From a virus (lineage: Duplodnaviria > Caudoviricetes): a stretch of 64,000 nt of DNA. The stretch covers positions 557 through 64,556 of the IMG/VR virus record IMGVR_UViG_3300020156_000028; one strand, written 5' to 3'. The position numbers were made by a program, and so were the translations under genes. The notes under the pieces were generated by a model, which saw nothing but the letters and a program-made list of their open reading frames with translations, made no database searches and was not told where the DNA came from. Shown piece by piece: positions 1 to 64,000 of this stretch. The first letter of the stretch is position 1. Every line of letters starts with the position of its first letter.

Positions 1-25
1 AAAAAGCCCGGCTCGATTGCCGGGC
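1..25 (-). terminator. Rho-independent terminator downstream of primase gene
   Basis: Minus strand reads GCCCGGC-AATCGA-GCCGGGC-TTTTT, 50 nt after the primase stop; U-tract may be cut by window edge. Confidence 0.7.
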
Positions 26-74
26 GATTACGGGTGTGGGTAAGTCAATCTTCATCGACAGGATAAAAGTCCCA

Positions 75-2858
75 TCATACGTAATCCTCCGCGTTGAAAT
101 CGTCATATTCGGTGTATCCTTCGGCTCCATAGGGGCCTTCCCGGTCGAACCAGATGCCCTTTATGCCGAACCGGGTCCGTCGGTTCGTTCGCTCTCCGGC
201 CTTCCTCCAGCCGAAATTCGGCAGGCTGTGGAAGACTTGCTGGAGCGCTGCGTCGGTCTGCGGGTTGAAGGATGCCTTGTCCTGCTTAAACAGGATTTCC
301 CGAACATCCTTTTCCCGGAAACTGGTGCGGAGGACCATCTGGTCGGCCGATGCTTCGAACGCCTCTTCGACATCACCGAGACCCATCTCCTGCCGCAGCG
401 CGTGAAGGGTGATCGGCGTATCGGCCCAGTCCAACACCTCGCGGACAAGCCGCTCCGTCAAGGATTCGAGCCGTGCCCCGTTCTGGCGCATCACGGCCTC
501 GGTAATTGCTTCTTCCGACCGGAACTCCAGCGGCAGGTCGCCTTCGGGCGTAGCGGCCCGCATGGCGGCGTGCCATGTCATGGCCTCGGCCCATATCTGG
601 TCGCGCTCGCGCTCCAGCTTGTCGGTGTCTATGCGGTTGACGTGTACACGCAGCATCAGATAGGTGCGGTTTCCGGTGTCGTCCTTGAGCACCTTGTCCT
701 GATTGGTGGTGCCGACGAGCGCGAACTGGCGGGGAAGCTCGGCGATATGCTGCATGTAGGCCATGCGCCAGTTGTCCTTGACCTTGCGCGAGAAGGATTT
801 GAGATGGTTCGCATCGGTCTTGGTGAAGCCCGCGAGTTCGGGCATTTCGAGGAGCCACGCGCCGCCGATCTGTTCCGCGATCCGGCCGAAGTCGTCCAGC
901 CGGGCGTGCAGTTCGCCGAACCACGCCCGACCCGCGAGCCGGTTGACGAAGGTGGATTTGCGCGTGCCCTGCCCGCCCTGAATGATCAGCATGTTGTCCC
1001 ATTTGAAGCCGGGGGTCATGACCCGGTAACAGGCGGCCGTCAGGAACATCCGCGCGACCTCGCGCGCGTAGGGTGTGTCGGCCTCGCCGAGATAGTCGAT
1101 GAACAGCCGCTCGGCCCTTGGCACGCCATCCCATTTGAGGCTGGTCAGGTACTCCCGGATCGGATGGAAGCCGTTGGTGCGGGCCACGTTGTCCACGGCC
1201 ATGCGAATGTCGCCGACGGCCACGCGGACGCCGTATCCGGGGATTTCGTCACCGCGCGGTGACTCGAAGACGACATGCAGGGCGTTGTCCATGTGGTCCT
1301 GCCACGGATCGCCGTTGATCGGGTCCTTGCAAACGAGGGGCTTCATGCCCTTGAGCCCGAAATCGATGGTGCCGAGAAGCACGGTGCGCTGCGTGAACTC
1401 GTTGAAGCCGATCTTGCCCCAGAAACGCTTGTCGAACTGGAGGATCAGCTTGATGTTGGACAGCGAGGCCACGAGGTTGCCGTCCTGATTGGTCTCCAGC
1501 AGCTTCGTGAACCAGCCTTTCGGCGGCTTGATGAACTTCCGCTTCGGCGCTACCCGCTCTTTTTCGGGCTCTTCGTCGGCGGGCTCTTCGGGTTCGATGC
1601 CGTCGAAGGCCGCTTCCCATTCAGCGCGTCCATCAGGTTCTCCAGTTGCGTCGGGCTGATCCCCTTCTTCAACCGGATCGTCATGGTCGTCGGTTTCTTC
1701 TTCATCGCTCTCGTCCTCTTCGATGTCGGCAAAGCTCTCCAGCCCGGCGTATTTCCGGGCCGCGACCGCTTTGCGATAACCGGGATCATCCTTGATGAAC
1801 TCGATCATTTTCTTGTAGCTCGGCCGGTCGCTGACCTTCTCGAAATCCTTGTCCTTGTCCTCCTCGCCGAAGAGGTGGATTCGGATCAGGTCGAAGGCGT
1901 TGACCAGTTGTTCGGCGCAGGGGTCCGTACCGTGGAACGAATAGAGGAACTTGCCCTCGTAGATGATCGCGCCGTTCGAAGAGGTGGCGTCCCGATACGA
2001 ATAGCGCGGGTTGCCGGAGTGCTCGTCACCGGGCGTGTAGAAGCCCGGAATGAACTTCTCCATTGCGACTTCGATATCAGGATAGGCCCGGCAGAAATCG
2101 CCGACGGGGCCGCGTTTCTCCAGCGGGTCTTCGGCTTTCTCGGCGCGCTGGCGGAACTCGCTATCGCCTTCGTCGGGGTGGTGCGGCAGCTTGGAAATGT
2201 CTTTCCAGCTTCCGTGGACCTCTTCGATCTCGTCAAGGAAGGCGTCAACGTCGAGGACTTCGGTCCCGGCACCGTCCTGAACGTGGTAGTAGTAGTGCGG
2301 CCGGTCGTCCTTGGAACAGGTCGGCAGGAACATCATCTGGACCGGCCGGAACGTGACCTTATCGACCGTCCGCATGGTCTTGTCGATCAGATAGGCGAAG
2401 TGCCGGGTGATCGCCACGTACTCGTCAGCGGTGACGGCGCGACTCAGCGGGAAAAAGCCACGGATACGCGGCTTGTCCGGGGTGTGCCGCCGCGACGAGT
2501 GCCAAAGGCCGACGAAGTGCGAGACCGGGAAGACGCCCGCGTCGATCATTTCGATGATCCCGTCGAAGGGATAGTCGATATCGAGCGTCATCAGGTCGCG
2601 GTCGCGGAGGTTCTTCTTGTTGCGCCAGTGGCCGTCGAAGGTCGCGCCGCTGATCCAGCCCGCCATCTTCTTGAGGTCGTCCTGCGCCTCTTTCGAGAGC
2701 TTGTCGAAGGCTTTACGCTTCTCGGGGGTGACGAGCGGCGAGGCGAACTTCTTTTTGAAGGTCGCCCAGTGGCCCGCGTAGTTCTTGTTCTTGGCGAGGT
2801 TCCGGCCGCTGCCTTCGGACCAGTGCAGCGTCAGGAGATCGTGTTTAGAGGAGGGCAT
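75..2858 (-). CDS. Primase/helicase (N-terminal primase-polymerase-like domain, C-terminal VirE/VapE-like P-loop NTPase)
   Basis: 927 aa; LDID and HSSRRHTPDKPRIR primase motifs, Walker A GGQGTRKST, ELAGF and GTTN..LKDDTGNR VirE motifs, acidic linker. Confidence 0.9.
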   Translation of the reverse strand: MPSSKHDLLTLHWSEGSGRNLAKNKNYAGHWATFKKKFASPLVTPEKRKAFDKLSKEAQDDLKKMAGWISGATFDGHWRNKKNLRDRDLMTLDIDYPFDGIIEMIDAGVFPVSHFVGLWHSSRRHTPDKPRIRGFFPLSRAVTADEYVAITRHFAYLIDKTMRTVDKVTFRPVQMMFLPTCSKDDRPHYYYHVQDGAGTEVLDVDAFLDEIEEVHGSWKDISKLPHHPDEGDSEFRQRAEKAEDPLEKRGPVGDFCRAYPDIEVAMEKFIPGFYTPGDEHSGNPRYSYRDATSSNGAIIYEGKFLYSFHGTDPCAEQLVNAFDLIRIHLFGEEDKDKDFEKVSDRPSYKKMIEFIKDDPGYRKAVAARKYAGLESFADIEEDESDEEETDDHDDPVEEGDQPDATGEPDGRAEWEAAFDGIEPEEPADEEPEKERVAPKRKFIKPPKGWFTKLLETNQDGNLVASLSNIKLILQFDKRFWGKIGFNEFTQRTVLLGTIDFGLKGMKPLVCKDPINGDPWQDHMDNALHVVFESPRGDEIPGYGVRVAVGDIRMAVDNVARTNGFHPIREYLTSLKWDGVPRAERLFIDYLGEADTPYAREVARMFLTAACYRVMTPGFKWDNMLIIQGGQGTRKSTFVNRLAGRAWFGELHARLDDFGRIAEQIGGAWLLEMPELAGFTKTDANHLKSFSRKVKDNWRMAYMQHIAELPRQFALVGTTNQDKVLKDDTGNRTYLMLRVHVNRIDTDKLERERDQIWAEAMTWHAAMRAATPEGDLPLEFRSEEAITEAVMRQNGARLESLTERLVREVLDWADTPITLHALRQEMGLGDVEEAFEASADQMVLRTSFREKDVREILFKQDKASFNPQTDAALQQVFHSLPNFGWRKAGERTNRRTRFGIKGIWFDREGPYGAEGYTEYDDFNAEDYV

Positions 2859-3084
2859 TGCGACCCCCGACGGCGAGTTCCAGAATCAAGAGACGCAGGG
2901 CGGTCGTTGGGATCGCGATATGACGCCCGGAGCGCCATTGGCGAACGGTATCTACGGATCGCCCCGTCAGAGTGGCAATTTCGGCAGAGGTGAGTCGGTG
3001 ATCGGCAATCGTAGCCAGTAGGGTTTCTGTTCGCCACGAGGCGTCATTCCAGCGCGGATCGCGCCGGTCCACAACTACAGTCAT
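2845..3084 (-). CDS. Small HTH (Cro/XRE-like) DNA-binding protein
   Basis: LTSAEIATLTGRSVDTVRQWRSGR HTH pattern; overlaps primase start. Confidence 0.7.
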   Translation of the reverse strand: MTVVVDRRDPRWNDASWRTETLLATIADHRLTSAEIATLTGRSVDTVRQWRSGRHIAIPTTALRLLILELAVGGRNALL

Positions 3085-3158
3085 GATGCCGAATCCTGTC
3101 AGGAATACAAAAATGTCAGCGGCCGAAGCTACGTGATGTTGGTAGTTTTGGCAACCCG

Positions 3159-3455
3159 TCACATGTAGACGAAGGGGCCGAAATCGGCAAGGGAAACTTC
3201 GTCCGGGTTGTTATCCACCATCTCGCGCGCCCGCTTCGGCGGCACGCGGCCGTCCTTGCACCATTTCTGGACGCCCCACGCCGACATGTTGAGGGTGTGA
3301 GCGAGGATGGCGATGGACTTGGTGCCGCTCGGGTCCGGCACGTAGATTCGCTCGTTGTTCTCGCCCTTCACGCGGCTATGGGGCGGGCAGGCGCGGAGGA
3401 GCAGGTCGTGCAGCGGGCCGCAGTCCTTGATTTTCCTGATCTTGGGCTCTTTCAT
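3159..3455 (-). CDS. Cro-like transcriptional regulator
   Basis: SIAILAHTLNMSAWGVQKWCKDGRVPPKRA HTH; GGAG RBS before ATG at 3455; divergent from the replication operon. Confidence 0.75.
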   Translation of the reverse strand: MKEPKIRKIKDCGPLHDLLLRACPPHSRVKGENNERIYVPDPSGTKSIAILAHTLNMSAWGVQKWCKDGRVPPKRAREMVDNNPDEVSLADFGPFVYM

Positions 3456-3477
3456 TCCGTACTCCGAAGTTTCATCC

Positions 3478-3528
3478 CATATAAACTCCCAACGGATAGT
3501 TGACAAGTGTATTTCATCGGTCCTATAT
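3478..3528. promoter_or_regulatory. Divergent sigma70 promoters overlapping a CCAAC-N5-GTTG operator
   Basis: Rightward TTGACA(3500)-N17-CTATAT(3523); leftward CTTGTC-N17-TTATAT; both resemble the rhizobial RpoD consensus CTTGAC-N17-CTATAT. Confidence 0.65.
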
Positions 3529-3576
3529 CGGCGACGGTCGCTTGACCGAAGATCACCGTGATCATATGGAGAACAC

Positions 3577-4005
3577 ATGTCCATCGAGAAAACCCTCGCA
3601 GAGCTTACCGAGGCTCTGAACAACCATACCGCCGCCCTGACGGCTTTCGTCAAGTCCTCCAAGGGCGGCACGACGGCCGGTGCTTCGGCTTCGACCAAGG
3701 CCGATACCAAGGCGGAAACCACCGCAAGCAAGCCCCGCAAGCCGAAGGGCATCACGCTCGAAGCCGTGCAGGAGAAGTTCGGCGGATATCTCAAGGTCGC
3801 CGACAAGGAAGAGCGCGCCGCGCGTCTGGCGAACGTCGTCGCCATCAACAAGCATTTCGGCGTTGCGAAGATGACCGAGGCCGATCCTTCGATCTGGCCG
3901 GAAGCCTTCGAAATCCTTGACCGCGTGATCGCTGGCGAAGACGTTGACGACGTGCTCGGCGGCGGCGACGAAGGCGATGAAGACGACGGCGGCAGCGTGG
4001 TCTGA
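3577..4005 (+). CDS. Hypothetical protein, first gene of the replication operon
   Basis: 142 aa, GGAG RBS, Ala/Lys/Thr linker and acidic tail; usual position before DUF2800. Confidence 0.8.
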   Translation: MSIEKTLAELTEALNNHTAALTAFVKSSKGGTTAGASASTKADTKAETTASKPRKPKGITLEAVQEKFGGYLKVADKEERAARLANVVAINKHFGVAKMTEADPSIWPEAFEILDRVIAGEDVDDVLGGGDEGDEDDGGSVV

Positions 4006-4019
4006 TCGGGGCTGACGGC

Positions 4020-5264
4020 GTGACCGAAGAAATCCAAGAGCACGCTACGAGATCGCCGTCTGGAGCCCACGGATGGCGGCGTTGTCCCGGAAAGATCAAC
4101 GCCGAACGCGGTCGGCCCGATAGGGTCGGCCGTGAGGCCGCCGAAGGGACGGTGTTTCACGACGCGGCGGAAATCTGCCTGTTGACAGGGATCGATCCGC
4201 AGTTCTTGCCCCAAGGGGAAGAGGTCGTGGTATCGGGCCATACCGTCTCTTTTAACCAAGAGATGGTCGATCACATGCTAGGCGGCCTCGATCTTATCGA
4301 AGAGTTGATGGAGCCGGGATGTATAATCAGGGTCGAGGAGCAGGTCTCTATTGAGTCCTATACGCTGGAGCCCGGTGGGTTCGGCACCTCGGACGTGATT
4401 ATCATCTACCCGCATCGGCGGAAAATCATCGTGTTCGACTGGAAATACGGCAAGGTGGCCGTCTCTCCCATCGAGAACGATCAGGCTATACTTTACGGCC
4501 TCGGTGCGTGGGATACCGTAGCCGGGGAACTGTTCGACTGGAACCCGGAGGGGATCGAGGTCGAACTGATCATCTATCAGCCTCGCATCCCGGACGGCGG
4601 CGGCCGGTGGGAGACGACCATGGAATGGTTGCTCGAAGAGGGCGACCGGATCAGGATCGACGCGGCGGCCACCTACGACCCGAACGCGCCTCGCGTGGCC
4701 GGGGAGAAGCAATGCAAGTATTGCCGGGCGCGCGCGGACTGTGCCACGCATGCTGCTTATAATCTCGGCATGGTGGGGCTCCGGTTCGAAGATATTGATG
4801 AAGGGATTCAGTTCGACGTGACGCCGCCGCTGGTTGAAGATTTCGAGGGTTGGACGCCCGAACGCATGTCCTATGTCTGGCTGCACCGCAAGGCCATAAA
4901 ACGCTGGCTGGACGCGCTCCATGACCACATGATGGCCCGATATGCGGCTGGCGAGGAACTGCCGTTCCTCAAGGTCGTGAAAGGCCGGGGCGGCAATCGC
5001 TTCTGGCAAGACCCGAAGGCGGTCGAGCGCTATCTGGTGGCGCAGGTCGGCGAGGAGAAGGCATATCAGCCTAAGACGCTGATCACGCCGCCGGTCGCCG
5101 AGGAGTTGCTGGGCAAGAAAAAGGTCAAGGAAGACTTGGCCCTGTATATCGGCCAGCCGGAAGGCAAGCCGACGCTGGTGCCGATCACGGCATCCGGCGA
5201 CCCCCTTCCGTCGAAGATGGTTCAGTTCGACGGGATCGAAGCAGACGAAGATGGAGAAGAGTGA
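4020..5264 (+). CDS. Cas4-like PD-(D/E)XK exonuclease (DUF2800)
   Basis: HATRSPSGAHGWRRCPG, EGTVFH, GTSD..FDWKYG, QCKYCRARADC Fe-S cysteines. Confidence 0.88.
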   Translation: MTEEIQEHATRSPSGAHGWRRCPGKINAERGRPDRVGREAAEGTVFHDAAEICLLTGIDPQFLPQGEEVVVSGHTVSFNQEMVDHMLGGLDLIEELMEPGCIIRVEEQVSIESYTLEPGGFGTSDVIIIYPHRRKIIVFDWKYGKVAVSPIENDQAILYGLGAWDTVAGELFDWNPEGIEVELIIYQPRIPDGGGRWETTMEWLLEEGDRIRIDAAATYDPNAPRVAGEKQCKYCRARADCATHAAYNLGMVGLRFEDIDEGIQFDVTPPLVEDFEGWTPERMSYVWLHRKAIKRWLDALHDHMMARYAAGEELPFLKVVKGRGGNRFWQDPKAVERYLVAQVGEEKAYQPKTLITPPVAEELLGKKKVKEDLALYIGQPEGKPTLVPITASGDPLPSKMVQFDGIEADEDGEE

Positions 5265-5902
5265 TGGCAGAAACACCCGTTGGGGAAGTCTTGCTAACGA
5301 ACGTGCGGCTTAGTTTCGCCGACCTCGATAAGCCGGGCAAGCCCCAGAAAAACGACAACGGCGAGATGGTGCCGGGAAAGTACAAGGCCAACGGTCTGAT
5401 TTCTAAGACCACCGCCGAGGGCAAGGCCAATATGGCGAAGCTCAAGCGCGCGGCCGAGGACGTGAAAAAGAAGAAATGGGGTGACAAAATCCCCAAGCTC
5501 AAGGCCGACCGCGTTTGCGTGCGCGACGGCGACGAAGAGGACTGGGAAGGCTATGCCGGGCACTACTACGTGTCGGCGAACAACCCCGATAAGCCGGTCC
5601 TGATCACCAAGCAGAAGGACAGCAAGGGGAAGTGGATTCCGGCCAAGCCGGGTCAGCTTTATTCCGGCTGCTACGTCAACATGCTGGTGCGTCTTTGGGC
5701 GCAGGACCATCCCGACTATGGCAAGCGTTTGAACGCCTCGGTCGAAGCCGTGCAGTTCTCCAAGCATGGAACCGCTTTCTCCGGTGGCGGGCCTATCGAC
5801 GCGGACGAAAAGTTCGCGGAGATCGAAGCCGAGGAAGGCGAGGACATGGACGGCGGCGGCTACGATGACGAGGAAGACGAAGACATCGACAGTGTTGTTT
5901 GA
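5264..5902 (+). CDS. Single-stranded DNA-binding protein (DUF2815)
   Basis: NVRLSFADL, YSGCYVN, AVQF motifs and very acidic C-terminus. Confidence 0.88.
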   Translation: MAETPVGEVLLTNVRLSFADLDKPGKPQKNDNGEMVPGKYKANGLISKTTAEGKANMAKLKRAAEDVKKKKWGDKIPKLKADRVCVRDGDEEDWEGYAGHYYVSANNPDKPVLITKQKDSKGKWIPAKPGQLYSGCYVNMLVRLWAQDHPDYGKRLNASVEAVQFSKHGTAFSGGGPIDADEKFAEIEAEEGEDMDGGGYDDEEDEDIDSVV

Positions 5903-5959
5903 TGTCATCGTCGCGGCTCCCGGAACGAGGCCGGGGGCCGCCCATTCGCAGGGTGTGGT

Positions 5960-8251
5960 ATGTCCGACGAGATTATCCAGTTCTACATGGAACGGCTGGC
6001 GAGCGGCACCGAGCAATGGGGCCTGCCGCGCGATGTAATCGAAGCTGCCGCGCGCGCGGCGAACGACGTTATCCGCTCACGCGGGAAGCACTACCGCCTT
6101 CACCATGACTTCGAAACATTCTGCGACGTGTCCGTGATGGACGTTGGCTCTGACGTGTACGCGCGACGGGACGCGGCCGAGGTGCTTATGTGCGCCTACG
6201 CCTGCAACGATGAAGCGGTGCTCCAGTGGGTTCCGGCCGAGGGGCAGGAAATGCCGCGCGATCTGGACGAGATGATCCGTGATCCGAACGCCATCAAGTT
6301 CGCGTGGAACAAGCCCTTCGAATGGGCGATCTGGAAGCACGTTCTCGACATCTACGTGCCGCACGAGCACTGGCGCGACCCGATGGTTCTGGCCTATTCG
6401 CTCTCGCTTCCGGGCTCGCTGGAGAAGGCGGGCAAGGTGGTCGAACTGGCCGAGGACCAGCAGAAGATGAAGCGCGGCAAGACGCTGATCAAGAAATTCT
6501 GCATGCCGCGCAAGCCGACCAAGCACAACCCTTCGACCCGATGGATGCCGCATGACGCGCCCGAGGACTGGGAGGAGTTCAAGCTCTACAATCGGACGGA
6601 CGTGGAAGCCGAGCGCGGCATTTACCGGAAGCTCAAGAACTTCGACATGCCGAAGGAAGAGTGGGATTTGTGGGTGATTGATCAGGAGATCAATCAGGCC
6701 GGGATTCCCATCAACATGCCGATGGTCAAGAACGCCATCTCCATCTACGAGGACCTGATGGTCGATACGATGGAGGAAATGAAGACCCTGACCGGGCTCG
6801 ACAACCCCGGCTCGACCAAACAGCTTTTGCCGTGGCTCCGGGATCGCGGCTATCCATTCGAAGACTTGAAGGCTGGCCACGTCAAGCGCGGCGAGGAGAA
6901 GGCGACCGCGCAGCTTGCCGAGGAGGGCGTCAGCGAGGAGCAGGCCGAGGCGTTGGTCGAGATCGTTCTGGACACGCTGCGGGCCGGGCAGGACTATATC
7001 TGGCAGGCCGAATGGGAAGAGATCGCGGTGATCCGGCGCGTGCTCTGGCACCGCATCCGGGCCGCCAAAGCTTCGCCGAAAAAGTATTACGCGCTGGTCG
7101 AGGCGTGCGACCAGACGGAAGAAGAGGTCGTGATCCGAAACGCTTTCCAATTCGCCGGGGCCGGTCGGACGTGGCGCTGGAGCGGTCGTTTGTTCCAAGC
7201 CCAGAACTTGCCGCGCCCGGCGACCAAGCTGATCGAGAAGAACATCGCCGTCGCGGCGCAGCATGTCGCCACGCTCTACGCGCCCGCGCTCAAGCTCCTC
7301 TGGCCCGACGCCTTCGACGTGCTGACATCCTGCATCCGGCCCTGCGCGCAAGCGCCGGACGGCTACATGCTGATCGACGCCGACTTGAACGCCATCGAGA
7401 ATCGGGTGCTCGGCTGGATCGCTAAATGCCGGAAAATCCTGCGGGTCTTCGAACTCAATCGCGACCCCTATATCGATTTCGCGACATACCTGTTCGGCGG
7501 CACCTATGACCAGCGGTGGGCGGAATACAAGGGCGGCGACTCCGGCAAGCGCACGATCTCGAAGCCCGGCGTGTTGGGCTGCGGCTACATGCTCGGCGCG
7601 GGCGAGAAACGGTTCAACCGGGAGACCGGCGAGATGGAGGCGACCGGCCTCCTCGGCTACGCATGGAACATGGGGATTACGGAGTTCACGTCCGAGCAGG
7701 CAAAACTCTCGGTCGATACCTTCCGGCGCGAGTTCGAAGAGGTCAAGGATTTCTGGTATGCCATCGAACGGTGCGCGCGGAAGTGCATCAGGACCGGCCT
7801 GCCGCAGCGCCATCACATGATCCGGTTCGACATGAAGGCTCCCTTCATGCGGATGATCCTGCCGAGCGGCCGGGCGCTGCACTATTGCCGTCCGCGTATC
7901 GAGATGATTAAGGCCCCGTGGGGCGAGATGAAGGAAACGATCACCTACGAGGGCCTGAACGACAAGAAGCAATGGGTGCGCCAGCCGACGCATCCCGGCA
8001 AGATCACCGAGAACGCGGACCAAGCGATTGCCCGCGACATCCTCGCCAATGGTATGCGGATCGCCAAACGCGAGTACAAGATCGATATCAGGATTCACGT
8101 CCATGACCAGCTTGTGGGGTTGGTGCCGGAAGCCGAAGCGGAGGAGCGGCTGGAGCAGTTGCAGGAAGCCATGTCGCGGCCGATTCCGTGGGCTCCGGGT
8201 TTGCCGCTCGGCTCGGCCGGGTTCGTCAGCAAGATTTTCGTGAAGGATTGA
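5960..8251 (+). CDS. DNA polymerase family A (3'-5' exonuclease plus polymerase)
   Basis: DFET exo I, YNRTDVEAE exo III, ADLNAIENRVLGW motif A, KPGVLGCGY motif B, HVHDQ motif C. Confidence 0.93.
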   Translation: MSDEIIQFYMERLASGTEQWGLPRDVIEAAARAANDVIRSRGKHYRLHHDFETFCDVSVMDVGSDVYARRDAAEVLMCAYACNDEAVLQWVPAEGQEMPRDLDEMIRDPNAIKFAWNKPFEWAIWKHVLDIYVPHEHWRDPMVLAYSLSLPGSLEKAGKVVELAEDQQKMKRGKTLIKKFCMPRKPTKHNPSTRWMPHDAPEDWEEFKLYNRTDVEAERGIYRKLKNFDMPKEEWDLWVIDQEINQAGIPINMPMVKNAISIYEDLMVDTMEEMKTLTGLDNPGSTKQLLPWLRDRGYPFEDLKAGHVKRGEEKATAQLAEEGVSEEQAEALVEIVLDTLRAGQDYIWQAEWEEIAVIRRVLWHRIRAAKASPKKYYALVEACDQTEEEVVIRNAFQFAGAGRTWRWSGRLFQAQNLPRPATKLIEKNIAVAAQHVATLYAPALKLLWPDAFDVLTSCIRPCAQAPDGYMLIDADLNAIENRVLGWIAKCRKILRVFELNRDPYIDFATYLFGGTYDQRWAEYKGGDSGKRTISKPGVLGCGYMLGAGEKRFNRETGEMEATGLLGYAWNMGITEFTSEQAKLSVDTFRREFEEVKDFWYAIERCARKCIRTGLPQRHHMIRFDMKAPFMRMILPSGRALHYCRPRIEMIKAPWGEMKETITYEGLNDKKQWVRQPTHPGKITENADQAIARDILANGMRIAKREYKIDIRIHVHDQLVGLVPEAEAEERLEQLQEAMSRPIPWAPGLPLGSAGFVSKIFVKD

Positions 8252-8254
8252 GTA

Positions 8255-8515
8255 ATGGGTAGACCGGAAGAAATTCGACTGATGATGTTCGTAGGCCCGG
8301 ATCAGCATATGCAGACCCGGACCTGCCACTATCAGGTAACGAACCACGAGCGCAGCGTGACCTTCGGCCACTGGTACGAAGGACGGATGATCTACGGGTT
8401 CTCCAGCATCGCGGACAGCCGCATGGCGTTCCGGGAAGCGGTTGAGGGCGGGGTCCACGACAAGACATGGGTGGATGAAGACAACGAAGAGTGGAGTATC
8501 GAAGATGTCGTCTGA
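8255..8515 (+). CDS. Hypothetical protein
   Basis: 86 aa ORF packed between polymerase and next gene. Confidence 0.6.
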   Translation: MGRPEEIRLMMFVGPDQHMQTRTCHYQVTNHERSVTFGHWYEGRMIYGFSSIADSRMAFREAVEGGVHDKTWVDEDNEEWSIEDVV

Positions 8516-9029
8516 AAGAGAGTTCCAGAAGGTTGTTTGGAAGCACGTCAAGAGCGGCGACCATTACCAGATTGTCGAGTTCGCCGTCCGCGAGTTCGAC
8601 TTGTGCCCGATGGTGGCTTACACTGGGTATGACAAGGATACGGCTGTTTTTATTCGGGAGGCGGCCGAGTTCTTCGACGGCAGGTTCCGGCAGGACATCG
8701 AGATAGACCTCGAAACGCCGGACAAGCCCGAGATCGAGCAGAGGATCGCCATGGACTTCGACAAACGCAGCCTCGTGCCCCGCGACATGGTTCGCCTGCG
8801 TTTATCGGCGACCGATACTGAACGCGCGGAGTGGGGGCCGCAGGAGATTCGCGTGGTAAAGGCCATCGGACGTAGCAATAATGTTATGCTGCACGATTGG
8901 CCCGGAGATTTGCGCAGGGCTCGGTGGCCCGGAGAACTCCTCCAGTATGTTCGCCCGGCCACCGATGAGGATATATTGAGGGCGAAGGTCGGCCCCGCGA
9001 AGAAAGGGGATGCCGGAAGGTACGCATGA
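8505..9029 (+). CDS. Hypothetical protein with DUF1653-like N-terminus
   Basis: WKHVKSGDHYQIV...MVAY...FIREAAEF..GRF pattern; GGAG RBS. Confidence 0.65.
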   Translation: MSSEREFQKVVWKHVKSGDHYQIVEFAVREFDLCPMVAYTGYDKDTAVFIREAAEFFDGRFRQDIEIDLETPDKPEIEQRIAMDFDKRSLVPRDMVRLRLSATDTERAEWGPQEIRVVKAIGRSNNVMLHDWPGDLRRARWPGELLQYVRPATDEDILRAKVGPAKKGDAGRYA

Positions 9030-9370
9030 TCGAAGCGAACGTCGAAGGCCCGGTATGCCAGTGGGCGAAAGACGCTGGATGGTTCGTCAGGAAGCTCCAG
9101 TGGGTGGGGCGCGTGGGCGCGCCTGACCGGCTGTTCGCCAAGGACGGCCGCGTGGTCTTCATCGAGTTCAAGCGCCCGGCCAAGAACAGCCGGGTGCCGG
9201 AGGATCGCCGGACGGTGATGCAGGTTCGCGAGGCGGATCGTCTGATCGCTGCGGGCTGCGAATACCATCTGGTCAATGACATCACCGACGCCTGCCGAAT
9301 TTTAGGAATAGAGAATCGTGCCGCAACTGCATATCCCAAAGGCTCTTCGGGACGACCCCGCCGCCTGTGA
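9026..9370 (+). CDS. VRR-NUC domain nuclease
   Basis: GAPDRLF...VFIEFKRP...Q motif; ATGA overlap. Confidence 0.88.
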   Translation: MIEANVEGPVCQWAKDAGWFVRKLQWVGRVGAPDRLFAKDGRVVFIEFKRPAKNSRVPEDRRTVMQVREADRLIAAGCEYHLVNDITDACRILGIENRAATAYPKGSSGRPRRL

Positions 9371-10877
9371 GATCATCTACGGAGCGTTCTGGCGCAAACC
9401 CAAGCTTCTCTGCGGTGTTGCGGAGGTGGAGGCCATCTACGGCCGCGCGCCGAAGATACTGACGCAATTCGATTTCCGGCCCTACCAGAAATGGATGGCC
9501 GAGTGCATGATCGAGAAGCCCGGCGTCTACATCGGCGCGGAAATGGGCCTCGGCAAGACTGCGGCCAGCCTGTTCGCGGCGGTCGCGCTCCTCCAGTCCT
9601 ATGTTGTGACTAAAATCCTAGTGGTTGCGCCGATCAATGTCGCCGAGAACACATGGCCGGAAGAGATCGCCAAATGGTCGTTCGCCCGCAACCTGACCTA
9701 CACGGTGATCACGGGCGACGAAGACGAACGGATCGCGGCGCTCCAGTATGGCGGCGACGTGCATATCATCAACCGTGAAAATCTGGTCTGGCTCAAGGAC
9801 CGCCTCGGCGTCCGGGGTTGGACCTACGACATGCTGATCTATGACGAAGCCCGGCGGCTTGCGGGCGGCATGAAGCGGACCAAGCCCACGACGCGCAAGG
9901 ACGGCACGAAGGGCGTCAAGAAGGTCTCGGGATTCGGCGTGCTTGCGAAAATGCGGTTCAAGTTCAAGCGGGTCGTCCTGCTATCGGGAACGCCGTCGCC
10001 GGAGGGGCTGGAAGACCTCTGGGGGCCGATCTTCATCATCGACAAGGGCCAGCGCCTCGGCACGTCCAAGACCGCGTTCCTCAAGCGGTGGTTCTCCTAC
10101 GACAACTGGACCCGGAAATGGACGCCACGCGACCATTCGGAAAAGCAGGTCATGCGTCGGGTCCGGGACGTGTTCTACAGTCTCAAGGAAGAGGACTACC
10201 TGACGCTCCCACCGCTGATCCAGAAGGATCACCGGATCATCCTGCCGCCGAAGGCCCGCGAGCAGTACGACCGCTTTGCCCGTGACATGGTGCTGGAGGA
10301 GTTCGATCTGGAGGCGGTCAACGGCGGCGTGCTGACGAACAAGCTTCTCCAGTTCGCCAACGGATCGCTCTACATGGACGACGGCACGACCAAGCACGTC
10401 CACGACGCCAAGCTCGACGTGCTGGAGCAGATCATGGAGGAGAGTCTGGGGAAGCAGGTCTTGGTCGCCTACTCGTTCCAGTTCGATATGGATCGGATCA
10501 AGAAACGCTTCCCCTACGTCCGCATTTTCGGCGAGACCAAGAACGATCTCCGCGATTGGAACGCCGGGAAGATCCGGATGCTCTTGACGCATCCGGCCAG
10601 CGCCGGGCACGGCATGAATTTCCAGTATGGCGGTCATATCGGGGTTTGGTATGGCATGACGTGGAGCCTTGAGCTTTACCTCCAGTTCAGAAAGCGGCTA
10701 CATAGGTCGGGCCAAGAGGCGGCGGCCGTGGTGCTGCACAGAATCCTTGCCAAGTACACGGCAGACGAAGCAGTCGCGGCGGCCCTCGATATCAAGGGCG
10801 CGCGGCAGGACAGGATCACGAACGCGGTTCGGGTCGATCTGGCGAAACGGTATCACAGTGAAAGGATGGCAGCATGA
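9318..10877 (+). CDS. SNF2-family helicase
   Basis: EMGLGKT, YDEA, LSGTP, SAGHGMNFQ, RLHRSGQ motifs. Confidence 0.92.
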   Translation: MPQLHIPKALRDDPAACEIIYGAFWRKPKLLCGVAEVEAIYGRAPKILTQFDFRPYQKWMAECMIEKPGVYIGAEMGLGKTAASLFAAVALLQSYVVTKILVVAPINVAENTWPEEIAKWSFARNLTYTVITGDEDERIAALQYGGDVHIINRENLVWLKDRLGVRGWTYDMLIYDEARRLAGGMKRTKPTTRKDGTKGVKKVSGFGVLAKMRFKFKRVVLLSGTPSPEGLEDLWGPIFIIDKGQRLGTSKTAFLKRWFSYDNWTRKWTPRDHSEKQVMRRVRDVFYSLKEEDYLTLPPLIQKDHRIILPPKAREQYDRFARDMVLEEFDLEAVNGGVLTNKLLQFANGSLYMDDGTTKHVHDAKLDVLEQIMEESLGKQVLVAYSFQFDMDRIKKRFPYVRIFGETKNDLRDWNAGKIRMLLTHPASAGHGMNFQYGGHIGVWYGMTWSLELYLQFRKRLHRSGQEAAAVVLHRILAKYTADEAVAAALDIKGARQDRITNAVRVDLAKRYHSERMAA

Positions 10878-11605
10878 GTGCCGCTGCAAAGCTACAGGAC
10901 CGGGCCGCTAAGGCTCTCGATATGCTGACGACCCGGAGTCGCGAGGAGAATACGTTCGCGACCGGCCGGGCCAATGCCGACCACCACCTCGGGCCGCATA
11001 TGGGTATCGATGCCGTGACGAAGGGCGTCACGGTGGGCTGGCTGGCCCAAGCTATGGACATGAACCACGATCAGGTGAAAAAGAAGCTGGCGAACTGCCC
11101 GCCGCTGCGGAAGTACAAGAACGGCTTCGTCTATGATTTCAAGATCGCGGTCGCCTATCTGATCAAGCCGAAGTTCGATATTGACAGCTACATTAAGCAG
11201 GCCCGGATCGAAGACTTGCCGCTGCGGCTCCAGACGGAGTTCTGGCAGGCGAAGAACCGCCGTCGGGAGTATGAGGAGCAGGCAGGTCGTCTCTGGCGTT
11301 CTGAACAGGTTTTCGAAGTGCTCGGCGAGGTGTTCCAGACCATCAAGTATTCGACGCAGCTTTGGTCGGCTAATCTGGAGCGCACGGTCGGTTTGAGCGA
11401 CGTGCAGCGCAAGCTCTTGCAGGGTATGATCGATAATCTCCAGTCCGATCTTCACGCCAAGCTGGTCGGGCTGGCGGCCAATAAGAAGACGAAATCGTTG
11501 CTCGCCGAGGAACTGGAGGACGAAGCGCGCGAGGAAGCCGAGCGGGCTGCGGCCGAGGCTGCGCACGATCAGGAAGAGGAGTTCGACGTTGCTGAATACG
11601 TTTGA
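10874..11605 (+). CDS. terS: Terminase small subunit (DUF1441-like)
   Basis: HTH-like N-half, LPLRLQTEFWQAK..R..YEEQAGRLW; directly upstream of TerL. Confidence 0.8.
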   Translation: MSAAAKLQDRAAKALDMLTTRSREENTFATGRANADHHLGPHMGIDAVTKGVTVGWLAQAMDMNHDQVKKKLANCPPLRKYKNGFVYDFKIAVAYLIKPKFDIDSYIKQARIEDLPLRLQTEFWQAKNRRREYEEQAGRLWRSEQVFEVLGEVFQTIKYSTQLWSANLERTVGLSDVQRKLLQGMIDNLQSDLHAKLVGLAANKKTKSLLAEELEDEAREEAERAAAEAAHDQEEEFDVAEYV

Positions 11606-13718
11606 ATCCATCGAAGACATGGTGGTCGCGGCGGCCGAGGGCGTCCGGCCCTCCGAACGCCTGACTGTCAGCGAAGCCACGGCCAAGTATCGCATGCTGC
11701 GGAACGTCGGCTCCTACGAAGGTCCGTGGCTGAACGAGACCACGCCGTACCTCGTGGAGCCCATGGACGAGACCACGAACGACCTCTACTCGACGGTGTG
11801 CTTTGTCGGCCCGGCTCAGTGCGGCAAGACCGACATGTTCCTGAACTACCTGACCTACAAGGTGATCTGCGATCCCGGCGACATCATGCTCGTGCAGACG
11901 GCGCAGAGCACGGCGCGCGACTTTTCGATCAGCCGCGTGGACCGCCTTCATCGCGCGACCGAGGCCGTCGGATCGCGGGTCATCAACGATAACGTCTATG
12001 ACAAGCGGTATCGCAACGGCATGCTCCTGCGCATGGTCTGGCCTTCGATCAACGAACTGTCTGGCCGCCCGGTCCCGGTGGTCTGGGAGACCGACTACGA
12101 CCGCATGCCGATGGACGTTGACGGCGAAGGCACACCATTCAGGCTTGGCGCGGCGCGCACCACCTCGTTCGGCCGCAACGGCAAGGTGATCGTGGAATCA
12201 TCGCCGGGCTTTATCGTGGACAACCCGCAATGGATTCCCGCGACGAACCACGAGGCCCCGCCGTGCGAGGGCATCTTGTCGATCTACAACTCCGGCGACC
12301 GGCGGCGCTGGTATTGGCAATGCGTGTCCTGCCGTAATTCCTTTGAGCCCCACCGCTCGCTCTTGTCTTGGGAGAACTCGGAAGACCCTATCGAGTGCGG
12401 CGAGACGGCCCGGATTACCTGTCCGCATTGCGAGCAGCGCTACTACGAGACCGATACCGACGTGCCGGGCAAGGCGGGCATGAACCAGTTGGTGGAGTGG
12501 GGCGGGCAGGCCCGGTGGGTGAAGGATGGCATGCTCTGGACCAAGGAAGGGCTGATCGGAAAGCCGTTCCGGTCCAAGGTCGCGTCGTTCTGGCTTATGG
12601 GGGTCGCCGCGACCTTCGCCAACTGGAGCGGGTTGGTGCAGGACTATCTTGCGGCCGAGAAGGAATATGCCGAGACCAGTTCCGAGAACACCCTCAAGGC
12701 GGTGATCAACACCAAGTTCGGCGAGCCCTACAAGCCCAAGGCCCAGACGTTCGCGCGCCTGCCGGAGATGCTTCGCTCGCGCGCTCGCGACTACGGCATC
12801 CGGGTCGTCCCGCACGGTGTCCGGTTCCTCGTCGCGACTATCGACGTGCAGAAAAACCGTTTCGTGGTGCAGGTCCACGGCGTCGGGACGGAGGATGTCT
12901 GGGTGGTGGACCGCTACGAGATCAAGTATTCGAAGCGCGAACAGCCGGACAACCCCGGCCAGCTTCAATATGTCAACGCAGCGGCCTTCCCGGAAGACTG
13001 GCGGCTGATCGCGACCGAGGTCATGCGCAAGTCCTACCCGCTGGCCGACGATCCCGACCGGCACATGGCGATCTGGCAGACCTTCTCGGATTCCGGTGGT
13101 GCCGAGGGCGTGACTTCGAACGCCTACGACTTCGTGCGGTGGCTGCGCTACGGTTACGAGGGTTCCGAGGAGTCGGTCGAGATGCAGGAGAAGTATCCGT
13201 GGTTCCCGCATCTGGCGGCACGTTTCCATCTCCTCAAGGGCGAACCCAAACTGGATGCCCCGCGCATCCGGGTCGGCTTCCCTGACAGCGAGCGCAAGGA
13301 CCGGCACGCGGGCGCGCGCGGCGAAATCCCGGTCATGTTCATCAATTCGAACATGATGAAAGATACCGTGGACGGCATCTTGGACCGCACGGAGCCCGGC
13401 GGCCGGGTGAATTTCCCGGATTGGCTTCCGATCAATTTCTACAAGGAATTGACAGTCGAGAGCAAAGACCCCAAAACGATGAAGTGGGCTAACCCTCACA
13501 AGTATCGCAACGAATCATGGGATTTGTTGGTATATCTCTATGCCGGGCTCTTGCATCGGACAATCAGTTGGGAGCATATCTCGTGGGATAACCCGCCCAC
13601 ATGGGCGGCCGAGTGGGATCGGAACGATATGATCTTCACGGTCAATGAGGCAATGCCCATGGATCAGGAGACCGACACCGGCCCCGATCTTGCGGCTCTT
13701 GGCGAACTGCTTGGGTGA
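11589..13718 (+). CDS. terL: Terminase large subunit, lambda GpA-type (cos-generating)
   Basis: TPYLVEPMD, Walker A GPAQCGKT, ESSPG, CxxC..CPHC, IDVQ nuclease motif, RNESWDLLVY. Confidence 0.93.
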   Translation: MLNTFESIEDMVVAAAEGVRPSERLTVSEATAKYRMLRNVGSYEGPWLNETTPYLVEPMDETTNDLYSTVCFVGPAQCGKTDMFLNYLTYKVICDPGDIMLVQTAQSTARDFSISRVDRLHRATEAVGSRVINDNVYDKRYRNGMLLRMVWPSINELSGRPVPVVWETDYDRMPMDVDGEGTPFRLGAARTTSFGRNGKVIVESSPGFIVDNPQWIPATNHEAPPCEGILSIYNSGDRRRWYWQCVSCRNSFEPHRSLLSWENSEDPIECGETARITCPHCEQRYYETDTDVPGKAGMNQLVEWGGQARWVKDGMLWTKEGLIGKPFRSKVASFWLMGVAATFANWSGLVQDYLAAEKEYAETSSENTLKAVINTKFGEPYKPKAQTFARLPEMLRSRARDYGIRVVPHGVRFLVATIDVQKNRFVVQVHGVGTEDVWVVDRYEIKYSKREQPDNPGQLQYVNAAAFPEDWRLIATEVMRKSYPLADDPDRHMAIWQTFSDSGGAEGVTSNAYDFVRWLRYGYEGSEESVEMQEKYPWFPHLAARFHLLKGEPKLDAPRIRVGFPDSERKDRHAGARGEIPVMFINSNMMKDTVDGILDRTEPGGRVNFPDWLPINFYKELTVESKDPKTMKWANPHKYRNESWDLLVYLYAGLLHRTISWEHISWDNPPTWAAEWDRNDMIFTVNEAMPMDQETDTGPDLAALGELLG

Positions 13719-13721
13719 TTG

Positions 13722-13940
13722 ATGGCGACGAAAGAACAATTGACCGCATGGCTGGCCGACGCAGAAGAGCAGTACCACATGCTCTCGACCGGCCGAGCCG
13801 TGCGGGTCTTCGTTGACCAGAACGGCGAGCGTATCGAGTATGGAACCGGGTCGCTCCTCCAGCTTTCGAAGTACATCGCCGAACTGAAACGCCAGCTTGG
13901 GCTTGTCACCGTGAGCGGCCCTCTGAATGTGTGGATGTAA
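13722..13940 (+). CDS. Head-to-tail joining protein, gpW-like
   Basis: 72 aa between TerL and portal; YHMLSTGRAVRVFVDQNGERIEY..L.KYIAELKRQLG. Confidence 0.85.
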   Translation: MATKEQLTAWLADAEEQYHMLSTGRAVRVFVDQNGERIEYGTGSLLQLSKYIAELKRQLGLVTVSGPLNVWM

Positions 13941-15589
13941 TGGATCAGCTTAGTGCAGAAATCGTCCGCGACATCGAAGCCGTAGTCGGCCCGGTCGGCA
14001 AGGACATGGCTATCGGCGGGGCCTACGAAGGCACCGACCGTTTCGACCGTAGCATGGCGACATGGGCTCCTCCTATCCAGTCAGTGGACGCCGACATCAT
14101 CCCGATCAAACAGACCGCCGACGCGCGTGTCAACGATCTGGCCCGCAATGACGGCTACGTGCAGTCGGGCATGGAGATCAACAAGAACTCCATCGTCGGC
14201 TCCATGTACCTCCTCAATTCGAAGCCCGAGCTTCGGGTTCTCGGTCTGGACGACCAGTGGGCCACGGAGTTTCAGGAGGAGGTCGAGGCCAAATTCACCC
14301 TCGGCGCGGAGAGCGTAAATTGCTGGCTGGACGCCGCCCGCAAGCAGACTTTCACAAGCCTGATCCGTATGGCAATCGGATCGGTCGCTGCGACCGGCGA
14401 AATGCTGGCGACGGCCGAATGGCTCCGGGCAACGGAGCGGCCGTTCCGCACGGCGGTTCAGATGATCGACCCGGCCCGGCTCCACACCCCGTTCCACCGC
14501 CTGCCGGACAAGAACATCCGGGGCGGCGTGCAGATGGACCGCTACGGCGCGCCTATCGGATACTGGATCAAGGACAACCCGGCGCAAGGTCTAACATTCC
14601 CGATGACTGGCGGCATGGACGAAGCGAAGTTCATCCCGGCCCGAAAGCCGTGGGGCCGCCGTCAGGTGATCCATATCGTGGAGCAACGCCGTCCGCATCA
14701 GACGCGCGGGATCGCCGATATGGTGGCCGGTCTGATGGAGACCAAGATCGCCAAGCAGTTTCGCAAGGTGACGCTCCAGAACGCGGTCACGGGGGCCATG
14801 TTCGCCGCGACCATCGAGTCCGAGCTTCCGGCGGAAGCCGTCTACGCGCAGCTTGGCTCCGGCAACGTGTCTCCGGGCGCGGCCGCCGGAACCTTCGGCG
14901 CGGACTATCTCAAGGCGGTCGCCCAGTACGCCGCCTCGGCCAAGGGCCTCCAGATCGACGGCGTGAAAATCCCGCACCTCTTCCCCGGCACGAAGTTTCA
15001 GCTTCGCCCCGTCGGCACGCCCGGCGGCGTCGGACAGGAGTTCGAACAGTCCTTGATCCGTTACACGGCGGCGCTCCTCGGTATCAGCTACGAGCAGCTT
15101 TCCAAGGATTACTCCAAGACCAACTATTCGAGCATGAAGGGCGGCATCAACGAAACCTTCAAGTTCATGATGTCGCGCAAGAAGGCGGTCGCCGATATGT
15201 TCGCGACCATCGTCTTCATGCTTTGGTTCGAAGAGATGATCGGCCGTGGCGAGATCGAAGCCATGAAGTACAGCCGCGCGCCGAACTATTACGAGCCGTT
15301 GATGGCGGAAGCCTATTGCCAGTGTGATTGGATTGGTGCCTCGCGCGGCCAGATTGACGAACTCAAGGAAACGCAGGCCGCGATCCTGCGCATCCGCTCC
15401 GGCCTGTCTACGTGGGAAGACGAGCTTGGCCGTCTCGGCAAGGACTGGCGCAAGGTGTTCCAGCAGCTTGAGCGCGAGCAGAAAGAGATCAAGGATCGCG
15501 AGATCATGCTCGCCGACGATCCGGGGGCTATCGCCGCCGAGCGCGAGGCCAATGAAGAGAACGTAGGAACGGCAGGGTCCAATGGCTAA
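13940..15589 (+). CDS. Portal protein, lambda family
   Basis: DLARND, GGVQMDRYGAPIGY, RPHQTRG, GISYEQLSKDYSKTNYSS, IDELKE motifs. Confidence 0.93.
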   Translation: MDQLSAEIVRDIEAVVGPVGKDMAIGGAYEGTDRFDRSMATWAPPIQSVDADIIPIKQTADARVNDLARNDGYVQSGMEINKNSIVGSMYLLNSKPELRVLGLDDQWATEFQEEVEAKFTLGAESVNCWLDAARKQTFTSLIRMAIGSVAATGEMLATAEWLRATERPFRTAVQMIDPARLHTPFHRLPDKNIRGGVQMDRYGAPIGYWIKDNPAQGLTFPMTGGMDEAKFIPARKPWGRRQVIHIVEQRRPHQTRGIADMVAGLMETKIAKQFRKVTLQNAVTGAMFAATIESELPAEAVYAQLGSGNVSPGAAAGTFGADYLKAVAQYAASAKGLQIDGVKIPHLFPGTKFQLRPVGTPGGVGQEFEQSLIRYTAALLGISYEQLSKDYSKTNYSSMKGGINETFKFMMSRKKAVADMFATIVFMLWFEEMIGRGEIEAMKYSRAPNYYEPLMAEAYCQCDWIGASRGQIDELKETQAAILRIRSGLSTWEDELGRLGKDWRKVFQQLEREQKEIKDREIMLADDPGAIAAEREANEENVGTAGSNG

Positions 15590-16991
15590 GATCACCGCAT
15601 CCCCTCTGGCGGCGCAGCTTTCCATGGAGCCCTTGCTGGTCGACTCCAACTCGGCCGAGTTTTTCCAGTCGTGCCTCCTGCATGTCATGACGCACGAGCA
15701 TGCGAGCGAGATGGTGGACTCGCGCATGGCGACGAACGATGACGACTTCTGGGGCAACCCGGATGATCCCGACGACTGGCTGCACTACTACCGCCCCTAC
15801 AACGTGATCGACGGGGTGCTGCAAATCCCCGTGATGGGGGTCTTGCTTTCGCAGTTTCCGTGGCAGCTTGGCCGGTGGGCCACGGGCTACAAGTATATCG
15901 AGATGGCCTTCCGGCGCGGGCTGGAAGACCCGGAGGTCATGGGATTCGCGCTCGTTATCAACTCGCCCGGCGGCGAGGTGACAGAGTGCTTCGAACTTTC
16001 GGACAAAATCTACGAGTGGCGCGACGAAAAGCCGGTGCGGGCCTTCTGTGCCAACTACGCCTATTCCGCCGCCTACAATCTGGCCGCCGCCGCCGGGCCG
16101 GACAATGTGATCATCACGCGCTCGGGCGGCGCGGGTTCTGTGGGTGTCGTCACCGCGCATGTCGAATATTCGAAGATGCTTGACGATATCGGTATCAAGG
16201 TCACGTACATCTTCGCCGGGTCGCACAAGGTTGACGGAAATCCTTACGAAGCTTTGTCTCCCGCAGCAAAAAAGCGGACGCAGGCACGTATCGACAAGAT
16301 TTACGGCGTCTTCACCTCGACGGTTGCTCGCAATCGTGGCATGGAGGAGGAAGATGTTCGTGCGACCGAAGCGTTGACATATGATGCCGAGGAAGCGATT
16401 GAGATCGGGTTCGCTGATCGCATCGGCGCTCTTGATGAAGAACTGGTCGTGTATGCGACCGAATTGGCCGACAATGTAGGAGACACGTACATGGCTATTC
16501 AGGGAAATGCGACCGGCAAGAAGCCCGTCGGTCAGGACGACAATGCGCAGGGCTACACGCAGGAGCAGGTTGATGCCATGGTGGCGGAAGCCAAGGCCGA
16601 AGGTCTCGCCGAAGGCGCTACCGCCGAGCGCGCCCGTTATACCGAGATCATGGGGCTCGAAGAGGCCGCGACCCGGCCTGCCGCCGCTTCCATGCTGGTA
16701 GAACTCGGCGTGGACGCCGCGACCGCCAAGGCCAAGCTGGCGAAGATGCCGGAAGAGACCAAGGCCGCCGTCGAGGAAAAGACCGACGACAAGGCTACCG
16801 AAAAGGCCAAGAACAAGGACGGTCTCCGCAATCATTTCACCGAAGCCATGGACAAGACCAAGAACCCGGACATCTCGGCCACGGGCGGCGACGATGACGA
16901 GACCGAGGGCGACAAGAGCGCCGCCAACACCAATTCTATTCTGGCGTCCTTCGCAGCCACGACGGGCATCCAGAAGAAGAAGACCGCGTAA
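15582..16991 (+). CDS. S49 capsid maturation protease with C-terminal scaffold domain (lambda C/Nu3-like)
   Basis: INSPGGE, AYSAAY, GSVGV, GSHKVDGNPYE; likely in-frame scaffold start at 16491 with AGGAG RBS. Confidence 0.9.
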   Translation: MAKITASPLAAQLSMEPLLVDSNSAEFFQSCLLHVMTHEHASEMVDSRMATNDDDFWGNPDDPDDWLHYYRPYNVIDGVLQIPVMGVLLSQFPWQLGRWATGYKYIEMAFRRGLEDPEVMGFALVINSPGGEVTECFELSDKIYEWRDEKPVRAFCANYAYSAAYNLAAAAGPDNVIITRSGGAGSVGVVTAHVEYSKMLDDIGIKVTYIFAGSHKVDGNPYEALSPAAKKRTQARIDKIYGVFTSTVARNRGMEEEDVRATEALTYDAEEAIEIGFADRIGALDEELVVYATELADNVGDTYMAIQGNATGKKPVGQDDNAQGYTQEQVDAMVAEAKAEGLAEGATAERARYTEIMGLEEAATRPAAASMLVELGVDAATAKAKLAKMPEETKAAVEEKTDDKATEKAKNKDGLRNHFTEAMDKTKNPDISATGGDDDETEGDKSAANTNSILASFAATTGIQKKKTA

Positions 16992-17033
16992 CCCGACTTC
17001 GCCGGGATGTTTCAACTCTAGCAGGAGAGAACA

Positions 17034-17477
17034 ATGCCTCCGATTGATAATAAAATCCCGTTGAATGATCCCGGTATCGCGGGCTTCGCAACGGAATCGT
17101 GGGAAAGCGCGCAGGAGCCTCGCTACGGCGAGGGCGTGCCGACCACCACCCACCGCACGGTCAAGTCCACGGCGGGCATTACGCTCGGCCTGTACTCGGT
17201 CGTCTCCGTCGCCGCTGACGGTGAGATCGCACTGGCCGAGCACGACGCCACCGAGGGGTCCAATGCCTACGGCATCCTCGCGATGCCGATTGCACTGACC
17301 GCCGGGCAGTCCATGTCGGCCGCGTTCTACCGCGAAGGGCACTGGAATCAGGAGTCCATGGTCTGGGATGCTTCGTTCGACACGGACGCCAAGAAGCAGG
17401 CTGCTTTCGAAGGCGGCGTGTCGCCGAACATTTTCATCAGCAAGAAAAACTTCCCGAACAGCGCCATCAACATCTGA
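17034..17477 (+). CDS. Head decoration protein (lambda D-like)
   Basis: Between protease and capsid gene; AYGILA...FYREGHWNQESMVW. Confidence 0.8.
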   Translation: MPPIDNKIPLNDPGIAGFATESWESAQEPRYGEGVPTTTHRTVKSTAGITLGLYSVVSVAADGEIALAEHDATEGSNAYGILAMPIALTAGQSMSAAFYREGHWNQESMVWDASFDTDAKKQAAFEGGVSPNIFISKKNFPNSAINI

Positions 17478-17518
17478 TGTTGGTGGCCTAGCTCGCCCAA
17501 GAAAAGGAAACCCTAACT

Positions 17519-18568
17519 ATGGAACCCACAATCTACGACAGCCGGACGCTCTTGGGCGTGTTTTGGGATAACACGTACATGGAGCCGCCGGAAAATTACT
17601 GGCTGTCTTTCTTCCCGACGACGCTCAACTTCACGACTGAAACCATCGATTTCAGCCAGTTGAACGACGTTCGCAAGCTGGCTCCTCTGGTCGTGCCGAC
17701 CGCGCAAGGTGTGCCGATCTACTCGGCCGCCGAGCGTCTGGTGCAGGTCAAGCCCGCCTACGTCAAGCCCAAGGACCCCGTGACTGCGACCCGCATGATC
17801 CGCCGGGCCGCCGGTCTCGGCGAACTCGGGCAGCTTGTCCCGCTGACGCCGCAGCAGCGCTATCAGGCCATCGTCGCCGACATCATCCGCCAGCATCGCT
17901 TCGCTATCGAGCGCCGTTGGGAATGGCTGGCGGCCGGTGCGATCATCGACGCCAAGAACATTCTGGAAGACGAGCGCTACCCCCGGACGGTGGTGGATTT
18001 CCAGCGCAACGCGGCGCAGACCGTCGTCCTTGGTGCGGGAGCCCGTTGGGGCGATGCCGGGGTTTCGATCCTCGACAACGTAGCCGCGTGGCGCTCCACG
18101 GCCCGCAGGGCACGGTTCGGCGGCGTCACCAACCGCCTGACCATCGGCACCGATGTCTGGGATGTCATGCGCCACGACCCGGAAATCAAGGAACTGCTTA
18201 ACACGCAGTACCGCTCCGGGGCGAACGTCAACCTGTCCCTCGGCATGCTCGAAGGTCTGGAAGTCGAGCGCGTCGGCAATATCGAGACGCTGGAAGTCTA
18301 CGTCTACTCGGACTACTACCAGCAGCCCGACGGGACCGTGGTTCCTTACATGTCGCCCAAGGACATCGTGCTGACCGGCCCGAACGTTCGCGGCGTGCGC
18401 TGCTACGGCGCGATTCAGGACATCGGGGCGAACCTCCAGCCGCTCTCCGTGTTCTCGAAAATGTGGAACGAAGAGGACCCGTCGGCGACGTTCATCATGA
18501 CGCAATCGGCCCCTCTGATGGTTCCCATCAACCCGAACGCGACCTTCAAGGCGACCGTCGTCGCCTGA
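17519..18568 (+). CDS. Major capsid protein (lambda E family)
   Basis: KLAPLVVPTAQG, KPAYVKPK, IERRWEWLAA, WNEEDPS...TQSAPLMVP. Confidence 0.93.
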   Translation: MEPTIYDSRTLLGVFWDNTYMEPPENYWLSFFPTTLNFTTETIDFSQLNDVRKLAPLVVPTAQGVPIYSAAERLVQVKPAYVKPKDPVTATRMIRRAAGLGELGQLVPLTPQQRYQAIVADIIRQHRFAIERRWEWLAAGAIIDAKNILEDERYPRTVVDFQRNAAQTVVLGAGARWGDAGVSILDNVAAWRSTARRARFGGVTNRLTIGTDVWDVMRHDPEIKELLNTQYRSGANVNLSLGMLEGLEVERVGNIETLEVYVYSDYYQQPDGTVVPYMSPKDIVLTGPNVRGVRCYGAIQDIGANLQPLSVFSKMWNEEDPSATFIMTQSAPLMVPINPNATFKATVVA

Positions 18569-18582
18569 TCGGTAGCAATAGT

Positions 18583-18604
18583 GGGCGGCCCTCGGGCCGC
18601 CTTT
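18583..18604 (+). terminator. Putative terminator after capsid gene
   Basis: GGCGGCC-CTCG-GGCCGCC-TTT. Confidence 0.6.
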
Positions 18605-18631
18605 CACACAGTTCCATGACGGAGAAATATC

Positions 18632-19060
18632 ATGGCAAAGGAATCCAACGAAAAGGGCACCAAGCTGATCGCCATGGGCCAAATCATCCGTGTCACCGAA
18701 CCCGGTGAGCACGGCGACCGCGCCAAGGGCGTCCCGGCGAAGAAGCCGAAGGTCCAGACCATCATGCCGGGCACCGTGTTCATGTCCTCGGGCGAAGAAC
18801 TCAAGGCCCTGCGCGAAGCCAACGCCGTGCGCGACTGGTCGGAAGAAGACGAGAAGGCGTTCAGCCGCATGAGCAATGTCGTCGGCGGTGGCGAGTTCGA
18901 TGAAGCGATCAACCAGAACGCCGACCGGAACGACACTTCGGGCTCCACGGCTTCGATGAAAGCCACCAGCACGAAGTCCGGCGGCACGGCCGGGCAGGCT
19001 GGCAGCAAGTCGGGGCAGGCGGCTTCGAAGTCCACGCCGACCAATACCGACGTGGTGTGA
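18632..19060 (+). CDS. Hypothetical head/packaging-associated protein
   Basis: 142 aa, GGAG RBS, low-complexity S/T/A/G tail; position after capsid gene. Confidence 0.7.
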   Translation: MAKESNEKGTKLIAMGQIIRVTEPGEHGDRAKGVPAKKPKVQTIMPGTVFMSSGEELKALREANAVRDWSEEDEKAFSRMSNVVGGGEFDEAINQNADRNDTSGSTASMKATSTKSGGTAGQAGSKSGQAASKSTPTNTDVV

Positions 19061-19494
19061 TGATCAGCGCGCATCGCCAGATCAAGCTACAGGCGCGCCG
19101 TGACCTGCATCGAGCATTGCAGGACACGGCGTACTGCTACTTGGGCGGCGGTCGCGTCTTCAAGGTCGTCCACGTCCGGTCCTTGACCGAATGGGGCGCT
19201 CTTGGCGACGTGAAGGGCACGAGCTTCGTCTATGCGGAGCGGAACGATACGCGCAAATCCCAGATCATCTTCCTCGTGGAAGAGCACACCCCGCAGCGTG
19301 GGGATGTCGTTATTCTGGCCGAAGACGACGGCTGGCGTGTGGATAACACGGAGCCGGTCTACAATGTGACTCAGGCCGCCAACGTATCGCGACTACCGGC
19401 GAAGGAACTGGCGCTATTCGTGGCCCCTCCTGCGATTGCCGTGTACTCGGCAATGACTGGATTCCTGCCCATGATCTCGGGAGAGCTTGGGTGA
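19060..19494 (+). CDS. Head-tail adaptor/closure protein
   Basis: Synteny; ARRDLHRAL N-terminus and P.RGDVV...WRVDNTEP beta-rich pattern. Confidence 0.7.
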   Translation: MISAHRQIKLQARRDLHRALQDTAYCYLGGGRVFKVVHVRSLTEWGALGDVKGTSFVYAERNDTRKSQIIFLVEEHTPQRGDVVILAEDDGWRVDNTEPVYNVTQAANVSRLPAKELALFVAPPAIAVYSAMTGFLPMISGELG

Positions 19495-20120
19495 ACAGGT
19501 GGGCCGTCTATGTCGAGGGGCTGGAGTCTATCCAAGACATTGACCGCATGCGCCCGGAAATCCAGTTCAAGATGGTGCAGACGATCAACACGACTACGAC
19601 CCGGTTTCGGACCCGCGCGGCCGAGATGATCCGGGCGCAGGTCAACTTCCCTGCCCGATACCTCAATCCAGCGCAGAAGCGGCTCTATGTGACGCAGAAG
19701 GCGACACGCGGCAAGCCCGAGGGCGTCATCTCGGCTCGGTCGCGGCCGACCTCGCTGGCCCGCTTCGTGACCAACTACACGCCGGGCAAGGAAGGCGTCA
19801 ACGTCGAGGTCGAGCCCGGCAACAGCACGTTCCTCAAGAGGGCCTTCCTCGTGAAGCTTCCGGCCGGAACCGGCCCGGTGGACACCCAGTACAATCTCGG
19901 CCTCGCGATCCGGCTCGGCAAGGGCCAGACCATGCGCAACAAACGCACGGCGATCCGGCTCGACCGGGGCCTCTACCTTCTCTATGGCCCGAGCATCGAT
20001 CAGGTTTTCCTCAACGCAACCGGCGCGCGGGCAGGTGAGGGGGTTGCAACGGAGATGACACCGGATATGCTGGACTTCATGCAGAGGGAGTTCCTTCGCC
20101 TCTGGGATTTGGATTTCTGA
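19491..20120 (+). CDS. Tail completion/neck protein (lambda Z-like)
   Basis: Basic 209 aa; SRPTSLARF, AFLVKL, LLYGPSIDQVF. Confidence 0.75.
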   Translation: MNRWAVYVEGLESIQDIDRMRPEIQFKMVQTINTTTTRFRTRAAEMIRAQVNFPARYLNPAQKRLYVTQKATRGKPEGVISARSRPTSLARFVTNYTPGKEGVNVEVEPGNSTFLKRAFLVKLPAGTGPVDTQYNLGLAIRLGKGQTMRNKRTAIRLDRGLYLLYGPSIDQVFLNATGARAGEGVATEMTPDMLDFMQREFLRLWDLDF

Positions 20121-20121
20121 T

Positions 20122-20688
20122 ATGGCCCCGCTTCCTGACCCTTTTCGACTGGTGATCCTCAAGCGGATCACGGCCGCGCTCGGCGAGATCAACGGCGAAG
20201 ACGGTGGCTACCATAACGACATGCGGCCGTTCCCCGCCACCAAACCAGACGGCACGGAGTTCATGCAGGATCGCGTCTTCCGGGGCCGGGTGATCTTCGG
20301 CGAGGACGATCCCTTGCCCATGATATCCTTGCTGGAGGTGGTGCTGCCGCCAGACCAATATCCGAGCAGCGCGCCGAACCCGAACCGGCACGGCCCGTGG
20401 GATTTGATGATCCAAGGATTCGTGTATGACGATCCGGAAAATCCTACCGATCCGGCGCAATACCTGTTAGCGGATGTAACGAAGCGACTCGCGCAAGAAA
20501 TGCCGAAAGTGTATGACGATGATGGCGGCATCTTCGGGTTCCGGGCCATCACCAAGCTGACGCTCGGCGTGGGTGTGGTTCGGCCGCCGGACGAAATATC
20601 GGCTAAAGCGTATTTCTGGCTTCCGATCACATTGGACTTAGTAGAGGACTTGTCGAACCCCTACGACTACGGCAACTCGGTAATATAA
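20122..20688 (+). CDS. Tail terminator protein
   Basis: RVFRGRVIFGEDDPLPMISLLE, NPTDPAQYLLADV, VVRPPDEISAKAYFWL; precedes tail tube gene. Confidence 0.75.
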   Translation: MAPLPDPFRLVILKRITAALGEINGEDGGYHNDMRPFPATKPDGTEFMQDRVFRGRVIFGEDDPLPMISLLEVVLPPDQYPSSAPNPNRHGPWDLMIQGFVYDDPENPTDPAQYLLADVTKRLAQEMPKVYDDDGGIFGFRAITKLTLGVGVVRPPDEISAKAYFWLPITLDLVEDLSNPYDYGNSVI

Positions 20689-20700
20689 GGAACCGATCAC

Positions 20701-21483
20701 ATGATGGACATCAAGAATTATACGCTCGGTCGCGGCAAGATTTCTTTCGCACGCTTCGCTCCGGGCACGCAGCGCCCCGACGGCTTCGCCTATTTCGGCA
20801 ACACGCCCGAGTTCAACCTGACCATCGAATCCGAAGTGCTCGACCACTTCTCGTCCGATGAAGGTATCCGGGAAAAGGACGACTCCATCCCGTTGCAGGT
20901 CAACCGTACCGGCTCGCTGACGACCGACAATATCGCGGCCCGGAACATCGCCTTGTTCTTCTTCGGCGATGACTCGCTGGTGACGCAGGTCGCGGCGACG
21001 GCTCAGTCCGAAACGCTGGAAGGCATCAAGCTCGGTCACTCCTACCGGCTAGGCATGACCACGGCCAACCCGACCGGGTTCTTCGGCATTGACACGGCCG
21101 ATCTGACTCTGACGACCGGCGCAGTTCCTCTGGTGGTGGACGTGGACTATACGATCAAGCCCGAGTTTGGCACGATCACCTTCCTCGAAAGCTCGACGGT
21201 CGTCACCGACGGCGACGACGTGGACGTGGACTACTCGATCAAGGCGTCCACGCGCGAGCGCATCATCTCCGGCACGCAGCCGGTTGAAGGCGCGCTGATG
21301 TACGAGGCGACCAATCCGAAGGGCAAGCTGTTCCACTACTACATGCCCTACGTGAAGATCAGCCCGAACGGCGACTATGCTCTCAAGAGCGACGAGTGGC
21401 AGGCGATCCCGTTCACGCTGGATATCCAGAAGCCGAACGTCGGCGAGGCGATCTACGTTGACGGGGCTCCGGCCTTCTCGTAA
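20701..21483 (+). CDS. Major tail tube protein
   Basis: NYTLGRGK, YFGNTPEF, LDHFSSDEGIREKD, NPKG, ISPNGDYALKSDEW. Confidence 0.88.
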   Translation: MMDIKNYTLGRGKISFARFAPGTQRPDGFAYFGNTPEFNLTIESEVLDHFSSDEGIREKDDSIPLQVNRTGSLTTDNIAARNIALFFFGDDSLVTQVAATAQSETLEGIKLGHSYRLGMTTANPTGFFGIDTADLTLTTGAVPLVVDVDYTIKPEFGTITFLESSTVVTDGDDVDVDYSIKASTRERIISGTQPVEGALMYEATNPKGKLFHYYMPYVKISPNGDYALKSDEWQAIPFTLDIQKPNVGEAIYVDGAPAFS

Positions 21484-21525
21484 GACTGACGGCGCGACCA
21501 ACGCTTGACCTGACAGGAGTACACA

Positions 21526-22053
21526 ATGGGTAAAGTAAGTTTGCGCGATGTCGTGGTGACACGCGCGCCGGTCTACGTGACCGAGGAAGATTATTTCGAG
21601 GTTCGCGGAGTATCCCTCGCCGACATCATCCGGCTCTTCAACAAATATACAGCCGAGATGCTTGAACTGTTCGATGATTTCATGGCCGCGCGTGAGGCCA
21701 ACGGCGGCGAAATCTCGACTGGCTTCGTGGCTACTTTCTTGCAGAACGCAATGATCAAGGCCCCGGACATCGTGTTCGAACTGATTGTCATGGCGTCCGA
21801 AGACGATGACCCGCAGGCGCGGGCGAACGTGGAAAACCTGCGGTTCGGCGTGCAGGTCGAAGCCCTGAATCAGATCATGTTGCTCTCCATCAGTTCGGAG
21901 GCCGAGCTAAAAAAGCTGGTGGAGGTCGCCACGAAAGCGATTACTTTCGTGACCGGCCTCGTACTCCGCTTGAGGAAGAACATGAATCAGCCGAGCGGCT
22001 TTCGCTTCCCGGATGGATTTGGGGACTCCGCAAACGGGTCAACCAACTCGTAG
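21526..22053 (+). CDS. Tail assembly chaperone (G)
   Basis: Between tail tube and tape measure; EVRGVSLADI; in-frame A AAA AAG slippery site at 21909-21915. Confidence 0.85.
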   Translation: MGKVSLRDVVVTRAPVYVTEEDYFEVRGVSLADIIRLFNKYTAEMLELFDDFMAAREANGGEISTGFVATFLQNAMIKAPDIVFELIVMASEDDDPQARANVENLRFGVQVEALNQIMLLSISSEAELKKLVEVATKAITFVTGLVLRLRKNMNQPSGFRFPDGFGDSANGSTNS

Positions 22054-22289
22054 CGGCGGGCTACGGAGAAGACGCTTGGTTCTATCCGGTCGGTTGGGTA
22101 TATGATGAATCGAATATCATCATTGCACGGGAAAACGCTCGGATTCACACCGAAGTCAGCTTGATCCAGTCGGCCATTACGACGATATTCAGCAACAAGG
22201 GGCAACAGGCTTTCCAGAAGGCCATGGGCTCCTTGCACACCGATGTCGGGCCGCCTACCAAGCCGTCGCCGAGCCCCTACGAGGAATAG
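21526..22289 (+). CDS. Tail assembly chaperone G-T, -1 programmed frameshift product
   Basis: -1 frame is open from the slippery site to TAG at 22287-22289, 4 nt before the tape measure ATG. Confidence 0.8.
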
Positions 22290-22293
22290 GTAA

Positions 22294-25200
22294 ATGGCCC
22301 CGAACCGCCGCGAAGTCGATCTCATTGTAAGGGCGAAAGACGACGCGGTAACGGTGGTCAATGCTGTCACCGCCGCCCTCAATTCGATGGTCGGCGCGCA
22401 GGAAAAAGTCACCAAGGCGGCCAAGGACACAGACGGCGGTTTCGGCGGCCTCGTGGCGGCCGTCACGGAACTCGACAAGGCCCTCAAGGGGGCCTCCGGC
22501 GCGGACAAGCTGGCGGGCGATCTGGAGAAAGCCCAGAAGTCGCTCTCCAGCCTGCGCACGGAACTGGAGCGCGCCGAGACCGGACTGGAGAAAGTTCAGC
22601 GGGAGGCCACGGAAGCCGCCGCTGCCACGGCCAAGCTGCGCGATCAGTCGGCCGCCCTTGAAAAACAGCTATCGGACCAGAACGCCCGGATGACGAAATC
22701 CGTGGCCGAAGCCGACAAGCTCAAGACCGCCCTCAACGAAAACAATACCACGGTCAATAAGCTAACGAAGTCGATCCCGAACCTGACCAAGCAGATCGCG
22801 GATCAGGAAGCCAAAGTCACCGAGACGGCGGCAAAGTTCGAACGCTACTCCGAAGGCGTGCGGCAGGCCGAGAAGCCGAGCCGCACGTTGCAGGAACGGC
22901 TCGCCAATACCGAGACCCGACTGACCAAGCAGACGGCGCGGCTGGAGGAGCTTCGCGCCAAGCTCACGGAGTCCAAGACGACACTGGAGGGCGCGGCGGC
23001 GGCCGTCGTCCAGTTCAAGGCCGGGCTGGAATCGGCCGAGGCCAGTATCAAAGAACAGACGGCGGCGATTGCCGGGACGAGCGCCCAGATCAAGAACCTC
23101 AAGGGTTCGATCAAGGAAGCGGCGGCGCACGAGCGCGAACTGGACAAGGAAGCGAACAAGGCGTCCGTAACACTGGAGCGCCAGAAGGGCTCGCTCGCAG
23201 GGGCCGAGAAGAATTTTGAGACCTTGAGCACGGCCGTTGGCAAGGCCGGAGCCGCGATGTCGGAAGTGGCCGCCAAGGCGCGCGGCCCGCTCCGGGAAGC
23301 GATCTCGGCGCAGCAGTCGGCGGTCTCCCGGATCAACAATGAGTTCCAGCGCGTCCGTAGCGAGCTTGCGCAGGTTGGCGCGGCGATGGGCCGGGCCGGG
23401 GTGCCGACCAAAGAGATGTCGGAAACCTACGCCCGACTGACCGTGGCGCTGCGGGAAATCAGCCAGTCGTTCAACGATCAGAAGGCCACGCTCGCGTCCA
23501 TGCGCGGCGAGTATGCGAACCTGTCTGGCGATACGGCGGAACTGGCGGCAGTCACGGGCCGGTTCGAACAGGCGCTTGAAGAGTCGGCAGCGGCCCTCCA
23601 GCGGTCGCAGCAGATCGCGGCCAAGGCGGAAGGGTCGAACGCACGTCTGGCGACCTCGACGCAGCGAGCGGCCGTTGCACAAGGCACCGTGGTCCGTGAG
23701 ACGCGACAAGCAGCCACGACCACCAATCAGGCCGCCGTCGCCACGAACCGCCTCAGTGACGCTTACAGGCGGCTTTACGGCGAAAGCCGTCAGGCCATGT
23801 CCTATACGCAGCGGTTGCGCGGCGAGGTGCTGTCCCTGATTTCGGCCTACGGCGGTATCTTCGGCGTGATCCAGATGCTCGGCGATGTCGTCAATGCCAC
23901 GACCAAGCTGGAGGGCGCGCAGTCTCGTCTTAACGCCCTGTACGGCGGCGACCAGATGCAGGCCGCGCAGGAATACGAGTTCATCCAGCGGCAGGCGAAC
24001 CGGCTCGGTATCGATATCGGCGACCTCGCCGACCAGTACACGAAGTTCACGGCCGCGACCAAGGGAACGGTCATTGCTGGTGAAGAGTCACGCCGCATCT
24101 TCCTCCGGGTCGCCGAGGCGGGCCGGGTCAACGGCCTGTCAATGGATGACATGTCGGGTATTTTCCGAGCACTCGTTCAAATTGCGAGTAAGGGGAAGGT
24201 ACAACTAGAAGAGTTGTCCGGCCAGCTTGGCGACCGTCTGCCGGGCGCGCTACAGATCATGGCCGACGGCCTCGGCATCACGGTCGAAGAACTCCTCAAG
24301 ATGACCAAAGAAGGCGAGGTGTCGAGCAGCGCACTCTCGGCCTTCGCTGACAATTTGGAAGAGCGGTACGGTGACGCGCTGCCGGACGCCCTCAAGAACA
24401 CCAGTGCGGTTCTCGGCCGATTCCGAAACGCGGTCACGGAGGCGTTGCTGGCGTTCGGCCAAGGCGGCTTTATCGAGGGGTTCAACGAACTCCTGATCTC
24501 CATGACCGAGACTCTTCGGTCGGCGGATTTCCGGGCCTTCGCGGAGAATGTGTCGTCGGCATTTGGTCTTATCGCGAAGGCGATGGCCTTTCTCGCCGAA
24601 AACTTCAAGCTGGTCGTGTTCGCCGCGAACGCCTTCCTCGCGATCAAGCTTGTTCCGTTCCTCGGTTCGCTGGCGCTCGGGTTCCAGCGGTACGGCCAAT
24701 CGATCAATCAGGCGGCCATTCAGGCGCGCGTGTTCAATCGCGAGCAGCAGATGCTCGCGGCGCAGAGCGGCGTGGCGGCCAGCCGTATTGGCATGCTCGG
24801 CGTGGCCGCACGCGGGATCGGCGGCGGGCTGGCGGGCGTCGGCATCAGTGTGATTGTCGGCATCCTGACGAATTGGATCACGTCGGCGGATGCCGTCAAC
24901 GTGGCGATGACCGAGCATGAAGAAATCATGCAGAAGGTCAAAAGCGCCTATGACACGACTAAGAAGTCGGTCGAGGAATGGCGCAAGGAATTGGCGCTCG
25001 TTTCGACCAAACAACTCCTCGACAATATCAAGCAGGTCGAGGCCGCCGTGGAAACACTGGTGGGAGAACGGTTGTCGCCGTTCGAATTGATCGATCCCGA
25101 CATGTACCCCGAACTGGGGAAGATCGCGCAGCAGGTGACGAAGGTCATGACTGCCTTCTTCGCCGGGGAAAAATCGGCGGCCGATTATGTCAAGGAACTG

Positions 25201-27318
25201 AACGCTCTTTCGCAGGAGGCGGCCAAGCTCGGCGTTAACGGCGGGCCGATGTCGAACGCCATTGAAGGCGCGATCAAACTGGCCGAAGCGGACGAAAAGG
25301 TTGTTCTTGCCGCTCGCGATGCCAAGGACGCCTTGATCGTTCAGACCGGAGAGACGGATAAAGCCACCGAGGCGATGGACCGCATCATGCGGAAAACCGA
25401 GGAAGCCTCGGACGCCACGGCTCGTATTACGGCATCGTCCAGCAAGTTCAACACCGCACTCGAAGAAATGAAGGCTCTGATCCCCGAGATCAACAAGGGC
25501 CTTGACGAGATGAAGGACAAGGCGAAGCTGGACGAAGCGTTCCAGTCAGCCGCCCGTGCCGCGCAGACCATCAGTGAATTGGCCGGGGCCGTCAATACAT
25601 ACAATTCCGCCCTTAACGGCATGCTCGCCAATGCCGCAGCGAAGAACCTGTCAGGGATCACCAGCGGCGTAGAGGCGGCGGCTACGATTCTTCGGGACCG
25701 TGAGGATTTCCGGTCCACCCCGTACTGGGATGTCAACGCGAATCGGATCGGGTTCGGTTCGGATACCGTCACCTTGGACGACGGCTCCGTGCAGAAGGTC
25801 GTCAAGGGCATGCGTATCTCGGTCGAGGACGCGAACCGAGACCTGTACCGGCGCATCGGTGAGTTCAATGAGACGATCAAGGGGCAGATCGGTTCGGACA
25901 CCTTCTCCGGGTTCTCCCCGGCGCAGCAGGGCGTGCTCACGTCCATCGCCTACAATTATGGTTCGCTGCCGCAGAGGATCGTGGACGCGATCAAGAATGG
26001 CGGCACGGACGCGCAGATCGCGGAAGCCATCCGAGGGCTCCAGAATGACAACGCTGGTGTCAACCGGGAACGGCGACTCTACGAGGCGGCTGCGTTCCAG
26101 CACGGGACCGATGTAGAAGGCGGCACCAAAGCGTATCTGGACGAACAGAAAAAGATCACCGAGGAGAAAGAAAAACAGGTCGAGAAGACCAAGGAACTGC
26201 AACAGTCCGAAGCTCTCGCGCTCCAGACGGCCGAGCTTGAGGCCAGCCTGAAAAACGCCGATGTCGTCAAGCGCCAGACCGAGCTTGAGCTTGCGAAGGA
26301 ACGTGCCAAGTATGAGCGGGAAGGTATCGAGTTCACAAAGGAAGCGGAAGAATCGATACGCCGCCGCGTTGAACTCCAGTATCGAGAGCAGGCCACGCAG
26401 GACGCGATCAACGCCAAGAAAAAGGTGGCCGAGGACGCGGAGAACCGGGTCAACGCGCTGATCACGCAGCGCGAACAATTGCTCAAGCAGTCGGCGCTCT
26501 TCCGGGCGCAGGGCAACACTGGCGCGGCCGAACAGGCGACCACGCAGGCCAACGCCCTGACGGCCGAGATCGACAAGGCCACGGCCGCAGCTATCCGCAT
26601 GTGGGAGGCTGTAGGCGGGACCGACGCGCAGGCCAAAATCCAGTCGCTCCGCACGGCGGCCATGGAGGCGAAAAACCTCGCCAACACCGGCAATGCTGTG
26701 CAGGCCATGTGGACGGAAGTCGGTCGCTCCCTCGGCGAGAACTTGGTCAACGCTTTCGACCAGTTCGCGCAGGCGGTTGCCAACGGCGAGAACGCATGGA
26801 AGGCGCTCGGCCGGGCGATGCAGCAGGCCGCCGCGCAATTCCTTATCGACATCGGCAAGATGATCGTCCGGCAGATGATCTTCAACGCGATCTCGGGCTT
26901 CTTCCCCGGCATCACGCCCGGAGCCAACGGGCTGTTCCACTCCGGCACCGGCAACGGCACCTTCGGGTCCAATCTGCCCAACAGAAGCCGCAGCGTCGAT
27001 CCGCGTGTATTCGCCAACGCACCGCGCTTCCACAAAGGCTACAACGCCGGGCTCAAGCATGGAGAGATGGCGGCCATCGTGGAGCGCACGGAGGCCATCA
27101 TGACGGAGGATTCGCCGTTCCATCCGAACAATCAGGCCAAGACCCTCGGCGCGGCCGCAGCAGCCGGGGCCGGTTCCGGCGGCCCGAACATCAAGATCGT
27201 CAACGCCATTGACGCGGGCGATTTCGTGAGCGAAGGCTTGAACACGGCGGTCGGCGAGCAGGCCATGTTGAACTTCATCCGCAAGAACAAGAGCAGCTTC
27301 AAAGAGGTCGTGTCGTAA
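22294..27318 (+). CDS. Tape measure protein with embedded lysozyme-like domain
   Basis: 1674 aa, coiled-coil and Ala-rich; QIASKGKVQLEELSGQLGDRLPGA tape-measure motif; REDFRSTPYWD..IGFG..SIAYNYG..RRLYEA lysozyme segment. Confidence 0.93.
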   Translation: MAPNRREVDLIVRAKDDAVTVVNAVTAALNSMVGAQEKVTKAAKDTDGGFGGLVAAVTELDKALKGASGADKLAGDLEKAQKSLSSLRTELERAETGLEKVQREATEAAAATAKLRDQSAALEKQLSDQNARMTKSVAEADKLKTALNENNTTVNKLTKSIPNLTKQIADQEAKVTETAAKFERYSEGVRQAEKPSRTLQERLANTETRLTKQTARLEELRAKLTESKTTLEGAAAAVVQFKAGLESAEASIKEQTAAIAGTSAQIKNLKGSIKEAAAHERELDKEANKASVTLERQKGSLAGAEKNFETLSTAVGKAGAAMSEVAAKARGPLREAISAQQSAVSRINNEFQRVRSELAQVGAAMGRAGVPTKEMSETYARLTVALREISQSFNDQKATLASMRGEYANLSGDTAELAAVTGRFEQALEESAAALQRSQQIAAKAEGSNARLATSTQRAAVAQGTVVRETRQAATTTNQAAVATNRLSDAYRRLYGESRQAMSYTQRLRGEVLSLISAYGGIFGVIQMLGDVVNATTKLEGAQSRLNALYGGDQMQAAQEYEFIQRQANRLGIDIGDLADQYTKFTAATKGTVIAGEESRRIFLRVAEAGRVNGLSMDDMSGIFRALVQIASKGKVQLEELSGQLGDRLPGALQIMADGLGITVEELLKMTKEGEVSSSALSAFADNLEERYGDALPDALKNTSAVLGRFRNAVTEALLAFGQGGFIEGFNELLISMTETLRSADFRAFAENVSSAFGLIAKAMAFLAENFKLVVFAANAFLAIKLVPFLGSLALGFQRYGQSINQAAIQARVFNREQQMLAAQSGVAASRIGMLGVAARGIGGGLAGVGISVIVGILTNWITSADAVNVAMTEHEEIMQKVKSAYDTTKKSVEEWRKELALVSTKQLLDNIKQVEAAVETLVGERLSPFELIDPDMYPELGKIAQQVTKVMTAFFAGEKSAADYVKELNALSQEAAKLGVNGGPMSNAIEGAIKLAEADEKVVLAARDAKDALIVQTGETDKATEAMDRIMRKTEEASDATARITASSSKFNTALEEMKALIPEINKGLDEMKDKAKLDEAFQSAARAAQTISELAGAVNTYNSALNGMLANAAAKNLSGITSGVEAAATILRDREDFRSTPYWDVNANRIGFGSDTVTLDDGSVQKVVKGMRISVEDANRDLYRRIGEFNETIKGQIGSDTFSGFSPAQQGVLTSIAYNYGSLPQRIVDAIKNGGTDAQIAEAIRGLQNDNAGVNRERRLYEAAAFQHGTDVEGGTKAYLDEQKKITEEKEKQVEKTKELQQSEALALQTAELEASLKNADVVKRQTELELAKERAKYEREGIEFTKEAEESIRRRVELQYREQATQDAINAKKKVAEDAENRVNALITQREQLLKQSALFRAQGNTGAAEQATTQANALTAEIDKATAAAIRMWEAVGGTDAQAKIQSLRTAAMEAKNLANTGNAVQAMWTEVGRSLGENLVNAFDQFAQAVANGENAWKALGRAMQQAAAQFLIDIGKMIVRQMIFNAISGFFPGITPGANGLFHSGTGNGTFGSNLPNRSRSVDPRVFANAPRFHKGYNAGLKHGEMAAIVERTEAIMTEDSPFHPNNQAKTLGAAAAAGAGSGGPNIKIVNAIDAGDFVSEGLNTAVGEQAMLNFIRKNKSSFKEVVS

Positions 27319-28553
27319 TGGCAGTCCTGACCGAGAACCCGGCCGATACCGACCCGTTTCGGATCATGCCGCTGGCGCACAATTGGTCGTCACCGTACCG
27401 CTATTCCGTAGAGTTCAAGACCGATATCATCACCTCGGTAAACGGCCGCGAGCAGCGCCGGGCCGTGCGCCACAAGCCGCGCCACTTCGCCGAGATGTCC
27501 GCGAACATGAACGGCCGCTCGCGCGTCAACATGGACCTCCTGATGACGGGGTGGCACACAAAGCCGGTTCTTGTAGGGTTGGAGCAGTTCGCCGTCCGAA
27601 CGGCCGGACCCATGGCCCCCGAGCAAGACAACATCGTGTTCCTCGCACCTCCGGGCGGTCAATTCTGGTTCCAGCCGGGCCAGACTGTAGTGATCGTGCA
27701 TGCCGACGATCCCGCGATCCGGGAGAGCCGGGTCGTCGCCTCGGCCAACCCGACATCTCTCGGTTTCGTAGACTCCACGGAATCGGAGTTCCCTATGCGG
27801 TCTCGGATTATGCCCGCCTATCTGGCGTATCTGGAGCCCGAGCAGGCGATCTCTCGGCTGACGAACCGGGTCGCCACGGCAGGCCAACGTATCGTCTTCA
27901 TGCCCGAAAGCACGCCACCGTTGTTCCCGGCCGATCCTGTTTATGAAGGCCCCTACGAGATTTTTCAGTGGAAGCCGAACTGGGGCGGCGCGCAGGACAT
28001 GACCTATTCGTGGCCTCGATCCATGATCGATTACGGCTACGGCCGAGTGAAGAGTGAAAGCCCCATCGCTTTCCCGACGCGCATCTACAAGCACGATTAT
28101 GTCGGCCGCAGTCACGCCGAGACCTACGCCATCATGGCGTTCTTCCAGCGGCATTTCGGGATGCAGCGGGAGTTCTTCATGCCGACATGGGAGGACGACA
28201 TTCCCTTCACGTCGCTGGCGGGCGGCGGGCAGTCGATTCTCGTGGATGGCCCGGCCTTCGGTACGATCTACGAGGACTCGTCGGTCTTCCGCCGGATCAT
28301 GCTGCGCTACCCTGACGGCTCGGTCAGCTACCATCAGGTCGAATACATCCAGCCGTTGCCCGATACGAACTCCTCGGTCGTGCGCGTAACCGAACCCCTG
28401 CCGGTGACGGAATTGACGCCGCAGACGGTCCTCGGTATCTCTTGGCTCCTCGTCGCCCGGTTCGCCATCGACCGGATGGATGTAGATTTCCTGACCAACA
28501 GCGTCTCGCAATTCAGCCTGACGATGCAAACGCTAGAGAATTTCGAGCTATGA
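27318..28553 (+). CDS. Distal tail/minor tail protein
   Basis: Follows tape measure; internally duplicated NW..EFKTDII..GREQRRA / PNW..REFFMPTW pattern. Confidence 0.75.
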   Translation: MAVLTENPADTDPFRIMPLAHNWSSPYRYSVEFKTDIITSVNGREQRRAVRHKPRHFAEMSANMNGRSRVNMDLLMTGWHTKPVLVGLEQFAVRTAGPMAPEQDNIVFLAPPGGQFWFQPGQTVVIVHADDPAIRESRVVASANPTSLGFVDSTESEFPMRSRIMPAYLAYLEPEQAISRLTNRVATAGQRIVFMPESTPPLFPADPVYEGPYEIFQWKPNWGGAQDMTYSWPRSMIDYGYGRVKSESPIAFPTRIYKHDYVGRSHAETYAIMAFFQRHFGMQREFFMPTWEDDIPFTSLAGGGQSILVDGPAFGTIYEDSSVFRRIMLRYPDGSVSYHQVEYIQPLPDTNSSVVRVTEPLPVTELTPQTVLGISWLLVARFAIDRMDVDFLTNSVSQFSLTMQTLENFEL

Positions 28554-29374
28554 CCTACATCGAAGCCGAGCAGTCAAAAGAACGCGCGGTCCCGTATGAG
28601 CTTTACACCTTCACCTTCGGGCCGAACCCGGAGAATGTCTACCGCTATACCAACGCGGTCGAGGCGATTGACGACTACGAGCCTATCCCGATCCAGCGCG
28701 ACCAGTACAAGACGACCGGCAAGGCCGAGCGTGACCAAATGAACATCCGCGTTCCGATCTCGGCCGGGATCGCGCAGATGATCTTGCCCTACCCGCCGCC
28801 GCACGAGGTCTCGGTGGAAATCCGCCAAGGCCACTTCGACCAAGGCGATGCCATGGTGGTCTGGGTTGGCCGGTTGCTCTCCAATGCCTACGAGGACGGC
28901 GGCGCGGTCGTGCTGACCTGCGAATCTACGCTGATCTCGCTCAAGAGGCAGGGGGTTCGCCGTCGCTGGCAGGTCGGGTGCCCGTTGCTTCTCTACTCGG
29001 AAGGCGTCGGTCAATGCAATGCGAACCGGGACGACTTCACGGTGGAAGCGGTCGTGGTGGATTTCGAGGACAGCATGCCGGTCTTCAATCCCGGTTGGAA
29101 TGGACCTTGGCCGATCAAGCAGTTCATAACCGGCATGCTACAGTGGACTTCGCAGTACGGCACGGAGTATCGTTCGATCCGGCAAACCACCGAGACCAAG
29201 GTGATCTTCAACGGGCCATTGCGGGGAGTCGAGATCGGGATGACAGTCAAGCTGATCCTCGGCTGCAATCACCGTCAGAAAGATTGCCGTGAGGTATTCG
29301 ACAATATTCTGAATTATGGCGGCGATCCGTGGATGCCTCTGCAAAATCCCGTTCGCAATCCGAATTTCTGGTGA
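28550..29374 (+). CDS. Tail assembly protein, BR0599/DUF2163-like (Cys-rich)
   Basis: CPLLLY..QC and GCNHRQKDCREVFDNILNYGGDPWMP motifs. Confidence 0.82.
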   Translation: MTYIEAEQSKERAVPYELYTFTFGPNPENVYRYTNAVEAIDDYEPIPIQRDQYKTTGKAERDQMNIRVPISAGIAQMILPYPPPHEVSVEIRQGHFDQGDAMVVWVGRLLSNAYEDGGAVVLTCESTLISLKRQGVRRRWQVGCPLLLYSEGVGQCNANRDDFTVEAVVVDFEDSMPVFNPGWNGPWPIKQFITGMLQWTSQYGTEYRSIRQTTETKVIFNGPLRGVEIGMTVKLILGCNHRQKDCREVFDNILNYGGDPWMPLQNPVRNPNFW

Positions 29375-29380
29375 TCGCGT

Positions 29381-29611
29381 ATGTTGCTTCAACTCCTCGC
29401 GGGCGTGGCCCTGATGATCCTTGGATACCTCCTGATGCCCCGGCCACCGCAGGAGAAGCAGGAGATCACCGAAATGGAAGGCCCGACGGCCGAGAGCCGG
29501 GAGATTCCGTGGTTGTTTGGCGAAATGACGATCAAGGCCCCGAACTTTCTCGGCTGGTGGGACAAACAGTACAAGAACAAGGAAGATGACAGCGGGAGCA
29601 AGAAGAAATGA
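29381..29611 (+). CDS. Small tail assembly protein
   Basis: Hydrophobic N-terminus then PTAESREIPWLFGEMTIKAPN. Confidence 0.75.
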   Translation: MLLQLLAGVALMILGYLLMPRPPQEKQEITEMEGPTAESREIPWLFGEMTIKAPNFLGWWDKQYKNKEDDSGSKKK

Positions 29612-29814
29612 ACGAGCCCCCGATCACCATGTCCGAAGCCAATCAAGCCGGTTATTGCGCTCGCGGTCAGCGCAGGTTTCTTCGCGAGCGCGTGCCCGAC
29701 TGGCGCGACTATGTGAAGAACGGCCTGCCTATCGAGCTTGCTCGTGAGATCAACCCCGCCATGACCGAGCATATCCTCAAGCTTCGGGAGGCGCGCCGTG
29801 GGAAAGAAACCTGA
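29608..29814 (+). CDS. Small tail assembly protein
   Basis: GYCARGQRRF...DWRDYVKNGLP motif typical of this tail cluster. Confidence 0.75.
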   Translation: MNEPPITMSEANQAGYCARGQRRFLRERVPDWRDYVKNGLPIELAREINPAMTEHILKLREARRGKET

Positions 29815-32227
29815 TGGCGTCCCGTATGTCGATTACTATATTTCGATGCACTTGTCCTACTGCCGTGGGCCGGTAGATCAATGGACCGGATTGGAGATCA
29901 AGGACAAAGAGTTATTCGAAGACGATGAACGTTATTTCAACAATGTAACGCTCTCCGTCAACAAACCCGATCTATTCGGCGGCAACCTCCGGGAAGGCGG
30001 GCTGGTAGGCGACATCTATTTTATGAATGGCGGCGCGGCGCAGAAAAGCCCGCAGGCGCTTGCGAAGCGCGTCGATTCCGACCCCGATGACATGCCGGGC
30101 TATCGGGGCGTCGTGAGTCTGTTCCTTTGCGGAAACGACAATACCGGCGCGAAGGGGTTCAAAGTCGGCTCCAACATGCCGAACGTGCCGCCGATCTATG
30201 GCCGCTTCCGGCGCGGTTCAAGGCAGTTGGACAATAACGTTCAGGTGATCCCGACGCCGAACGGAAACTGGCACAACTCCAATCCAGCCAACCTGATTTT
30301 CGAGTGTCTCGTTCACAAGGACTTGATGCACGGCCCGCGCGCGCAGATCAACGAAGCGTCTTTCAACGAGGCGGCCCAAACGCTGTTCGATGAAGAGTTC
30401 GGAATCTCTTTGCTCTGGTCCGGGCAGAACAGCATCGAGTCCTTCGTGCAGGAAGTGCTCGACCATATCAACGCGCTCCTGTTCTTCAACCCTTACACCG
30501 GCAAGCTCAATCTCAAGCTTCTGCGCGATGACTACGACCCGGCCAGCCTGCCCGAACTTGGGCCGGATACGTGCCGGGTGAAGACCTTCCGACGGCCGCT
30601 CTGGGGCGAGACGATCAACGAGATCGTGCTGACCTACACGGACCCGCGCAACGAAGAACAGGTCTCGGTCACATATCAGGACCTTGGCAATATCGCCATG
30701 CAGGGTGCGGTCGTGTCAGAGACGCGCGAGATGCCCGGCATCCGGGACCGGCAACTGGCGAACCGGACATGCGCCCGCGAGCTTCGGCAGGCGTCGGCCC
30801 CGCTCGCTTCGGCCACCATCGAAATGAACCGGCAGAACCGGAAGCCCGACGGCTCGCCCTATCTGCCGGGCGACGTGTTCCGATTGGTCTATCCGCTCCA
30901 TAATATCGCGGGGGTGATCTTCCGAGTGCTGGAGATCGACTGGGGCACGGTGGACGACGCCAAGATCACGATGAAGTGCGTCGAGGATATCTTCGGCTTG
31001 CCTTACGCCATGTGGGAAGAGCCTGACGATACCTCTTGGGAGCCGCCGGAGAAGGACCCGAATGACGACTTGTTCGATATGGTCGGCTATCTGTTCCGGG
31101 CGACTCCCCTGTCCATCATCAACCGTCGCGCGCCGACAGGCATCACGGGTTTCGAGATCACCGACGATCTCTACAACCAGATCGCCATCAACACCTATGT
31201 CATGCCCACGGACGCGCAAACGGACCTGAACTACTACATCCCCTACCGGCCCTCCGTGGACACGCTCGGCGAGGAAATTTGGGCTCCTCTCGGCGAGAAA
31301 ACAGTGGTCGGTCATACGGTCTTGGTCGGGAATATCGATCAGGCCGTTCGATCTGAAATCGTGGTCGAGGAAACCATCGGGCCGGGCGACTGGCCGAAGA
31401 AAGGCTACCTCGGGATGTTCATCGGCGCGGACGAGTTCTCGGACGAGCTTTTCACTTTCGAGGAACGCCTTGCACCTAACACATGGCGCATCCGGCGCGG
31501 AGTGCTCGATACGGTTCCGGCCAAATGGAACAGCGGCGCGAAGATCATCATCCACGCGAACAACTACAACGGCTTCGATTGGAGCCCCCGGTTCGCGGAC
31601 ACGGAAGAACGCTACAGATTCCAGATCAGGACTTCGCTCGGCCTGTCCGACCTTTCCAACGAGGTGACGACCGTCAGACCCGACCGTCCCTATCGCCCGT
31701 ATCGCCCGGCCAACGTGCGGATCGAGGCGGTGCGGTTCGGCACCGAGGATCAGAGTCAGATGCTCAATCCTCCGGTCTTCGACATCTACGACATGGAGCA
31801 TGTGCCGCGCGACTGGGAAATCGATTGTACATGGTCGAGGCGCAATAGGTGGGCCGAGGACCAGACATGGCTTGCGTGGAGCGACCCTGACGTGCCGCCG
31901 GAAGACGGCCAGACCACGGAAATCATTTTGTTGCGTGGGTCCGAGGAGATCAACCGTTTCACTGGGTTGACGGGAACCAGCTTCACGTTGAACATAATCG
32001 AGACGACGGCCCAGATGCTCGATATGAAGCTCCGGTTCATCTCCCGGCGAGACGGCTTCGAATCCTTGCAAGGCGTCGAGATCGCGCTCAAACTCTACAT
32101 CAAGGGCTATGGTTCGGACTGGGGATACCTTTGGGGCGGTTGGCCGGAAGACCCGTTCTTGACAGGCATCGAGTCTGACATGACTGGCCTCCTGCCGGGC
32201 ACCAAGGGGCTTGTGTGGCCGGACTGA
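29798..32227 (+). CDS. Tail tip/central hub protein (J-like)
   Basis: 809 aa; CRGPVD, LFGG..REGG, PGYRGV, NPANLIFECL, LKLLRDDYD, RPYRPANVRI. Confidence 0.82.
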   Translation: MGKKPDGVPYVDYYISMHLSYCRGPVDQWTGLEIKDKELFEDDERYFNNVTLSVNKPDLFGGNLREGGLVGDIYFMNGGAAQKSPQALAKRVDSDPDDMPGYRGVVSLFLCGNDNTGAKGFKVGSNMPNVPPIYGRFRRGSRQLDNNVQVIPTPNGNWHNSNPANLIFECLVHKDLMHGPRAQINEASFNEAAQTLFDEEFGISLLWSGQNSIESFVQEVLDHINALLFFNPYTGKLNLKLLRDDYDPASLPELGPDTCRVKTFRRPLWGETINEIVLTYTDPRNEEQVSVTYQDLGNIAMQGAVVSETREMPGIRDRQLANRTCARELRQASAPLASATIEMNRQNRKPDGSPYLPGDVFRLVYPLHNIAGVIFRVLEIDWGTVDDAKITMKCVEDIFGLPYAMWEEPDDTSWEPPEKDPNDDLFDMVGYLFRATPLSIINRRAPTGITGFEITDDLYNQIAINTYVMPTDAQTDLNYYIPYRPSVDTLGEEIWAPLGEKTVVGHTVLVGNIDQAVRSEIVVEETIGPGDWPKKGYLGMFIGADEFSDELFTFEERLAPNTWRIRRGVLDTVPAKWNSGAKIIIHANNYNGFDWSPRFADTEERYRFQIRTSLGLSDLSNEVTTVRPDRPYRPYRPANVRIEAVRFGTEDQSQMLNPPVFDIYDMEHVPRDWEIDCTWSRRNRWAEDQTWLAWSDPDVPPEDGQTTEIILLRGSEEINRFTGLTGTSFTLNIIETTAQMLDMKLRFISRRDGFESLQGVEIALKLYIKGYGSDWGYLWGGWPEDPFLTGIESDMTGLLPGTKGLVWPD

Positions 32228-32240
32228 AAGGATATTGGAC

Positions 32241-32981
32241 GTGGTGAAGAATATCGGCACAACGGCGAACTGGACTCAAATCCCCAAGCGGTCGAACGAC
32301 TGGGGGCCGCGCATGAATGAGCAACTGGTGAAGATGGCCGCCATGCTTCACGGTTCCGTGAAGAGCCGGACCACGGTGTTGCCTGCGAACCCGGCGGTCG
32401 ATGACATGTATATCGATCCCGAGACGAAAAGGATCAACATCTGGGTCGGGGCGTTCACCGACGACGGCGTGACTCAGCCCGCCGAGTGGTATGAAATCGT
32501 GCCAACCCTCGGCGTCAAAATGTTCGTGGAGGACGAGTTCAAATGGGTCCTCTTCAATCCGAATGGCAACTGGCAAGTCATCTGGGATATGAACAAGAGC
32601 CACCGGGCCATCGAACGGGAGTTCTCGTGGTATGCTCCGGGCAACATCAGGAAGAACGCGGTCATCTTCGCCTACGTCGCCGCGCAGGAGTTTGTCATTG
32701 AAGCGGGCGCGCCGGGCTCGGGCGCGTCTTGCGAGGTGGCCCCGACTTCCGATGTCGTGTTCAACGTCCGCAAGAACAACGCCTCCGTCGGCAACATCAC
32801 CTTTCTGGCCGGGCAGACCGAGGGGGTTGTCAACATCCCGAATGAGGTCGCCGTCTTGCCTGCGGGGCAGGAAAGCCTTTATGTGCAAGCGAACTCGCTG
32901 TCCATCATTTCGCCCGCCGATACTCACGGCATGATAGGGCTCAATGCGACGATCAGGGGGAAGATCAGGAGTATCGATTGA
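32241..32981 (+). CDS. Tail fibre/adaptor protein (DUF2793-like N-terminus)
   Basis: WGPRMNEQL..VKSRTTVLPANP..D.YI..W..I.PTLG pattern; start codon uncertain (32211 or 32241). Confidence 0.65.
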   Translation: MVKNIGTTANWTQIPKRSNDWGPRMNEQLVKMAAMLHGSVKSRTTVLPANPAVDDMYIDPETKRINIWVGAFTDDGVTQPAEWYEIVPTLGVKMFVEDEFKWVLFNPNGNWQVIWDMNKSHRAIEREFSWYAPGNIRKNAVIFAYVAAQEFVIEAGAPGSGASCEVAPTSDVVFNVRKNNASVGNITFLAGQTEGVVNIPNEVAVLPAGQESLYVQANSLSIISPADTHGMIGLNATIRGKIRSID

Positions 32982-33778
32982 TGGCTGACGGCGAGATCAC
33001 CTACTACTATCCGGCCGAGACCTACCATCAATTGAACTCGGTCGCCTTCCCGGATCATTCGCGCAAACTGGCGGGGGCCGACGGCGTGATCCGAGCGTTC
33101 TGGCGGTCGGGCGAGCAAATGTGGGATGAAGCCCTTAACAACGCCATCGAATGGATTAGTCGCTGGATTCCCATGTACACCGTCTGGCGATCCGAACCGT
33201 ATTACCCTTGGTATTCCCCGGTCATGAAACCGTTTCTTGCCGAGCCGGATCATAGCACCGCAGAACCGTGGATCACGCAAGTTCCGAGGGGGATTGTGTT
33301 CAACAGCACCTCGACGCCTAACGACAAGGATAAGGTCTACAAGCCGTGGGCGGGCGTCACGATTCCGGTTTTCGCTGATCGGATCATCGTGGGCTATGGC
33401 GGCGGTGACGGATTTAGCTGGCGCGGCATTGCGGCATATCAGGAGTATGAGGACGCTATCGAGATCGCCTTTTTCATCTCGGAAACGCGACCGGGGGAGA
33501 TCGTGGCTTCGCATAAGGTATCCGAACCTTTCCGCCTGCGCACCAACTCCTACAGCACCCGTGTACGCGGCTATCCCTACGACCGGCCGCAGTTGCAGGT
33601 CTTGAAGAATGGCGTCCCGGTGGGCACGGCACGCAAATACATGTACACGAGCGGCTTGCTGATGGACGCCGATACCGACTTTGAAACCGGCGATTTGCTG
33701 CAAATTTTCGCGCCCGTCGGAAAGTATGTCGGCATCTTCCACGGCGTCTGCATCTCGCTCTACGGGGAGCTTCTGTAA
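32981..33778 (+). CDS. Putative virion structural protein
   Basis: 265 aa, translationally coupled within the tail operon. Confidence 0.65.
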   Translation: MADGEITYYYPAETYHQLNSVAFPDHSRKLAGADGVIRAFWRSGEQMWDEALNNAIEWISRWIPMYTVWRSEPYYPWYSPVMKPFLAEPDHSTAEPWITQVPRGIVFNSTSTPNDKDKVYKPWAGVTIPVFADRIIVGYGGGDGFSWRGIAAYQEYEDAIEIAFFISETRPGEIVASHKVSEPFRLRTNSYSTRVRGYPYDRPQLQVLKNGVPVGTARKYMYTSGLLMDADTDFETGDLLQIFAPVGKYVGIFHGVCISLYGELL

Positions 33779-36700
33779 TGGCCAAGTCTCTCGCCGCGAT
33801 CACTACGCTCGCAGCGCCCTACCTCGAATTGCGTGAACGTGACGGCCCCGGCGATCAAGGGTCTATCATCGCGGTCTATCCGAAGGTGATCAAGGCCCCG
33901 AGGAAACTCAAAGCAAGCCGTGACCTGTCTTTGCTGGCGATGGTATCCGATCTTCGAATTGAAGACCTCCCGGCTATCGGCAATCCCGCAGAAGGCGTGC
34001 CGACGACGGGCTTGCGTCTGATTCACTGGAATGACAGGTGGGTTCTGTTCGGTGGTTCGGCGGGCGTTCCTCCCCGGCTTTACGAGCGGGCGGGGCCTGT
34101 CTTCGCCCAGACGCGCGCTTACGATCTCGCGGATTGGCCGACTGGCACTTATTTTTCGAGCGCCGCGTTCTCCATGAACGGTCGGTTTCTGTTCGCCGTT
34201 CGCGCCGACGATGCCGACACCGTGCAAGTCTACCAGTGGACTTCCGATGATCCCGAAGACCCGAGGGCTGTCTGGGAACTCAAGGACCCGCTGGAGATCG
34301 GCGTGTCCATCGTGGGGCTGGAAATCTCCCCCTTGAATAATTTCCTAATTGCCAAATTGAGCGACCTGACGTTCCGGTTGTTCGACATCCAAAATCTCCT
34401 AGCCCCTATCTCGCCGGTTCCTGCGGGCGAGTTCCTGACCATGACCCCGGACGAGACCGAGTGGGTCCTCGCCCCGAGTGGTGGCGAAGCGGAGGTCTAT
34501 TCGCAGGCGGCCGGGGCGTTCGCCCTGATCTCGTCGCTCGGCAATTCCAACGGTACGGATCGCAAGGCGGCGTATGCTCCCGATGGGTTGGTGCTGGCGA
34601 TCAACGGTCGCCCGTCATCCGGCACGGCCATGCCGCAGTTCTACGCGCGCGGTGACGAGGGCGAGTGGATCGCGATCACCAGCCACGCGCACGCCGGGGC
34701 CGCGACATGGGAGACCTCCGGGTTCGCCTTCAAGAGCGACTCGCAGCAGATGATCTTCACGCACAATGACGGCGGCCAGCGTGCCGAGGTCTATGAGCGG
34801 GCGATCATCACGCCGGACGAGTTCACGGCCGCAGCCAGCCCGTTCACCGGCACCACGCACGCGCCGACGACCGGACCCCGCCCCGAGCGGTCGCATGACG
34901 GGTCGGTGGTCGCCACGTCGTCCGGCGTCTATCTCTGGGATGGTGAGGCGCTGGCCGATATCACGCCCTCGGGATATGCTTCGTCAGCGAACGATCTTTC
35001 GGTCTCCGGTGACGGCCAGTTCATTGCCCGCACGGGGGGAACTTCTGTCTCGGTTTGGAAACGCTCTGGCGACACCTTCGTCCCGGCACCGGGCATCACC
35101 GCCACGACCGGACTCTACCTGAAAGCCATGTCGCTTTCTCGCGATGGCCGGTTCGCGGTGATCAACGCCAGCACGGCACCATTCGGCAACGGCACGTTGG
35201 AACTCCGTGTCATGGAGCGCGACGAAGGCGACGATACGTGGTCGCAGACTTCATCGACCGTCACTCTCTGGACGGTGGATTCGGTTATCATGCTCCGGGC
35301 GAAGTCGCTCTGGCATCCGAACCGGGACGACCTGTTCGTGATCCCCGGCTACGCCACCGGGGGCCAAACCTTCGGCATGCACCCGCTGGTGTACCTTCTC
35401 GCGGGCGGCGCGTGGACCTTGCAAGCCGCGCTCCCGGCCCCGGCGGGCTACAATGTCTATTACGGATTCAATGCATGGTCGCCGAACGGCAAGTTCCTCG
35501 CCGGGATCAACCGCAATAATCTCGCCAACGGCTTCTTGCTGGTCGTTTATGAATTGACTGGCGATACGTTCACGCTTCACCACACGGCTCCGCTCTTCGT
35601 GGCGACGGCTGGCGCGCCGCAGCAATTGGCGTGGTCGCCTGACGGCCGGTACATCATCTACGGCCGCACGACCGGCACGCGCACGACGGATTTCTTTTTC
35701 AACGAAGGGACCGATGATGACCCGGCTTTTGTCGCCGTGGAGGGGCCGTCCGATCTGGCGGCGACGGCGGCCGTAACCGGGGTCTTGTGGACCTCCGGGA
35801 GCTTGACGCTCTTCGGTAGCAGCGCCATCTGGAATCACTGGAACTATCAGGTTCCCGAAGGCCATCCGTCCTACCTCCTGCTTCATACTTTCGTCGGCCC
35901 GGCCGGTGGCTTGCCGCCGCTCGACGGCTATTCTTTTGACGAAAGCGTGATCCATTTCGGCGGCGAGACGTGGGCGCAGCATCCCTATTCCGAAGATATC
36001 GAAACTCCCACATATCCAACAGAATTGTCCTTTGCGCCGCAATATGCCGTGGACGATATCTGGGGCGTCCTGATGTCGAAATCGGGCAAGACCGTACTCT
36101 ATGAAACGGCCGCCGGGATCGGTCTGGCGCAACGTCGCAACACAGGTTCGAACTTCCTCAATTCGGAAACCCTGCGTGGCTGTTTCGTCAATCTTTATGA
36201 CCGGGAAGGGGATCAGTACACCGAGCGCGGCTACTCGATCTACGACTACGGCACCATTATCAAAGACCTGACTTTCGCCCCGAACGGCGAGGTGCTGGCG
36301 TATCACGTCGATCCCATTGCCGAGGCCGCCGTGGACGCGCCGAGGGGCCGCCTGATCTACGACATCTCCGGCGACCGCTTCGAGTTTAGAGGGCAGGTCT
36401 GGGAAGCGGAGATGACCAACTCGCTGATGGCGTTCTCGGCCGACACGACCGCCTTCGTGGTGACGCACGAACATCTGGTCGCCAACACACCGTTTATCTC
36501 ATTGCACGAGTTCGGCGCGGACTATGTTTTTACCCAGACGGATTCCGAGCCGGTCGCGTTCGGACCTCCTGATTTTTCGCTTTGCGATGATGTCGTGGTC
36601 GCCCATGGCGGGTCGCCCCAGATGACATTCTTCACATACGCCTCGCCCGATCTGATCCCAAATCCGAAGGCGATCAACTGGGATTACGAGGGCGTGATCC

Positions 36701-37056
36701 TCGCCATCGGCTTCCGCGAAAACTGCGACGGGATCGTGATTGTCACGCCGGACGAGATCGTGATCATGGAGCCGGATATCGAAGACCCGGAGACACTGGA
36801 GCCCGAAGTCGAGGAGCCGCTTGAAGAAGAAATCGAAGAACCCGAAGACGATGACGGCGAGTATCCAGACATTGAGGTGGACGGCAACGACAGCGACGGT
36901 TCGACCATCACGATCCGGCCGAACCCGGTTAGAAATCCGTGGTATCCCGGAGACTACGACTATACGCCGGGCACGCCCAAGCCGGTCAATAACATCAGCT
37001 TTGTGCCTTACGTGTCCGTCACCGTGACGTTCCGCGTTATGTCCATTCCGCAGTAA
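33778..37056 (+). CDS. Large beta-propeller (WD40/YVTN-like) tail fibre/receptor-binding protein
   Basis: 1092 aa; recurring FSMNGRFL, SGDGQFIA, LSRDGRFA, WSPNGKFLA, WSPDGRYI blades; acidic C-terminal linker. Confidence 0.75.
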   Translation: MAKSLAAITTLAAPYLELRERDGPGDQGSIIAVYPKVIKAPRKLKASRDLSLLAMVSDLRIEDLPAIGNPAEGVPTTGLRLIHWNDRWVLFGGSAGVPPRLYERAGPVFAQTRAYDLADWPTGTYFSSAAFSMNGRFLFAVRADDADTVQVYQWTSDDPEDPRAVWELKDPLEIGVSIVGLEISPLNNFLIAKLSDLTFRLFDIQNLLAPISPVPAGEFLTMTPDETEWVLAPSGGEAEVYSQAAGAFALISSLGNSNGTDRKAAYAPDGLVLAINGRPSSGTAMPQFYARGDEGEWIAITSHAHAGAATWETSGFAFKSDSQQMIFTHNDGGQRAEVYERAIITPDEFTAAASPFTGTTHAPTTGPRPERSHDGSVVATSSGVYLWDGEALADITPSGYASSANDLSVSGDGQFIARTGGTSVSVWKRSGDTFVPAPGITATTGLYLKAMSLSRDGRFAVINASTAPFGNGTLELRVMERDEGDDTWSQTSSTVTLWTVDSVIMLRAKSLWHPNRDDLFVIPGYATGGQTFGMHPLVYLLAGGAWTLQAALPAPAGYNVYYGFNAWSPNGKFLAGINRNNLANGFLLVVYELTGDTFTLHHTAPLFVATAGAPQQLAWSPDGRYIIYGRTTGTRTTDFFFNEGTDDDPAFVAVEGPSDLAATAAVTGVLWTSGSLTLFGSSAIWNHWNYQVPEGHPSYLLLHTFVGPAGGLPPLDGYSFDESVIHFGGETWAQHPYSEDIETPTYPTELSFAPQYAVDDIWGVLMSKSGKTVLYETAAGIGLAQRRNTGSNFLNSETLRGCFVNLYDREGDQYTERGYSIYDYGTIIKDLTFAPNGEVLAYHVDPIAEAAVDAPRGRLIYDISGDRFEFRGQVWEAEMTNSLMAFSADTTAFVVTHEHLVANTPFISLHEFGADYVFTQTDSEPVAFGPPDFSLCDDVVVAHGGSPQMTFFTYASPDLIPNPKAINWDYEGVILAIGFRENCDGIVIVTPDEIVIMEPDIEDPETLEPEVEEPLEEEIEEPEDDDGEYPDIEVDGNDSDGSTITIRPNPVRNPWYPGDYDYTPGTPKPVNNISFVPYVSVTVTFRVMSIPQ

Positions 37057-37068
37057 CAGGAGAATCCC

Positions 37069-37494
37069 ATGGCCCTTCGTTTTGCTCCCGGTGCTGCGAT
37101 TGCCGCCTGCAACGCCATTGTTGATCTTGTGGACGTGGGCGCGGGCAATGGCCGCCTCGACATCTTCACCAGTCCACGGCCGCCGACCCCGGATTCCGAT
37201 GTCACGACGCAAATCCTGCTTGTGTCCTTCCCGTTGGCAAAGCCTGCCTTCGGGGATGCAGAGGAAGTTTTAACTGGGGGTGGTGCGACCCTCAATACAG
37301 TTCCGGCGGCCGAGCCGGTCGGAAGCGGCGAAGCGAACTGGTTTCGGGTCTATGACGGCGACGGGAACGCGGTGTTCGATGGCGGGGTTTTCACCCATCC
37401 AGCGGCCGATCTGGAGGTTTCGACCCTTGATATCGAGATCGGGACACCTGTCACGATAGTCAATTTGTCGTTCATTCAACCGCACGGTTACTAG
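37069..37494 (+). CDS. Virion structural protein, paralogue 1 of 3
   Basis: 141 aa; LLV.F.L..PAFG and G.A.WFR.YDGDG shared with next two ORFs. Confidence 0.8.
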   Translation: MALRFAPGAAIAACNAIVDLVDVGAGNGRLDIFTSPRPPTPDSDVTTQILLVSFPLAKPAFGDAEEVLTGGGATLNTVPAAEPVGSGEANWFRVYDGDGNAVFDGGVFTHPAADLEVSTLDIEIGTPVTIVNLSFIQPHGY

Positions 37495-37546
37495 CGGGAT
37501 CGCGCAATTTCGCCTATAGCGGATTGACCAACAGACGGAGCGCCAG

Positions 37547-37975
37547 ATGGCCCTTAGAATTTCCAACGCGCTTGCGATCCTCGCTTGCAATGCTTTCGTG
37601 GACGCTCTGGACAGCGGCGCGTCTGCCGCCAGTCTCGAAGTATTCTCGGGCGCACAGCCCGCAAATCCGCAAATCGACGTGACGACGCAGACATTGCTCG
37701 TCCGTTTCGACTTGCCGGAGCCCGCTTTCGGGGAAGCGGTTTCCGTCAGTGGCGGCGCGCGCGCGGAGGCCGCGCCAGTCGATCCGGTTCTCGCCTTGGC
37801 CTCGGGAACCGCGACATGGTTTCGCGCGTATGATGGTGACGGCAACGCAACGCTCGACGGTTCGGTGTCCGAAAGCGATGGCGACGGAGAACTTCTGGTC
37901 GCTTCCGCCAATATCGTCGCAGGCACGGAAGTTTCGATCATCAGTTTCACTTTCACGCAACCTAAAGGATACTAG
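37547..37975 (+). CDS. Virion structural protein, paralogue 2 of 3
   Basis: 142 aa; same motifs; GGAG RBS. Confidence 0.8.
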   Translation: MALRISNALAILACNAFVDALDSGASAASLEVFSGAQPANPQIDVTTQTLLVRFDLPEPAFGEAVSVSGGARAEAAPVDPVLALASGTATWFRAYDGDGNATLDGSVSESDGDGELLVASANIVAGTEVSIISFTFTQPKGY

Positions 37976-38052
37976 CGGTTCGCGGGGAAGGTGGTAGTCG
38001 AGTAAGATAATTTCAAATATAGCGGGGGAGAAGCCCCTATAGGAGACCCACC

Positions 38053-38478
38053 ATGGCCGTCAAATTCGCCGCAGCAGTCGCAATGTCCCTCGCCAATCAT
38101 CTCGCTTCCCTCGTGGACGCGGCGGCGACTCCCGGAACCCTGATCATCTACGACGGCGCGGAGCCTGCCAACCCGGATACTGCCATCGGTTCGCAGGTTG
38201 CTCTTGTTACCTTTCCGCTCGGCGACCCGTCGTTCGGCGCGGCCGTTGACACGGGCGGCGGCGGCCAGATCACGGCGGAAGCCATCGCCCCGGTGGACGC
38301 GGACGAGGGCGGCACGGCCGCGTGGTTCCGCATCCTTGACGGTGACGGCGACGTGATCCTGCAAGGTTCCGTCACCGATACGACCGGCAACGGCGACCTC
38401 AAGGTCTCCTCGACTACGGTCGTCGCCGGTATCGAAGTCTCGGTCGTCTCGCTGACCTTCACGCAGCGGAAGGTCTGA
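38053..38478 (+). CDS. Virion structural protein, paralogue 3 of 3
   Basis: 141 aa; same motifs; AGGAG RBS. Confidence 0.8.
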   Translation: MAVKFAAAVAMSLANHLASLVDAAATPGTLIIYDGAEPANPDTAIGSQVALVTFPLGDPSFGAAVDTGGGGQITAEAIAPVDADEGGTAAWFRILDGDGDVILQGSVTDTTGNGDLKVSSTTVVAGIEVSVVSLTFTQRKV

Positions 38479-38479
38479 T

Positions 38480-39925
38480 ATGGCCCTCGGCAACCCCCTT
38501 CTCGCGGCCTATGATTCCACGGGCACGCTCCGCACGTTTGAGTACGCGGCGGGAGTGTTCGTCCAGATGGGCTCGCTCGGGGGGTTGGCCCATGTCGTTA
38601 CGTCGGACCAGATCGCGCACGGGGCCATGACCCGGCCCCTGATCTATTGGACCGAGGACGATTCCAATCTCGGAGTCTGGCGCACCAAGACCAGCACGAC
38701 CTTTGCGCACGATTATCTGAACGCGGACACCTCGCGCGTCGTCGCGGAGACGACCTATCCCGGCAGCGCGGAAAGCGGCGTCTTCCGGGGCGAGCGGATT
38801 GATCCGAACCTGTTCGCGATCATGCTAGTCGATCCGGGGTTTGTCGCAGCGAACGCCACGCTGTACTTCGTCGGCGGGACCGCCCCGGCCTTCTCGATTG
38901 ACGGAAGTCTCGACCAGACGCCCCTCTTCGTCATGGCGGCGCGGCCCGACCGTCAGTACCTTGTCATGGCAGGCGGCGGTACGATCAAGACCCATAAGCG
39001 CACCTCGGCCGCGAACGTGCGCCCTGCGACGTGGACTCCCGTGACAGGTCTCGCGCCGACAATCGACGTGGACCTTGCCGCGTGGTCATTCAACAATCGC
39101 AGTTTGATCGTGGTAGACAAGACGCAGAACCGGGCGCAGGTCTGGATGCTCGACGCGGATGTCTGGACAATGATGCACGATCTTTCTCTTCCGGCCGGGA
39201 CCCCGGCCCGGATCGCGTCTTCGCCGGATGGCCGCTTCATGGCGATCTCCTGCGACAACGCGGGCGAGTTCACGACGCGCGTCTTCCGCCGCACGGGCGA
39301 CTACTTCATGATCCACCAGACGCTCGCCGGGATCGGGGCGCTCCTCGACTTTTCGGCCGACGGCGTACTCCTGATCGATTGCGCGGAGCAAGTCTGCTAC
39401 GAGCGCGGCAGCGACGACCTGTTCGCGGTCAAGAACGGGGCGATGGCGAACATCCCGGCGCTTGTCGTGCAGCAAGCCATCTCGTTCGGCCGCACGGATG
39501 CCTATGGCGTGCCCCGGCTTTACGACGCGGCCGTGGAAGACTTCGCGAGCGGCGCGGTTGACCTCGAAAACCTCAAGGTAACACTTCTTTCCTCGGCCGC
39601 TGTCTTCGATCCTTCCGACGCGACCTTGGCCGACGCCACCAGCAACGGGTCGTGGGAGCCCGCTGGTGGCGGCTGGCCTGCGGGGGGTGTGGACCTCGGC
39701 GACGTGGCGGGTGTTCCGGGAGACAACGGCTACGACCTGACACTCGGCGAGTTCTCGCGCGTAATCGTGGATTCCGGCATCACTTTCCGCTACCTCCTGA
39801 TCTACGACGCGACTTCGGGCGTGCCGCTGATCAATGTCGATCTGATCGAAGATCGGGTCGTCGCCAAGAACCGCGAGCTTGTGATCAATTTCCGTGGTGC
39901 TTTTCTCCTGAATTTCCGCAGCTAA
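38480..39925 (+). CDS. Beta-propeller tail protein with C-terminal virion structural domain
   Basis: RPDRQYL, SSPDGRFMA, FSADGVLL blades; C-terminal LKVTLL...GGWPAGG...FRYLLIYD domain. Confidence 0.7.
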   Translation: MALGNPLLAAYDSTGTLRTFEYAAGVFVQMGSLGGLAHVVTSDQIAHGAMTRPLIYWTEDDSNLGVWRTKTSTTFAHDYLNADTSRVVAETTYPGSAESGVFRGERIDPNLFAIMLVDPGFVAANATLYFVGGTAPAFSIDGSLDQTPLFVMAARPDRQYLVMAGGGTIKTHKRTSAANVRPATWTPVTGLAPTIDVDLAAWSFNNRSLIVVDKTQNRAQVWMLDADVWTMMHDLSLPAGTPARIASSPDGRFMAISCDNAGEFTTRVFRRTGDYFMIHQTLAGIGALLDFSADGVLLIDCAEQVCYERGSDDLFAVKNGAMANIPALVVQQAISFGRTDAYGVPRLYDAAVEDFASGAVDLENLKVTLLSSAAVFDPSDATLADATSNGSWEPAGGGWPAGGVDLGDVAGVPGDNGYDLTLGEFSRVIVDSGITFRYLLIYDATSGVPLINVDLIEDRVVAKNRELVINFRGAFLLNFRS

Positions 39926-39934
39926 GGGGCTGGC

Positions 39935-42031
39935 ATGCTTTCGTTTACAGAGCGCACCGTTGCCAGCCCGCAGGTCGCGATGTTCGACATCCTGATCAGC
40001 CACAACGGCAAGCATGTCGTCGCGGCCGTGTCGAACCTCCCCATGGCGATCCGCTCTCGGGACGCAAACGATGCTTTCGTGGCGGGCGCTGCGGCCGGTT
40101 GGGGCACAGTCAACTCCGGCGGCGGCGCGTTCTCTCGGGACAATCAGTATCTCTTCCTGTCAAGCGGAACCTACCTCATGCGCGGCACGCGCGTCGGGGA
40201 AGCCTATGATTACGACGGCTGGAACATCAATTCCGGCGGCCCGCGCGGGGTGGATGTCAATGCCGACGGGTCCATGGTGGCGGCCGGTATCGGCAACGCC
40301 TGCGTGGTCTACCGGGTCTCGGACAAGGCGGTCCTTCTGAACTACAACTGCGCCGATCTGGTCGAGGATGTTCGGTTCTCCCCTGACGGCCAGTACCTTG
40401 TGGCAGGTGCCCGGACCACGGGGCCTTTCCTGTTTTCTATTGCCGGTGGAGTGATCACGGCGCGCGGTGCTCTGGGGGCAGGCTACGGCAACTGGAACTT
40501 CACATGGCATCCCGATAGTGACCATTTCGCCGCCTCGCAATATCTGAATGGCGTACAAGGGCTCCACATATACAAGAAGGCGAGCGCGACTTCGTTCACT
40601 CGGCTGGCCGCCCCTTTCAGTGACGGAGGACCCGGCGGCGCGGTGATCGGTGCAGCCTATCTTGGTGGAGCCGGAGAAGGCTACCTTCTGACGGCGCGGC
40701 TCGGGGCGTATCCGGCGAAGCTCTATAGGCGCGACGGGGATTCCTACATCCTCGATACCGTCGAAGGCTTGCCGACTTTTACCAGTCTGGAGGCGTTGAA
40801 GGCTGCCAAGGACGCCAACACCATCACCTACTTCAACTCCGGCGGCCCGATCAAGGTTTTCGATTTCATCCCGCCGCCAATCTCCTCGGAAGGCGCATTG
40901 GTCGGCCCGTTCGCCGATCTGGCCGCCGAGGTCGGCTTGGGTTTCGAGGCGAACGGCGACCTGACTGGTCCTTTCTCAGAGATGACCGGAGACATCCAGA
41001 TCGCGTCCGGCGGATCGGGCGACCTGATCGGCCCCTTCGCCGAGACCGGCGGGCTTGTGGCGTTTGGTGATCCGGGTGTTGCCGTCGAGATCGAGGTTCG
41101 GGTGTTCCCGGCTCAAATCCAGTTGACCCCCTCGGGATCGGTCATCAGCGACCGGGCTCCGGGGTGGTTCTCTTACGGCGAACTGGTCGGCCCGTTCGCG
41201 GATGCCTCGGGCGAAGCGCTCCTGCCGCTGGAGCTTTCCGGCGACCTGATCGGGCCGTTCGTGTCCAGCAGCGGAACCGGCGAGGTCGAGATCGAAGGAA
41301 CGGCCGCTCTTGTCGGCCCCTATGCGGATTTCGCGGCCGAGGTGGTCTTGGTCCTGCCGACCGTGCAAGGCGACCTGACAGGCCCCTACGCCGATCTGGC
41401 GGGCGAGGTCGTCGTGCCTATCGCGGTCATGGCCGATCTGGTCGGCCCCTATGTCTCCAGCAGCGGAACCGGAGAGGTCGAAGTCGAGGGCAACGGCGCG
41501 CTGGTCGGCCCGTTCGCCACGTTCGCGGCCGTGGTCGGCATGCTCAATGAGGCGGAAGGCGAACTGACCGGCCCGTTCATCGACGTGTCGGGTCTGGTCG
41601 AGGTCCCGCATGTGGATGTCAGCGCCGCGCTGGTCGGCCCGTTCGCGGATGTCTCGGGCGAAGCGAATGTGCCGTTCGGGGTCTTGGCCGAATTGACCGG
41701 GCCGTTCGCCGATGTCGCGGCAGAGGCCGAAGTTCCGCAGGCCGCCTATGGCGATCTGGTCGGCCCGTTCGCCGATGTCGCCGGGGAGATGGGCACGGAG
41801 TTTCGGATCGACGCCAATCTGCGCGGACCCTATGTTGCAGTCGAAGGGACCTTGCTCTATCGAAACAGTGCCGACATCGCCTTGACCGGGTTCCTGCCTC
41901 GCGTGAGGATCATGACCTACGAGCAAGAAGATGGCCCCGGCTACGATAACGCGCCGTCCTTGGGCAAAGGCAGCGGCTTGCGGGTCGGGGGCGGTCCTTC
42001 GTTCGGCATGAACAAGTCATTCGGGAGATAA
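39935..42031 (+). CDS. Tail fibre-like protein: beta-propeller plus ~21-aa LxGP[FY] repeats
   Basis: N-terminal blades (FSRDNQYL, FSPDGQYL, WHPDSDHF), then 14 LxGP[FY] repeats and one degenerate copy. Confidence 0.75.
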   Translation: MLSFTERTVASPQVAMFDILISHNGKHVVAAVSNLPMAIRSRDANDAFVAGAAAGWGTVNSGGGAFSRDNQYLFLSSGTYLMRGTRVGEAYDYDGWNINSGGPRGVDVNADGSMVAAGIGNACVVYRVSDKAVLLNYNCADLVEDVRFSPDGQYLVAGARTTGPFLFSIAGGVITARGALGAGYGNWNFTWHPDSDHFAASQYLNGVQGLHIYKKASATSFTRLAAPFSDGGPGGAVIGAAYLGGAGEGYLLTARLGAYPAKLYRRDGDSYILDTVEGLPTFTSLEALKAAKDANTITYFNSGGPIKVFDFIPPPISSEGALVGPFADLAAEVGLGFEANGDLTGPFSEMTGDIQIASGGSGDLIGPFAETGGLVAFGDPGVAVEIEVRVFPAQIQLTPSGSVISDRAPGWFSYGELVGPFADASGEALLPLELSGDLIGPFVSSSGTGEVEIEGTAALVGPYADFAAEVVLVLPTVQGDLTGPYADLAGEVVVPIAVMADLVGPYVSSSGTGEVEVEGNGALVGPFATFAAVVGMLNEAEGELTGPFIDVSGLVEVPHVDVSAALVGPFADVSGEANVPFGVLAELTGPFADVAAEAEVPQAAYGDLVGPFADVAGEMGTEFRIDANLRGPYVAVEGTLLYRNSADIALTGFLPRVRIMTYEQEDGPGYDNAPSLGKGSGLRVGGGPSFGMNKSFGR

Positions 42032-42034
42032 CAG

Positions 42035-42316
42035 ATGGCCGCCACGACTCTCTACCATACGATCACCCCGGACGAGTGGACGCAGGTCGCCAGCGGCTTC
42101 TCGTTCATCCTCGTGCAGCTTCGCTCGCATGGCGTGGTCCGCATGCACGTTGGCGACAGTGAGGCCGTCGTGGATGACGACTCGGCCGACATCGTGCTGG
42201 CGCGCGGCATGTCTGGTGCGGAATCCTCGTTCTCGGCGGGCGGCGTCCCGGACGGAACGGCGGTGTGGCTCCGCTCCGTCAACGGGTCCGAACAGGTCAG
42301 CGTGCTTTCCTACTGA
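42035..42316 (+). CDS. Small beta-rich virion protein
   Basis: 93 aa, GGAG RBS, last gene of the tail operon. Confidence 0.65.
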   Translation: MAATTLYHTITPDEWTQVASGFSFILVQLRSHGVVRMHVGDSEAVVDDDSADIVLARGMSGAESSFSAGGVPDGTAVWLRSVNGSEQVSVLSY

Positions 42317-42617
42317 TGTTGTGCTTGACGGCGACGTGCTGAACGTGCCGCTCCAGAACCTTCCGGGCCGGGGAAAAGCTCTTCCGGCCCGCTTCCATGT
42401 CGTCTTCGTTCCAATCCTGCGCCATCCGGCACATGACGGCCCAGACGCCCTTTGCGTTCTTGCGGTCGTAGCGCATGGTCATGAACAGGTCGTAGAGATC
42501 GGCCCCGCGCTGCTTGCGGCGGTTATTGTGGGCCGTGCGGCACTCGCTGGCGCAGAAAATCTGTTCGTGGGCGCGAACGGTCTTGAATTGCTTGCCGCAC
42601 TCTAGGCACTTGCACAT
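42297..42617 (-). CDS. Zinc-finger protein
   Basis: CLECG...FCASECR..NNRRKQRGADLYDL; GGAG RBS; antisense to flanking genes. Confidence 0.75.
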   Translation of the reverse strand: MCKCLECGKQFKTVRAHEQIFCASECRTAHNNRRKQRGADLYDLFMTMRYDRKNAKGVWAVMCRMAQDWNEDDMEAGRKSFSPARKVLERHVQHVAVKHNISRKAR

Positions 42618-42721
42618 GTCGTATCTCCGTCTGTTTCTGATCTGACGTGTACACGGCAAAGGCCCTTTCTGCAAACAAAAAGTTGGGATATAAGGGCTAT
42701 GGTTAACACGGAGGGAATCCC

Positions 42722-43444
42722 ATGAACGAACATGTGCAGCGCGTCCAGAAAGCCTTGCTCTTGGCAGGCTACGATCTCGGGCGCTTCGGGGCCGATGGCG
42801 ACTTCGGCCCGAAAACCGCCGACGCCGTGATGACGGCCATCAACCTCTCCCGCATGATCGGCACGCACGAAGCCGTGGTCAAGGAAGGGGCACAAATCGA
42901 GGCTCCGGCCCTCAACGGCCGCGACGATCCGATCCCGGCGCTTTGGCTACCAATGGCCAAGATGAAGCGGATTATCATGCACTGGACCGCCGGGTCTTAT
43001 ACGGCCTCGGAAGAGGACAAAGAGCACTACCATTTCCTGATCGACGGGTCGGCCAAGATCATCAAGGGAGTCCATTCGGTCTCGAATAACGAGGTGATCC
43101 GGGGAAGCAATTATGCCGCTCACACCTTGAACTGCAACACGGGCTCCATCGGTATCTCGATTTGCTGCATGGCCGGTGCCACGGAATCGCCATTCAATCC
43201 CGGCAACTACCCGATGAAAGCCGAACAGTTCGGGGTCCTGATCGAAGCCGTGGCGCAGCTTTGCGAGGTCTACGACATCCCGGTCACGCCGCAGACCGTT
43301 TTGTCGCATGCCGAGGTGCAGGGCAATTTGGGTATTCAGCAGCGCGGCAAATGGGATTATACTCGCCTTCCGTTCGACCCCCAAATCAAGGGCGCGCGCG
43401 CCGTGGGCGACCATATCCGCGAACGTGTCTCCCTGTTCGTCTAG
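42722..43444 (+). CDS. Endolysin: peptidoglycan-binding domain plus N-acetylmuramoyl-L-alanine amidase
   Basis: VQKAL..GYDLG..GADGDFGPKT binding domain; IIMHWTAG, YHFLIDG, AHT..N.GSIGI, SHAEV amidase motifs. Confidence 0.9.
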   Translation: MNEHVQRVQKALLLAGYDLGRFGADGDFGPKTADAVMTAINLSRMIGTHEAVVKEGAQIEAPALNGRDDPIPALWLPMAKMKRIIMHWTAGSYTASEEDKEHYHFLIDGSAKIIKGVHSVSNNEVIRGSNYAAHTLNCNTGSIGISICCMAGATESPFNPGNYPMKAEQFGVLIEAVAQLCEVYDIPVTPQTVLSHAEVQGNLGIQQRGKWDYTRLPFDPQIKGARAVGDHIRERVSLFV

Positions 43445-43454
43445 GAGAATACCG

Positions 43455-43778
43455 ATGATGAAGACCTTCGCCATGCTCGCCGCCGTTTCCATGCTGGCGG
43501 CGAGTTGCCAGACAGGCGGTGTGGACGCCACGATCCAGAGCAACCTCCCGAGGACGTGCGCCCTGATCGAGACCTCGCACCTCGCCTTCACGGTGCTGGC
43601 CGCAGCGGGTCAGGTGAGCAAGAGGACGGCGCGCGCCGAGCTTGCCGCCTACACCAGCACGCGGACCATCTGTGCCAATCCCGAGACCGCCACGGCGACC
43701 GACGCACTGGTCACGGCCGCCACGGCATATGCAACGATCTCCTCGGCGCTCGCCACGGAAAGAAAGAGGAAGAAATAA
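43455..43778 (+). CDS. Lipoprotein in lysis cassette (possible spanin component)
   Basis: Signal peptide with lipobox MLAASC; AGGAG RBS. Confidence 0.7.
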   Translation: MMKTFAMLAAVSMLAASCQTGGVDATIQSNLPRTCALIETSHLAFTVLAAAGQVSKRTARAELAAYTSTRTICANPETATATDALVTAATAYATISSALATERKRKK

Positions 43779-44161
43779 TGGACGACATCCTCGAAATCAC
43801 GAGGCCGCTTCTGGAGCTTCTGGTGACACTGGTGGGGCCTATCCTGATCGGGTGGCTCGCGACCCGACTCGCCACGGCGCTCAATGTCAAGACCGAGAAA
43901 GACCGGATCGCCTTGGAGGTCGCGTTGCGCAATGCGCTCCATTCCTCCGCGTCGAACGCATGGCTTTTCGCCTTGAAAAAGTTCGGGATTTCCTTTAGCG
44001 AGATCAAGGGGCTAGGCCCGGCCGATCTCCCGAAGGTGATGGCCTTTGCGAAGGAATACGTGCAGGATAAAAATCCAGATGCTCTCGCCAAGCTAGGGGT
44101 GTCGAGCAAGCAGTTGGAAGAAATTTTGCTGACGAAGTTGCCTGCGGTGAGAATGGAATGA
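43778..44161 (+). CDS. Holin-like membrane protein
   Basis: N-terminal TM (LLELLVTLVGPILIGWLA), then ALHSSA...YVQDKNPDALAKLG pattern. Confidence 0.6.
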   Translation: MDDILEITRPLLELLVTLVGPILIGWLATRLATALNVKTEKDRIALEVALRNALHSSASNAWLFALKKFGISFSEIKGLGPADLPKVMAFAKEYVQDKNPDALAKLGVSSKQLEEILLTKLPAVRME

Positions 44162-44328
44162 TTCCAAGGCTTTGTGGCTGAAAAGGATAACGCCGGTCCT
44201 TCGCGGGATCGGCGTTTTCCATGTGTACCTGCAAGATATTGTACTTTTGGAGCGCGAACGGACCCGGTACAATCAGGGTCATCATGGAAATGGTCACGAC
44301 TCAATCAGTCGGAGAAAGGAAGCCCAAC

Positions 44329-44610
44329 ATGTTTTGGGGCATTGGCGATTCCTCAAAGCTGTCCACGGAGGAGAAGCAGACTCTTGACGCTCTCCGGCGG
44401 CTTGGGGAAACCGGGCATATCGTGGGATTGACGCCGGACCAAACCAAGGTGGCTATCGCGGCCATCACCTTCTATTCGAACGTCACGGCCACGACAGGCA
44501 TCATCGCCGGAGCGCGGAACGTGCTCTTGTTTCTCGGCTCGCTTTGCGTCATGTGGTGGGCCGTGAAAGATGTTGTCGTGCAGTTCATCAGGTCATCCGC
44601 AGGAGTGTAA
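44329..44610 (+). CDS. Membrane protein (lysis-associated?)
   Basis: C-terminal TM VLLFLGSLCVMWWAV; GGAG/AGGA RBS; start could be 44284. Confidence 0.6.
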   Translation: MFWGIGDSSKLSTEEKQTLDALRRLGETGHIVGLTPDQTKVAIAAITFYSNVTATTGIIAGARNVLLFLGSLCVMWWAVKDVVVQFIRSSAGV

Positions 44611-44613
44611 AGC

Positions 44614-45102
44614 GTGCCGTATCGTAAACTGTCATGGTGGCGTTTTCGCGCTATCGAACTTGCCGTCGCCGGAGGGATCATGGCGTCGGCAATCTATCTG
44701 TCCGACTACTTCCAGCAGCGGTATCGGGCGGATGTCCCGGCGGCCAACTGGTTCACGGTCAATGACATTTACGTGCCGGATTTCCGGGTCGGGGAGAACC
44801 CGACCTTGGTCTATGACCGGACGATCAAGGAACCGTTTCGCGGCTTCTGGGTGATCGAAATCGAGCGGTTCCTGCAAGATGGAAAGACGGTGCTGGCCTG
44901 CACCGGCTCCGGGGTCAATGATTACGAGGTGACGGATTATATTCCCAAGAACGAGGTCGCGTTCGAATGGCTGATCGGACGCGAGTGCGATGATCTGGAG
45001 CCCGGTTCCTATCGCATGCGCGGCTCGTGGTTGATGAAGCGCTACGGCTGGCCGGACAAGCAGGTCGTGAAGTATTCGAACGTGTTCCAGATAAAGCCCT
45101 AG
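44614..45102 (+). CDS. Membrane-anchored periplasmic protein
   Basis: N-terminal TM, two Cys in a beta-rich domain; last plus-strand gene. Confidence 0.65.
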   Translation: MPYRKLSWWRFRAIELAVAGGIMASAIYLSDYFQQRYRADVPAANWFTVNDIYVPDFRVGENPTLVYDRTIKEPFRGFWVIEIERFLQDGKTVLACTGSGVNDYEVTDYIPKNEVAFEWLIGRECDDLEPGSYRMRGSWLMKRYGWPDKQVVKYSNVFQIKP

Positions 45103-45572
45103 ATCGGCGGCTCGGCGGTTGCCCGCCGGGCGCGCTTGATGATCATCTTTGCATATCGAACCTGTCTTGCAGAAAGCTCGTAGTCGAACTGATACTCGTA
45201 GGGCACGGTTCGGGCAAAGTCGAGGTCTTGGAAATCGAGAGTATCGGCCGCCTCTTCTCCGGCTTTCTTGAGGGCGTCGAGGAGTTCTCGACTCTCTGTT
45301 TGGCCTCCATCATCGCGCTCCTCAAATCGCGATGAATAGTCCCGGTAGCGCCCATAGTAGTCCCTCCTGTAAGGTTGTTGGGGCTTGTCTCGATAGACGA
45401 TCTTGTCCACATAGACGATACGTTCCCTGCCCGACAGCAGAAGCTCGGCCAAGGTCTTCTTTTCCTCGGCCGCGATCCGCTTGATGAAGCGCAGGGCGTT
45501 AAGCTGTTCGCCCTCGTGATCGCTGCCGAGCATGCCAATGAATTTCTCCAGCTTTGAGCGGTTGTCAGCCAA
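45099..45572 (-). CDS. Hypothetical protein
   Basis: 157 aa, TTG start; KFIGMLGSDHEGEQLNA N-terminus and LSARQ C-terminus. Confidence 0.7.
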   Translation of the reverse strand: MADNRSKLEKFIGMLGSDHEGEQLNALRFIKRIAAEEKKTLAELLLSGRERIVYVDKIVYRDKPQQPYRRDYYGRYRDYSSRFEERDDGGQTESRELLDALKKAGEEAADTLDFQDLDFARTVPYEYQFDYELSARQVRYAKMIIKRARRATAEPPI

Positions 45573-45598
45573 TGTCAGGAACTCTTTTAATCAGTTGA

Positions 45599-46264
45599 TT
45601 AAACCACGCTGGCTATCTCGGTCTCGTAGGCCGCAACATCCAGCGGGTCGTCAAAGAGGGTGTTCTGGTTGCCCCAGACCGTCCAGCCAGCGCGGGACTG
45701 ACGGCCGAAAAGCTCCAAATACGGCCCGTGGGTGAGCTTCACGATGCTTTCCGGTACTTCATCCGGTTTGCGGCTATGTTCGCGCCGTGGGGCCAGAATG
45801 AGCCGCCTGACGCTCTTGCTGACGCGCTTCGGACTCCGGTAGGTCGCGAGGAACGACCGCTCGCACTCCTGTTCGTCCTCGCCGAAGTCGCACTCGTAGG
45901 CGTGTTCCGGGTTGGCGCGCGTCCAGAACCCCGTGCCGATGGGGAAGGTGCCGGGCTCTTTCCCGGTCTTGGCCCAGTAGAAGCCGACCGTTTTGTACTT
46001 GAAGCCCCAAGCTCGGATCACGTCGAGCGCGATCTCGGCATGGCTATCGATCACCCAGAAGTGCATGATCGCGCCCTCGGGATGGCAAAGGTCGCGCACG
46101 GGCAGGGCCTTGATCTGGTCCAGAGTCATCGTCTCGTAGTGATTGTCCGGGCTCTTGCCGAGGCCCTTGCCGGACCATGTGACGTATTTCCACGGCACGT
46201 CAACATACAACGTCCGGTAGTGTTTCTTGCGGAGACCCGCGAACGGCCCTTCGGTGATCAGCAT
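45599..46264 (-). CDS. MT-A70 family adenine methyltransferase
   Basis: YRTLYVDVPWKY, HYETMTLDQIKALPV, AWGFKYKT, GTGFWTRANPE, REHSRKPD, LELFGR..R.GWTVWGNQ. Confidence 0.9.
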   Translation of the reverse strand: MLITEGPFAGLRKKHYRTLYVDVPWKYVTWSGKGLGKSPDNHYETMTLDQIKALPVRDLCHPEGAIMHFWVIDSHAEIALDVIRAWGFKYKTVGFYWAKTGKEPGTFPIGTGFWTRANPEHAYECDFGEDEQECERSFLATYRSPKRVSKSVRRLILAPRREHSRKPDEVPESIVKLTHGPYLELFGRQSRAGWTVWGNQNTLFDDPLDVAAYETEIASVV

Positions 46265-46274
46265 CCCATTTCCT

Positions 46275-46463
46275 TCACACAAAGTCGGCTATGTCGAAAT
46301 CGTCTTCCGGGACCGCAGCCTCCATGGCCTGTTCAAGCGTGTCCGCGATGAAGACCCGGAACGAGCCGTCGTCATTCCGGGTCGATACTTGCCAGCGACG
46401 ATCCGCCGTGGGGAAGATCGTCAGGCCGTTGGTGGCTTCAATGCGATGAAGCCAATCGATCAT
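46275..46463 (-). CDS. Hypothetical protein
   Basis: 62 aa, ATGA-coupled to GapR gene. Confidence 0.6.
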
Positions 46464-46777
46464 ACGACGGTATCTCCGTCGTCATCGGGCGGCAGCATGC
46501 CGAGGGCGGCCCGGTAGGTGTCGAGGATGGCTTCGAACACCATCCTCTCGTCCCGGTCCTGCTTCCGTTCGGCGATGATCTTGCGGATGGCCTTGGCCTC
46601 GAAGCCCCTCGCCTTGGCCTCGCCGTAGACATCCTTGATGTCACCAGCGATGGTCTTCTTCTCCTCTTCCAGCCGTTCGATCCGTTCGATGAACGAACGT
46701 AGCTCGTCGCGGGCGACCCCGTGGGCGTCTGCTTGGTTCGGCCGGGGCTTGCCGTCGGATGTATGAGCGCGCGCCAT
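46460..46777 (-). CDS. gapR: GapR-like nucleoid-associated protein (DUF2312)
   Basis: [48 protein letters not shown]...[13 protein letters not shown]. Confidence 0.92.
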
Positions 46778-47370
46778 CAGACGACATCCGAGAAGTCGTC
46801 TTCCTCGGCCTCCGGCTGTTCATCCTGTTCGTCCGGCTCCTGCACAACACCATGGTGCGGGTCGATCACCGACGCGCCATCCCGCTTGAGCTTGGCCCAT
46901 TCGTCGCGCTTGACCTTCACGACGCGCGGGTCCGACGGATAGACCTGCTCGCCTTCGATCTCGAAGATCACGTTGGCGGTCGGCCAGTGCCAGAAGCTCT
47001 TGGTCTTGTAGGACTGCTCGCCGAAATGCAGCGGCCGCAGATCGGGCTTTCCGTCGGGCTGGACCGGCACGTCCTTGGGGAGCGGTTTCTCCATCCGGGG
47101 CTCGGCCGGGTGCTGTTCCATGAAGTCTGCGACGTGCGCGCGGGCGTCCGTCCAGTCCTCCAGAACCGTGCCGCTGGAGGGGTGCGACCACATGCCGTCC
47201 GGGATGTAGATCAGACTGCCGGGGCCAACGGAGCGGTTGCCGACCGGGAAGATCGGGAACGCCATGTTGCCGCTGATATGCTGCCACGCCAGAATCGGCG
47301 TGTCGGTGTAATCACCATCGGCGTCGAACTGCCGAAGGTACGTACCGGGCGAGGCCGGGAAAGTGTTCAT
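46777..47370 (-). CDS. Hypothetical protein
   Basis: 197 aa, coupled to neighbours, acidic tail. Confidence 0.7.
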
Positions 47371-47795
47371 GCTCCTACTCCATAGCGGTTGATAAGGATG
47401 TCTTCGATCCGGTTCCAGAGGAGCACATGGTACGGCCCGTCAGGGAGCGGTTTCGGGTCTGTCACCCAGAGCGACAGGGTGAGGCAGGCGGCGGTTTCGA
47501 GGTCGCCGAGATCGTTGACCCGGCAATACTCGTTCATCGTGTACATCGGGCTCGGGTTGAGGATCGAGAAGAGGTTGTTCTGCCGGATCGCCGCCTGCCG
47601 GATTTCGATGATATGCAGGGCTTTCTTCAACGACTCAATCGCCTTCTCGCGCTCGATACTGTGGTGCCGCGAGATGTATTTCAGGATGGTGTGCGAGGCC
47701 GAGTCCCATCCGTTCGCGAGCGTGAACTGGAACGGCTGGAGCTTGAGCTTGACATAGTGGTCGCCGCCGATCTGGCGGGTATGGGGGTTATTCAT
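47367..47795 (-). CDS. DUF3310 protein (T7 gp1.7-like nucleotide kinase family)
   Basis: QIGGDHY..LKLQP...ILKYISRH...ESLKKALH. Confidence 0.75.
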   Translation of the reverse strand: MNNPHTRQIGGDHYVKLKLQPFQFTLANGWDSASHTILKYISRHHSIEREKAIESLKKALHIIEIRQAAIRQNNLFSILNPSPMYTMNEYCRVNDLGDLETAACLTLSLWVTDPKPLPDGPYHVLLWNRIEDILINRYGVGA

Positions 47796-47796
47796 T

Positions 47797-48357
47797 TCAG
47801 GTGGAAACCTCTATTTGTTCAACACGGTCCATGTATTCCTGATCATCGAAATCGTCAGGGCAATCCGGGTCGTCTTCGCCTTCATGCGCCTTGCGCCACT
47901 CGTCGGGGTCGTTCTGGAACTCGACGTAGGTCTCGACCAGCCCCGTATGCTCGTTCAGCGCGGACTCCCATTCGGTTGCGATGTCTTCCAACTCGGACGC
48001 CGCCTCGTCGCACGCATCGGCGCGCTGTTCAAGCATCTGGCCCGTGTCTCCCTGTTGAAGACCCTCCGGCATGTTGTCGAACTTGCCGCGTTCTTCCTCG
48101 CCGATCTCGCGGATGGCGTCGGCCAGCGCGCTCACGTCCTCGTGGGAACCGATCTCGGCCTTGGAGTCCTCCCAGTCATAGAGCGCGGAAAGGAACGCGC
48201 TGTTGGTCAACTGGGAGCGTTTGAACGGGGTCTTCTGGCGAAGCTCCCGGCTGGAGCGCGGCCCAGTCTTCATCTTCGTGTAGTAGTGAACGTCGCCTTT
48301 CTTGATACCGAACTGGGGGTAGTCCTTGGCGGCCTTCACTTGCTTTACGCGGGGCAT
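47797..48357 (-). CDS. Hypothetical phage protein
   Basis: 186 aa; KFDNMPEGLQQGDTGQMLEQR, acidic helical C-half. Confidence 0.75.
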   Translation of the reverse strand: MPRVKQVKAAKDYPQFGIKKGDVHYYTKMKTGPRSSRELRQKTPFKRSQLTNSAFLSALYDWEDSKAEIGSHEDVSALADAIREIGEEERGKFDNMPEGLQQGDTGQMLEQRADACDEAASELEDIATEWESALNEHTGLVETYVEFQNDPDEWRKAHEGEDDPDCPDDFDDQEYMDRVEQIEVST

Positions 48358-48392
48358 CGGTCATCCTTCCTCTCTGTCTGGGATTCGGGATG

Positions 48393-48421
48393 ACCGTAAC
48401 CAACATTCAGTTGGCAGTCAA
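48393..48421 (-). promoter_or_regulatory. Promoter with operator palindrome in its spacer
   Basis: TTGACT-N17-TACGGT; spacer holds CCAAC-TGAAT-GTTGG. Confidence 0.6.
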
Positions 48422-48990
48422 CCCGCCACGGGTGTCGTAATATCGAGGTAGACCGGGAGCCCGACCTTGGCCGAGGTGGCGTTGAACTTGTTGCTGACCA
48501 GAGCCCGGAGGTCACTGGTGGAATTTTTCACGGCGATGGCGTGGGCGATATCCAGAACCCCGGCCAGCGCCTCGGCAAGTATCTCCTCGAAGCCTTCCAT
48601 CGGCTCGTTCCAGTGATGCTCGTCCACGAGGAAGCAGACATAGCCGACGCGCGCGTCCAACCGGATTCCGAAGTCTTCGGCCCCCAGTCCCTTGCAGGTG
48701 TCGCAGAGCGCCCCAGAGCCGAACGGGATCGGGTTGATACCTGCGGTCATGGCGACCAGATCGGTGCAGATCACCACGTCGGCCAGTTCGTCGGCGAGAT
48801 CGTTGTCGCCCACGCGCGAGCCCTTGAGCCCCTTTGCGGCCCGGACGAGCTTCTTGAGCACGTTGCAGAGTTCGCCCGCTTCTCCGGCAAGCTCGTTGAC
48901 CCGCCATTTCAGATCGATCTTGTTCTCGGGGTCCCAGATTTTCTGCCGGGCTTCATTGGCCGTGCGAAGGGTCGTAAAAACCGTGTTCAT
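48418..48990 (-). CDS. mazG: MazG-like nucleotide pyrophosphohydrolase
   Basis: NELAGEAGELCNVLKK...LADELADVVIC...KFNATSAKVG. Confidence 0.85.
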   Translation of the reverse strand: MNTVFTTLRTANEARQKIWDPENKIDLKWRVNELAGEAGELCNVLKKLVRAAKGLKGSRVGDNDLADELADVVICTDLVAMTAGINPIPFGSGALCDTCKGLGAEDFGIRLDARVGYVCFLVDEHHWNEPMEGFEEILAEALAGVLDIAHAIAVKNSTSDLRALVSNKFNATSAKVGLPVYLDITTPVAG

Positions 48991-49496
48991 TGGTCGTCTC
49001 CAAACCGTGGGATATCAGGAAGGCTCATAGGATAGTCCTCCGGGAAGTTGAGCCATGCGAACTCCCCGAAGAGTTCAAACGCCGCCGCGTCGTATGCCTT
49101 GGCCGCCTCTATAGCGGTAGCGAAGCCGCCTAGTGAGCGGGTCTTCTCTTCGAATGTGATCCTCGCCCGGAACCGGGTCTTCTCCCTCGTGACGCCCTTG
49201 TAGCCCGAGAGCCCGAAGCCGCAGCGATTGAGGTTGTTCTGGTCGTGCGTCGTGACCCGCAGGTTCGGCCGCATGTTATTCAGGGTGTCCGTGTCCTTGT
49301 GATCAACCCGCATGGTGGGCGGGCATCCCGTGAGCATGCGATGCAGGTAGATCGTCTTGCCGTGTACATACGTGCGGATATAGGGCTTCCCGCTGGCGTT
49401 GGCGGTGTGGGCGGTCCAGCGGTGCCGGGAAATCCTCTCCGCGTCTATGTCCGACACGGAGAACTGGAAACCGTTGTTCGTCCAGAAGCGCTGCAT
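48987..49496 (-). CDS. HNH-AP2 homing endonuclease
   Basis: YLHRML...VDHKDTDTLNNMRPNLR..T..QN..N, SGYKGV...FRARI...LGGF.TAIEAAKAYD..A.ELFGEFAWLNF. Confidence 0.9.
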   Translation of the reverse strand: MQRFWTNNGFQFSVSDIDAERISRHRWTAHTANASGKPYIRTYVHGKTIYLHRMLTGCPPTMRVDHKDTDTLNNMRPNLRVTTHDQNNLNRCGFGLSGYKGVTREKTRFRARITFEEKTRSLGGFATAIEAAKAYDAAAFELFGEFAWLNFPEDYPMSLPDIPRFGDDQ

Positions 49497-49497
49497 G

Positions 49498-50046
49498 TCA
49501 TTCGCACGGTGCGTGCTTGCCGCCACCGAACACGTATTCCCGCCATGCGATCCAGCACCATCGGCCGTCCCGATGCTTGAGAAAGCCCCACGGCCTCTTC
49601 TTGCCGGATCGCCAGACGATGGTCACGACGCGACCGGGGCCGGAGTCGGTGTGCTTGCCGTACCATTTTCCGAGGACGCGATGACAATGCTCGGCCGGGC
49701 GGAAGCTCAAGCGCCAAGCCGGGACGACGTTTCTGGAACATGCCGGGTTCTTCTCGTCGGCGAGGAAGACGACGGTCTGCTCTCGCCCTAAGAACGCGAG
49801 ATCGGGGTTGGCCACCTCTTCGACATAGGCCGTCAGCGGGAACGTCCAGAAATCCCACGGGTGGTCATGGCAGTCCGGGTCCTGATCGCCCCGGTAGAAG
49901 ATATGCAGGCGCAGGCGGCCGATCCAGTAGCGCGTCATGTAGGGGGTCGCGTGCTCGTCTTCCTTGCCGTAGACGACGCTGCGGCCCCAGAGCCGGTCGC
50001 TGCTTGTGGTCTGTTTCTTCGCCGATTCCTCGAAAGCCGTCTTCAT
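49498..50046 (-). CDS. Cupin-like protein (HDHPW motif)
   Basis: LHIFYRGDQDPDCHDHPWDF...Y.EE...R.AEHCHRV...WGF. Confidence 0.7.
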   Translation of the reverse strand: MKTAFEESAKKQTTSSDRLWGRSVVYGKEDEHATPYMTRYWIGRLRLHIFYRGDQDPDCHDHPWDFWTFPLTAYVEEVANPDLAFLGREQTVVFLADEKNPACSRNVVPAWRLSFRPAEHCHRVLGKWYGKHTDSGPGRVVTIVWRSGKKRPWGFLKHRDGRWCWIAWREYVFGGGKHAPCE

Positions 50047-50047
50047 G

Positions 50048-50254
50048 TCAGTGCTCCGCGTACTGGGGCCGGTTCCTCCGCATGGCGCGCTCCCGCTTCT
50101 TTTGCAGGAGGGTCATGGCGGATTCAGCCGACCGGGCGATGATGAAGGCCGGGCGTCGGCGCAGGCTTTCGGGCGTGTCCTTGTCGAACTTTGCCCGAAC
50201 CTTCCAGCGCATGACGCCCTTGTAGGGCTCGTAGGAAATGTGGAACTTTTTCAT
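50048..50254 (-). CDS. Small basic hypothetical protein
   Basis: MKKFHISYEPY..., ATGA-coupled. Confidence 0.55.
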   Translation of the reverse strand: MKKFHISYEPYKGVMRWKVRAKFDKDTPESLRRRPAFIIARSAESAMTLLQKKRERAMRRNRPQYAEH

Positions 50255-50601
50255 ACCGGGCCGTCCTTGGGGTTGGCTTTGCGCGCGTCCATCATCAGGC
50301 GGGTCAGTGCTTCCGGGCTCCGGCCGAGTTCGTCGGTCTCCTCCAGAAAATGTGTCATCAGGCCGATCACTCGTATCGGGCCGATGGAGTTCTCGAAGAT
50401 CGTAGAAAGTCTGGCCTGCATGACCACGGCGACGGCGAGCGTGAAGGTCTCGCAATACCGGCCGAGGAGGTCGGCGATGATCTTGTCCACCTCTTCGACG
50501 GCTTCCCGGCAGGTCGAGCATCCGCAGATGGTCTTCTCGCCGCGCGCCGCGATCCGCGCCTCACGGGCGAGGTCTTCGACCTGCTTCTTGATGTCAGCCA
50601 T
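50251..50601 (-). CDS. Hypothetical protein
   Basis: MADIKKQ..., CGCSTC motif, GGAG RBS. Confidence 0.65.
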   Translation of the reverse strand: MADIKKQVEDLAREARIAARGEKTICGCSTCREAVEEVDKIIADLLGRYCETFTLAVAVVMQARLSTIFENSIGPIRVIGLMTHFLEETDELGRSPEALTRLMMDARKANPKDGPV

Positions 50602-50821
50602 CGGTGGGCTCCGTTCTAAGGATGGAGTGGGCACGGCACTCGATATAGCGCCAGTCGCCCTTCTTATCGGTCTCGCCCGAGCGCTTGAAGAACCGCGATC
50701 CCCAGATCAGGACATCAGGTTCCAAACCGTCGGCCATCTTCGGCACGATGGCCCGCACGACCAGATTCTCGGGCTTGGTCGAACGGGTGTAAAGCTCGAA
50801 GGTCTTGTACATCGGGATCAT
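50594..50821 (-). CDS. Hypothetical protein
   Basis: ATGA overlap with upstream stop; PDVLIWGSRFF. Confidence 0.6.
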   Translation of the reverse strand: MIPMYKTFELYTRSTKPENLVVRAIVPKMADGLEPDVLIWGSRFFKRSGETDKKGDWRYIECRAHSILRTEPTDG

Positions 50822-51117
50822 TGCGGGAGCGCTCCTGTCTCGCGCCATGTGTTCTGCCCGCTCTTGTCGCGGCACATGTCGGTCGCCGGGTCGTAGATCA
50901 CCACGTTGTCCGGCAGATGGTCAAGGCAAACCCAGTGCGCGTTGCCGTCGCTGGAATCGATGGGGGAGCACATGAACACCTCGCCGTGGCCGTAGGTGGC
51001 GCTGGCGCGCTCGGTGCCGACGCAGGAGATGCAGCCGACCCGCGTGTTCTCGGGCAGACAATCGTAGGCTTCGGGGCGGCCATCGGGCCGGGTGACGACA
51101 ACGCGCGGGTCTTTCAT
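50818..51117 (-). CDS. Cys/His-rich hypothetical protein
   Basis: CISC...C...HWVCLDH possible Zn site; ATGA-coupled. Confidence 0.65.
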   Translation of the reverse strand: MKDPRVVVTRPDGRPEAYDCLPENTRVGCISCVGTERASATYGHGEVFMCSPIDSSDGNAHWVCLDHLPDNVVIYDPATDMCRDKSGQNTWRETGALPQ

Positions 51118-51377
51118 AGCGGCTTGAACTTCCTGTTTGCTTTCTTCGTGGCGGCGTCCAGTTGCGCCTTGAGGTGTGGGTGCATCAACGCCAGCAGTCC
51201 CGGCGTGTTCATCACTTCGACGGGCGCGGTCGCGGCCGGGCCGTCGTAGAGAACTCGCCCATCTGCAATCGCGATGACGATGCCGGGTCGGACGTTCTGA
51301 GTCGCGACGATGGTGATCGGGTTGCCCCCGTCGGCGCGGATTTCAACGCCTCGAAACGCTGCATCTTTCTGTTCCAT
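51114..51377 (-). CDS. Hypothetical protein
   Basis: MEQKDAAF...; stop coupled to next gene; overlaps upstream ORF. Confidence 0.5.
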   Translation of the reverse strand: MEQKDAAFRGVEIRADGGNPITIVATQNVRPGIVIAIADGRVLYDGPAATAPVEVMNTPGLLALMHPHLKAQLDAATKKANRKFKPL

Positions 51378-51616
51378 TGGATGTCCCTGAAACTGACGTA
51401 TTCGATTTCCTTGTAGCCGGAGGGGCTGGAAGGCCCCGCCAGCGCCAGCATGATCTCGTAGCCACCGCGCACCTCTCGGGGCTGGAGGGTTTCGAGATGC
51501 CCGGTGAAGAAGTCCTCCCGGCCCGCCTCCTCGTAGTCCCGGTAGAGCGTGATCGGGATGTTCCGATACTGCCAACGGATCAGGAAGAGGGCGAGCCGTA
51601 GGAGGAGCTTTTTCAT
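51212..51616 (-). CDS. Hypothetical protein
   Basis: ATGA-coupled start, MKKLLLRLALFLIRW. Confidence 0.55.
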   Translation of the reverse strand: MKKLLLRLALFLIRWQYRNIPITLYRDYEEAGREDFFTGHLETLQPREVRGGYEIMLALAGPSSPSGYKEIEYVSFRDIQWNRKMQRFEALKSAPTGATRSPSSRLRTSDPASSSRLQMGEFSTTARPRPRPSK

Positions 51617-52140
51617 GCCCGGAGAGCCTTCTCGACCTCGGCCGCCATATCTTCGTCAACGGCCTCCATGGCGTCCTTGAGCGAGTTCGCAGAGGCCGAA
51701 CCGAGGATGTCCTTGGCCCGGCGCTCCATTGAATCGAGGCGTTCCTGTGCCTCCGGGGTGATCGGCTTGCGCGCGTAGGGCATCATGCGGGCTTCGGCCA
51801 GCTTCACAGGATCGCCCTCGGGGTGGATCGGTTCGCCAAACGATCCGGTCGTAAGGCGGTTGGTCGAGATGCCTGCCGACATGCGCTCGACCGGGGCCAG
51901 CGACTCGGCCATGACCGCGCCGACGTGCTTGCCGGTCATCAGCAGGAACTCGGTCAGCAGCGGCTTGTCCAGCCGGGCGAACTGCGGGTTCGCCTTGACG
52001 GCCGCGTTGATGGCGGCCTCCAGCATGCTCCTGCGGGTGTGGTCCTGCGCGTCCGGCAGGTCGTGGAATTTCGATCCGTCGGCGGCCTCGTAAGCCGGGA
52101 CGGTCTTGATCTGGAACTGTTCCTTGAGGGTCAAAGCCAT
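51613..52140 (-). CDS. Hypothetical protein
   Basis: MALTLKEQFQIKTVPAYEAADGSKF...; AAGGA RBS; own promoter. Confidence 0.7.
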   Translation of the reverse strand: MALTLKEQFQIKTVPAYEAADGSKFHDLPDAQDHTRRSMLEAAINAAVKANPQFARLDKPLLTEFLLMTGKHVGAVMAESLAPVERMSAGISTNRLTTGSFGEPIHPEGDPVKLAEARMMPYARKPITPEAQERLDSMERRAKDILGSASANSLKDAMEAVDEDMAAEVEKALRA

Positions 52141-52168
52141 TTCTCGTTTCCTTGTGTCAGGGAGGTTA

Positions 52169-52197
52169 TTCATAGCCAACGAAATGTTGGTAGTCAA
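52169..52197 (-). promoter_or_regulatory. Promoter with operator palindrome in its spacer
   Basis: TTGACT-N17-TATGAA; spacer holds CCAAC-ATTTC-GTTGG. Confidence 0.6.
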
Positions 52198-52388
52198 TCG
52201 TCTTCCTCGATCCGGTAGCCCTGCCTCGGGTTGCCGTACTTTTCGGAATACCATCGGCAAGGGCGATTGCAGTCGCCCACGCCTTTCATGTTCCAGCGGG
52301 TCTCCATGATCCGCTTGGCCTCGGCCGCGAGGGCACGAGGGTCTTTCTCCGGGCTGTACATTTCCAGCATGGCCTCCGGCTCTACCAT
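52194..52388 (-). CDS. Small hypothetical protein
   Basis: 64 aa, fits the operon. Confidence 0.5.
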   Translation of the reverse strand: MVEPEAMLEMYSPEKDPRALAAEAKRIMETRWNMKGVGDCNRPCRWYSEKYGNPRQGYRIEEDD

Positions 52389-52462
52389 GGCGCAAGCACC
52401 AGTAGGGCCAGAAAGATCACGGTGGCGACGGCCAGCAGAATCCGGGCTTGATTACTCGTCAT
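52382..52462 (-). CDS. 26-aa single-TM peptide (not in ORF track)
   Basis: MTSNQARILLAVATVIFLALLVLAPW*; fills the gap and overlaps both neighbours. Confidence 0.5.
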   Translation of the reverse strand: MTSNQARILLAVATVIFLALLVLAPW

Positions 52463-53375
52463 CCTCGTTGTCCAGCGTATCGAGATAGCGCTTCACGGCA
52501 TCCCAGTTTTCATAGGCAGCGACCAGCGATTCCCGGTTCTCCTGTTCCTCGTCCATGGAGGCTTCCCAAGCGTCTTCGTCCCGGACGTTGATAAGCTCCT
52601 CTTGGATCAAGTCCTGCAACACCTCGGGGTCGAGCGCGTCAAGCTCCCACGATTCCGAGCCGAACTCTTCCTCGTAGCGCGTGAAACGGCTGTCCGTGTC
52701 CTTGGCCGGGTTCGGGGGCGGGTTGTACTCTTCGATCTGATCCATGTTCAAGGCCAAGCGCCGAACTTCCACGAAGCCCCGACTAAAAAGCTCCAACCGG
52801 GTCGCGGCGTCGTTCGGCATGTGGATGCCCGACGGGTCGTGGTCGCCCAGATAGAACACGACTGGCCGGAACCCGGCCCGGCGTTGCGCCTGAAAGCGCT
52901 TTCCGGCGGCATAGATTTCAGACTGGCTGGCGTATCCCCGGCAGGCGAAGTAGGGCACGCGAAGGTCTTCGCAGATGGATTCGATCACGCCCATCAGAGC
53001 GTCCTTTTCGATCCACACCTCGGGCCGGTATCTCTGTTTCAGCCACGGGTTTTCCTTGTACTGGTCAGCTACGACGCGCAAGATTTCCGCCGGGCTTGAC
53101 CATGCACTCGGGTATTTGACATTGCGGGTGCGATCCTCAATCGTGCTCCAGTCGATAAGACCCGCCTGCCGGGCTTCGTCAATTATGGTCCCGAGCCGCT
53201 TGTACTCGGACTGCTTGTTCGGCAGGATGTCGCGCGCCACGAACTGGTAGTAAAGCTGGCGCAGGGTCAGGGTGAAGCCGCGCCGCTGGTAGTCCGTGGT
53301 GATTTCGACCGCATGCTGGATGATGTCGAGCGTCTTTTGCTGAAAATTCTTGTCGATGAATTTCTCGATAGCCAT
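52452..53375 (-). CDS. Toprim-domain protein, Topo VI-A/Spo11-like
   Basis: Winged-helix TLRQLYYQ, toprim EVWIEKDAL, RGY.S, YLGDHDPSG, VRRLAL, WELDAL. Confidence 0.82.
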   Translation of the reverse strand: MAIEKFIDKNFQQKTLDIIQHAVEITTDYQRRGFTLTLRQLYYQFVARDILPNKQSEYKRLGTIIDEARQAGLIDWSTIEDRTRNVKYPSAWSSPAEILRVVADQYKENPWLKQRYRPEVWIEKDALMGVIESICEDLRVPYFACRGYASQSEIYAAGKRFQAQRRAGFRPVVFYLGDHDPSGIHMPNDAATRLELFSRGFVEVRRLALNMDQIEEYNPPPNPAKDTDSRFTRYEEEFGSESWELDALDPEVLQDLIQEELINVRDEDAWEASMDEEQENRESLVAAYENWDAVKRYLDTLDNEDDE

Positions 53376-53386
53376 TGAGGGCTCCG

Positions 53387-53482
53387 TTACGTCAGGAAGT
53401 AGAAGGCCGCGCCGAGGACGATCCCGAGGGCGGCGAGTGTGAGGATGATGGCGTTGGCTTTGATCACGATTTCTGTCTCCAT
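53387..53482 (-). CDS. 31-aa single-TM peptide
   Basis: METEIVIKANAIILTLAALGIVLGAAFYFLT. Confidence 0.5.
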   Translation of the reverse strand: METEIVIKANAIILTLAALGIVLGAAFYFLT

Positions 53483-53694
53483 TGGAAGGTGTGCCAGTTC
53501 GCGGCCAGCCAGTCGCCGACATGCCGGATCGCGTCTTGTTCGGTGTAATGCGCGCCGCCTATCCGCTGGCCGAGACATCCGGCATACCACGGGCCGCCTT
53601 CGTGCAGTTGGATCACATAGGCGATCTCCAGCCTTCGGACGGTGCGATCCTTGCGGCGCTTCCGGCGGCCCCAGAACTCGGCTATGGCGTGCAT
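53464..53694 (-). CDS. Hypothetical protein
   Basis: MHAIAEFWGRRK..., GGAG RBS. Confidence 0.55.
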   Translation of the reverse strand: MHAIAEFWGRRKRRKDRTVRRLEIAYVIQLHEGGPWYAGCLGQRIGGAHYTEQDAIRHVGDWLAANWHTFQWRQKS

Positions 53695-53780
53695 CTCGAT
53701 TCTCCAGTTGGGCGGCGGCCGGGGCTGCGGAATCGCTCCCGCCGGGGTAGCCCGGCCGCCGCCATCCCTGACAGGGATTC

Positions 53781-54032
53781 CTATCTCCTCGGGGGCCTTG
53801 CGGGCTTTCCGCTTGATTCTCCCGGCTTTACGGTTTGTGGGTAGGCGTTGGGCGCTTTTGCGGGTCCGAGGGCGATGTCGATGTAATCCACCGCCGTGCA
53901 GCCCGGTTGAATGTGGGCGGGCATCCAGAGGGTGTCGGTTATCGCGATTTCGTCGGTCATGATGCATTCTCTGACGGCGAGAAGCGCCTTTTCGAGCGCT
54001 TCGATACGTTCTTTGTCGGTCATTTCAGTCAT
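53781..54032 (-). CDS. Hypothetical protein
   Basis: 83 aa, GAGGG RBS. Confidence 0.6.
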   Translation of the reverse strand: MTEMTDKERIEALEKALLAVRECIMTDEIAITDTLWMPAHIQPGCTAVDYIDIALGPAKAPNAYPQTVKPGESSGKPARPPRR

Positions 54033-54039
54033 GGTTCCC

Positions 54040-55248
54040 TCACTCTATTCGGGAGATGGCTTCCTGCATCTCCATAATCTTCTTTTCCATGGTCTCGAAT
54101 TTGAAGGCCAGATCGAGCGCGCTCGCCTGCAATCGGGCGGCCTCGGCGCGCATGTTCTTGGCCTCACCGACCAGCTTGTCGAGGTCTTCGTTGCGCTGCG
54201 TCTTTCCGAAGTTTTCTTCCCGGACATCCTTGATCCATGCGCGCGGGACATTCAAGGTGTCGGCGAGGTGCTGGTCGGACGCGGAGCCGATATACCGGCC
54301 CTTGGATTCATCCCAGTTCTCGTCAATAGCTCGGAAGACGCGGCGCTTGTCGGCCGCCGTCATCTGGCGCGGGGGTTCGATGGCGACTGGTGCTTGGGGC
54401 ATGGAGATAACCTTGGCTTCGATTTTCGGGGGGTTGAGGCATGTGGGGCAGACGCACTTCTTGCCGACCTGCCAGCCCTTCTGCTTGAACTTCTTGGTCA
54501 AGACCGTCTGGGGCAGGGAGCCGGTGTGGCCGCTGGCGATGATCTCGTCTCGGGCCTTGCAGCGTGAGCACTCGATGACGTAGCCGGAGCGGTCTCGGCC
54601 GTCTTCGGCGCGTAAGGTGGTTCGGGCGAAAGCGTGGCCCATCCTTGTGATCTCCTCTCGGTTGGATTTGACCCGCACGGCGATCCCGGTCAGGGTGGGC
54701 ACGTCGTCGGGGATGTGGTAGACCGTCGCGGCCGGGACCGGCAGGCGGCGGCCGTGGTAGAGCGTGGAATCGGCGTCTCGCTGCTCAATAAGATCGGCGT
54801 CGGGGTTCCAGCGCATGGCCTCGACCAGCAGCCACATGAACATCATGTAGCGTGCGTCATTGTCGGCGAGGTCTTCGTCTACCACACCCGTCTGGTCGCA
54901 GACGAAGGCGAGATCGCGAAGCCGGAAGACCGCGCGGCCCTTGAGCATGGCGAACGCGGACCACTGGTAGAAGTGCAGAAGCGCGCCATCCCAGACCGTG
55001 AAATGGAGGATGTCGGATTCCTTGCCGATCTGGGTAACAGAGGGCTCCGGCGGGTGATCCCAGAGGTCGCCGAGGGCCGGGGCCATGACCCCGGACCACG
55101 ATTTGTCGAGCCGTTTGATGTTGGAAAGCGCGATCCGTGCCCGAGAAGCCGTGAAGAGATCGCGGTGCGGGAAGTCGATTGCGTCCACCGTAAAGCGGCC
55201 GTTTTTCATCACGGCCTGCAATAGCCGTATCTCTTCGAAGGTCTTCAT
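54040..55248 (-). CDS. Two-domain hypothetical protein; C-terminal Zn-ribbon, HTH-like region and coiled coil
   Basis: CSRC...CVCPTC, SDQHLADTLNVPRAWIKDVREENFG; internal RBS and ATG at 54642. Confidence 0.7.
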   Translation of the reverse strand: MKTFEEIRLLQAVMKNGRFTVDAIDFPHRDLFTASRARIALSNIKRLDKSWSGVMAPALGDLWDHPPEPSVTQIGKESDILHFTVWDGALLHFYQWSAFAMLKGRAVFRLRDLAFVCDQTGVVDEDLADNDARYMMFMWLLVEAMRWNPDADLIEQRDADSTLYHGRRLPVPAATVYHIPDDVPTLTGIAVRVKSNREEITRMGHAFARTTLRAEDGRDRSGYVIECSRCKARDEIIASGHTGSLPQTVLTKKFKQKGWQVGKKCVCPTCLNPPKIEAKVISMPQAPVAIEPPRQMTAADKRRVFRAIDENWDESKGRYIGSASDQHLADTLNVPRAWIKDVREENFGKTQRNEDLDKLVGEAKNMRAEAARLQASALDLAFKFETMEKKIMEMQEAISRIE

Positions 55249-55745
55249 AGCGGGTAGCTCGGGTCGGTGAAGTAGCGGGCGCAAATCTCGTCATACTTAG
55301 CGAGGACGTGGGTATAATCGACTTCGACGGCCCGGAGCCCAAGCCTACGCTTGGTCATACCACTACGGGGTTCTCGCACCTCGTATTCCACCACGGCCAG
55401 CCGGGCATGGATTCTGTGGAACAGCCAGTCGCGCTTGATGTTGGCCGCGTCGGAAAATCGGAAGATGTCGGCGACTTGCCGCATCGGGTTCCGGTTGTCG
55501 CCAGCCGTGACGATCTGAGGCGGGTGTTTCGCCGTGAGACGGATCATCTTCGTATTGGCCAGATCGGGCGAGTCGCCCGTTTTGGCGGGATCGATTAGTC
55601 GCCAATCCACCCATCGAAGCTCCTCGGGAAGATCATCCCAAAGGATGGAAACACCGTACAGGCGGGTGTTTGATGGCTCGAAATTGTAGCTCTCGTAGAA
55701 GCTCGGCCAGTACAGGCGGCTCGCGGTGATGATCCTATCGTCCAT
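55245..55745 (-). CDS. Hypothetical protein, possibly divergent SSB (DUF2815-like)
   Basis: SRLYWPSFYE...YGVSIL...LGLRAVEV resembles SSB motifs. Confidence 0.55.
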   Translation of the reverse strand: MDDRIITASRLYWPSFYESYNFEPSNTRLYGVSILWDDLPEELRWVDWRLIDPAKTGDSPDLANTKMIRLTAKHPPQIVTAGDNRNPMRQVADIFRFSDAANIKRDWLFHRIHARLAVVEYEVREPRSGMTKRRLGLRAVEVDYTHVLAKYDEICARYFTDPSYPL

Positions 55746-56001
55746 CGTTCTTCCCCGTGTAGTCGTTCTCCCGCAGAACATGCAGCAGGGCTTCTTGGAT
55801 GAAGGGCTCCAATGCGATCTCGGCCTCGTTCCGCTCGCCCTTGATCCGCCAGACGAACGGGTTGTTGGTCCGCTGGATTTCCAGTCGTTCGCCCGTGGCC
55901 GAGGTCGTGGTGGCGATGGTTTCGGTAAGCCAGAGATGGGTCGGTTTCTCGGGGATCGGGGTGACGGTGACGCGCGGCGCGTTGATGTTGATGTCAGTCA
56001 T
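55735..56001 (-). CDS. Hypothetical protein
   Basis: MTDININAP...; overlaps both neighbours. Confidence 0.6.
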   Translation of the reverse strand: MTDININAPRVTVTPIPEKPTHLWLTETIATTTSATGERLEIQRTNNPFVWRIKGERNEAEIALEPFIQEALLHVLRENDYTGKNDGR

Positions 56002-56167
56002 GATGCCAGTGTCCACATTTGGTGCAAACCATGATCGGGCCGGAGAAGCCCCAACTGCTCTCGTAAGCGTGTTGGCAGGGCGGTGTTTGCGGCGTTCTGA
56101 CCTCGCGGTACATCTCACGGATCGGGGTGTCCTTATGAACTATGGGCTTGTTCCAGATGTCAGGCAT
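55994..56167 (-). CDS. 57-aa Zn-ribbon-like protein (not in ORF track)
   Basis: GGAG RBS; MPDIWNK...CQHAYE...CTKCGH. Confidence 0.6.
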   Translation of the reverse strand: MPDIWNKPIVHKDTPIREMYREVRTPQTPPCQHAYESSWGFSGPIMVCTKCGHWHHD

Positions 56168-56188
56168 GGCGGTTCTCCGGTTAAAAAA

Positions 56189-56250
56189 AAGGCGTCCTAC
56201 CAGTTAGACGACGGGCCGAGACCCGGCAGGATTCGAACCTGCATTTCCTT
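56189..56250 (-). ncRNA. Circularly permuted tRNA-like RNA module B (YrlA-like topology)
   Basis: AAGG-AAAT-GCAGG TTCGAAT CCTGC-CGGGT CTCG GCCCG-TC-GTCT AACTGGTA GGAC-G-CCTT, running into a T8 tract. Confidence 0.75.
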
Positions 56251-56253
56251 GTC

Positions 56254-56306
56254 GGGGTGTCCTGACCGTTAGACGACAAAGGCCGGATTCGAACCGGCGT
56301 TTCCCC
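56254..56306 (-). ncRNA. Circularly permuted tRNA-like RNA module A
   Basis: GGGG-AAAC-GCCGG TTCGAAT CCGGC-CTTTG-TC-GTCT AACGGTCA GGAC-A-CCCC. Confidence 0.72.
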
Positions 56307-56315
56307 ATTAGAAGT

Positions 56316-56379
56316 TGGAGGGGCGTAGCAGGCGTTGAACCTACCTCTGGCTCGTCCCGAACCACCGGGCCGCCCCTCC
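56316..56379 (-). ncRNA. Anticodon-less tRNA-like element ending in CCA
   Basis: GGAGGGGCG/CGCCCCTCC closing stem, GTAGG TTCAACG CCTGC T-like arm, 3' CCA. Confidence 0.5.
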
Positions 56380-56440
56380 CGCCAGACGGCCATCGCGGAA
56401 GCGAAGTCCTGCGCCGTCTGGCCCGCGTCAGGAACGCGGT

Positions 56441-57538
56441 TTACTTGACCGCCACGAGGTCGAGAAGCTTGCCAGCCTCGCGCTCCAGTTCCACGCGCTC
56501 GTCCTGAAACTGGATCGACTTGGCGTGGGCGGTGAGGCCGGTCACGACATCCCAGAGGGTTTCGACCGGGCGGTCTTCCTCGCGCTCGTGGGCGGCCTTG
56601 ATCAGCGTGGACATGCGGCCCGTGAAGCGCTTCTGCATGAAGGCGTCGAGGTCGTCGCCGAGCTTCTTTTCCTGCGCCGCCTTGATCGTCTCTTCAATCG
56701 GCTTGGCGAGCGCGTTCGAATACTCGGTCAGGACCGGCGTGATCTCCTCCAGCCAGCGGTCGGGCGCGGAGACGGTGTGGCGGATACGGATTTCCTTGAA
56801 GTCCTGCGCGCCCCAGACGATCCGGTTGCAGCACGCATAGTCGAACAGGAAGAACGCCGCGCCGAGCGACTTGTCGCCGACTTCCGAGTTCCAGATGAAG
56901 AAGCCGCGCGCCAGCGTGCCGCTCTCGCCGTTGCGGCGATTGTTGACCGAGACCCGGTTCTTCTCGTCGGCGAGGAAGACGAACATGTCGCGATCCGAGG
57001 CGAACAGCGTCGTGTTGTCCTTGGTGATCGGCACGTCCTTGCCGAACTCGCCCGGCACCTTCCAGTCGCCGGTCACGCCGTCGCCGAACTTGTCGCGCAG
57101 GGCACCGACGATTTCCGAGTTCCAGACGCGGCCGTAGCGCGGGCCGGTGGCGGCCGTGACCATGGTCTCGGGCTCGTAGGTCAGGATGCCGACTTCCTCG
57201 GCGTCACGGTTGAACCGCATGGAGTAGTTCAGGGCATCGCAGGCGATGGGAGCGGCCAGCGTGCGCAGAAACCCGGCCGGAGCCTTGGCGAGCGCGGCGG
57301 CCTGACCGAACGACCAGTGATTCACGTCGTTCACGTCGCCGTTGACGGCCACCTTGAGACCCTTGAAGGTCTTGTCGTTCTCGTCCGGCACGAACTCGAT
57401 CCGGCGCGTCGAGGCGACACGGCCGACCGAATTGTCACGGATATGGTGGGTCTTGTCGAAGAGGGCGTCCAGCGAGGTGAAGCGCTCGTCGCTCGGACGA
57501 GTGGCCCACTGGTGGGAAGCGTGCATGAGAGTTGCCAT
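56441..57538 (-). CDS. DUF932-family protein
   Basis: ASHQWATRPSDERFTSL, HWSFGQ, LFASDRDMFVFL, RGFFIWNSEVG, CCNRIVWG, IRIRHT; AGGAG RBS. Confidence 0.82.
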   Translation of the reverse strand: MATLMHASHQWATRPSDERFTSLDALFDKTHHIRDNSVGRVASTRRIEFVPDENDKTFKGLKVAVNGDVNDVNHWSFGQAAALAKAPAGFLRTLAAPIACDALNYSMRFNRDAEEVGILTYEPETMVTAATGPRYGRVWNSEIVGALRDKFGDGVTGDWKVPGEFGKDVPITKDNTTLFASDRDMFVFLADEKNRVSVNNRRNGESGTLARGFFIWNSEVGDKSLGAAFFLFDYACCNRIVWGAQDFKEIRIRHTVSAPDRWLEEITPVLTEYSNALAKPIEETIKAAQEKKLGDDLDAFMQKRFTGRMSTLIKAAHEREEDRPVETLWDVVTGLTAHAKSIQFQDERVELEREAGKLLDLVAVK

Positions 57539-57580
57539 TGGTCGTCTCCTGTCAGGGTTGTCGGGTCTGGCCCGGCCCCT

Positions 57581-57609
57581 TCTATAGTCCCAACTTTCCG
57601 TTGGCACAA
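57581..57609 (-). promoter_or_regulatory. Promoter/operator of DUF932 gene
   Basis: TTGTGC-N17-TATAGA overlapping CCAAC-GGAAA-GTTGG. Confidence 0.55.
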
Positions 57610-57640
57610 TAGGAAATCGACATTCTGGAAAATATTTTTT

Positions 57641-57673
57641 AAAAAACCCCCGGAACCGGGGTTCCGAGGGTTT
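57641..57673 (-). terminator. Rho-independent terminator
   Basis: Minus strand AAACCCTCGGAACC-CC-GGTTCCGGGGG-TTTTTT. Confidence 0.7.
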
Positions 57674-57724
57674 CAGTTTCACTGAGGGTCAATTCAAGGA
57701 GGTTGCGATGCTCCGATTCCAAGA

Positions 57725-58003
57725 CTAGGCAGAGTCTCCGGGATCGTCAACCCACACCTTGAAAGGCGCGCCCGCGTGGCGCACGCCCTCCTCATATGCC
57801 GCAATCCGCTCTCCAGCCATCGTGCCGCCGCAGTTGACGCAGGTCGAGCGCTTGCCGAAGCGGTACTCGGCGGAACGGAACTGATGGCGTGTACACGCCT
57901 TCAAGATTTCGTGGTTGTGGCGCACTTCCTCGAAGGTCTTGCGTATCTCGTCCTTCGAGAGACCCGTCGCGGCCCCAAGCCGATCTACGAGCTTTTCGGT
58001 CAT
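57725..58003 (-). CDS. Small Zn-binding hypothetical protein
   Basis: CTRHQF...TCVNCGG; start assigned to MTEKL. Confidence 0.65.
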   Translation of the reverse strand: MTEKLVDRLGAATGLSKDEIRKTFEEVRHNHEILKACTRHQFRSAEYRFGKRSTCVNCGGTMAGERIAAYEEGVRHAGAPFKVWVDDPGDSA

Positions 58004-58133
58004 GGCGATTCCGATCTGGAAATTTCGATTGAAAAAGAAAAAGGGCGATTCCAATCCGAAAATTTCGTTTTGAAACCGCCCTATTTGAAACGGCGCGACC
58101 ACGCCATCTCTTCCTGACACTCGTTCTATGCCA

Positions 58134-58700
58134 TCATTCCTTTTCGGGATCAATAGCCGAGGCCAGCGCAATCGTGCAGACCGGGCTATCCTTCGGGATG
58201 GCACCATCACGGGACCAACGTTCACGGCAGACTTGGGTAGCTGCGAGCTTCAACTCCTGCGCCACCATCTTAGGGGATGGGGACTCTGCTACGTCGGTAG
58301 TAAAAACCGCCGGGTTGTCGTTCACTTCGGCGAGGGCCTGATAGAGCAGCTTGCCGCAGCGGTCGAGCTTGGCTTCGTCGGCGAGCCGGAGTTCTTCGAA
58401 ACAATCGGCGTTGGCCTTGGCTGTGGGGCCGAGGGCGATCCTGATCCGTGCGGCCATATCTGTTTCAGGGGCATGAACATCTTCGCCTCCATCTACGACC
58501 TCAAGCGGGGTGCCATAGGGCTTGAAAGCCAGCGCGATATCCGAGGGTGATGGAGCAAAAGTGACCAAGCCCAGACCCACGACCGCGAGAAGCGGGGCGA
58601 GCAGGGTTCCCAAGAAGTCGCGCATTTGAGCCCTCGTATTGAGATCGTCAGGGTGATCAGCCGTGCGAATCGTCGGCTGCATTTCCTCCTCATAGCGCAT
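58134..58700 (-). CDS. Membrane-anchored protein with Cys pairs
   Basis: TM LLAPLLAVVGLGLVTF, then four Cys in the predicted periplasmic part. Confidence 0.65.
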   Translation of the reverse strand: MRYEEEMQPTIRTADHPDDLNTRAQMRDFLGTLLAPLLAVVGLGLVTFAPSPSDIALAFKPYGTPLEVVDGGEDVHAPETDMAARIRIALGPTAKANADCFEELRLADEAKLDRCGKLLYQALAEVNDNPAVFTTDVAESPSPKMVAQELKLAATQVCRERWSRDGAIPKDSPVCTIALASAIDPEKE

Positions 58701-58713
58701 TGCAAGTTACCTT

Positions 58714-58929
58714 TCACGTCTTCCAGTCCGAACCGCCAAACATTTCCAGTACATTAGGCTTTACGAACATGCGCTCGCCTTCATTCGAAACCAGTGTGGC
58801 GTGGCCTGATTTCGGGCCGAGGGAACCGGCGAGGTCTCCAAGGTAGGAGGCGGTCGCCGAACCGGGACCCGGCGAGGTTTCCAAGGTAAGCCGACCCCCT
58901 CGAAAGGTCAAACTATATACAGACAGCAA
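58714..58929 (-). CDS. Possible small hypothetical protein
   Basis: 71 aa, TTG start, no clear RBS; contains a 20-bp direct repeat (58826, 58869). Confidence 0.3.
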   Translation of the reverse strand: MLSVYSLTFRGGRLTLETSPGPGSATASYLGDLAGSLGPKSGHATLVSNEGERMFVKPNVLEMFGGSDWKT

Positions 58930-58994
58930 GGTTCCGGGCCGGATCGACGGGCCGCCTCGGGGCCGGGTCGCCGAGGGCCGAGGAGTCGGTGCCG

Positions 58995-59102
58995 TTAAGG
59001 TTAACCGTTAGGGTTAAGAATTAAGGTTAACGCGGGGTTAACGTTAAGGCTTTGGTAAGGTTACGAATTAAGGTTAACCCGGCTTACGGGGCATTTGATT
59101 AA
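58995..59102. promoter_or_regulatory. TTAA cluster with perfect CtrA box
   Basis: GTTAA-CGCGGGG-TTAAC at 59026-59042 (TTAA-N7-TTAAC on both strands); 10 TTAA in 108 bp; TTAAGGTTAAC three times. Confidence 0.7.
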
Positions 59103-59114
59103 AATTTTAGATAT

Positions 59115-59317
59115 CCCGGTCTCCCGGCTGGCGGTTGCCCGGTCTCCCGGCTCCCGGCTGGCGGTTGCCCGGTCTCCCGGCTGGCGGTTGCCCGGTCTCC
59201 CGGTTGCCGGTTGCCCGGTCTCCCGGCTGGCGGTTGCCCGGTCTCCCGGTTGCCGGTTGCCCGGTCTCCCGGCTGGCGGTTGCCCGGTCTCCCGGTTGCC
59301 GGTTGCCCGGTCTCCCG
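59115..59317. repeat. 23-bp tandem repeat array
   Basis: CCCGGTCTCCCGG(C/T)TG(G/C)CGGTTG, 8 units plus a partial; unit 2 has a 7-bp insertion. Confidence 0.95.
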
Positions 59318-59432
59318 ATATTTCCGCCAAAACGGGCCGCCAGCGCGCGCGGGAGATGGCTAGGCTAGGGCTATGGCCTAAAACACTGAATCGCGTTGTA
59401 CGGCCGTTTATGAGCGATTGTAGGCATAGGAC

Positions 59433-59461
59433 AAAAAAAAGCCCGGCTCAAAGCCGGGCTT
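59433..59461 (-). terminator. Rho-independent terminator of the terminal operon
   Basis: Minus strand AAGCCCGGCT-TTG-AGCCGGGC-TTTTTTTT, just after the stop at 59465. Confidence 0.88.
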
Positions 59462-59464
59462 GCG

Positions 59465-59677
59465 TTACTTCCTTCCTGTTAGCTTGTCTAATTCATCATC
59501 CGGGCTTGGCTTGGCTAGGTGAAAAACCCATGCGCCAAACAATCCGGCTAATATTGCCGGGAGTCCGTGCCATAGCGCGGCAAGCAATCCCCCGGCCAGA
59601 CTGGCAATCTGTAGCAACGTCGCCGTGCGATATTGCGTAATATGGATTGCCAGTCTGGATTCATCTTGCGGCCTCAA
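59465..59677 (-). CDS. Small two-TM membrane protein
   Basis: Hydrophobic LLQIASLAGGLLAALW..LPAILAGLFGAWVF; start overlaps upstream stop. Confidence 0.6.
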   Translation of the reverse strand: MRPQDESRLAIHITQYRTATLLQIASLAGGLLAALWHGLPAILAGLFGAWVFHLAKPSPDDELDKLTGRK

Positions 59678-60588
59678 ATGCCCGCGCCTTCATTGAAGGC
59701 AGATTGCAACGTTTCATCCCGGTTCCAGAACTGGAGTCCGTCATAGTCGCCTTCTTTGAGCGATTCCATTTTAGACAATAGTTCCCGCCGCTCTTCCAAT
59801 AGCTCTTCAAGGCGTTCCGATAGCATCTCCCGCAAGTTTTCAGGCAATGCGCGCAACGTTTCGCAATTCCCCTTAATATTGGAGATGGCACGCAAGATAA
59901 CCTTGCGCAAATCGCGATATTTCTTGCGCGTTTCGCCGTATAGGTTCCCGGCTTGCCACGCGGTTTGATATTCCCGTTCCTTTTCGGCCGCGCGCGCGGC
60001 CATGGAGTCGGCCGCTCTTGCCATATCCCTAGCCGTTTCCATATCGGCCGGATTTGTTTCCGTTCCCTGATATACTTTGCCGTCAGGCACTACTTGATAT
60101 GAGTACCGCGTGGACTCTTCCCGTATGTCTGAAAAATCGATTGTCGGGCCGCCATCGTGGCCGCCAAACTCATAACCCGCGACAAACCGGCACTGGCCGC
60201 CGCGCGCGGGCAATTGGTACACAAGCCCATAGCAAAGCCCGGAACCGTCTTTGTATGTTTCTCCGTCGGGATACGTGTACCAGCCGCTGGACTCGCTCCA
60301 ATAGCCGTTACGCATGCCCGGTTCCGCTTGCACGCGGCCGACAAGCCGTAAGCCGCAAGACTCCGGGCTTTCCACATAGGCAATGCGGCGGCCGCCATCT
60401 TGCCAGCTAACGGCCGGGTACAGCTTGCGCCATGGGCTAGAAGCGTAGTGCTTCATTCCCTGTTCCATGGCGGCCCGTGCTTCCTTCAAAGCTTCCCATG
60501 CCGGACGGATTTGCCCGGCTCTTGAACGCGGAGATGCAAAGGCGCGATAGCGATTGAAGGCGCGACGTAGTTCGATTGAAATAGCCAT
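59674..60588 (-). CDS. Hypothetical early protein
   Basis: 304 aa, AAGGAG RBS; GWYT...GLVYQLP..G...F.AGY, C-terminal coiled coil. Confidence 0.8.
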   Translation of the reverse strand: MAISIELRRAFNRYRAFASPRSRAGQIRPAWEALKEARAAMEQGMKHYASSPWRKLYPAVSWQDGGRRIAYVESPESCGLRLVGRVQAEPGMRNGYWSESSGWYTYPDGETYKDGSGLCYGLVYQLPARGGQCRFVAGYEFGGHDGGPTIDFSDIREESTRYSYQVVPDGKVYQGTETNPADMETARDMARAADSMAARAAEKEREYQTAWQAGNLYGETRKKYRDLRKVILRAISNIKGNCETLRALPENLREMLSERLEELLEERRELLSKMESLKEGDYDGLQFWNRDETLQSAFNEGAGI

Positions 60589-60599
60589 TTGAGACTCCT

Positions 60600-61982
60600 T
60601 TAGTGTGAATCAGTAAGAGCGGCGCGCATTTCAGTTTCGCCGATAGTTTCGGCGAATAGACCTAGTGACTCCGCAATGCGGGAGACTTCATTCCAGCCGA
60701 TATTGTGGCAACCGGCCTTAAAGTTACCTTGCGAGTCGATGGAATCTATTTGGAAGTGCCCAACGCGGATTTGCTTTCCATTGCGTTGCCATTCCGCGCC
60801 ACGTTCCCGGCAATAGCGAATTACATGAAACGCCTTGATTGCATGGGAAAGCGGTACTTCCGCGCCATGGCTTGTTTGCAGCACGTCGCCGACAATGCGG
60901 AGTAGAGCGCGGCCGTTTTCATCACTCCCCCGCCAGTAGCGATTGCCGTTCCCGGCAAGCCAATCCGCGCGCGCGGCCTGCTCCCGTTCGAAGCGTTCCC
61001 GCTCTTCACTCGCCTTCAATTCATCGTGGCGGGTTTGGAGCTTGATTGCCAGTGTCGCGGCCTTAGTAGCATCGACTCCGTGGAACGTTTCGAAAATCCG
61101 AATATGTCCTATAGCTTCCTGATAGTAACGCCGTTCCGTTGCGCCGTCCTGAATAAGTTCAAGCAACTGGCGGAACGCAAGTTTGCGCCTTCGGAATGAC
61201 ATAAGCCTATCAGACAAGGCCGCGTTACGTGCAAAGCGGCGTTTCTTGGCATTGATATACTTTGTACGGGCTTCAATGTGAGCCGTTACACGCTTGCCAC
61301 CATACTTTCGGCATGCGGCCAGCATTGCCCGGAAGTCTTTGTAGATATCCGAAAGGTTTTCATGCGGCCGGGTTTGCCGCCATCTCTTGTATCTTTCACC
61401 ATCGTCTTTGACGTAGATAGTATTCTCCCGCATGGAAATGCGTTCTATCTCCGCTTCAAACTCCGCTTGCGGGACTTCATTCATGTATCGCGTGGCTTTT
61501 AGAACAAGATACTTTTCTTGTTCTTTGACTTGTTCGGCCGCAATCTTGGCCGCCTTCTTTTCATGCTTTGCCCGGATGGACTCCCATGGGGTTTTACGCT
61601 TGGCAAGCGTTATCAGATATTGAGCGGAGTCCGGGCTAATCTCCCGCCAGTGTTGCGCCAAGTACCGCTCAATGTGAAACCAAAGGTTAGACCGCAACAG
61701 GCGGTTTGAATCTGCGAGTTCCGTCAAATCCGGAAACTCCAATGTAGTGCCACGGGCCGCGCGCCAAGTCTGACTCTTGTGTTTTCCCGTCGAAGTCGAA
61801 TATCGGGAAGAATTGAGTAGGGTCACGCCGTCCGGCATAACGTAACCCAGCATGTAATGCCGTCCATATGAATATATGGCGCGGCCTTCAAAGAAAACGC
61901 GGTTATCAGACCGGCGGCCGGATTGTTGGGACTGATTAGCCCAAACGTGGAAAACCATATCGCCATTGAAAACTTTTCTCAT
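60600..61982 (-). CDS. Hypothetical early protein
   Basis: 460 aa, TAAGGA RBS; HVWANQ.Q..GR...FFEG.AIYSYG.HY and TSHGAEVP...GCHNI motifs. Confidence 0.82.
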   Translation of the reverse strand: MRKVFNGDMVFHVWANQSQQSGRRSDNRVFFEGRAIYSYGRHYMLGYVMPDGVTLLNSSRYSTSTGKHKSQTWRAARGTTLEFPDLTELADSNRLLRSNLWFHIERYLAQHWREISPDSAQYLITLAKRKTPWESIRAKHEKKAAKIAAEQVKEQEKYLVLKATRYMNEVPQAEFEAEIERISMRENTIYVKDDGERYKRWRQTRPHENLSDIYKDFRAMLAACRKYGGKRVTAHIEARTKYINAKKRRFARNAALSDRLMSFRRRKLAFRQLLELIQDGATERRYYQEAIGHIRIFETFHGVDATKAATLAIKLQTRHDELKASEERERFEREQAARADWLAGNGNRYWRGSDENGRALLRIVGDVLQTSHGAEVPLSHAIKAFHVIRYCRERGAEWQRNGKQIRVGHFQIDSIDSQGNFKAGCHNIGWNEVSRIAESLGLFAETIGETEMRAALTDSH

Positions 61983-61993
61983 TGCTTTGTTCC

Positions 61994-62479
61994 TTAGTAC
62001 ACGTTGTTTAGGATTGAATCGCCATGCGCCATATAGTCCACGGCAAAGGCGCGTTGGTTCTGGATATACCGCTTGTGTAGCTGATAATACTTGGCTTGCC
62101 CTATCACCTCCGCGCGGAGTAGAGCGGCAAGCTCTTGCCCGGTGTCGCCGTCACCATAGCGCGCGAAAATATGCCGCTCTTGTTCCCGGCATGCTCGAGT
62201 CTCGCCTTCAAGATTGAATGGCGCGTCTAGGACAAGGTGACACCAATCATGCCAAGCCCGGAACGCCTGATTTACTTCCCGGCAGTCAAAGACAGTGGAG
62301 TCGCTGGACTCGGAGTAGACAGTTATCCGGCCGCGCGCGGCCATCTCCGCTTTAAGGCGACGTAGCGAGTCCGGCGCGTCCGGGCTTGTGTCAAAGCCTT
62401 GTGGCCAAACGCGGTTGCAGCATGCCAGCACGGCGACATTGAAGAGCGGCAAGAGCGGCTTGAAAGACAGTGTAGACAT
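61994..62479 (-). CDS. Hypothetical early protein with HDxxH metal-binding motif
   Basis: NQAFRAWHDWCH...F..EGE...AEVIGQ; GGAG RBS. Confidence 0.75.
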   Translation of the reverse strand: MSTLSFKPLLPLFNVAVLACCNRVWPQGFDTSPDAPDSLRRLKAEMAARGRITVYSESSDSTVFDCREVNQAFRAWHDWCHLVLDAPFNLEGETRACREQERHIFARYGDGDTGQELAALLRAEVIGQAKYYQLHKRYIQNQRAFAVDYMAHGDSILNNVY

Positions 62480-62679
62480 TAGGCGACTCCATATCTGAAT
62501 TGTGCGTAGGCGGCCCGCATGGCCGCTTTCTCGCGTTTTGTGGGGATGTATGGCGCGGGAGTAGCTTGTTCCCGCTCTTGTGCGCTGGCGGCCTTCCTAA
62601 GCTCTTTTTGAGCCGTGGCGCGCATGCCGATAGCGGCGTAATATTGAGCCGCGCGGAGATGGCTTGCGGCGGTTTTCAT
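62479..62679 (-). CDS. Small early protein
   Basis: 66 aa, coupled at both ends. Confidence 0.65.
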   Translation of the reverse strand: MKTAASHLRAAQYYAAIGMRATAQKELRKAASAQEREQATPAPYIPTKREKAAMRAAYAQFRYGVA

Positions 62680-62933
62680 TCGCTTGCTCCCGGCATTTCG
62701 ACATCATAGCCACGGGCTTTCCATTCCCGCATGGACAGTTGGAACATGCCGGGCTTGTCGCCTTGCGGGAACCGCGCGGCAAACTCGGCCGCAACGCGCA
62801 TTGCCTCTTCTTTGTCGCGGCCCGCATAGACCGCACAAAAATGTGTCACGTCAAAGCGCGGCTTGTCGGGAGTCGAGTTCCACGCGGCCCGGTTAGTGAC
62901 GATGGCGACGTTAAGGTGAAAACCGTCATTCAT
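62676..62933 (-). CDS. Small early protein
   Basis: 85 aa, TAAGGAG RBS. Confidence 0.7.
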   Translation of the reverse strand: MNDGFHLNVAIVTNRAAWNSTPDKPRFDVTHFCAVYAGRDKEEAMRVAAEFAARFPQGDKPGMFQLSMREWKARGYDVEMPGASE

Positions 62934-62944
62934 GGCTGGACTCC

Positions 62945-63220
62945 TTAAATCAGGTTGATTGCGTAGCAGGTGACAGAGATGGCAATCCCGGCGGCCGCGA
63001 TGGCAAGCGCCAGAAACTCGCCGTTGGTATTGTCCTCCCGCAATTCATCGATAGCGGCGGATATCCGGGCATGAATGGCGGCCGACTCTTCCTTAGTCGG
63101 AACGTGGCGGGAGTTAGTTAGAATGTATGCGGCTTGCGCGCGTTCGATGGTTAGCCAATCGATGGCACGGGCTTTGTTGCCATTGTGGCGGTCTAGGATG
63201 GCTTTCGTGTAGGCTTGCAT
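62945..63220 (-). CDS. First early gene, C-terminal TM helix
   Basis: AAGGAG RBS before MQAYTK; ends FLALAIAAAGIAISVTCYAINLI. Confidence 0.7.
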   Translation of the reverse strand: MQAYTKAILDRHNGNKARAIDWLTIERAQAAYILTNSRHVPTKEESAAIHARISAAIDELREDNTNGEFLALAIAAAGIAISVTCYAINLI

Positions 63221-63261
63221 TGGTAGACTCCTTGCGTCCGGGCAAAAGCGCCCGTGCCTCT

Positions 63262-63421
63262 TTATGGCATGCCCGGCGGCCGCTAACAAGCAAATAGTGT
63301 AGTTTTCTACACTTTACCCTCTTGACTATCGGAAATAGGGCATGCGTTAGGCCAAGTGTAGCTTCATACACGTCTAATCGGCCATAGCGGGCCGTAGGCG
63401 CGCAAGTGTAGCTTTATACAC
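63262..63421 (-). promoter_or_regulatory. Early promoter with three GTGTA-N6-TACAC palindromes
   Basis: CTTGTT-N17-CCATAA (63290-63262); palindromes at 63297, 63356, 63406. Confidence 0.65.
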
Positions 63422-63554
63422 AATCACCCATGACACCCCCGGAATCCGCGTGTACGGGCAATTTTGGGGTTTTCACGTTCTGTTCACGGTTTTATTGTCA
63501 ACGTGTAGCGAACAATAAAAGTGTAGCTATTAACCGGGCCGCGTTTGGCGCATG

Positions 63555-63845
63555 CCGGGCATGGGGTATATTAGCGTTTTCTATTGTATGTATAGTCTAC
63601 CTACTAGGTCGGCATTGCGGCCTTGTGTTGGGTATGAGCGGCCGCCGGGCATGGGGGTAGCCCGGTTAGTCTACCTAGCGGGTAGGGATTAGCCGGTTGC
63701 AAGTCGCAATCGGATTTTCGATTTTCTGTTTTTGTCCGGGCATGGGGTTGCAGGTGGTGGCGGGTGTCCGGGTGTCCGGGCATGGGGTTGCAGGTGGTGG
63801 CGGCCATGGGGTGTCCGGGTGGCGGGTGTCCGGGTGGCGGGTGGT
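63555..63845. repeat. G-rich terminal repeats
   Basis: CCGGGCATGGGG at 63555, 63645, 63736, 63776; 30-bp duplication at 63734/63774; several GGTGTCCGGG. Confidence 0.8.
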
Positions 63846-63988
63846 AGAGTGTTGCCCTGTATAGGTATATTAGCAGTTGGTTATGTTTCGCATGCGCTGG
63901 CGTGTGCCCGGCTTGCGGGTGTCCGTTGGTTCCCGGCGGCCGGGTGTCCCGGCTACGGGTCCCTCCCCCTGTCGGCGGTCTGCCGGGG

Positions 63989-64000
63989 GATGCGCAGAGC
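63989..64000 (+). other. Probable cos site (12-nt cohesive end)
   Basis: GATGCGCAGAGC ends the window; one base from the Chi cos as I recall it (GGTGCGCAGAGC); GpA-type terminase present. Confidence 0.65.

What the first reader, a model, noticed from the sequence alone, without database searches (positions are those of the whole stretch)
56183..56306. Tandem circularly permuted tRNA mimics (elbow-only, Y-RNA-like) with no Ro60 gene
Seen on the minus strand: two adjacent modules, each ordered closing stem 5' > variable loop (AAAY) > 5-bp T arm with perfect TTCGAAT loop > closed acceptor hairpin > TC linker > D arm (GTCT-AAC(T)GGT(C)A-GGAC) > purine > closing stem 3'. Stems covary between copies (T stem GCCGG/CCGGC vs GCAGG/CCTGC; closing GGGG/CCCC vs AAGG/CCTT) while the D-loop GG and T-loop elbow bases are kept, which indicates selection on structure. 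The acceptor is 5 bp in one module and a CTTTG stub in the other. There is no anticodon and no CCA; a T8 tract follows. Established: T > acceptor > D permutation is the topology of bacterial YrlA Y RNAs, which normally have a long Ro-binding stem and lie beside a Ro60/TROVE gene; neither is here. Inference: a new phage RNA presenting bare tRNA elbows, as decoys for tRNA-targeting defence nucleases or other elbow-binding proteins, or as a partner of the co-transcribed DUF932 protein.
Basis: partly seen in the sequence, partly recalled or inferred. Interest (0 to 1): 0.9.

Follow-up and report, generated by a model that had tools for sequence, protein, structure and literature searches.

The report
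Twin back-to-front tRNA mimics, no Ro60
A soil phage carries two adjacent small RNA modules, each a tRNA body with its parts in rotated order, a sealed or missing acceptor end and no anticodon; they match the tRNA-like half of bacterial Y RNAs but lack the stem and the Ro60 protein those RNAs work with, and their job is untested.

Summary
On the minus strand, 56306-56254 and 56250-56189 are two permuted tRNA-like modules followed by a T8 tract. Both fold as described, and they are the only stem-flanked TTCGAAT sites in the window.

Module 2 matches the tRNA-like domain of Rfam YrlA at 29.8 bits, below the 69-bit cut-off. The long Ro60-binding stem is absent. The complete 64.5-kb phage record has no TROVE/Ro60, DUF2828, DUF7788 or DUF7873 gene and no tRNA gene.

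Modules of the same design with short closing stems recur in other phage-type contigs:
- in series in G003 and L150
- nested in L122, L140 and L145

Across 10 such modules, 96.3% of pair cells are paired and 11 of 17 pairs show compensatory changes. One soil RNA-library contig lies exactly on the two modules.

The link to DUF932 fails: 0 of 7 homologous loci carry the RNA.

Best reading: a Ro60-independent, two-bodied tRNA-core mimic. Its function is untested.

This scan has noted tandem and nested mimics of this kind many times on other DNA, mostly beside DUF7873. I found no paper describing them.

The parts
56441..57682 (-). Upstream gene, 413 aa, DUF932-like. The RNA region begins right after its stop codon.
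   Evidence: Pfam DUF932 scores 20.9 bits, below the 23-bit cut-off. phrog_1362 scores E 9e-48. No sigma-70-like promoter is predicted between it and the modules.
56381..56439 (-). Two hairpins after the stop codon: 56439-56423, and 56422-56381 with a 10-bp outer stem.
Evidence: MFE fold of 56440-56168. No comparative support.
56317..56379 (-). Third tRNA-like unit, in normal order. It has a 9-bp closing (acceptor-like) stem, a D-like hairpin with GG and a T-like arm with a TTCAACG loop, and no anticodon arm.
   Evidence: Sequence, MFE fold and a weak tRNA-Sec match of 17.3 bits, E 1.4. Weakly supported.
56254..56306 (-). Module 1: a permuted tRNA-core mimic whose acceptor is reduced to a 5-nt stub.
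   Evidence: Model R1 scores 66.5 bits, but this module was a training sequence.
56251..56253 (-). 3-nt linker between the modules.
   Evidence: The series pairs in G003 and L150 have gaps of 3-4 nt.
56189..56250 (-). Module 2: a permuted tRNA-core mimic with a sealed 5-bp acceptor hairpin.
   Evidence: Rfam YrlA 29.8 bits, model positions 30-81 of 114. R1 75.3 bits, training sequence. Fold energies.
56183..56190 (-). T8 tract. Its first two T pair in the closing stem of module 2. Likely an intrinsic terminator and the 3' end of the RNA.
   Evidence: The terminator scan lists the D arm of module 2 plus this T run. G003 modules B and C end the same way.
56135..56320 (.). Stretch covered by the one contig of a soil RNA library (run X3).
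   Evidence: table 8: record 15, 186 nt, 0 other letters, 0 gaps, depth 3.6. Contigs show no strand and no ends, and DNA carry-over is not excluded.
55994..56167 (-). Downstream 57-aa ORF with a GGAG ribosome-binding site and a C-terminal Cys/His cluster. No family match.

Best explanation
The two modules are a real structured RNA. Each is a stand-alone copy of the tRNA-like (effector-binding) domain of YrlA-type Y RNAs, joined head to tail and lacking the Ro60-binding stem.

Shown or directly readable:
- Each module keeps the bases that build the L-shaped tRNA core: U8 and A14, the D-loop GG, T-loop TTCGAAT, G53-C61 and purine 26.
- Each is closed by a 4-bp stem where the anticodon stem would be.
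- Each has a sealed or missing acceptor end, so it cannot be charged or read codons.

Inferred:
- The RNA is made as the tail of the DUF932-like transcript, or cut from it, and ends at the T8 terminator.
- It works without Ro60 by offering two tRNA bodies to a factor that recognises the tRNA elbow and core. It would act as a sponge or competitor, or as a scaffold for a two-site or dimeric binder.
- The target is unknown. Candidates are tRNA-processing or tRNA-modifying enzymes, the unidentified YrlA effector, or a tRNA-directed defence protein.
For: - Anatomy and chance: as given in the observation check.
- Fold: the proposed fold is within 0.2-2.6 kcal/mol of the MFE.
- Same family as true YrlA domains. 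Bacterial modules that were not in the training set score 61-64 bits with R1 (L081, L102, L103, L094, L107). 4 of 5 of the tested bacterial genomes hold TROVE.
- The short-closing form recurs in 5 other contigs: G003/L027 (two in series plus one single, each unit behind a sigma-70-like promoter and ending in a T run), L150 (two in series), and L122, L140 and L145 (nested).
- Covariation in these 10 modules: 96.3% of 161 cells paired against 70.3% in shuffles (0 of 500 reach it). 11 of 17 pairs change on both sides. The closing helix is 95% paired, with 3 of 4 pairs compensatory. Slid controls give 35-56% paired.
- Covariation in 23 modules including Ro-linked ones: 95.0% against 70.8%.
- No long stem. 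Flank duplex energies are -11 to -17 kcal/mol, like shuffles, against -25 to -29 for the Acidobacteriota YrlAs and the second L094 copy; the other Ro60-linked modules (L044, first L094 copy) scored like shuffles.
- No Ro60-type or DUF7873 gene in G000. In G003, no TROVE, DUF2828 or DUF7788, and 0 of 52 ORFs of 190-330 aa match DUF7873.
- One 186-nt contig from a soil RNA library, in a different study, is identical to 56135-56320.
- Wang et al. (10.1101/312249, passages read) expect the YrlA tRNA-like domain to bind a tRNA-binding protein at the elbow.
Against: - No close relative of this phage carries the element, so support for this copy rests on two paralogous modules plus distant look-alikes.
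- Alignments A3 and A6 are fitted to model R1, which was built from 7 of these modules. Pair counts therefore lean towards the structure.
- The D-arm sequence was fixed by my search patterns, so its conservation is ascertainment, not evidence.
- The MFE of the 124 nt replaces both closing stems with a 7-bp helix.
- The stretch is no more stable than shuffles (z -0.56).
- The RNA-library evidence is a single low-depth contig. It shows no strand or ends, runs 48 nt past the T8 tract, and DNA carry-over is not excluded.
- The host is unknown and may encode Ro60.
- Nothing here identifies a binding partner or an effect on infection.
Confidence: 0.6

Rival explanations
1. A cis-acting 3' end of the DUF932-like mRNA. 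The compact tRNA-shaped folds and the T8 terminator would protect the transcript from 3' exonucleases, mark a processing site, or attenuate read-through into the downstream genes. There would be no trans-acting mimicry.
For: - The element lies between a stop codon and a terminator, with no predicted promoter of its own.
- The closing stem and D arm of module 2 form the terminator hairpin.
- The RNA-library contig runs 48 nt past the T8 tract, which would fit partial read-through.
Against: - In G003 the same kind of modules are promoter-to-terminator units with no ORF.
- 7 of 7 DUF932 homologues use plain terminator hairpins instead.
- A mere stabiliser would not need the tRNA tertiary-contact bases kept in both modules.
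Confidence: 0.15
2. A true Y RNA that works with a Ro60 supplied by the host, or with a phage Ro-like protein too divergent to detect.
For: - It resembles the YrlA tRNA-like domain.
- Phage G002 has such a module within about 1 kb of a TROVE gene.
- Phage G001 has such modules right after a DUF2828 + DUF7788 (vWA) gene.
- The host genome is not available.
Against: - Ro60 binds the long 5'/3' stem of Y RNAs (Chen 2014, PMC4201824; Wang 2018, passages read). Here the closing stems are 4 bp and the flanks do not pair better than shuffles.
- No TROVE, DUF2828 or DUF7788 in six-frame searches.
- None among 142 ORFs scanned.
Confidence: 0.1
3. Non-functional debris: rearranged or duplicated pieces of a glutamate-type tRNA gene that lost its anticodon arm.
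For: - The D arm is of the tRNA-Glu type seen in phage tRNA arrays.
- The Rfam tRNA model scores 26.7 bits across the two modules, just under its 29-bit cut-off.
- Real debris of this kind exists. L124 has a duplicated 3' part of a tRNA-Gln that scores 56 bits with R1.
Against: - The phage has no tRNA genes.
- In the normal-order reading the acceptor strands do not pair (alignment).
- Both closing stems and the hairpin of module 2 are perfectly paired, with three compensated differences between the copies.
- The design recurs with covariation elsewhere.
- An RNA-library contig covers it.
Confidence: 0.1
4. RNA partner of the co-transcribed DUF932-like protein, forming a gene-plus-RNA particle.
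For: - It lies directly after the gene, with no promoter predicted between them.
- This scan's earlier notes describe a protein-then-twin-mimic layout for DUF7873 (unchecked AI notes).
Against: - 0 of 7 homologous DUF932-like loci have any R1 match next to the gene.
- Look-alike RNAs follow an HNH gene (L150) or tRNA genes (G003).
- The protein shows no DUF7873 signal even at E 10.
Confidence: 0.05

Closest known systems
YrlA (Y RNA-like A, Rfam RF02553), the tRNA-mimicking Y RNA bound by bacterial and phage Ro60/Rsr. Sources: Chen et al. 2014, PMC4201824 (passages read); Wang et al. 2018, bioRxiv 10.1101/312249 (passages read).
   Same: - Order T arm > loop-sealed acceptor stem > 2-nt linker > D arm.
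- No anticodon loop and no CCA.
- tRNA tertiary-contact bases are kept.
- Rfam aligns module 2 to model positions 30-81.
- Bona fide bacterial YrlA domains score like the phage modules with R1.
   Different: - No long 5'/3' stem.
- 29.8 bits against a 69-bit cut-off.
- No Ro60 gene in the phage.
- Two modules sit 3 nt apart.
- One module has no acceptor stem at all.
Canonical tRNA (Rfam RF00005), glutamate type
   Same: D arm, T arm, the 8-9 linker, position 26 and variable-loop length are tRNA-like. The tRNA model scores 26.7 bits across the D arm of module 1 and the T arm of module 2.
   Different: - Rotated order.
- No anticodon arm.
- No free acceptor ends or CCA.
- ARAGORN calls nothing.
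- The score is below the Rfam cut-off.
Two-piece (circularly permuted) tmRNA of alphaproteobacteria (recalled: Keiler, Shapiro and Williams 2000; not read here)
   Same: The gene order places the T arm and acceptor 3' strand ahead of the acceptor 5' strand and D-like region. The phage's GapR-like and BR0599-type genes are, from my recall and not tested here, typical of alphaproteobacteria and their phages.
   Different: - No tag reading frame, no pseudoknots, no CCA.
- The acceptor is sealed or absent.
- ARAGORN, which looks for tmRNA genes, finds none.
Twin tRNA-mimic RNAs beside DUF7873, and nested 'double-elbow' phage tRNA mimics. These are known only from this scan's earlier, mostly unchecked AI notes. 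No paper holds the term DUF7873.
   Same: - Two permuted, anticodon-less tRNA bodies in one RNA.
- No Ro60.
- Phage or prophage setting.
- I saw the nested form myself in L122, L140/L148 and L145.
   Different: - Those notes describe 330-490-nt RNAs placed after a ~245-aa DUF7873 gene.
- Here the two bodies fill 124 nt, 3 nt apart.
- 0 of 142 window ORFs match DUF7873.
- I could not compare the RNAs directly.

Membership tests
YrlA (Rfam RF02553) | Permuted order T arm > sealed acceptor stem > D arm, with tRNA tertiary-contact bases | tested here: met
   by inspection. The alignment covers model positions 30-81. Module 1 meets it only in part, because its acceptor is a 5-nt stub.
YrlA (Rfam RF02553) | Score at or above the curated gathering score (69 bits) | tested here: not met
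   29.8 bits for module 2, and no match for module 1. The window has 0 matches at gathering scores.
YrlA (Rfam RF02553) | Long stem formed by the 5' and 3' ends that carries the Ro60 binding site | tested here: not met
   The closing stems are 4 bp. Flank duplex energies are -11.4 and -16.3 kcal/mol, z +0.5 and +0.2 against shuffles. The Acidobacteriota YrlAs and the second L094 copy give -25 to -29; L044, the first L094 copy and L107 score like shuffles.
YrlA (Rfam RF02553) | Encoded near (within about 4 kb of) a Ro60/TROVE gene (criterion of Chen et al. 2014) | tested here: not met
   No TROVE, DUF2828 or DUF7788 in the 64.5-kb record, which CheckV rates 100% complete. None among 142 ORFs. 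The host genome is unknown.
YrlA (Rfam RF02553) | Binds Ro60/Rsr | not testable with these tools
   Needs pull-down or EMSA.
tRNA (Rfam RF00005) | Cloverleaf in normal order with an anticodon arm and paired free acceptor ends | tested here: not met
   ARAGORN finds 0 genes. Rfam gives 26.7 bits against a 29-bit cut-off, with unpaired acceptor columns and a 7-nt remnant in place of the anticodon arm.
Two-piece permuted tmRNA | tRNA-Ala-like acceptor with CCA, a tag reading frame and pseudoknots | tested here: not met
   ARAGORN tmRNA search finds none. No CCA and no open acceptor. No tmRNA-clan match in Rfam even at E 10.
DUF7873-partnered twin tRNA-mimic RNA (class from this scan's notes only) | Encoded right after a ~245-aa DUF7873 gene | tested here: not met
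   0 of 69 plus 0 of 73 window ORFs match at E 1e-4. The upstream protein has no DUF7873 signal at E 10. No six-frame search was possible because I lacked the accession.
DUF7873-partnered twin tRNA-mimic RNA (class from this scan's notes only) | RNA-level homology to that 330-490-nt family | not tested
   No member sequence was in hand. A word look-up of the window's modules found no such look-alike.

The most novel reading that the evidence does not exclude
Phages carry a Ro60-independent class of compact 'twin-body' RNAs. These are two YrlA-type tRNA cores, set in series or nested, that have shed the Ro60 handle. They would act as a bivalent sponge for a host factor that reads the tRNA elbow with some sequence specificity. 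That factor could be the still-unidentified effector of the Ro60-YrlA particle or a tRNA-directed defence or repair enzyme. The phage would thereby uncouple or blind a host RNA-surveillance system.
Probability: 0.2. Interest if true: 0.85.

Novelty: new variant of a known kind. Interest (0 to 1): 0.62.

Why it matters
The partner of the tRNA-like half of bacterial Y RNAs is still unknown. Wang et al. 2018 expect an elbow-binding protein.

A natural RNA made only of that half, doubled and freed from Ro60, would be a ready-made bait for finding that partner. It would also show that the domain has a job of its own.

It adds to the picture that phages use non-decoding tRNA look-alikes as well as real tRNAs. 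If the target proves to be a defence or repair factor, this would be a new kind of RNA-based counter-measure.

The instance itself is small and has no close relatives. Its value lies mainly in being a clean, minimal member of a recurring design.

Tried and rejected
**DUF932 link.** Of 25 pattern matches, 7 loci were confirmed as relatives. All 7 have plain terminators downstream. R1 found only noise in them, 10.9-14.6 bits, none beside the gene.

**Close relatives of the phage.**
- blastn of the 276-nt gap against 50,697 phage records gave 13 records. 11 were a 28-nt chance match in tape-measure genes and 2 were a tRNA-Gly piece; no homologue.
- The downstream 414-aa protein found 1 distant locus at 27% identity, which I did not search further.

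**My own descriptor scan.** It was too permissive. It called junctions of ordinary tRNA arrays, so I dropped it in favour of a covariance model.

**Pattern scans are dominated by tight tRNA arrays.**
- 2 of 13 viral hits were real permuted modules.
- of 70 bacterial loci, I read 11 as YrlA-type modules (L065, L077, L080, L081, L089, L094, L098, L102, L103, L107, plus L083 at a contig end). Of these, L098 and L083 were not examined further. The rest were tRNA junctions or a tRNA followed by a chance motif.
- of 33 metagenome loci, ARAGORN called a canonical tRNA over or beside the match in 18. 15 had no such call. Among those 15, L128 looks like a canonical tRNA-Lys, L129 is unclear, and L124/L131 are tRNA debris.

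**L124.** It scored 56 bits with R1 but is a tRNA-Gln with its 3' part duplicated. It stayed in alignment A3 and is not in A6.

**Other readings rejected.**
- tmRNA and attachment-site readings: no tmRNA call, and no integrase among the window's Pfam families.
- DUF7873: not found.

**Flank duplex test.** It separates only the clearest long-stem YrlAs. Several Ro-linked modules (L044, the first L094 copy) also scored like shuffles, so it is a weak test.

**Run X3.** It has no contig elsewhere in 55000-58000. Missing cover in contigs proves nothing, and I do not count it as evidence. Run X2 (DNA, 77% of words) was identical where it covered the region, so it adds no variation.

**Papers.**
- PMC10870794 and PMC6047535 are not held. 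The Wolin-lab reviews, which may discuss Y RNAs away from Ro60, were therefore not read.
- Supplements of Chen 2014, which hold the phage YrlA lists, were not seen.
- 'Not in print' rests on searches only.

Full report
**What is there**

The window is nearly all of a 64,556-nt virus record that CheckV rates 100% complete.

On the minus strand, the 413-aa DUF932-like gene ends at 56441 (Pfam 20.9 bits, below the 23-bit cut-off; phrog_1362 at E 9e-48). The next ORF starts at 56167. The 273-nt gap between them holds, in order:
- two hairpins at 56439-56381
- a normal-order, anticodon-less tRNA-like unit at 56379-56317
- the two flagged modules at 56306-56254 and 56250-56189
- a T8 tract at 56190-56183

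Each has a 4-bp closing stem, a 4-nt variable loop, a 5-bp T stem with a TTCGAAT loop, an acceptor element, a TC linker, a GTCT/GGAC D stem with a GG-bearing loop, a purine, and the closing 3' strand. The acceptor is a 5-nt stub in module 1 and a 5-bp hairpin in module 2. The copies differ by one compensated T-stem pair and two compensated closing pairs.

**Is it more than chance?**

- The window has 18 TTCGAAT sites on both strands. Only these two are flanked by a 5-bp stem. In 300 Markov simulations the mean was 0.1, and 2 of 300 reached two.
- At a loose threshold, Rfam aligns module 2 to positions 30-81 of the 114-position YrlA model (29.8 bits, E 2.4e-4; cut-off 69).
- Rfam also gives the tRNA model 26.7 bits over the D arm of module 1 plus the T arm of module 2. 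That alignment has unpaired acceptor columns.
- At gathering scores nothing in the window matches Rfam, and ARAGORN finds no tRNA or tmRNA.
- Taken alone, each module's MFE is essentially the proposed fold: -16.9 against -16.7 kcal/mol, and -20.4 against -19.0.
- For the 124 nt together the MFE is -40.6 against -38.0 for the proposed fold. The MFE swaps the closing stems for a 7-bp helix between the stub-plus-linker of module 1 and the inter-module linker plus the closing 5' strand of module 2.
- The stretch is not unusually stable (z -0.56), which is common for tRNA-shaped RNAs.

**No Ro60 and no other known partner**

- Six-frame searches of the record find no TROVE, DUF2828 or DUF7788.
- Pfam scans of 69 plus 73 ORFs find none of these, no DUF7873, and no RNA ligase or RtcB.
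- The families found are ordinary phage genes: lambda-type portal, gpA terminase, capsid protein E, VapE, family A polymerase and MT-A70.
- A GapR-like protein and BR0599-type tail genes are also present. From my own knowledge these are typical of alphaproteobacteria and their phages.

**Relatives**

The DUF932 link fails. Seven loci encoding 52-58% identical proteins have only terminator hairpins downstream and no model match beside the gene. blastn against phage records found no homologue.

Pattern scans followed by a covariance model (R1, built from 7 modules) sorted the hits into three groups.

1. *Ordinary junctions of tight tRNA arrays.* These score at most 42 bits.

2. *YrlA-type modules linked to Ro60-type genes.*
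   - Bona fide long-stem YrlAs occur in Acidobacteriota (L081, L102, L103, L077), Cardiobacteriaceae (L094), Kofleriaceae (L065) and Ferruginibacter (L080, L089), often several per locus.
   - The main copies in L081, L102, L103 and L094 score 61-64 bits although they were not in the training set; L077, L065, L080 and L089 score 28-42.
   - TROVE is present in 4 of 5 genomes tested.
   - The fifth, a Polyangiaceae genome, has a lone module between a kinase gene and metK.
   - Phage G002 has a module about 1 kb from a TROVE gene.
   - Phage G001 has three or four modules, each behind a repeated promoter-like element, right after a DUF2828 + DUF7788 (vWA) gene.

3. *Modules with only a short closing stem and no Ro-type gene.*
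   - G003 (97 kb, 98% complete) has two modules in series, 3 nt apart, running from a sigma-70-like promoter to a T run, plus a third module with its own promoter and T run. All lie among tRNA genes.
   - G003 has no TROVE, DUF2828 or DUF7788, and 0 of 52 mid-sized ORFs match DUF7873.
   - L150, a 1-kb sludge contig, has two modules in series, 4 nt apart, after an HNH gene. They share the window's AAAT and AAAC variable loops.
   - L122, L140/L148 and L145 have one permuted module nested where the anticodon loop of a normal-order tRNA-like frame would be.

**Covariation**

| Set | Cells paired | Shuffled | Pairs changed on both sides | Slid controls |
|---|---|---|---|---|
| 23 modules | 95.0% of 380 | 70.8% (0 of 500 reach it) | 12 of 17 | 33-54% |
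| 10 short-closing modules: window 2, G003 3, L150 2, L140, L145, L122 | 96.3% of 161 | 70.3% (0 of 500 reach it) | 11 of 17 | 35-56% |

In the 10-module set the closing helix is 95% paired, with 3 of 4 pairs compensatory.

Caveats:
- The alignments are fitted to the model.
- Five of the ten modules trained the model.
- L124, a false positive, sits in the 23-row set.
- The D-arm sequence was fixed by my patterns.

Flank pairing separates the forms only roughly. The Acidobacteriota YrlAs and the second L094 copy give -25 to -29 kcal/mol, and the short-closing group gives -11 to -17, like shuffles.

**Expression**

A soil DNA run from another study holds 77% of the sampled words and is identical where it covers the region. 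A soil metatranscriptome from a third study holds one 186-nt contig, identical to 56135-56320. That span is the two modules plus 14 nt upstream and 48 nt downstream.

This shows the sequence is present in an RNA library. It shows no strand and no ends, and it does not exclude DNA carry-over.

**Reading**

Each module equals the tRNA-like, effector-binding domain of YrlA as solved by Wang et al. (L-shaped, sealed acceptor, no anticodon loop), without the Ro60 handle.

I conclude that this is a real, probably expressed, Ro60-independent two-bodied tRNA-core mimic. I put this at about 0.6 overall, and higher for the structure alone.

How it acts is inference. The most likely mode is presenting two tRNA elbows to a host factor, as a sponge or scaffold.

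The rivals, with my probabilities, are:
- a cis-acting 3'-end element (0.15)
- a Y RNA that uses a host Ro60 (0.1)
- tRNA debris (0.1)
- a partner of the DUF932-like protein (0.05)

**Novelty**

Chen et al. 2014 searched only within 4 kb of Ro60 and discarded tandem-tRNA overlaps. Later papers I could read tie phage Y-like RNAs to Ro60.

My searches found no description of Ro-less, handle-less or doubled modules. Two reviews and all supplements were not available.

This scan's own notes have recorded tandem (mostly DUF7873-linked) and nested versions many times on other DNA. The design is therefore not new to the scan.

This copy is a compact variant without DUF7873. I class it as a new variant of a known kind, with interest 0.62.

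Noticed in passing
window 56317-56439 (minus strand): The rest of the gap is also structured. It holds two hairpins and a normal-order, anticodon-less tRNA-like unit with a 9-bp closing stem and a TTCAACG T-like loop. The gap may therefore carry three tRNA-shaped bodies. Support is weak: 17 bits to tRNA-Sec, and the MFE fold only.
   Followed up: partly
window 56275-56281 with 56247-56253 (minus strand): A 7-bp helix could form between the stub-plus-linker of module 1 and the inter-module linker plus the closing 5' strand of module 2. It competes with both closing stems and is used in the MFE (-40.6 against -38.0 kcal/mol). It could be a switch or could be chance. There are no homologues to test it.
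   Followed up: partly
L013 13300-13920 minus strand (= L029 about 2090-2700); gene at L029 2700-4142 minus strand: Phage G001 (88 kb, complete) has a 480-aa DUF2828 + DUF7788 (vWA, MIDAS-like) gene. It is followed by three or four small units, each behind a repeated promoter-like element and each a permuted tRNA-like module. One unit has an acceptor 3' strand ending in ACCA, then about 70 nt, then the matching 5' strand. This looks like a Ro60-analogue locus with several Y-like RNAs.
   Followed up: partly
L122 5040-5225; L140 1119-1320 and L145 1570-1770 (minus strands): These are nested two-bodied RNAs. A normal-order tRNA-like frame (outer acceptor stem, D arm, T arm) carries a permuted module where the anticodon loop would be. 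Outer acceptor and inner closing stems differ between L140 and L145 by compensated changes. In L140 and L145 the RNA follows a tRNA gene and precedes a small Cys-rich ORF.
   Followed up: partly
L123 about 6920-7130 (minus strand): An anticodon-less tRNA-like unit appears to be inserted in the anticodon loop of a larger tRNA-like frame that ends in ACCA but has an odd T region.
   Followed up: no
L124 2780-2960: A full tRNA-Gln(CUG) is preceded by a duplicate of its own T arm and acceptor 3' strand. This is an att-type or tandem duplication that imitates a permuted module (56 bits with R1). It is a useful false-positive control.
   Followed up: yes
L107 5436-5499 (minus strand): A lone YrlA-type module (62 bits) lies between a Ser/Thr kinase gene and metK in a Polyangiaceae genome where no TROVE match was found. 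The genome may be incomplete.
   Followed up: partly
window, whole: The phage encodes a GapR-like DNA-binding protein, BR0599 and DUF2460 tail proteins, an MT-A70 methylase and a DUF2800 nuclease. It has no tRNA genes and no integrase family match. GapR and BR0599 suggest an alphaproteobacterial host (my recall).
   Followed up: no
window 56181-56393 (minus strand): A 70-codon ATG ORF overlaps the RNA region. I did not test it for coding, and I take it to be spurious.
   Followed up: no

Follow-up and report, generated by a model that had tools for sequence, protein, structure and literature searches.

A GATC-free terminal operon of a Chi-like soil phage fits DNA that first faces host nucleases and could alternatively be a swapped-in cassette with its own history

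The last 5055 nt of the window analysed here (a stretch of 64,000 nt from a 64,556-nt phage record) contain no GATC, while the remaining 58.9 kb of the window hold 518 copies (8.8 per kb). The last GATC starts at 58942, and the site-free run (58946-64000) reaches the right end of the genome and is anchored at that physical end. GATC has been removed from the operon located there beyond the constraints of protein sequence and codon usage. Such a stretch fits DNA that is the first to face host nucleases; alternatively, it could be a swapped-in cassette with a history of its own. The best reading, which we hold tentatively, is position-specific restriction avoidance in leading, early DNA. The operon end would be packaged last, as in lambda, and its DNA would enter the cell and be expressed first. 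As its exposure to nucleases would come first, sites for a GATC-directed host nuclease would be selected against only there: cleavage of the operon would kill the infection if it came before the phage's own protection or takeover was ready, whereas GATC in the remaining 59 kb could be tolerated. This reading needs no true pause in entry, no stop signal at the 23-bp array and no gating by CtrA, and none of the three is shown.

Assembled from soil, the phage genome is complete at 64.6 kb and belongs to a cos siphophage of the Casjensviridae (Chi-like) type. It encodes TerS (phrog_141), TerL (phrog_15, 1e-196), a gpW-like adaptor, portal and protease, together with the decoration and major head proteins, the tape measure and tail genes that place it in this group. 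The best classified relative, S-ESS1 (Casjensviridae, Sessunavirus), is collinear with it (TerL 53% identity), and collinearity with the closest relative (G001), at 50-83% amino-acid identity, extends to 58134-58700. The two ends of the 64,556-nt record are identical over 13 nt only, with no longer terminal repeat found in the record, unlike T5 with its 10-kb direct repeat. Because the terminase is of the lambda type, the shared 13 nt probably represent the cohesive end (cos). At the left genome end, outside the window, GATC occurs at genome positions 83, 123 and 225, and therefore the site-free run ends at cos.

The stretch is a right-terminal accessory operon, a discrete unit adjoining the cohesive end, and comprises with its borders the following features.

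58821..58888, no strand: 25-nt imperfect palindrome (GGGAACCGGCGAGGTCTCCAAGGTA type; direct-repeat family D13), present twice, upstream of the next leftward operon
58992..59102, no strand: TTAA/GTTAAC cluster with 10 TTAA, from the sequence and the TTAA positions
59100..59329, no strand: tandem array, about 7.5 copies of the 23-nt unit CCCGGTCTCCCGGCTGGCGGTTG (TRF range 59146-59317)
59439..59461, minus strand: intrinsic terminator of the operon, its 10-bp stem (7 G-C pairs) preceding a T run
59465..59677, minus strand: last operon gene, 70-aa protein with a hydrophobic core
59674..60588, minus strand: 304-aa protein (phrog_8188; PHROGs match 3.9e-31)
60600..61982, minus strand: 460-aa basic protein, pI 9.8 (phrog_7247), N-terminal part like DUF8033 clusters
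61994..62479, minus strand: 161-aa protein (phrog_7806 by PHROG assignment)
62479..62679, minus strand: 66-aa basic protein, no family match
62676..62933, minus strand: 85-aa protein, no family match
62945..63289, minus strand: first operon gene, 114 aa from a TTG at 63289, C-terminus hydrophobic
63297..63421, no strand: three GTGTAG-N4-CTACAC palindromes starting at 63297, 63356 and 63406 (family D6), upstream of the operon
63733..63850, no strand: right-end repeats, two exact 31-nt copies, each with GGTGGTGG, then short repeats of the GGGTGTCCGG type (families D3 and D8)
63988..64000, no strand: 13-nt GGATGCGCAGAGC, found again as the first 13 nt of the genome, probably the cohesive end present at both record ends

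From the cohesive end, transcription runs inward through seven leftward ORFs with functions unassigned to a strong terminator that closes the operon. The original prediction had described these seven genes, a terminator of the operon's own, a bounding repeat array with a CtrA cluster, and a lowered GC content. All were recovered: the terminator is intrinsic and lies on the minus strand at 59461-59439, the array and the TTAA cluster stand at the inner border, and GC is 0.562 in the stretch vs 0.610 elsewhere. The promoter that it had also assigned to the operon was not: a sigma-70 consensus scan gave two matches, both on the plus strand, where shuffled sequences give 3.2. The first gene more likely encodes 91 aa from an ATG at 63220, downstream of AAGGAGTC, than 114 aa; this Shine-Dalgarno sequence stands at four of the seven operon gene starts. 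The 70-aa gene is the only one shared with G001 (54% identity). For the 304-aa protein, which has no Pfam family, an AlphaFold2 model (pLDDT 88.0) predicts mostly beta structure in the N-terminal half, together with a long helical hairpin, and the 460-aa protein (model pLDDT 93.6) has conserved N- and C-terminal domains with invariant His and Cys residues; neither model gave an informative fold match. Among 5.8 billion proteins, the 304-aa protein has 100 other homologues (best 50% identity), and the best homologue of the 460-aa protein is 44% identical. In 25 of 44 IMG/VR loci, the family of the latter is found no further than 6 kb from a contig end.

A recount agrees with the claimed absence of GATC from 58946-64000, with the nine sites claimed in 411-1446, and with the expectation of about 19 from base composition (computed: 18.7). 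A second-order Markov model lowers this expectation to 11.8 (Poisson P = 7e-6). When synonymous codons of the seven genes were shuffled, 8.5 +/- 2.4 GATC were expected, and none of 2000 shuffles gave zero (minimum 2); the 1230 non-coding nt add another 1.2. Bulk genes are enriched in GATC (502 vs 425 +/- 13 expected), with the exception of CGATCG and RGATCY, contexts avoided throughout the phage (1 vs 106 expected in bulk genes). Counting only GATC outside these contexts, 5.0 are expected in the operon genes, and zero occurs in 0.23% of 3000 shuffles. The operon's GATC deficit is the strongest local depletion of 8160 tests (136 tetranucleotides in 60 overlapping 5-kb windows).

Could composition and chance suffice? 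The operon might be poorly codon-adapted early or accessory DNA in which zero GATC is the tail of a distribution, with favoured codons (ATC, GAC and TCG, for example) making GATC frequent in the bulk. Operon GC3 is indeed low (0.56-0.66 vs 0.75-0.85 in the bulk) and codon adaptation weak, with GAT and ATC about 40% rarer. Once the contexts avoided everywhere are set aside, the figure of 5.0 leaves P = 0.0023 for a feature found post hoc. Homologous modules of relatives, moreover, sit at Markov expectation despite a 2- to 10-fold lower density, and other words in the operon are likewise depleted after synonymous shuffling (O/E 0.23-0.46). Relaxed codon selection, however, predicts GATC near expectation after such shuffling rather than zero, and the equally GC3-poor genes adjoining at 57.7-58.7 kb (two annotated ORFs overlapping by 92 nt, summed) contain 9 GATC (4 + 5) where 6.6 are expected. 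The depletion is also the most extreme of its 8160 tests and coincides exactly with a functional unit ending at cos, and S-ESS1 has a like feature with another palindrome (P ~1e-11). Composition plus chance is an unlikely explanation.

At the DNA level the operon is a sharply bounded domain. At least five word classes are depleted in it, GATC being one; the others are CTGC, ACGA, CCTC and CAGC. The depletion is symmetric on both strands and extends to all seven genes, while in genes left of 58.7 kb, among them the GC3-poor ones, the five words are near expectation. Codon choice is shifted as well, with CAA favoured over CAG, GAA over GAG, and CTA, CTT and TTG over CTG. The four non-palindromic words are as strongly depleted as GATC, so that the pattern looks like a general signature rather than the site of one enzyme, which counts against selection on leading DNA. 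At the O/E of about 0.4 seen for these words, a GATC count of zero would have P ~0.01.

A rival reading is a mosaic cassette: an operon swapped by recombination between related phages, whose GATC avoidance would stem from a donor that avoided GATC throughout its genome and would now have no effect of position. Exchange at this site is demonstrated: G001, although collinear to 58134-58700 and sharing the 70-aa gene, carries unrelated genes in its last 4.9 kb, and these have 33 GATC vs 26.8 expected. The domain stands apart from the bulk in many words, on both strands alike, and in its choice of codons. Homologous modules in 40 relatives show a correlated shift of word usage (Spearman 0.75 for density, 0.66 for O/E), with GATC as their most depleted word (0.44x). 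A purge of a short word across a whole genome is possible in this clade, as CCWGG illustrates (0 vs 183 expected). On the other hand, no donor is known, the best homologues of the 460-aa and 304-aa proteins being only 44% and 50% identical, and of 44 related loci, not one lacks GATC outside the module (lowest bulk density 2.3 per kb). The 70-aa gene common to G001 carries the domain's word depletion, albeit in small numbers, the operon follows the resident genome's lineage-specific hexamer set, with GCCGGC avoided and CGGCCG tolerated, and separate imports would be needed for end-anchored site-free runs in two further genomes. A mosaic origin is possible but doubtful.

The lineage evolves under heavy restriction-site avoidance. 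Short palindromes fall below both codon-aware and Markov expectations on both strands: 18 palindromic hexamers with an expectation of at least 10 are absent, as is CCWGG. Many restriction palindromes are avoided in the whole phage and in its relatives, in lineage-specific sets. The operon shares the set of its own genome, since the hexamers absent from the bulk have one site in it where about 49 are expected. GCCGGC is avoided in operon and bulk alike and occurs 149 times in G001; CGGCCG, tolerated in the operon, is avoided in the S-ESS1 module as in the S-ESS1 bulk. In five genomes examined, no word avoided in the bulk was tolerated in the terminal module. Avoidance of hexamers and CCWGG indicates that the bulk is exposed to type II enzymes; any shielding of its 518 GATC must therefore be GATC-specific, and a general shield, as for T5 second-step DNA, does not apply. 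The depletion of palindromic type II targets in lineage-specific sets resembles genome-wide avoidance in phages; unlike it, GATC loss is confined to one 5-kb end-anchored unit, and GATC is over-represented in the other 59 kb.

GATC in the homologous genes of relatives, a finding the original prediction had itself named as incompatible with it, occurs in S-ESS1 (19 vs 19.9 Markov-expected), in G002 (16 vs 12.0) and in the phiCbK terminal repeat (21 vs 19.1). Pooled over 42 relatives, GATC O/E is 0.91 in the module and 1.08 in the bulk, so the lower module density of relatives is mostly a matter of composition. GATC depletion at P<0.01 was seen in 4 of 42 module windows and 2 of 87 bulk windows, and 15 of 38 loci had their strongest local anomaly on the cassette (10.6 expected, P = 0.08); both results were counted against selection on leading DNA. 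In S-ESS1, by contrast with GATC, a 3822-nt GGSCC-free run reaches the right end. The GGSCC count is 3 vs 34.1 expected (bulk: 255 vs 274), the strongest local anomaly of 9576 tests in that genome. GGSCC-free runs also cover the cassette in L046 (2232 nt, end-anchored) and L059 (3995 nt, with no nucleotide similarity to S-ESS1). Of 30 contigs of at least 45 kb, 17 have the cassette family no more than 6 kb from a contig end (5.5 expected), and the family also occurs inside phiCbK-type terminal repeats.

Avoidance specific to leading DNA thus draws on several observations: the absence of GATC and its first rank among the tests, the sharp onset and the end-anchored run; GATC enrichment in the bulk, the missing hexamers and CCWGG, and the shared hexamer set; and the GGSCC-free runs of S-ESS1, L046 and L059, the location of cassettes near ends and the rule known from T5. 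Against it were counted the iterons, which occur at both genome ends, the normal GATC content of the relatives' modules and the G001 cassette, and the lack of resemblance of any operon product to a known anti-restriction protein (PHROGs, Pfam and fold comparison of the 304-aa and 460-aa models). A phage RNA polymerase or acidic DNA-mimic protein was likewise not found in the phage.

In T5, restriction sites matter only in first-step-transfer DNA, a terminal block of mostly unknown and poorly conserved genes followed by a repeat-rich non-coding region (PMC10644984; bioRxiv 10.1101/866236). The present phage resembles T5 (Tequintavirus) in having a terminal block of poorly known genes next to a repeat-rich non-coding region, and in lacking sites in this block while tolerating them in the rest of the genome, although here as a sequence pattern only. 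It differs in that the bulk is purged of many hexamers, that the 23-nt array is not kept even in G001, whereas the T5 stop region is highly conserved, and that staged entry is only a proposal. A six-frame genome search with T5 A1 (556 aa) and A2 (135 aa) gave no match at E <= 0.01, an empty result that is itself uninformative, and no A1/A2-type PHROG or Pfam match was found in the phage. Of the first-step-transfer region originally predicted, what stands is the discrete, inward-transcribed terminal unit with its terminator, GATC loss beyond codon usage, lineage-level avoidance, the T5 precedent and the 304-/460-aa families near ends. Against it stand GATC in the relatives' modules, the G001 cassette with normal GATC and no 23-bp array, the missing long terminal repeat, the hexamers and CCWGG avoided in the bulk, and GATC being one of several depleted word classes.

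Two further phage types offer parallels. The leading-end early region of T7 expresses the anti-restriction gene 0.3 (ocr) first, and T7 entry is transcription-driven. By analogy, the operon may resemble it in having promoter-proximal genes that run inward from the entering end to a closing terminator and in a time-ordered exposure of the genome to nucleases, though this phage, unlike T7, is a siphovirus with a lambda-type cos terminase. In phiCbK-like phages, gp005 and gp008 (NC_019405) are homologues of the 304-aa protein and the 460-aa C-terminal domain, and are terminal and inward-transcribed as here; DNA matches place 304-aa homologues in the terminal repeats of such phages. Their genomes exceed 200 kb with 10-kb repeats, unlike this phage, and GATC in the phiCbK repeat (2.5 per kb vs 10.1 outside) is at Markov expectation, unlike this operon.

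Adenine methylation rather than cleavage might also explain why the operon is GATC-free and rich in GASTC, a form of GANTC. Either the operon would lie outside the target set of a phage MT-A70 methyltransferase or GATC-binding factor, or dense CcrM-type sites would link its expression to the methylation-reading cell-cycle machinery of the host. The phage encodes an MT-A70 adenine methyltransferase at 45599-46282 (Pfam 1.8e-19), and GANTC specificity has been demonstrated for small adenine methyltransferases from phages of alphaproteobacteria (PMC5537653). GANTC reaches 6.1 per kb in the operon vs 2.5 in the bulk; relative to synonymous shuffling, GASTC is in excess (20 vs 9.2 expected) and GAWTC is not (6 vs 11.9). 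In G001, G002 and S-ESS1, the GASTC density of the terminal module also exceeds that of the bulk 3.5- to 5.7-fold, GAGTCC and GACTCC rank with the most enriched hexamers in the 40 relatives' modules, and a conserved putative CtrA-type box lies at the border. The GASTC excess, however, is partly due to the Shine-Dalgarno sequence at four gene starts, the tolerated sites show no sign of Dam-overlap contexts, and we know of no mechanism whereby early expression requires unmethylatable DNA. A role of methylation, in either version, is very unlikely.

A bolder proposal, and a distinctly unlikely one taken as a whole, is that alphaproteobacterial Chi-like (Casjensviridae-type) and perhaps phiCbK-like phages stage infection as T5 does, using none of its genes. 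A swappable 4-5 kb pre-early cassette at the last-packaged end would enter and be expressed first, purged of the locally cut word (GATC here, GGSCC in S-ESS1). It would provide counter-defence, for which the 304-aa and 460-aa proteins are the prime candidates, and expression or entry of the remainder would be released at a conserved control region with the CtrA box, tying takeover to the swarmer-cell state.

If end-anchored site-free runs do mark first-exposed DNA, entry polarity and the relevant host nucleases could be read from sequence alone, also for uncultured phages. The T5 rule that only sites in leading DNA count would then extend past Demerecviridae to cos phages, and the widespread pair phrog_8188 and phrog_7247 would merit consideration as counter-defence or takeover proteins. 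If a cassette history applies instead, a mobile, compositionally distinct terminal module is documented that is common to Chi-like, phiCbK-like and other alphaproteobacterial phages.

The borders of the operon differ in their conservation. The 23-nt array, the stop-signal candidate of the original prediction, has no counterpart in the homologous intergenic region of G001, which has just an 11-nt x 2.3 repeat; a conserved repeat-rich stop region like that of T5 is thus lacking, while the neighbouring TTAA cluster and palindromes are kept. Within this cluster, TTAACGCGGGGTTAAC (59027-59042) is a perfect match to the CtrA-type consensus and a putative CtrA box, and both the cluster and a TTAA-N7-TTAAC box are conserved in G001, as are both copies of the 25-nt palindrome (locus L029, about 5550-5620), which look like operators. 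Upstream of the operon, the three GTGTAG-N4-CTACAC palindromes appear operator-like from their sequence; they are unique in the genome, being the sole exact matches within the window.

The last GATC of the window starts at 58942 and none occurs from 58946 to 64000, against 518 in the other 58.9 kb, so that the GATC-free terminal operon of the original prediction is borne out, with expectations ranging from 8.5 to 18.7 sites. Base composition predicts 18.7 GATC in the stretch and trinucleotide (Markov) statistics predict 11.8. In the seven genes alone, shuffling of synonymous codons within each gene gave 8.5 ± 2.4 sites with a minimum of 2 among 2000 shuffles, and the non-coding parts would add about 1.2. 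As CGATCG and RGATCY are avoided throughout the phage, part of this expectation falls away; with these contexts excluded, 5.0 sites are expected in the genes and zero was reached in 0.23% of 3000 shuffles. GATC in this stretch was also the most extreme depletion among 8160 tests (136 tetranucleotides in sixty 5-kb windows). An explanation by composition plus chance we consider unlikely.

The window spans bases 557-64556 of one virus record. This 64,556-nt record is 100% complete according to CheckV, and GGATGCGCAGAGC forms both its first and its last 13 nt, which we read as a cohesive end written at both ends of the record. At the left end GATC recurs at genome positions 83, 123 and 225, so the site-free run ends at cos. 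PHROG scans revealed lambda-type genes for packaging and head (TerS, TerL, a gpW-like adaptor, portal, protease, decoration and major head proteins), together with siphovirus tail genes and, at the left end, a group of replication genes. An MT-A70 adenine methyltransferase is encoded in a long leftward run of early/middle genes. Among classified phages, the best relative is the collinear Synechococcus virus S-ESS1 (Casjensviridae; TerL 53% identity), and the closest relative overall is the IMG/VR contig G001 (TerL 71% identity, backbone 50-83%). Three soil-metagenome DNA runs carry contigs identical to the window and thus offer no information on polymorphism; no RNA runs holding the stretch were listed. 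The left end (window 1-600 plus genome 1-556) holds several copies each of the iterons GGTCAC(G/A)GGT and TGGGTAA downstream of the primase-helicase gene, which are candidate cosB or origin elements. As repeats occur at both genome ends, packaging polarity is not readable from them.

Features of the terminal stretch, read inward from the right end
Right end: cos, the outermost element
Inward of cos: repeats rich in G, among them two exact 31-nt copies containing GGTGGTGG
Inward of the G-rich repeats: three GTGTAG-N4-CTACAC palindromes, unique to this spot in the genome
Then, leftward: seven genes of 91/114, 85, 66, 161, 460, 304 and 70 amino acids, in this order inward
59461-59439: strong intrinsic terminator that closes the operon
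Inward of the terminator: tandem array, 23 nt x 7.5
Between the operon terminator and the next leftward operon: a cluster of TTAA/GTTAAC words, within which a perfect CtrA-type box (TTAA-N7-TTAAC) spans 59027-59042
Inward of the TTAA cluster: two 25-nt palindromic repeats, after which the next leftward operon begins

A promoter belonging to the operon itself, as originally proposed, is suggested only by this layout and by the operator-like palindromes; a consensus scan of the stretch detected no sigma-70-type promoter. Either AAGGAGTC or GGAGTC precedes four of the seven start codons (59677-63245), so that the Shine-Dalgarno sequence overlaps a GANTC (CcrM-type) site. Reading the absence of GATC as an effect of methylation or regulation seems improbable to us. 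The word GGTGGTGG lies in the two 31-nt repeats at 63753-63760 and 63793-63800 (+ strand), roughly 200-250 nt from the right end, and is Chi-like; an exonuclease coming in from the right end would meet its 3' side. The rest of the window has five more copies, of which three are on the + strand and two on the - strand.

GATC is not the only word that is rare in the operon. Relative to synonymous shuffling, CTGC/GCAG (7 observed, 30.5 expected), ACGA/TCGT (5 and 20.3), CCTC/GAGG (5 and 17.3) and CAGC/GCTG (13 and 28.2) are depleted to a degree comparable to GATC, and equally on both strands, which places the cause at the level of DNA rather than RNA; the nature of that cause we infer. In bulk genes, outside the terminal stretch, the same four pairs have observed/expected ratios of 0.87-1.03 and GATC one of 1.17. 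The boundary is abrupt, as all genes from 52.4 to 58.7 kb, including the GC3-poor ones at 57.7-58.7 kb, are near expectation and all operon genes are depleted. Also low in the operon are GCWGC (2 vs 11.6 expected) and AAWTT (0 vs 7.7), whereas GASTC is raised (20 vs 9.2). Codon choice in the operon (59465-63289) is unlike that expected of a phage with 61% GC, with 38 CAA against 14 CAG, 65 GAA against 31 GAG and CTG for only 14 of 99 leucine codons, and codon contexts such as xAC followed by GAx are strongly avoided (3 vs about 12). In three complete relatives, S-ESS1, G001 and a further one, G002, the density of GASTC (GAGTC/GACTC, mostly S-flanked) in the terminal module exceeds that of the bulk by a factor of 3.5 to 5.7; GAGTCC and GACTCC are among the most enriched hexamers in the modules of 40 IMG/VR loci, and GANTC is under-represented in the bulk.

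Avoidance of restriction sites is a demonstrated force in this phage lineage. Eighteen palindromic hexamers of which the Markov model predicts at least 10 copies are absent from the window (GCCGGC with 100 expected and CGATCG with 73, for example), as is CCWGG (0 vs 183 expected). CGATCG and RGATCY together occur once against 106 expected, yet GATC is enriched in the bulk genes (502 vs 425 ± 13). G001, G002 and S-ESS1 are likewise purged, each of a partly different set of hexamers; GCCGGC has 149 copies in G001. The terminal operon conforms to the set avoided by its own genome, with a single site (CTCGAG at 62194) against about 49 expected for the hexamers missing from the bulk, and in the five genomes examined no bulk-avoided word was tolerated in the terminal module. 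CTGAAG is also absent from the window. Shielding of the tolerated TCGCGA, ATCGAT and TCATGA by overlapping GATC methylation was rejected since most copies lie outside such contexts, and GGWCC was rejected as a word avoided only at the terminus since internal windows are depleted too.

A separate history of the terminal operon as a swapped-in cassette could alternatively explain its composition. G001 shares everything up to 58134-58700 as well as the 70-aa gene, the TTAA cluster and the palindromes, but its last 4.9 kb carry different genes and lack the 23-nt array, which makes the operon a swappable cassette. Such a history would account for the many-word signature and for the swapping thus demonstrated, but a donor is missing and the explanation fits poorly with an operon that obeys the lineage-specific avoidance of the resident genome. 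We regard it as a possible though less favoured reading. The CtrA-type box is conserved in G001 (L029, ~5390-5410), where the adjacent array is absent. The same soil samples (runs X1 and X2) contain another contig, 6 kb long, from a related phage, which matches pieces of the border region (58181-59078) at 85-90% identity. It may link 59078 to 63371 and so bypass the operon; the shorter side of this joint has only 24 letters, and the joint was set aside in the analysis.

Among 44 IMG/VR loci that carry a gene of the 460-aa family (two pairs of which are both ends of one phage each, and two more of which are S-ESS1 and G002), this gene lies at most 6 kb from the contig end in 25; on contigs of at least 45 kb this is the case in 17 of 30, with 5.5 expected. 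The expectation that homologous modules would share the loss of GATC was not borne out. In 38 of 42 loci GATC is less dense around the gene than in the flanks, and in 27 its density is under half (two loci with flanks too short were omitted), but homologous modules are near Markov expectation, with 19 observed and 19.9 expected in the terminal module of S-ESS1, 16 and 12.0 in that of G002, 33 and 26.8 in that of G001, and 21 and 19.1 in the phiCbK repeat. Together with a pooled Markov ratio of 0.91 around the gene against 1.08 in the bulk (42 loci), these counts indicate that the general GATC dip is compositional. The shift in word usage of the window correlates with that of the relatives (Spearman 0.75), in which GATC is the most depleted word (0.44x) and CTAG the most enriched (2.5x). 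The dip in the relatives is the same signature of weak codon adaptation as in the window, and a loss specific to the word GATC is confined to this phage and perhaps to a small number of loci. GATC-free runs of 2.4-3.3 kb occur in L049, L065 and L069, and depletion at P<0.01 was seen in 4 of 42 module windows and 2 of 87 bulk windows, an excess that is not significant.

A parallel case with a different word is found in S-ESS1. In an unbiased scan the most pronounced local anomaly of this genome again lay at the terminus, namely a depletion of GGSCC, with 3 sites against 34.1 expected in the last 4.8 kb and 255 against 274 in the bulk; a GGSCC-free run of 3822 nt (NC_052968, 56540-60362) reaches up to the right end. 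GGSCC-free runs also cover the cassette in L046 and L059; the one in L046 is anchored at the end, and L059 shares no nucleotide similarity with S-ESS1. The most extreme anomaly of G002 is likewise terminal (CGCC/GGCG, 79 vs 167 expected), and those of G001 are weak. Of 38 further loci, 15 have their top anomaly on the cassette, with 10.6 expected (P = 0.08), which makes the generalisation no more than suggestive. The open-access literature searched gave no account of site-free early modules anchored at a genome end, either for Chi-like or for Caulobacter phages.

Position-specific selection on leading, early DNA is, tentatively, the best explanation, favoured by the end anchoring, the sharp functional boundary, the hexamer set shared with the resident genome and the parallel in S-ESS1. 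Such selection would require entry of the right end ahead of the left, and a specific reason why the GATC sites of the bulk are safe. The original prediction in full, including gating by CtrA and a halt of entry at the array, would be a small subset of this reading.

In its sequence pattern the phage resembles T5, as sites are absent at the genome end and tolerated elsewhere. Unlike T5, it has no long terminal repeat and its bulk is visibly exposed to restriction. In T5-type phages the stop region is described, in two sources (PMC10644984; bioRxiv 10.1101/866236), as highly conserved, repeat-rich and non-coding, whereas the 23-nt array is not conserved, being missing in G001. Searches with the T5 pre-early proteins A1 and A2 found no match in this genome; a 414-aa exonuclease (4020-5264) was rejected as A1, being Cas4/PD-(D/E)XK-like. 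In phiCbK the A1 homologue is encoded outside the terminal repeat, according to PMC3556154.

None of the seven operon proteins has a Pfam family or is an acidic DNA mimic, and Pfam scans of four homologues gave no family either; three of the seven fall into PHROGs of unknown function. The 460-aa and 304-aa proteins gave AlphaFold2 models of high confidence (pLDDT 93.6 and 88.0). For the former, Foldseek returned nothing at E <= 0.001 and VIA-align only uninformative helical hairpins (Z <= 8.9, residues 259-327), and for the latter both searches were likewise uninformative (hairpins, Z <= 8.6, residues 202-293). PDB sequence searches with the 304-aa and 161-aa proteins gave 0 matches. The stretch itself had no megablast match among 50,697 phage records, and blastn found only patches of 43-91 nt, in Caulobacter phages. 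Single-protein scans of IMG/VR and JGI metagenome contigs found no close relatives of the 460-aa protein. Its family is common in phage contigs of ~60 kb, with a best homologue that is 44% identical (50% for the 304-aa family), and homologues are located near the record ends in many named phages and within the 10-kb terminal repeats of phiCbK-like phages.
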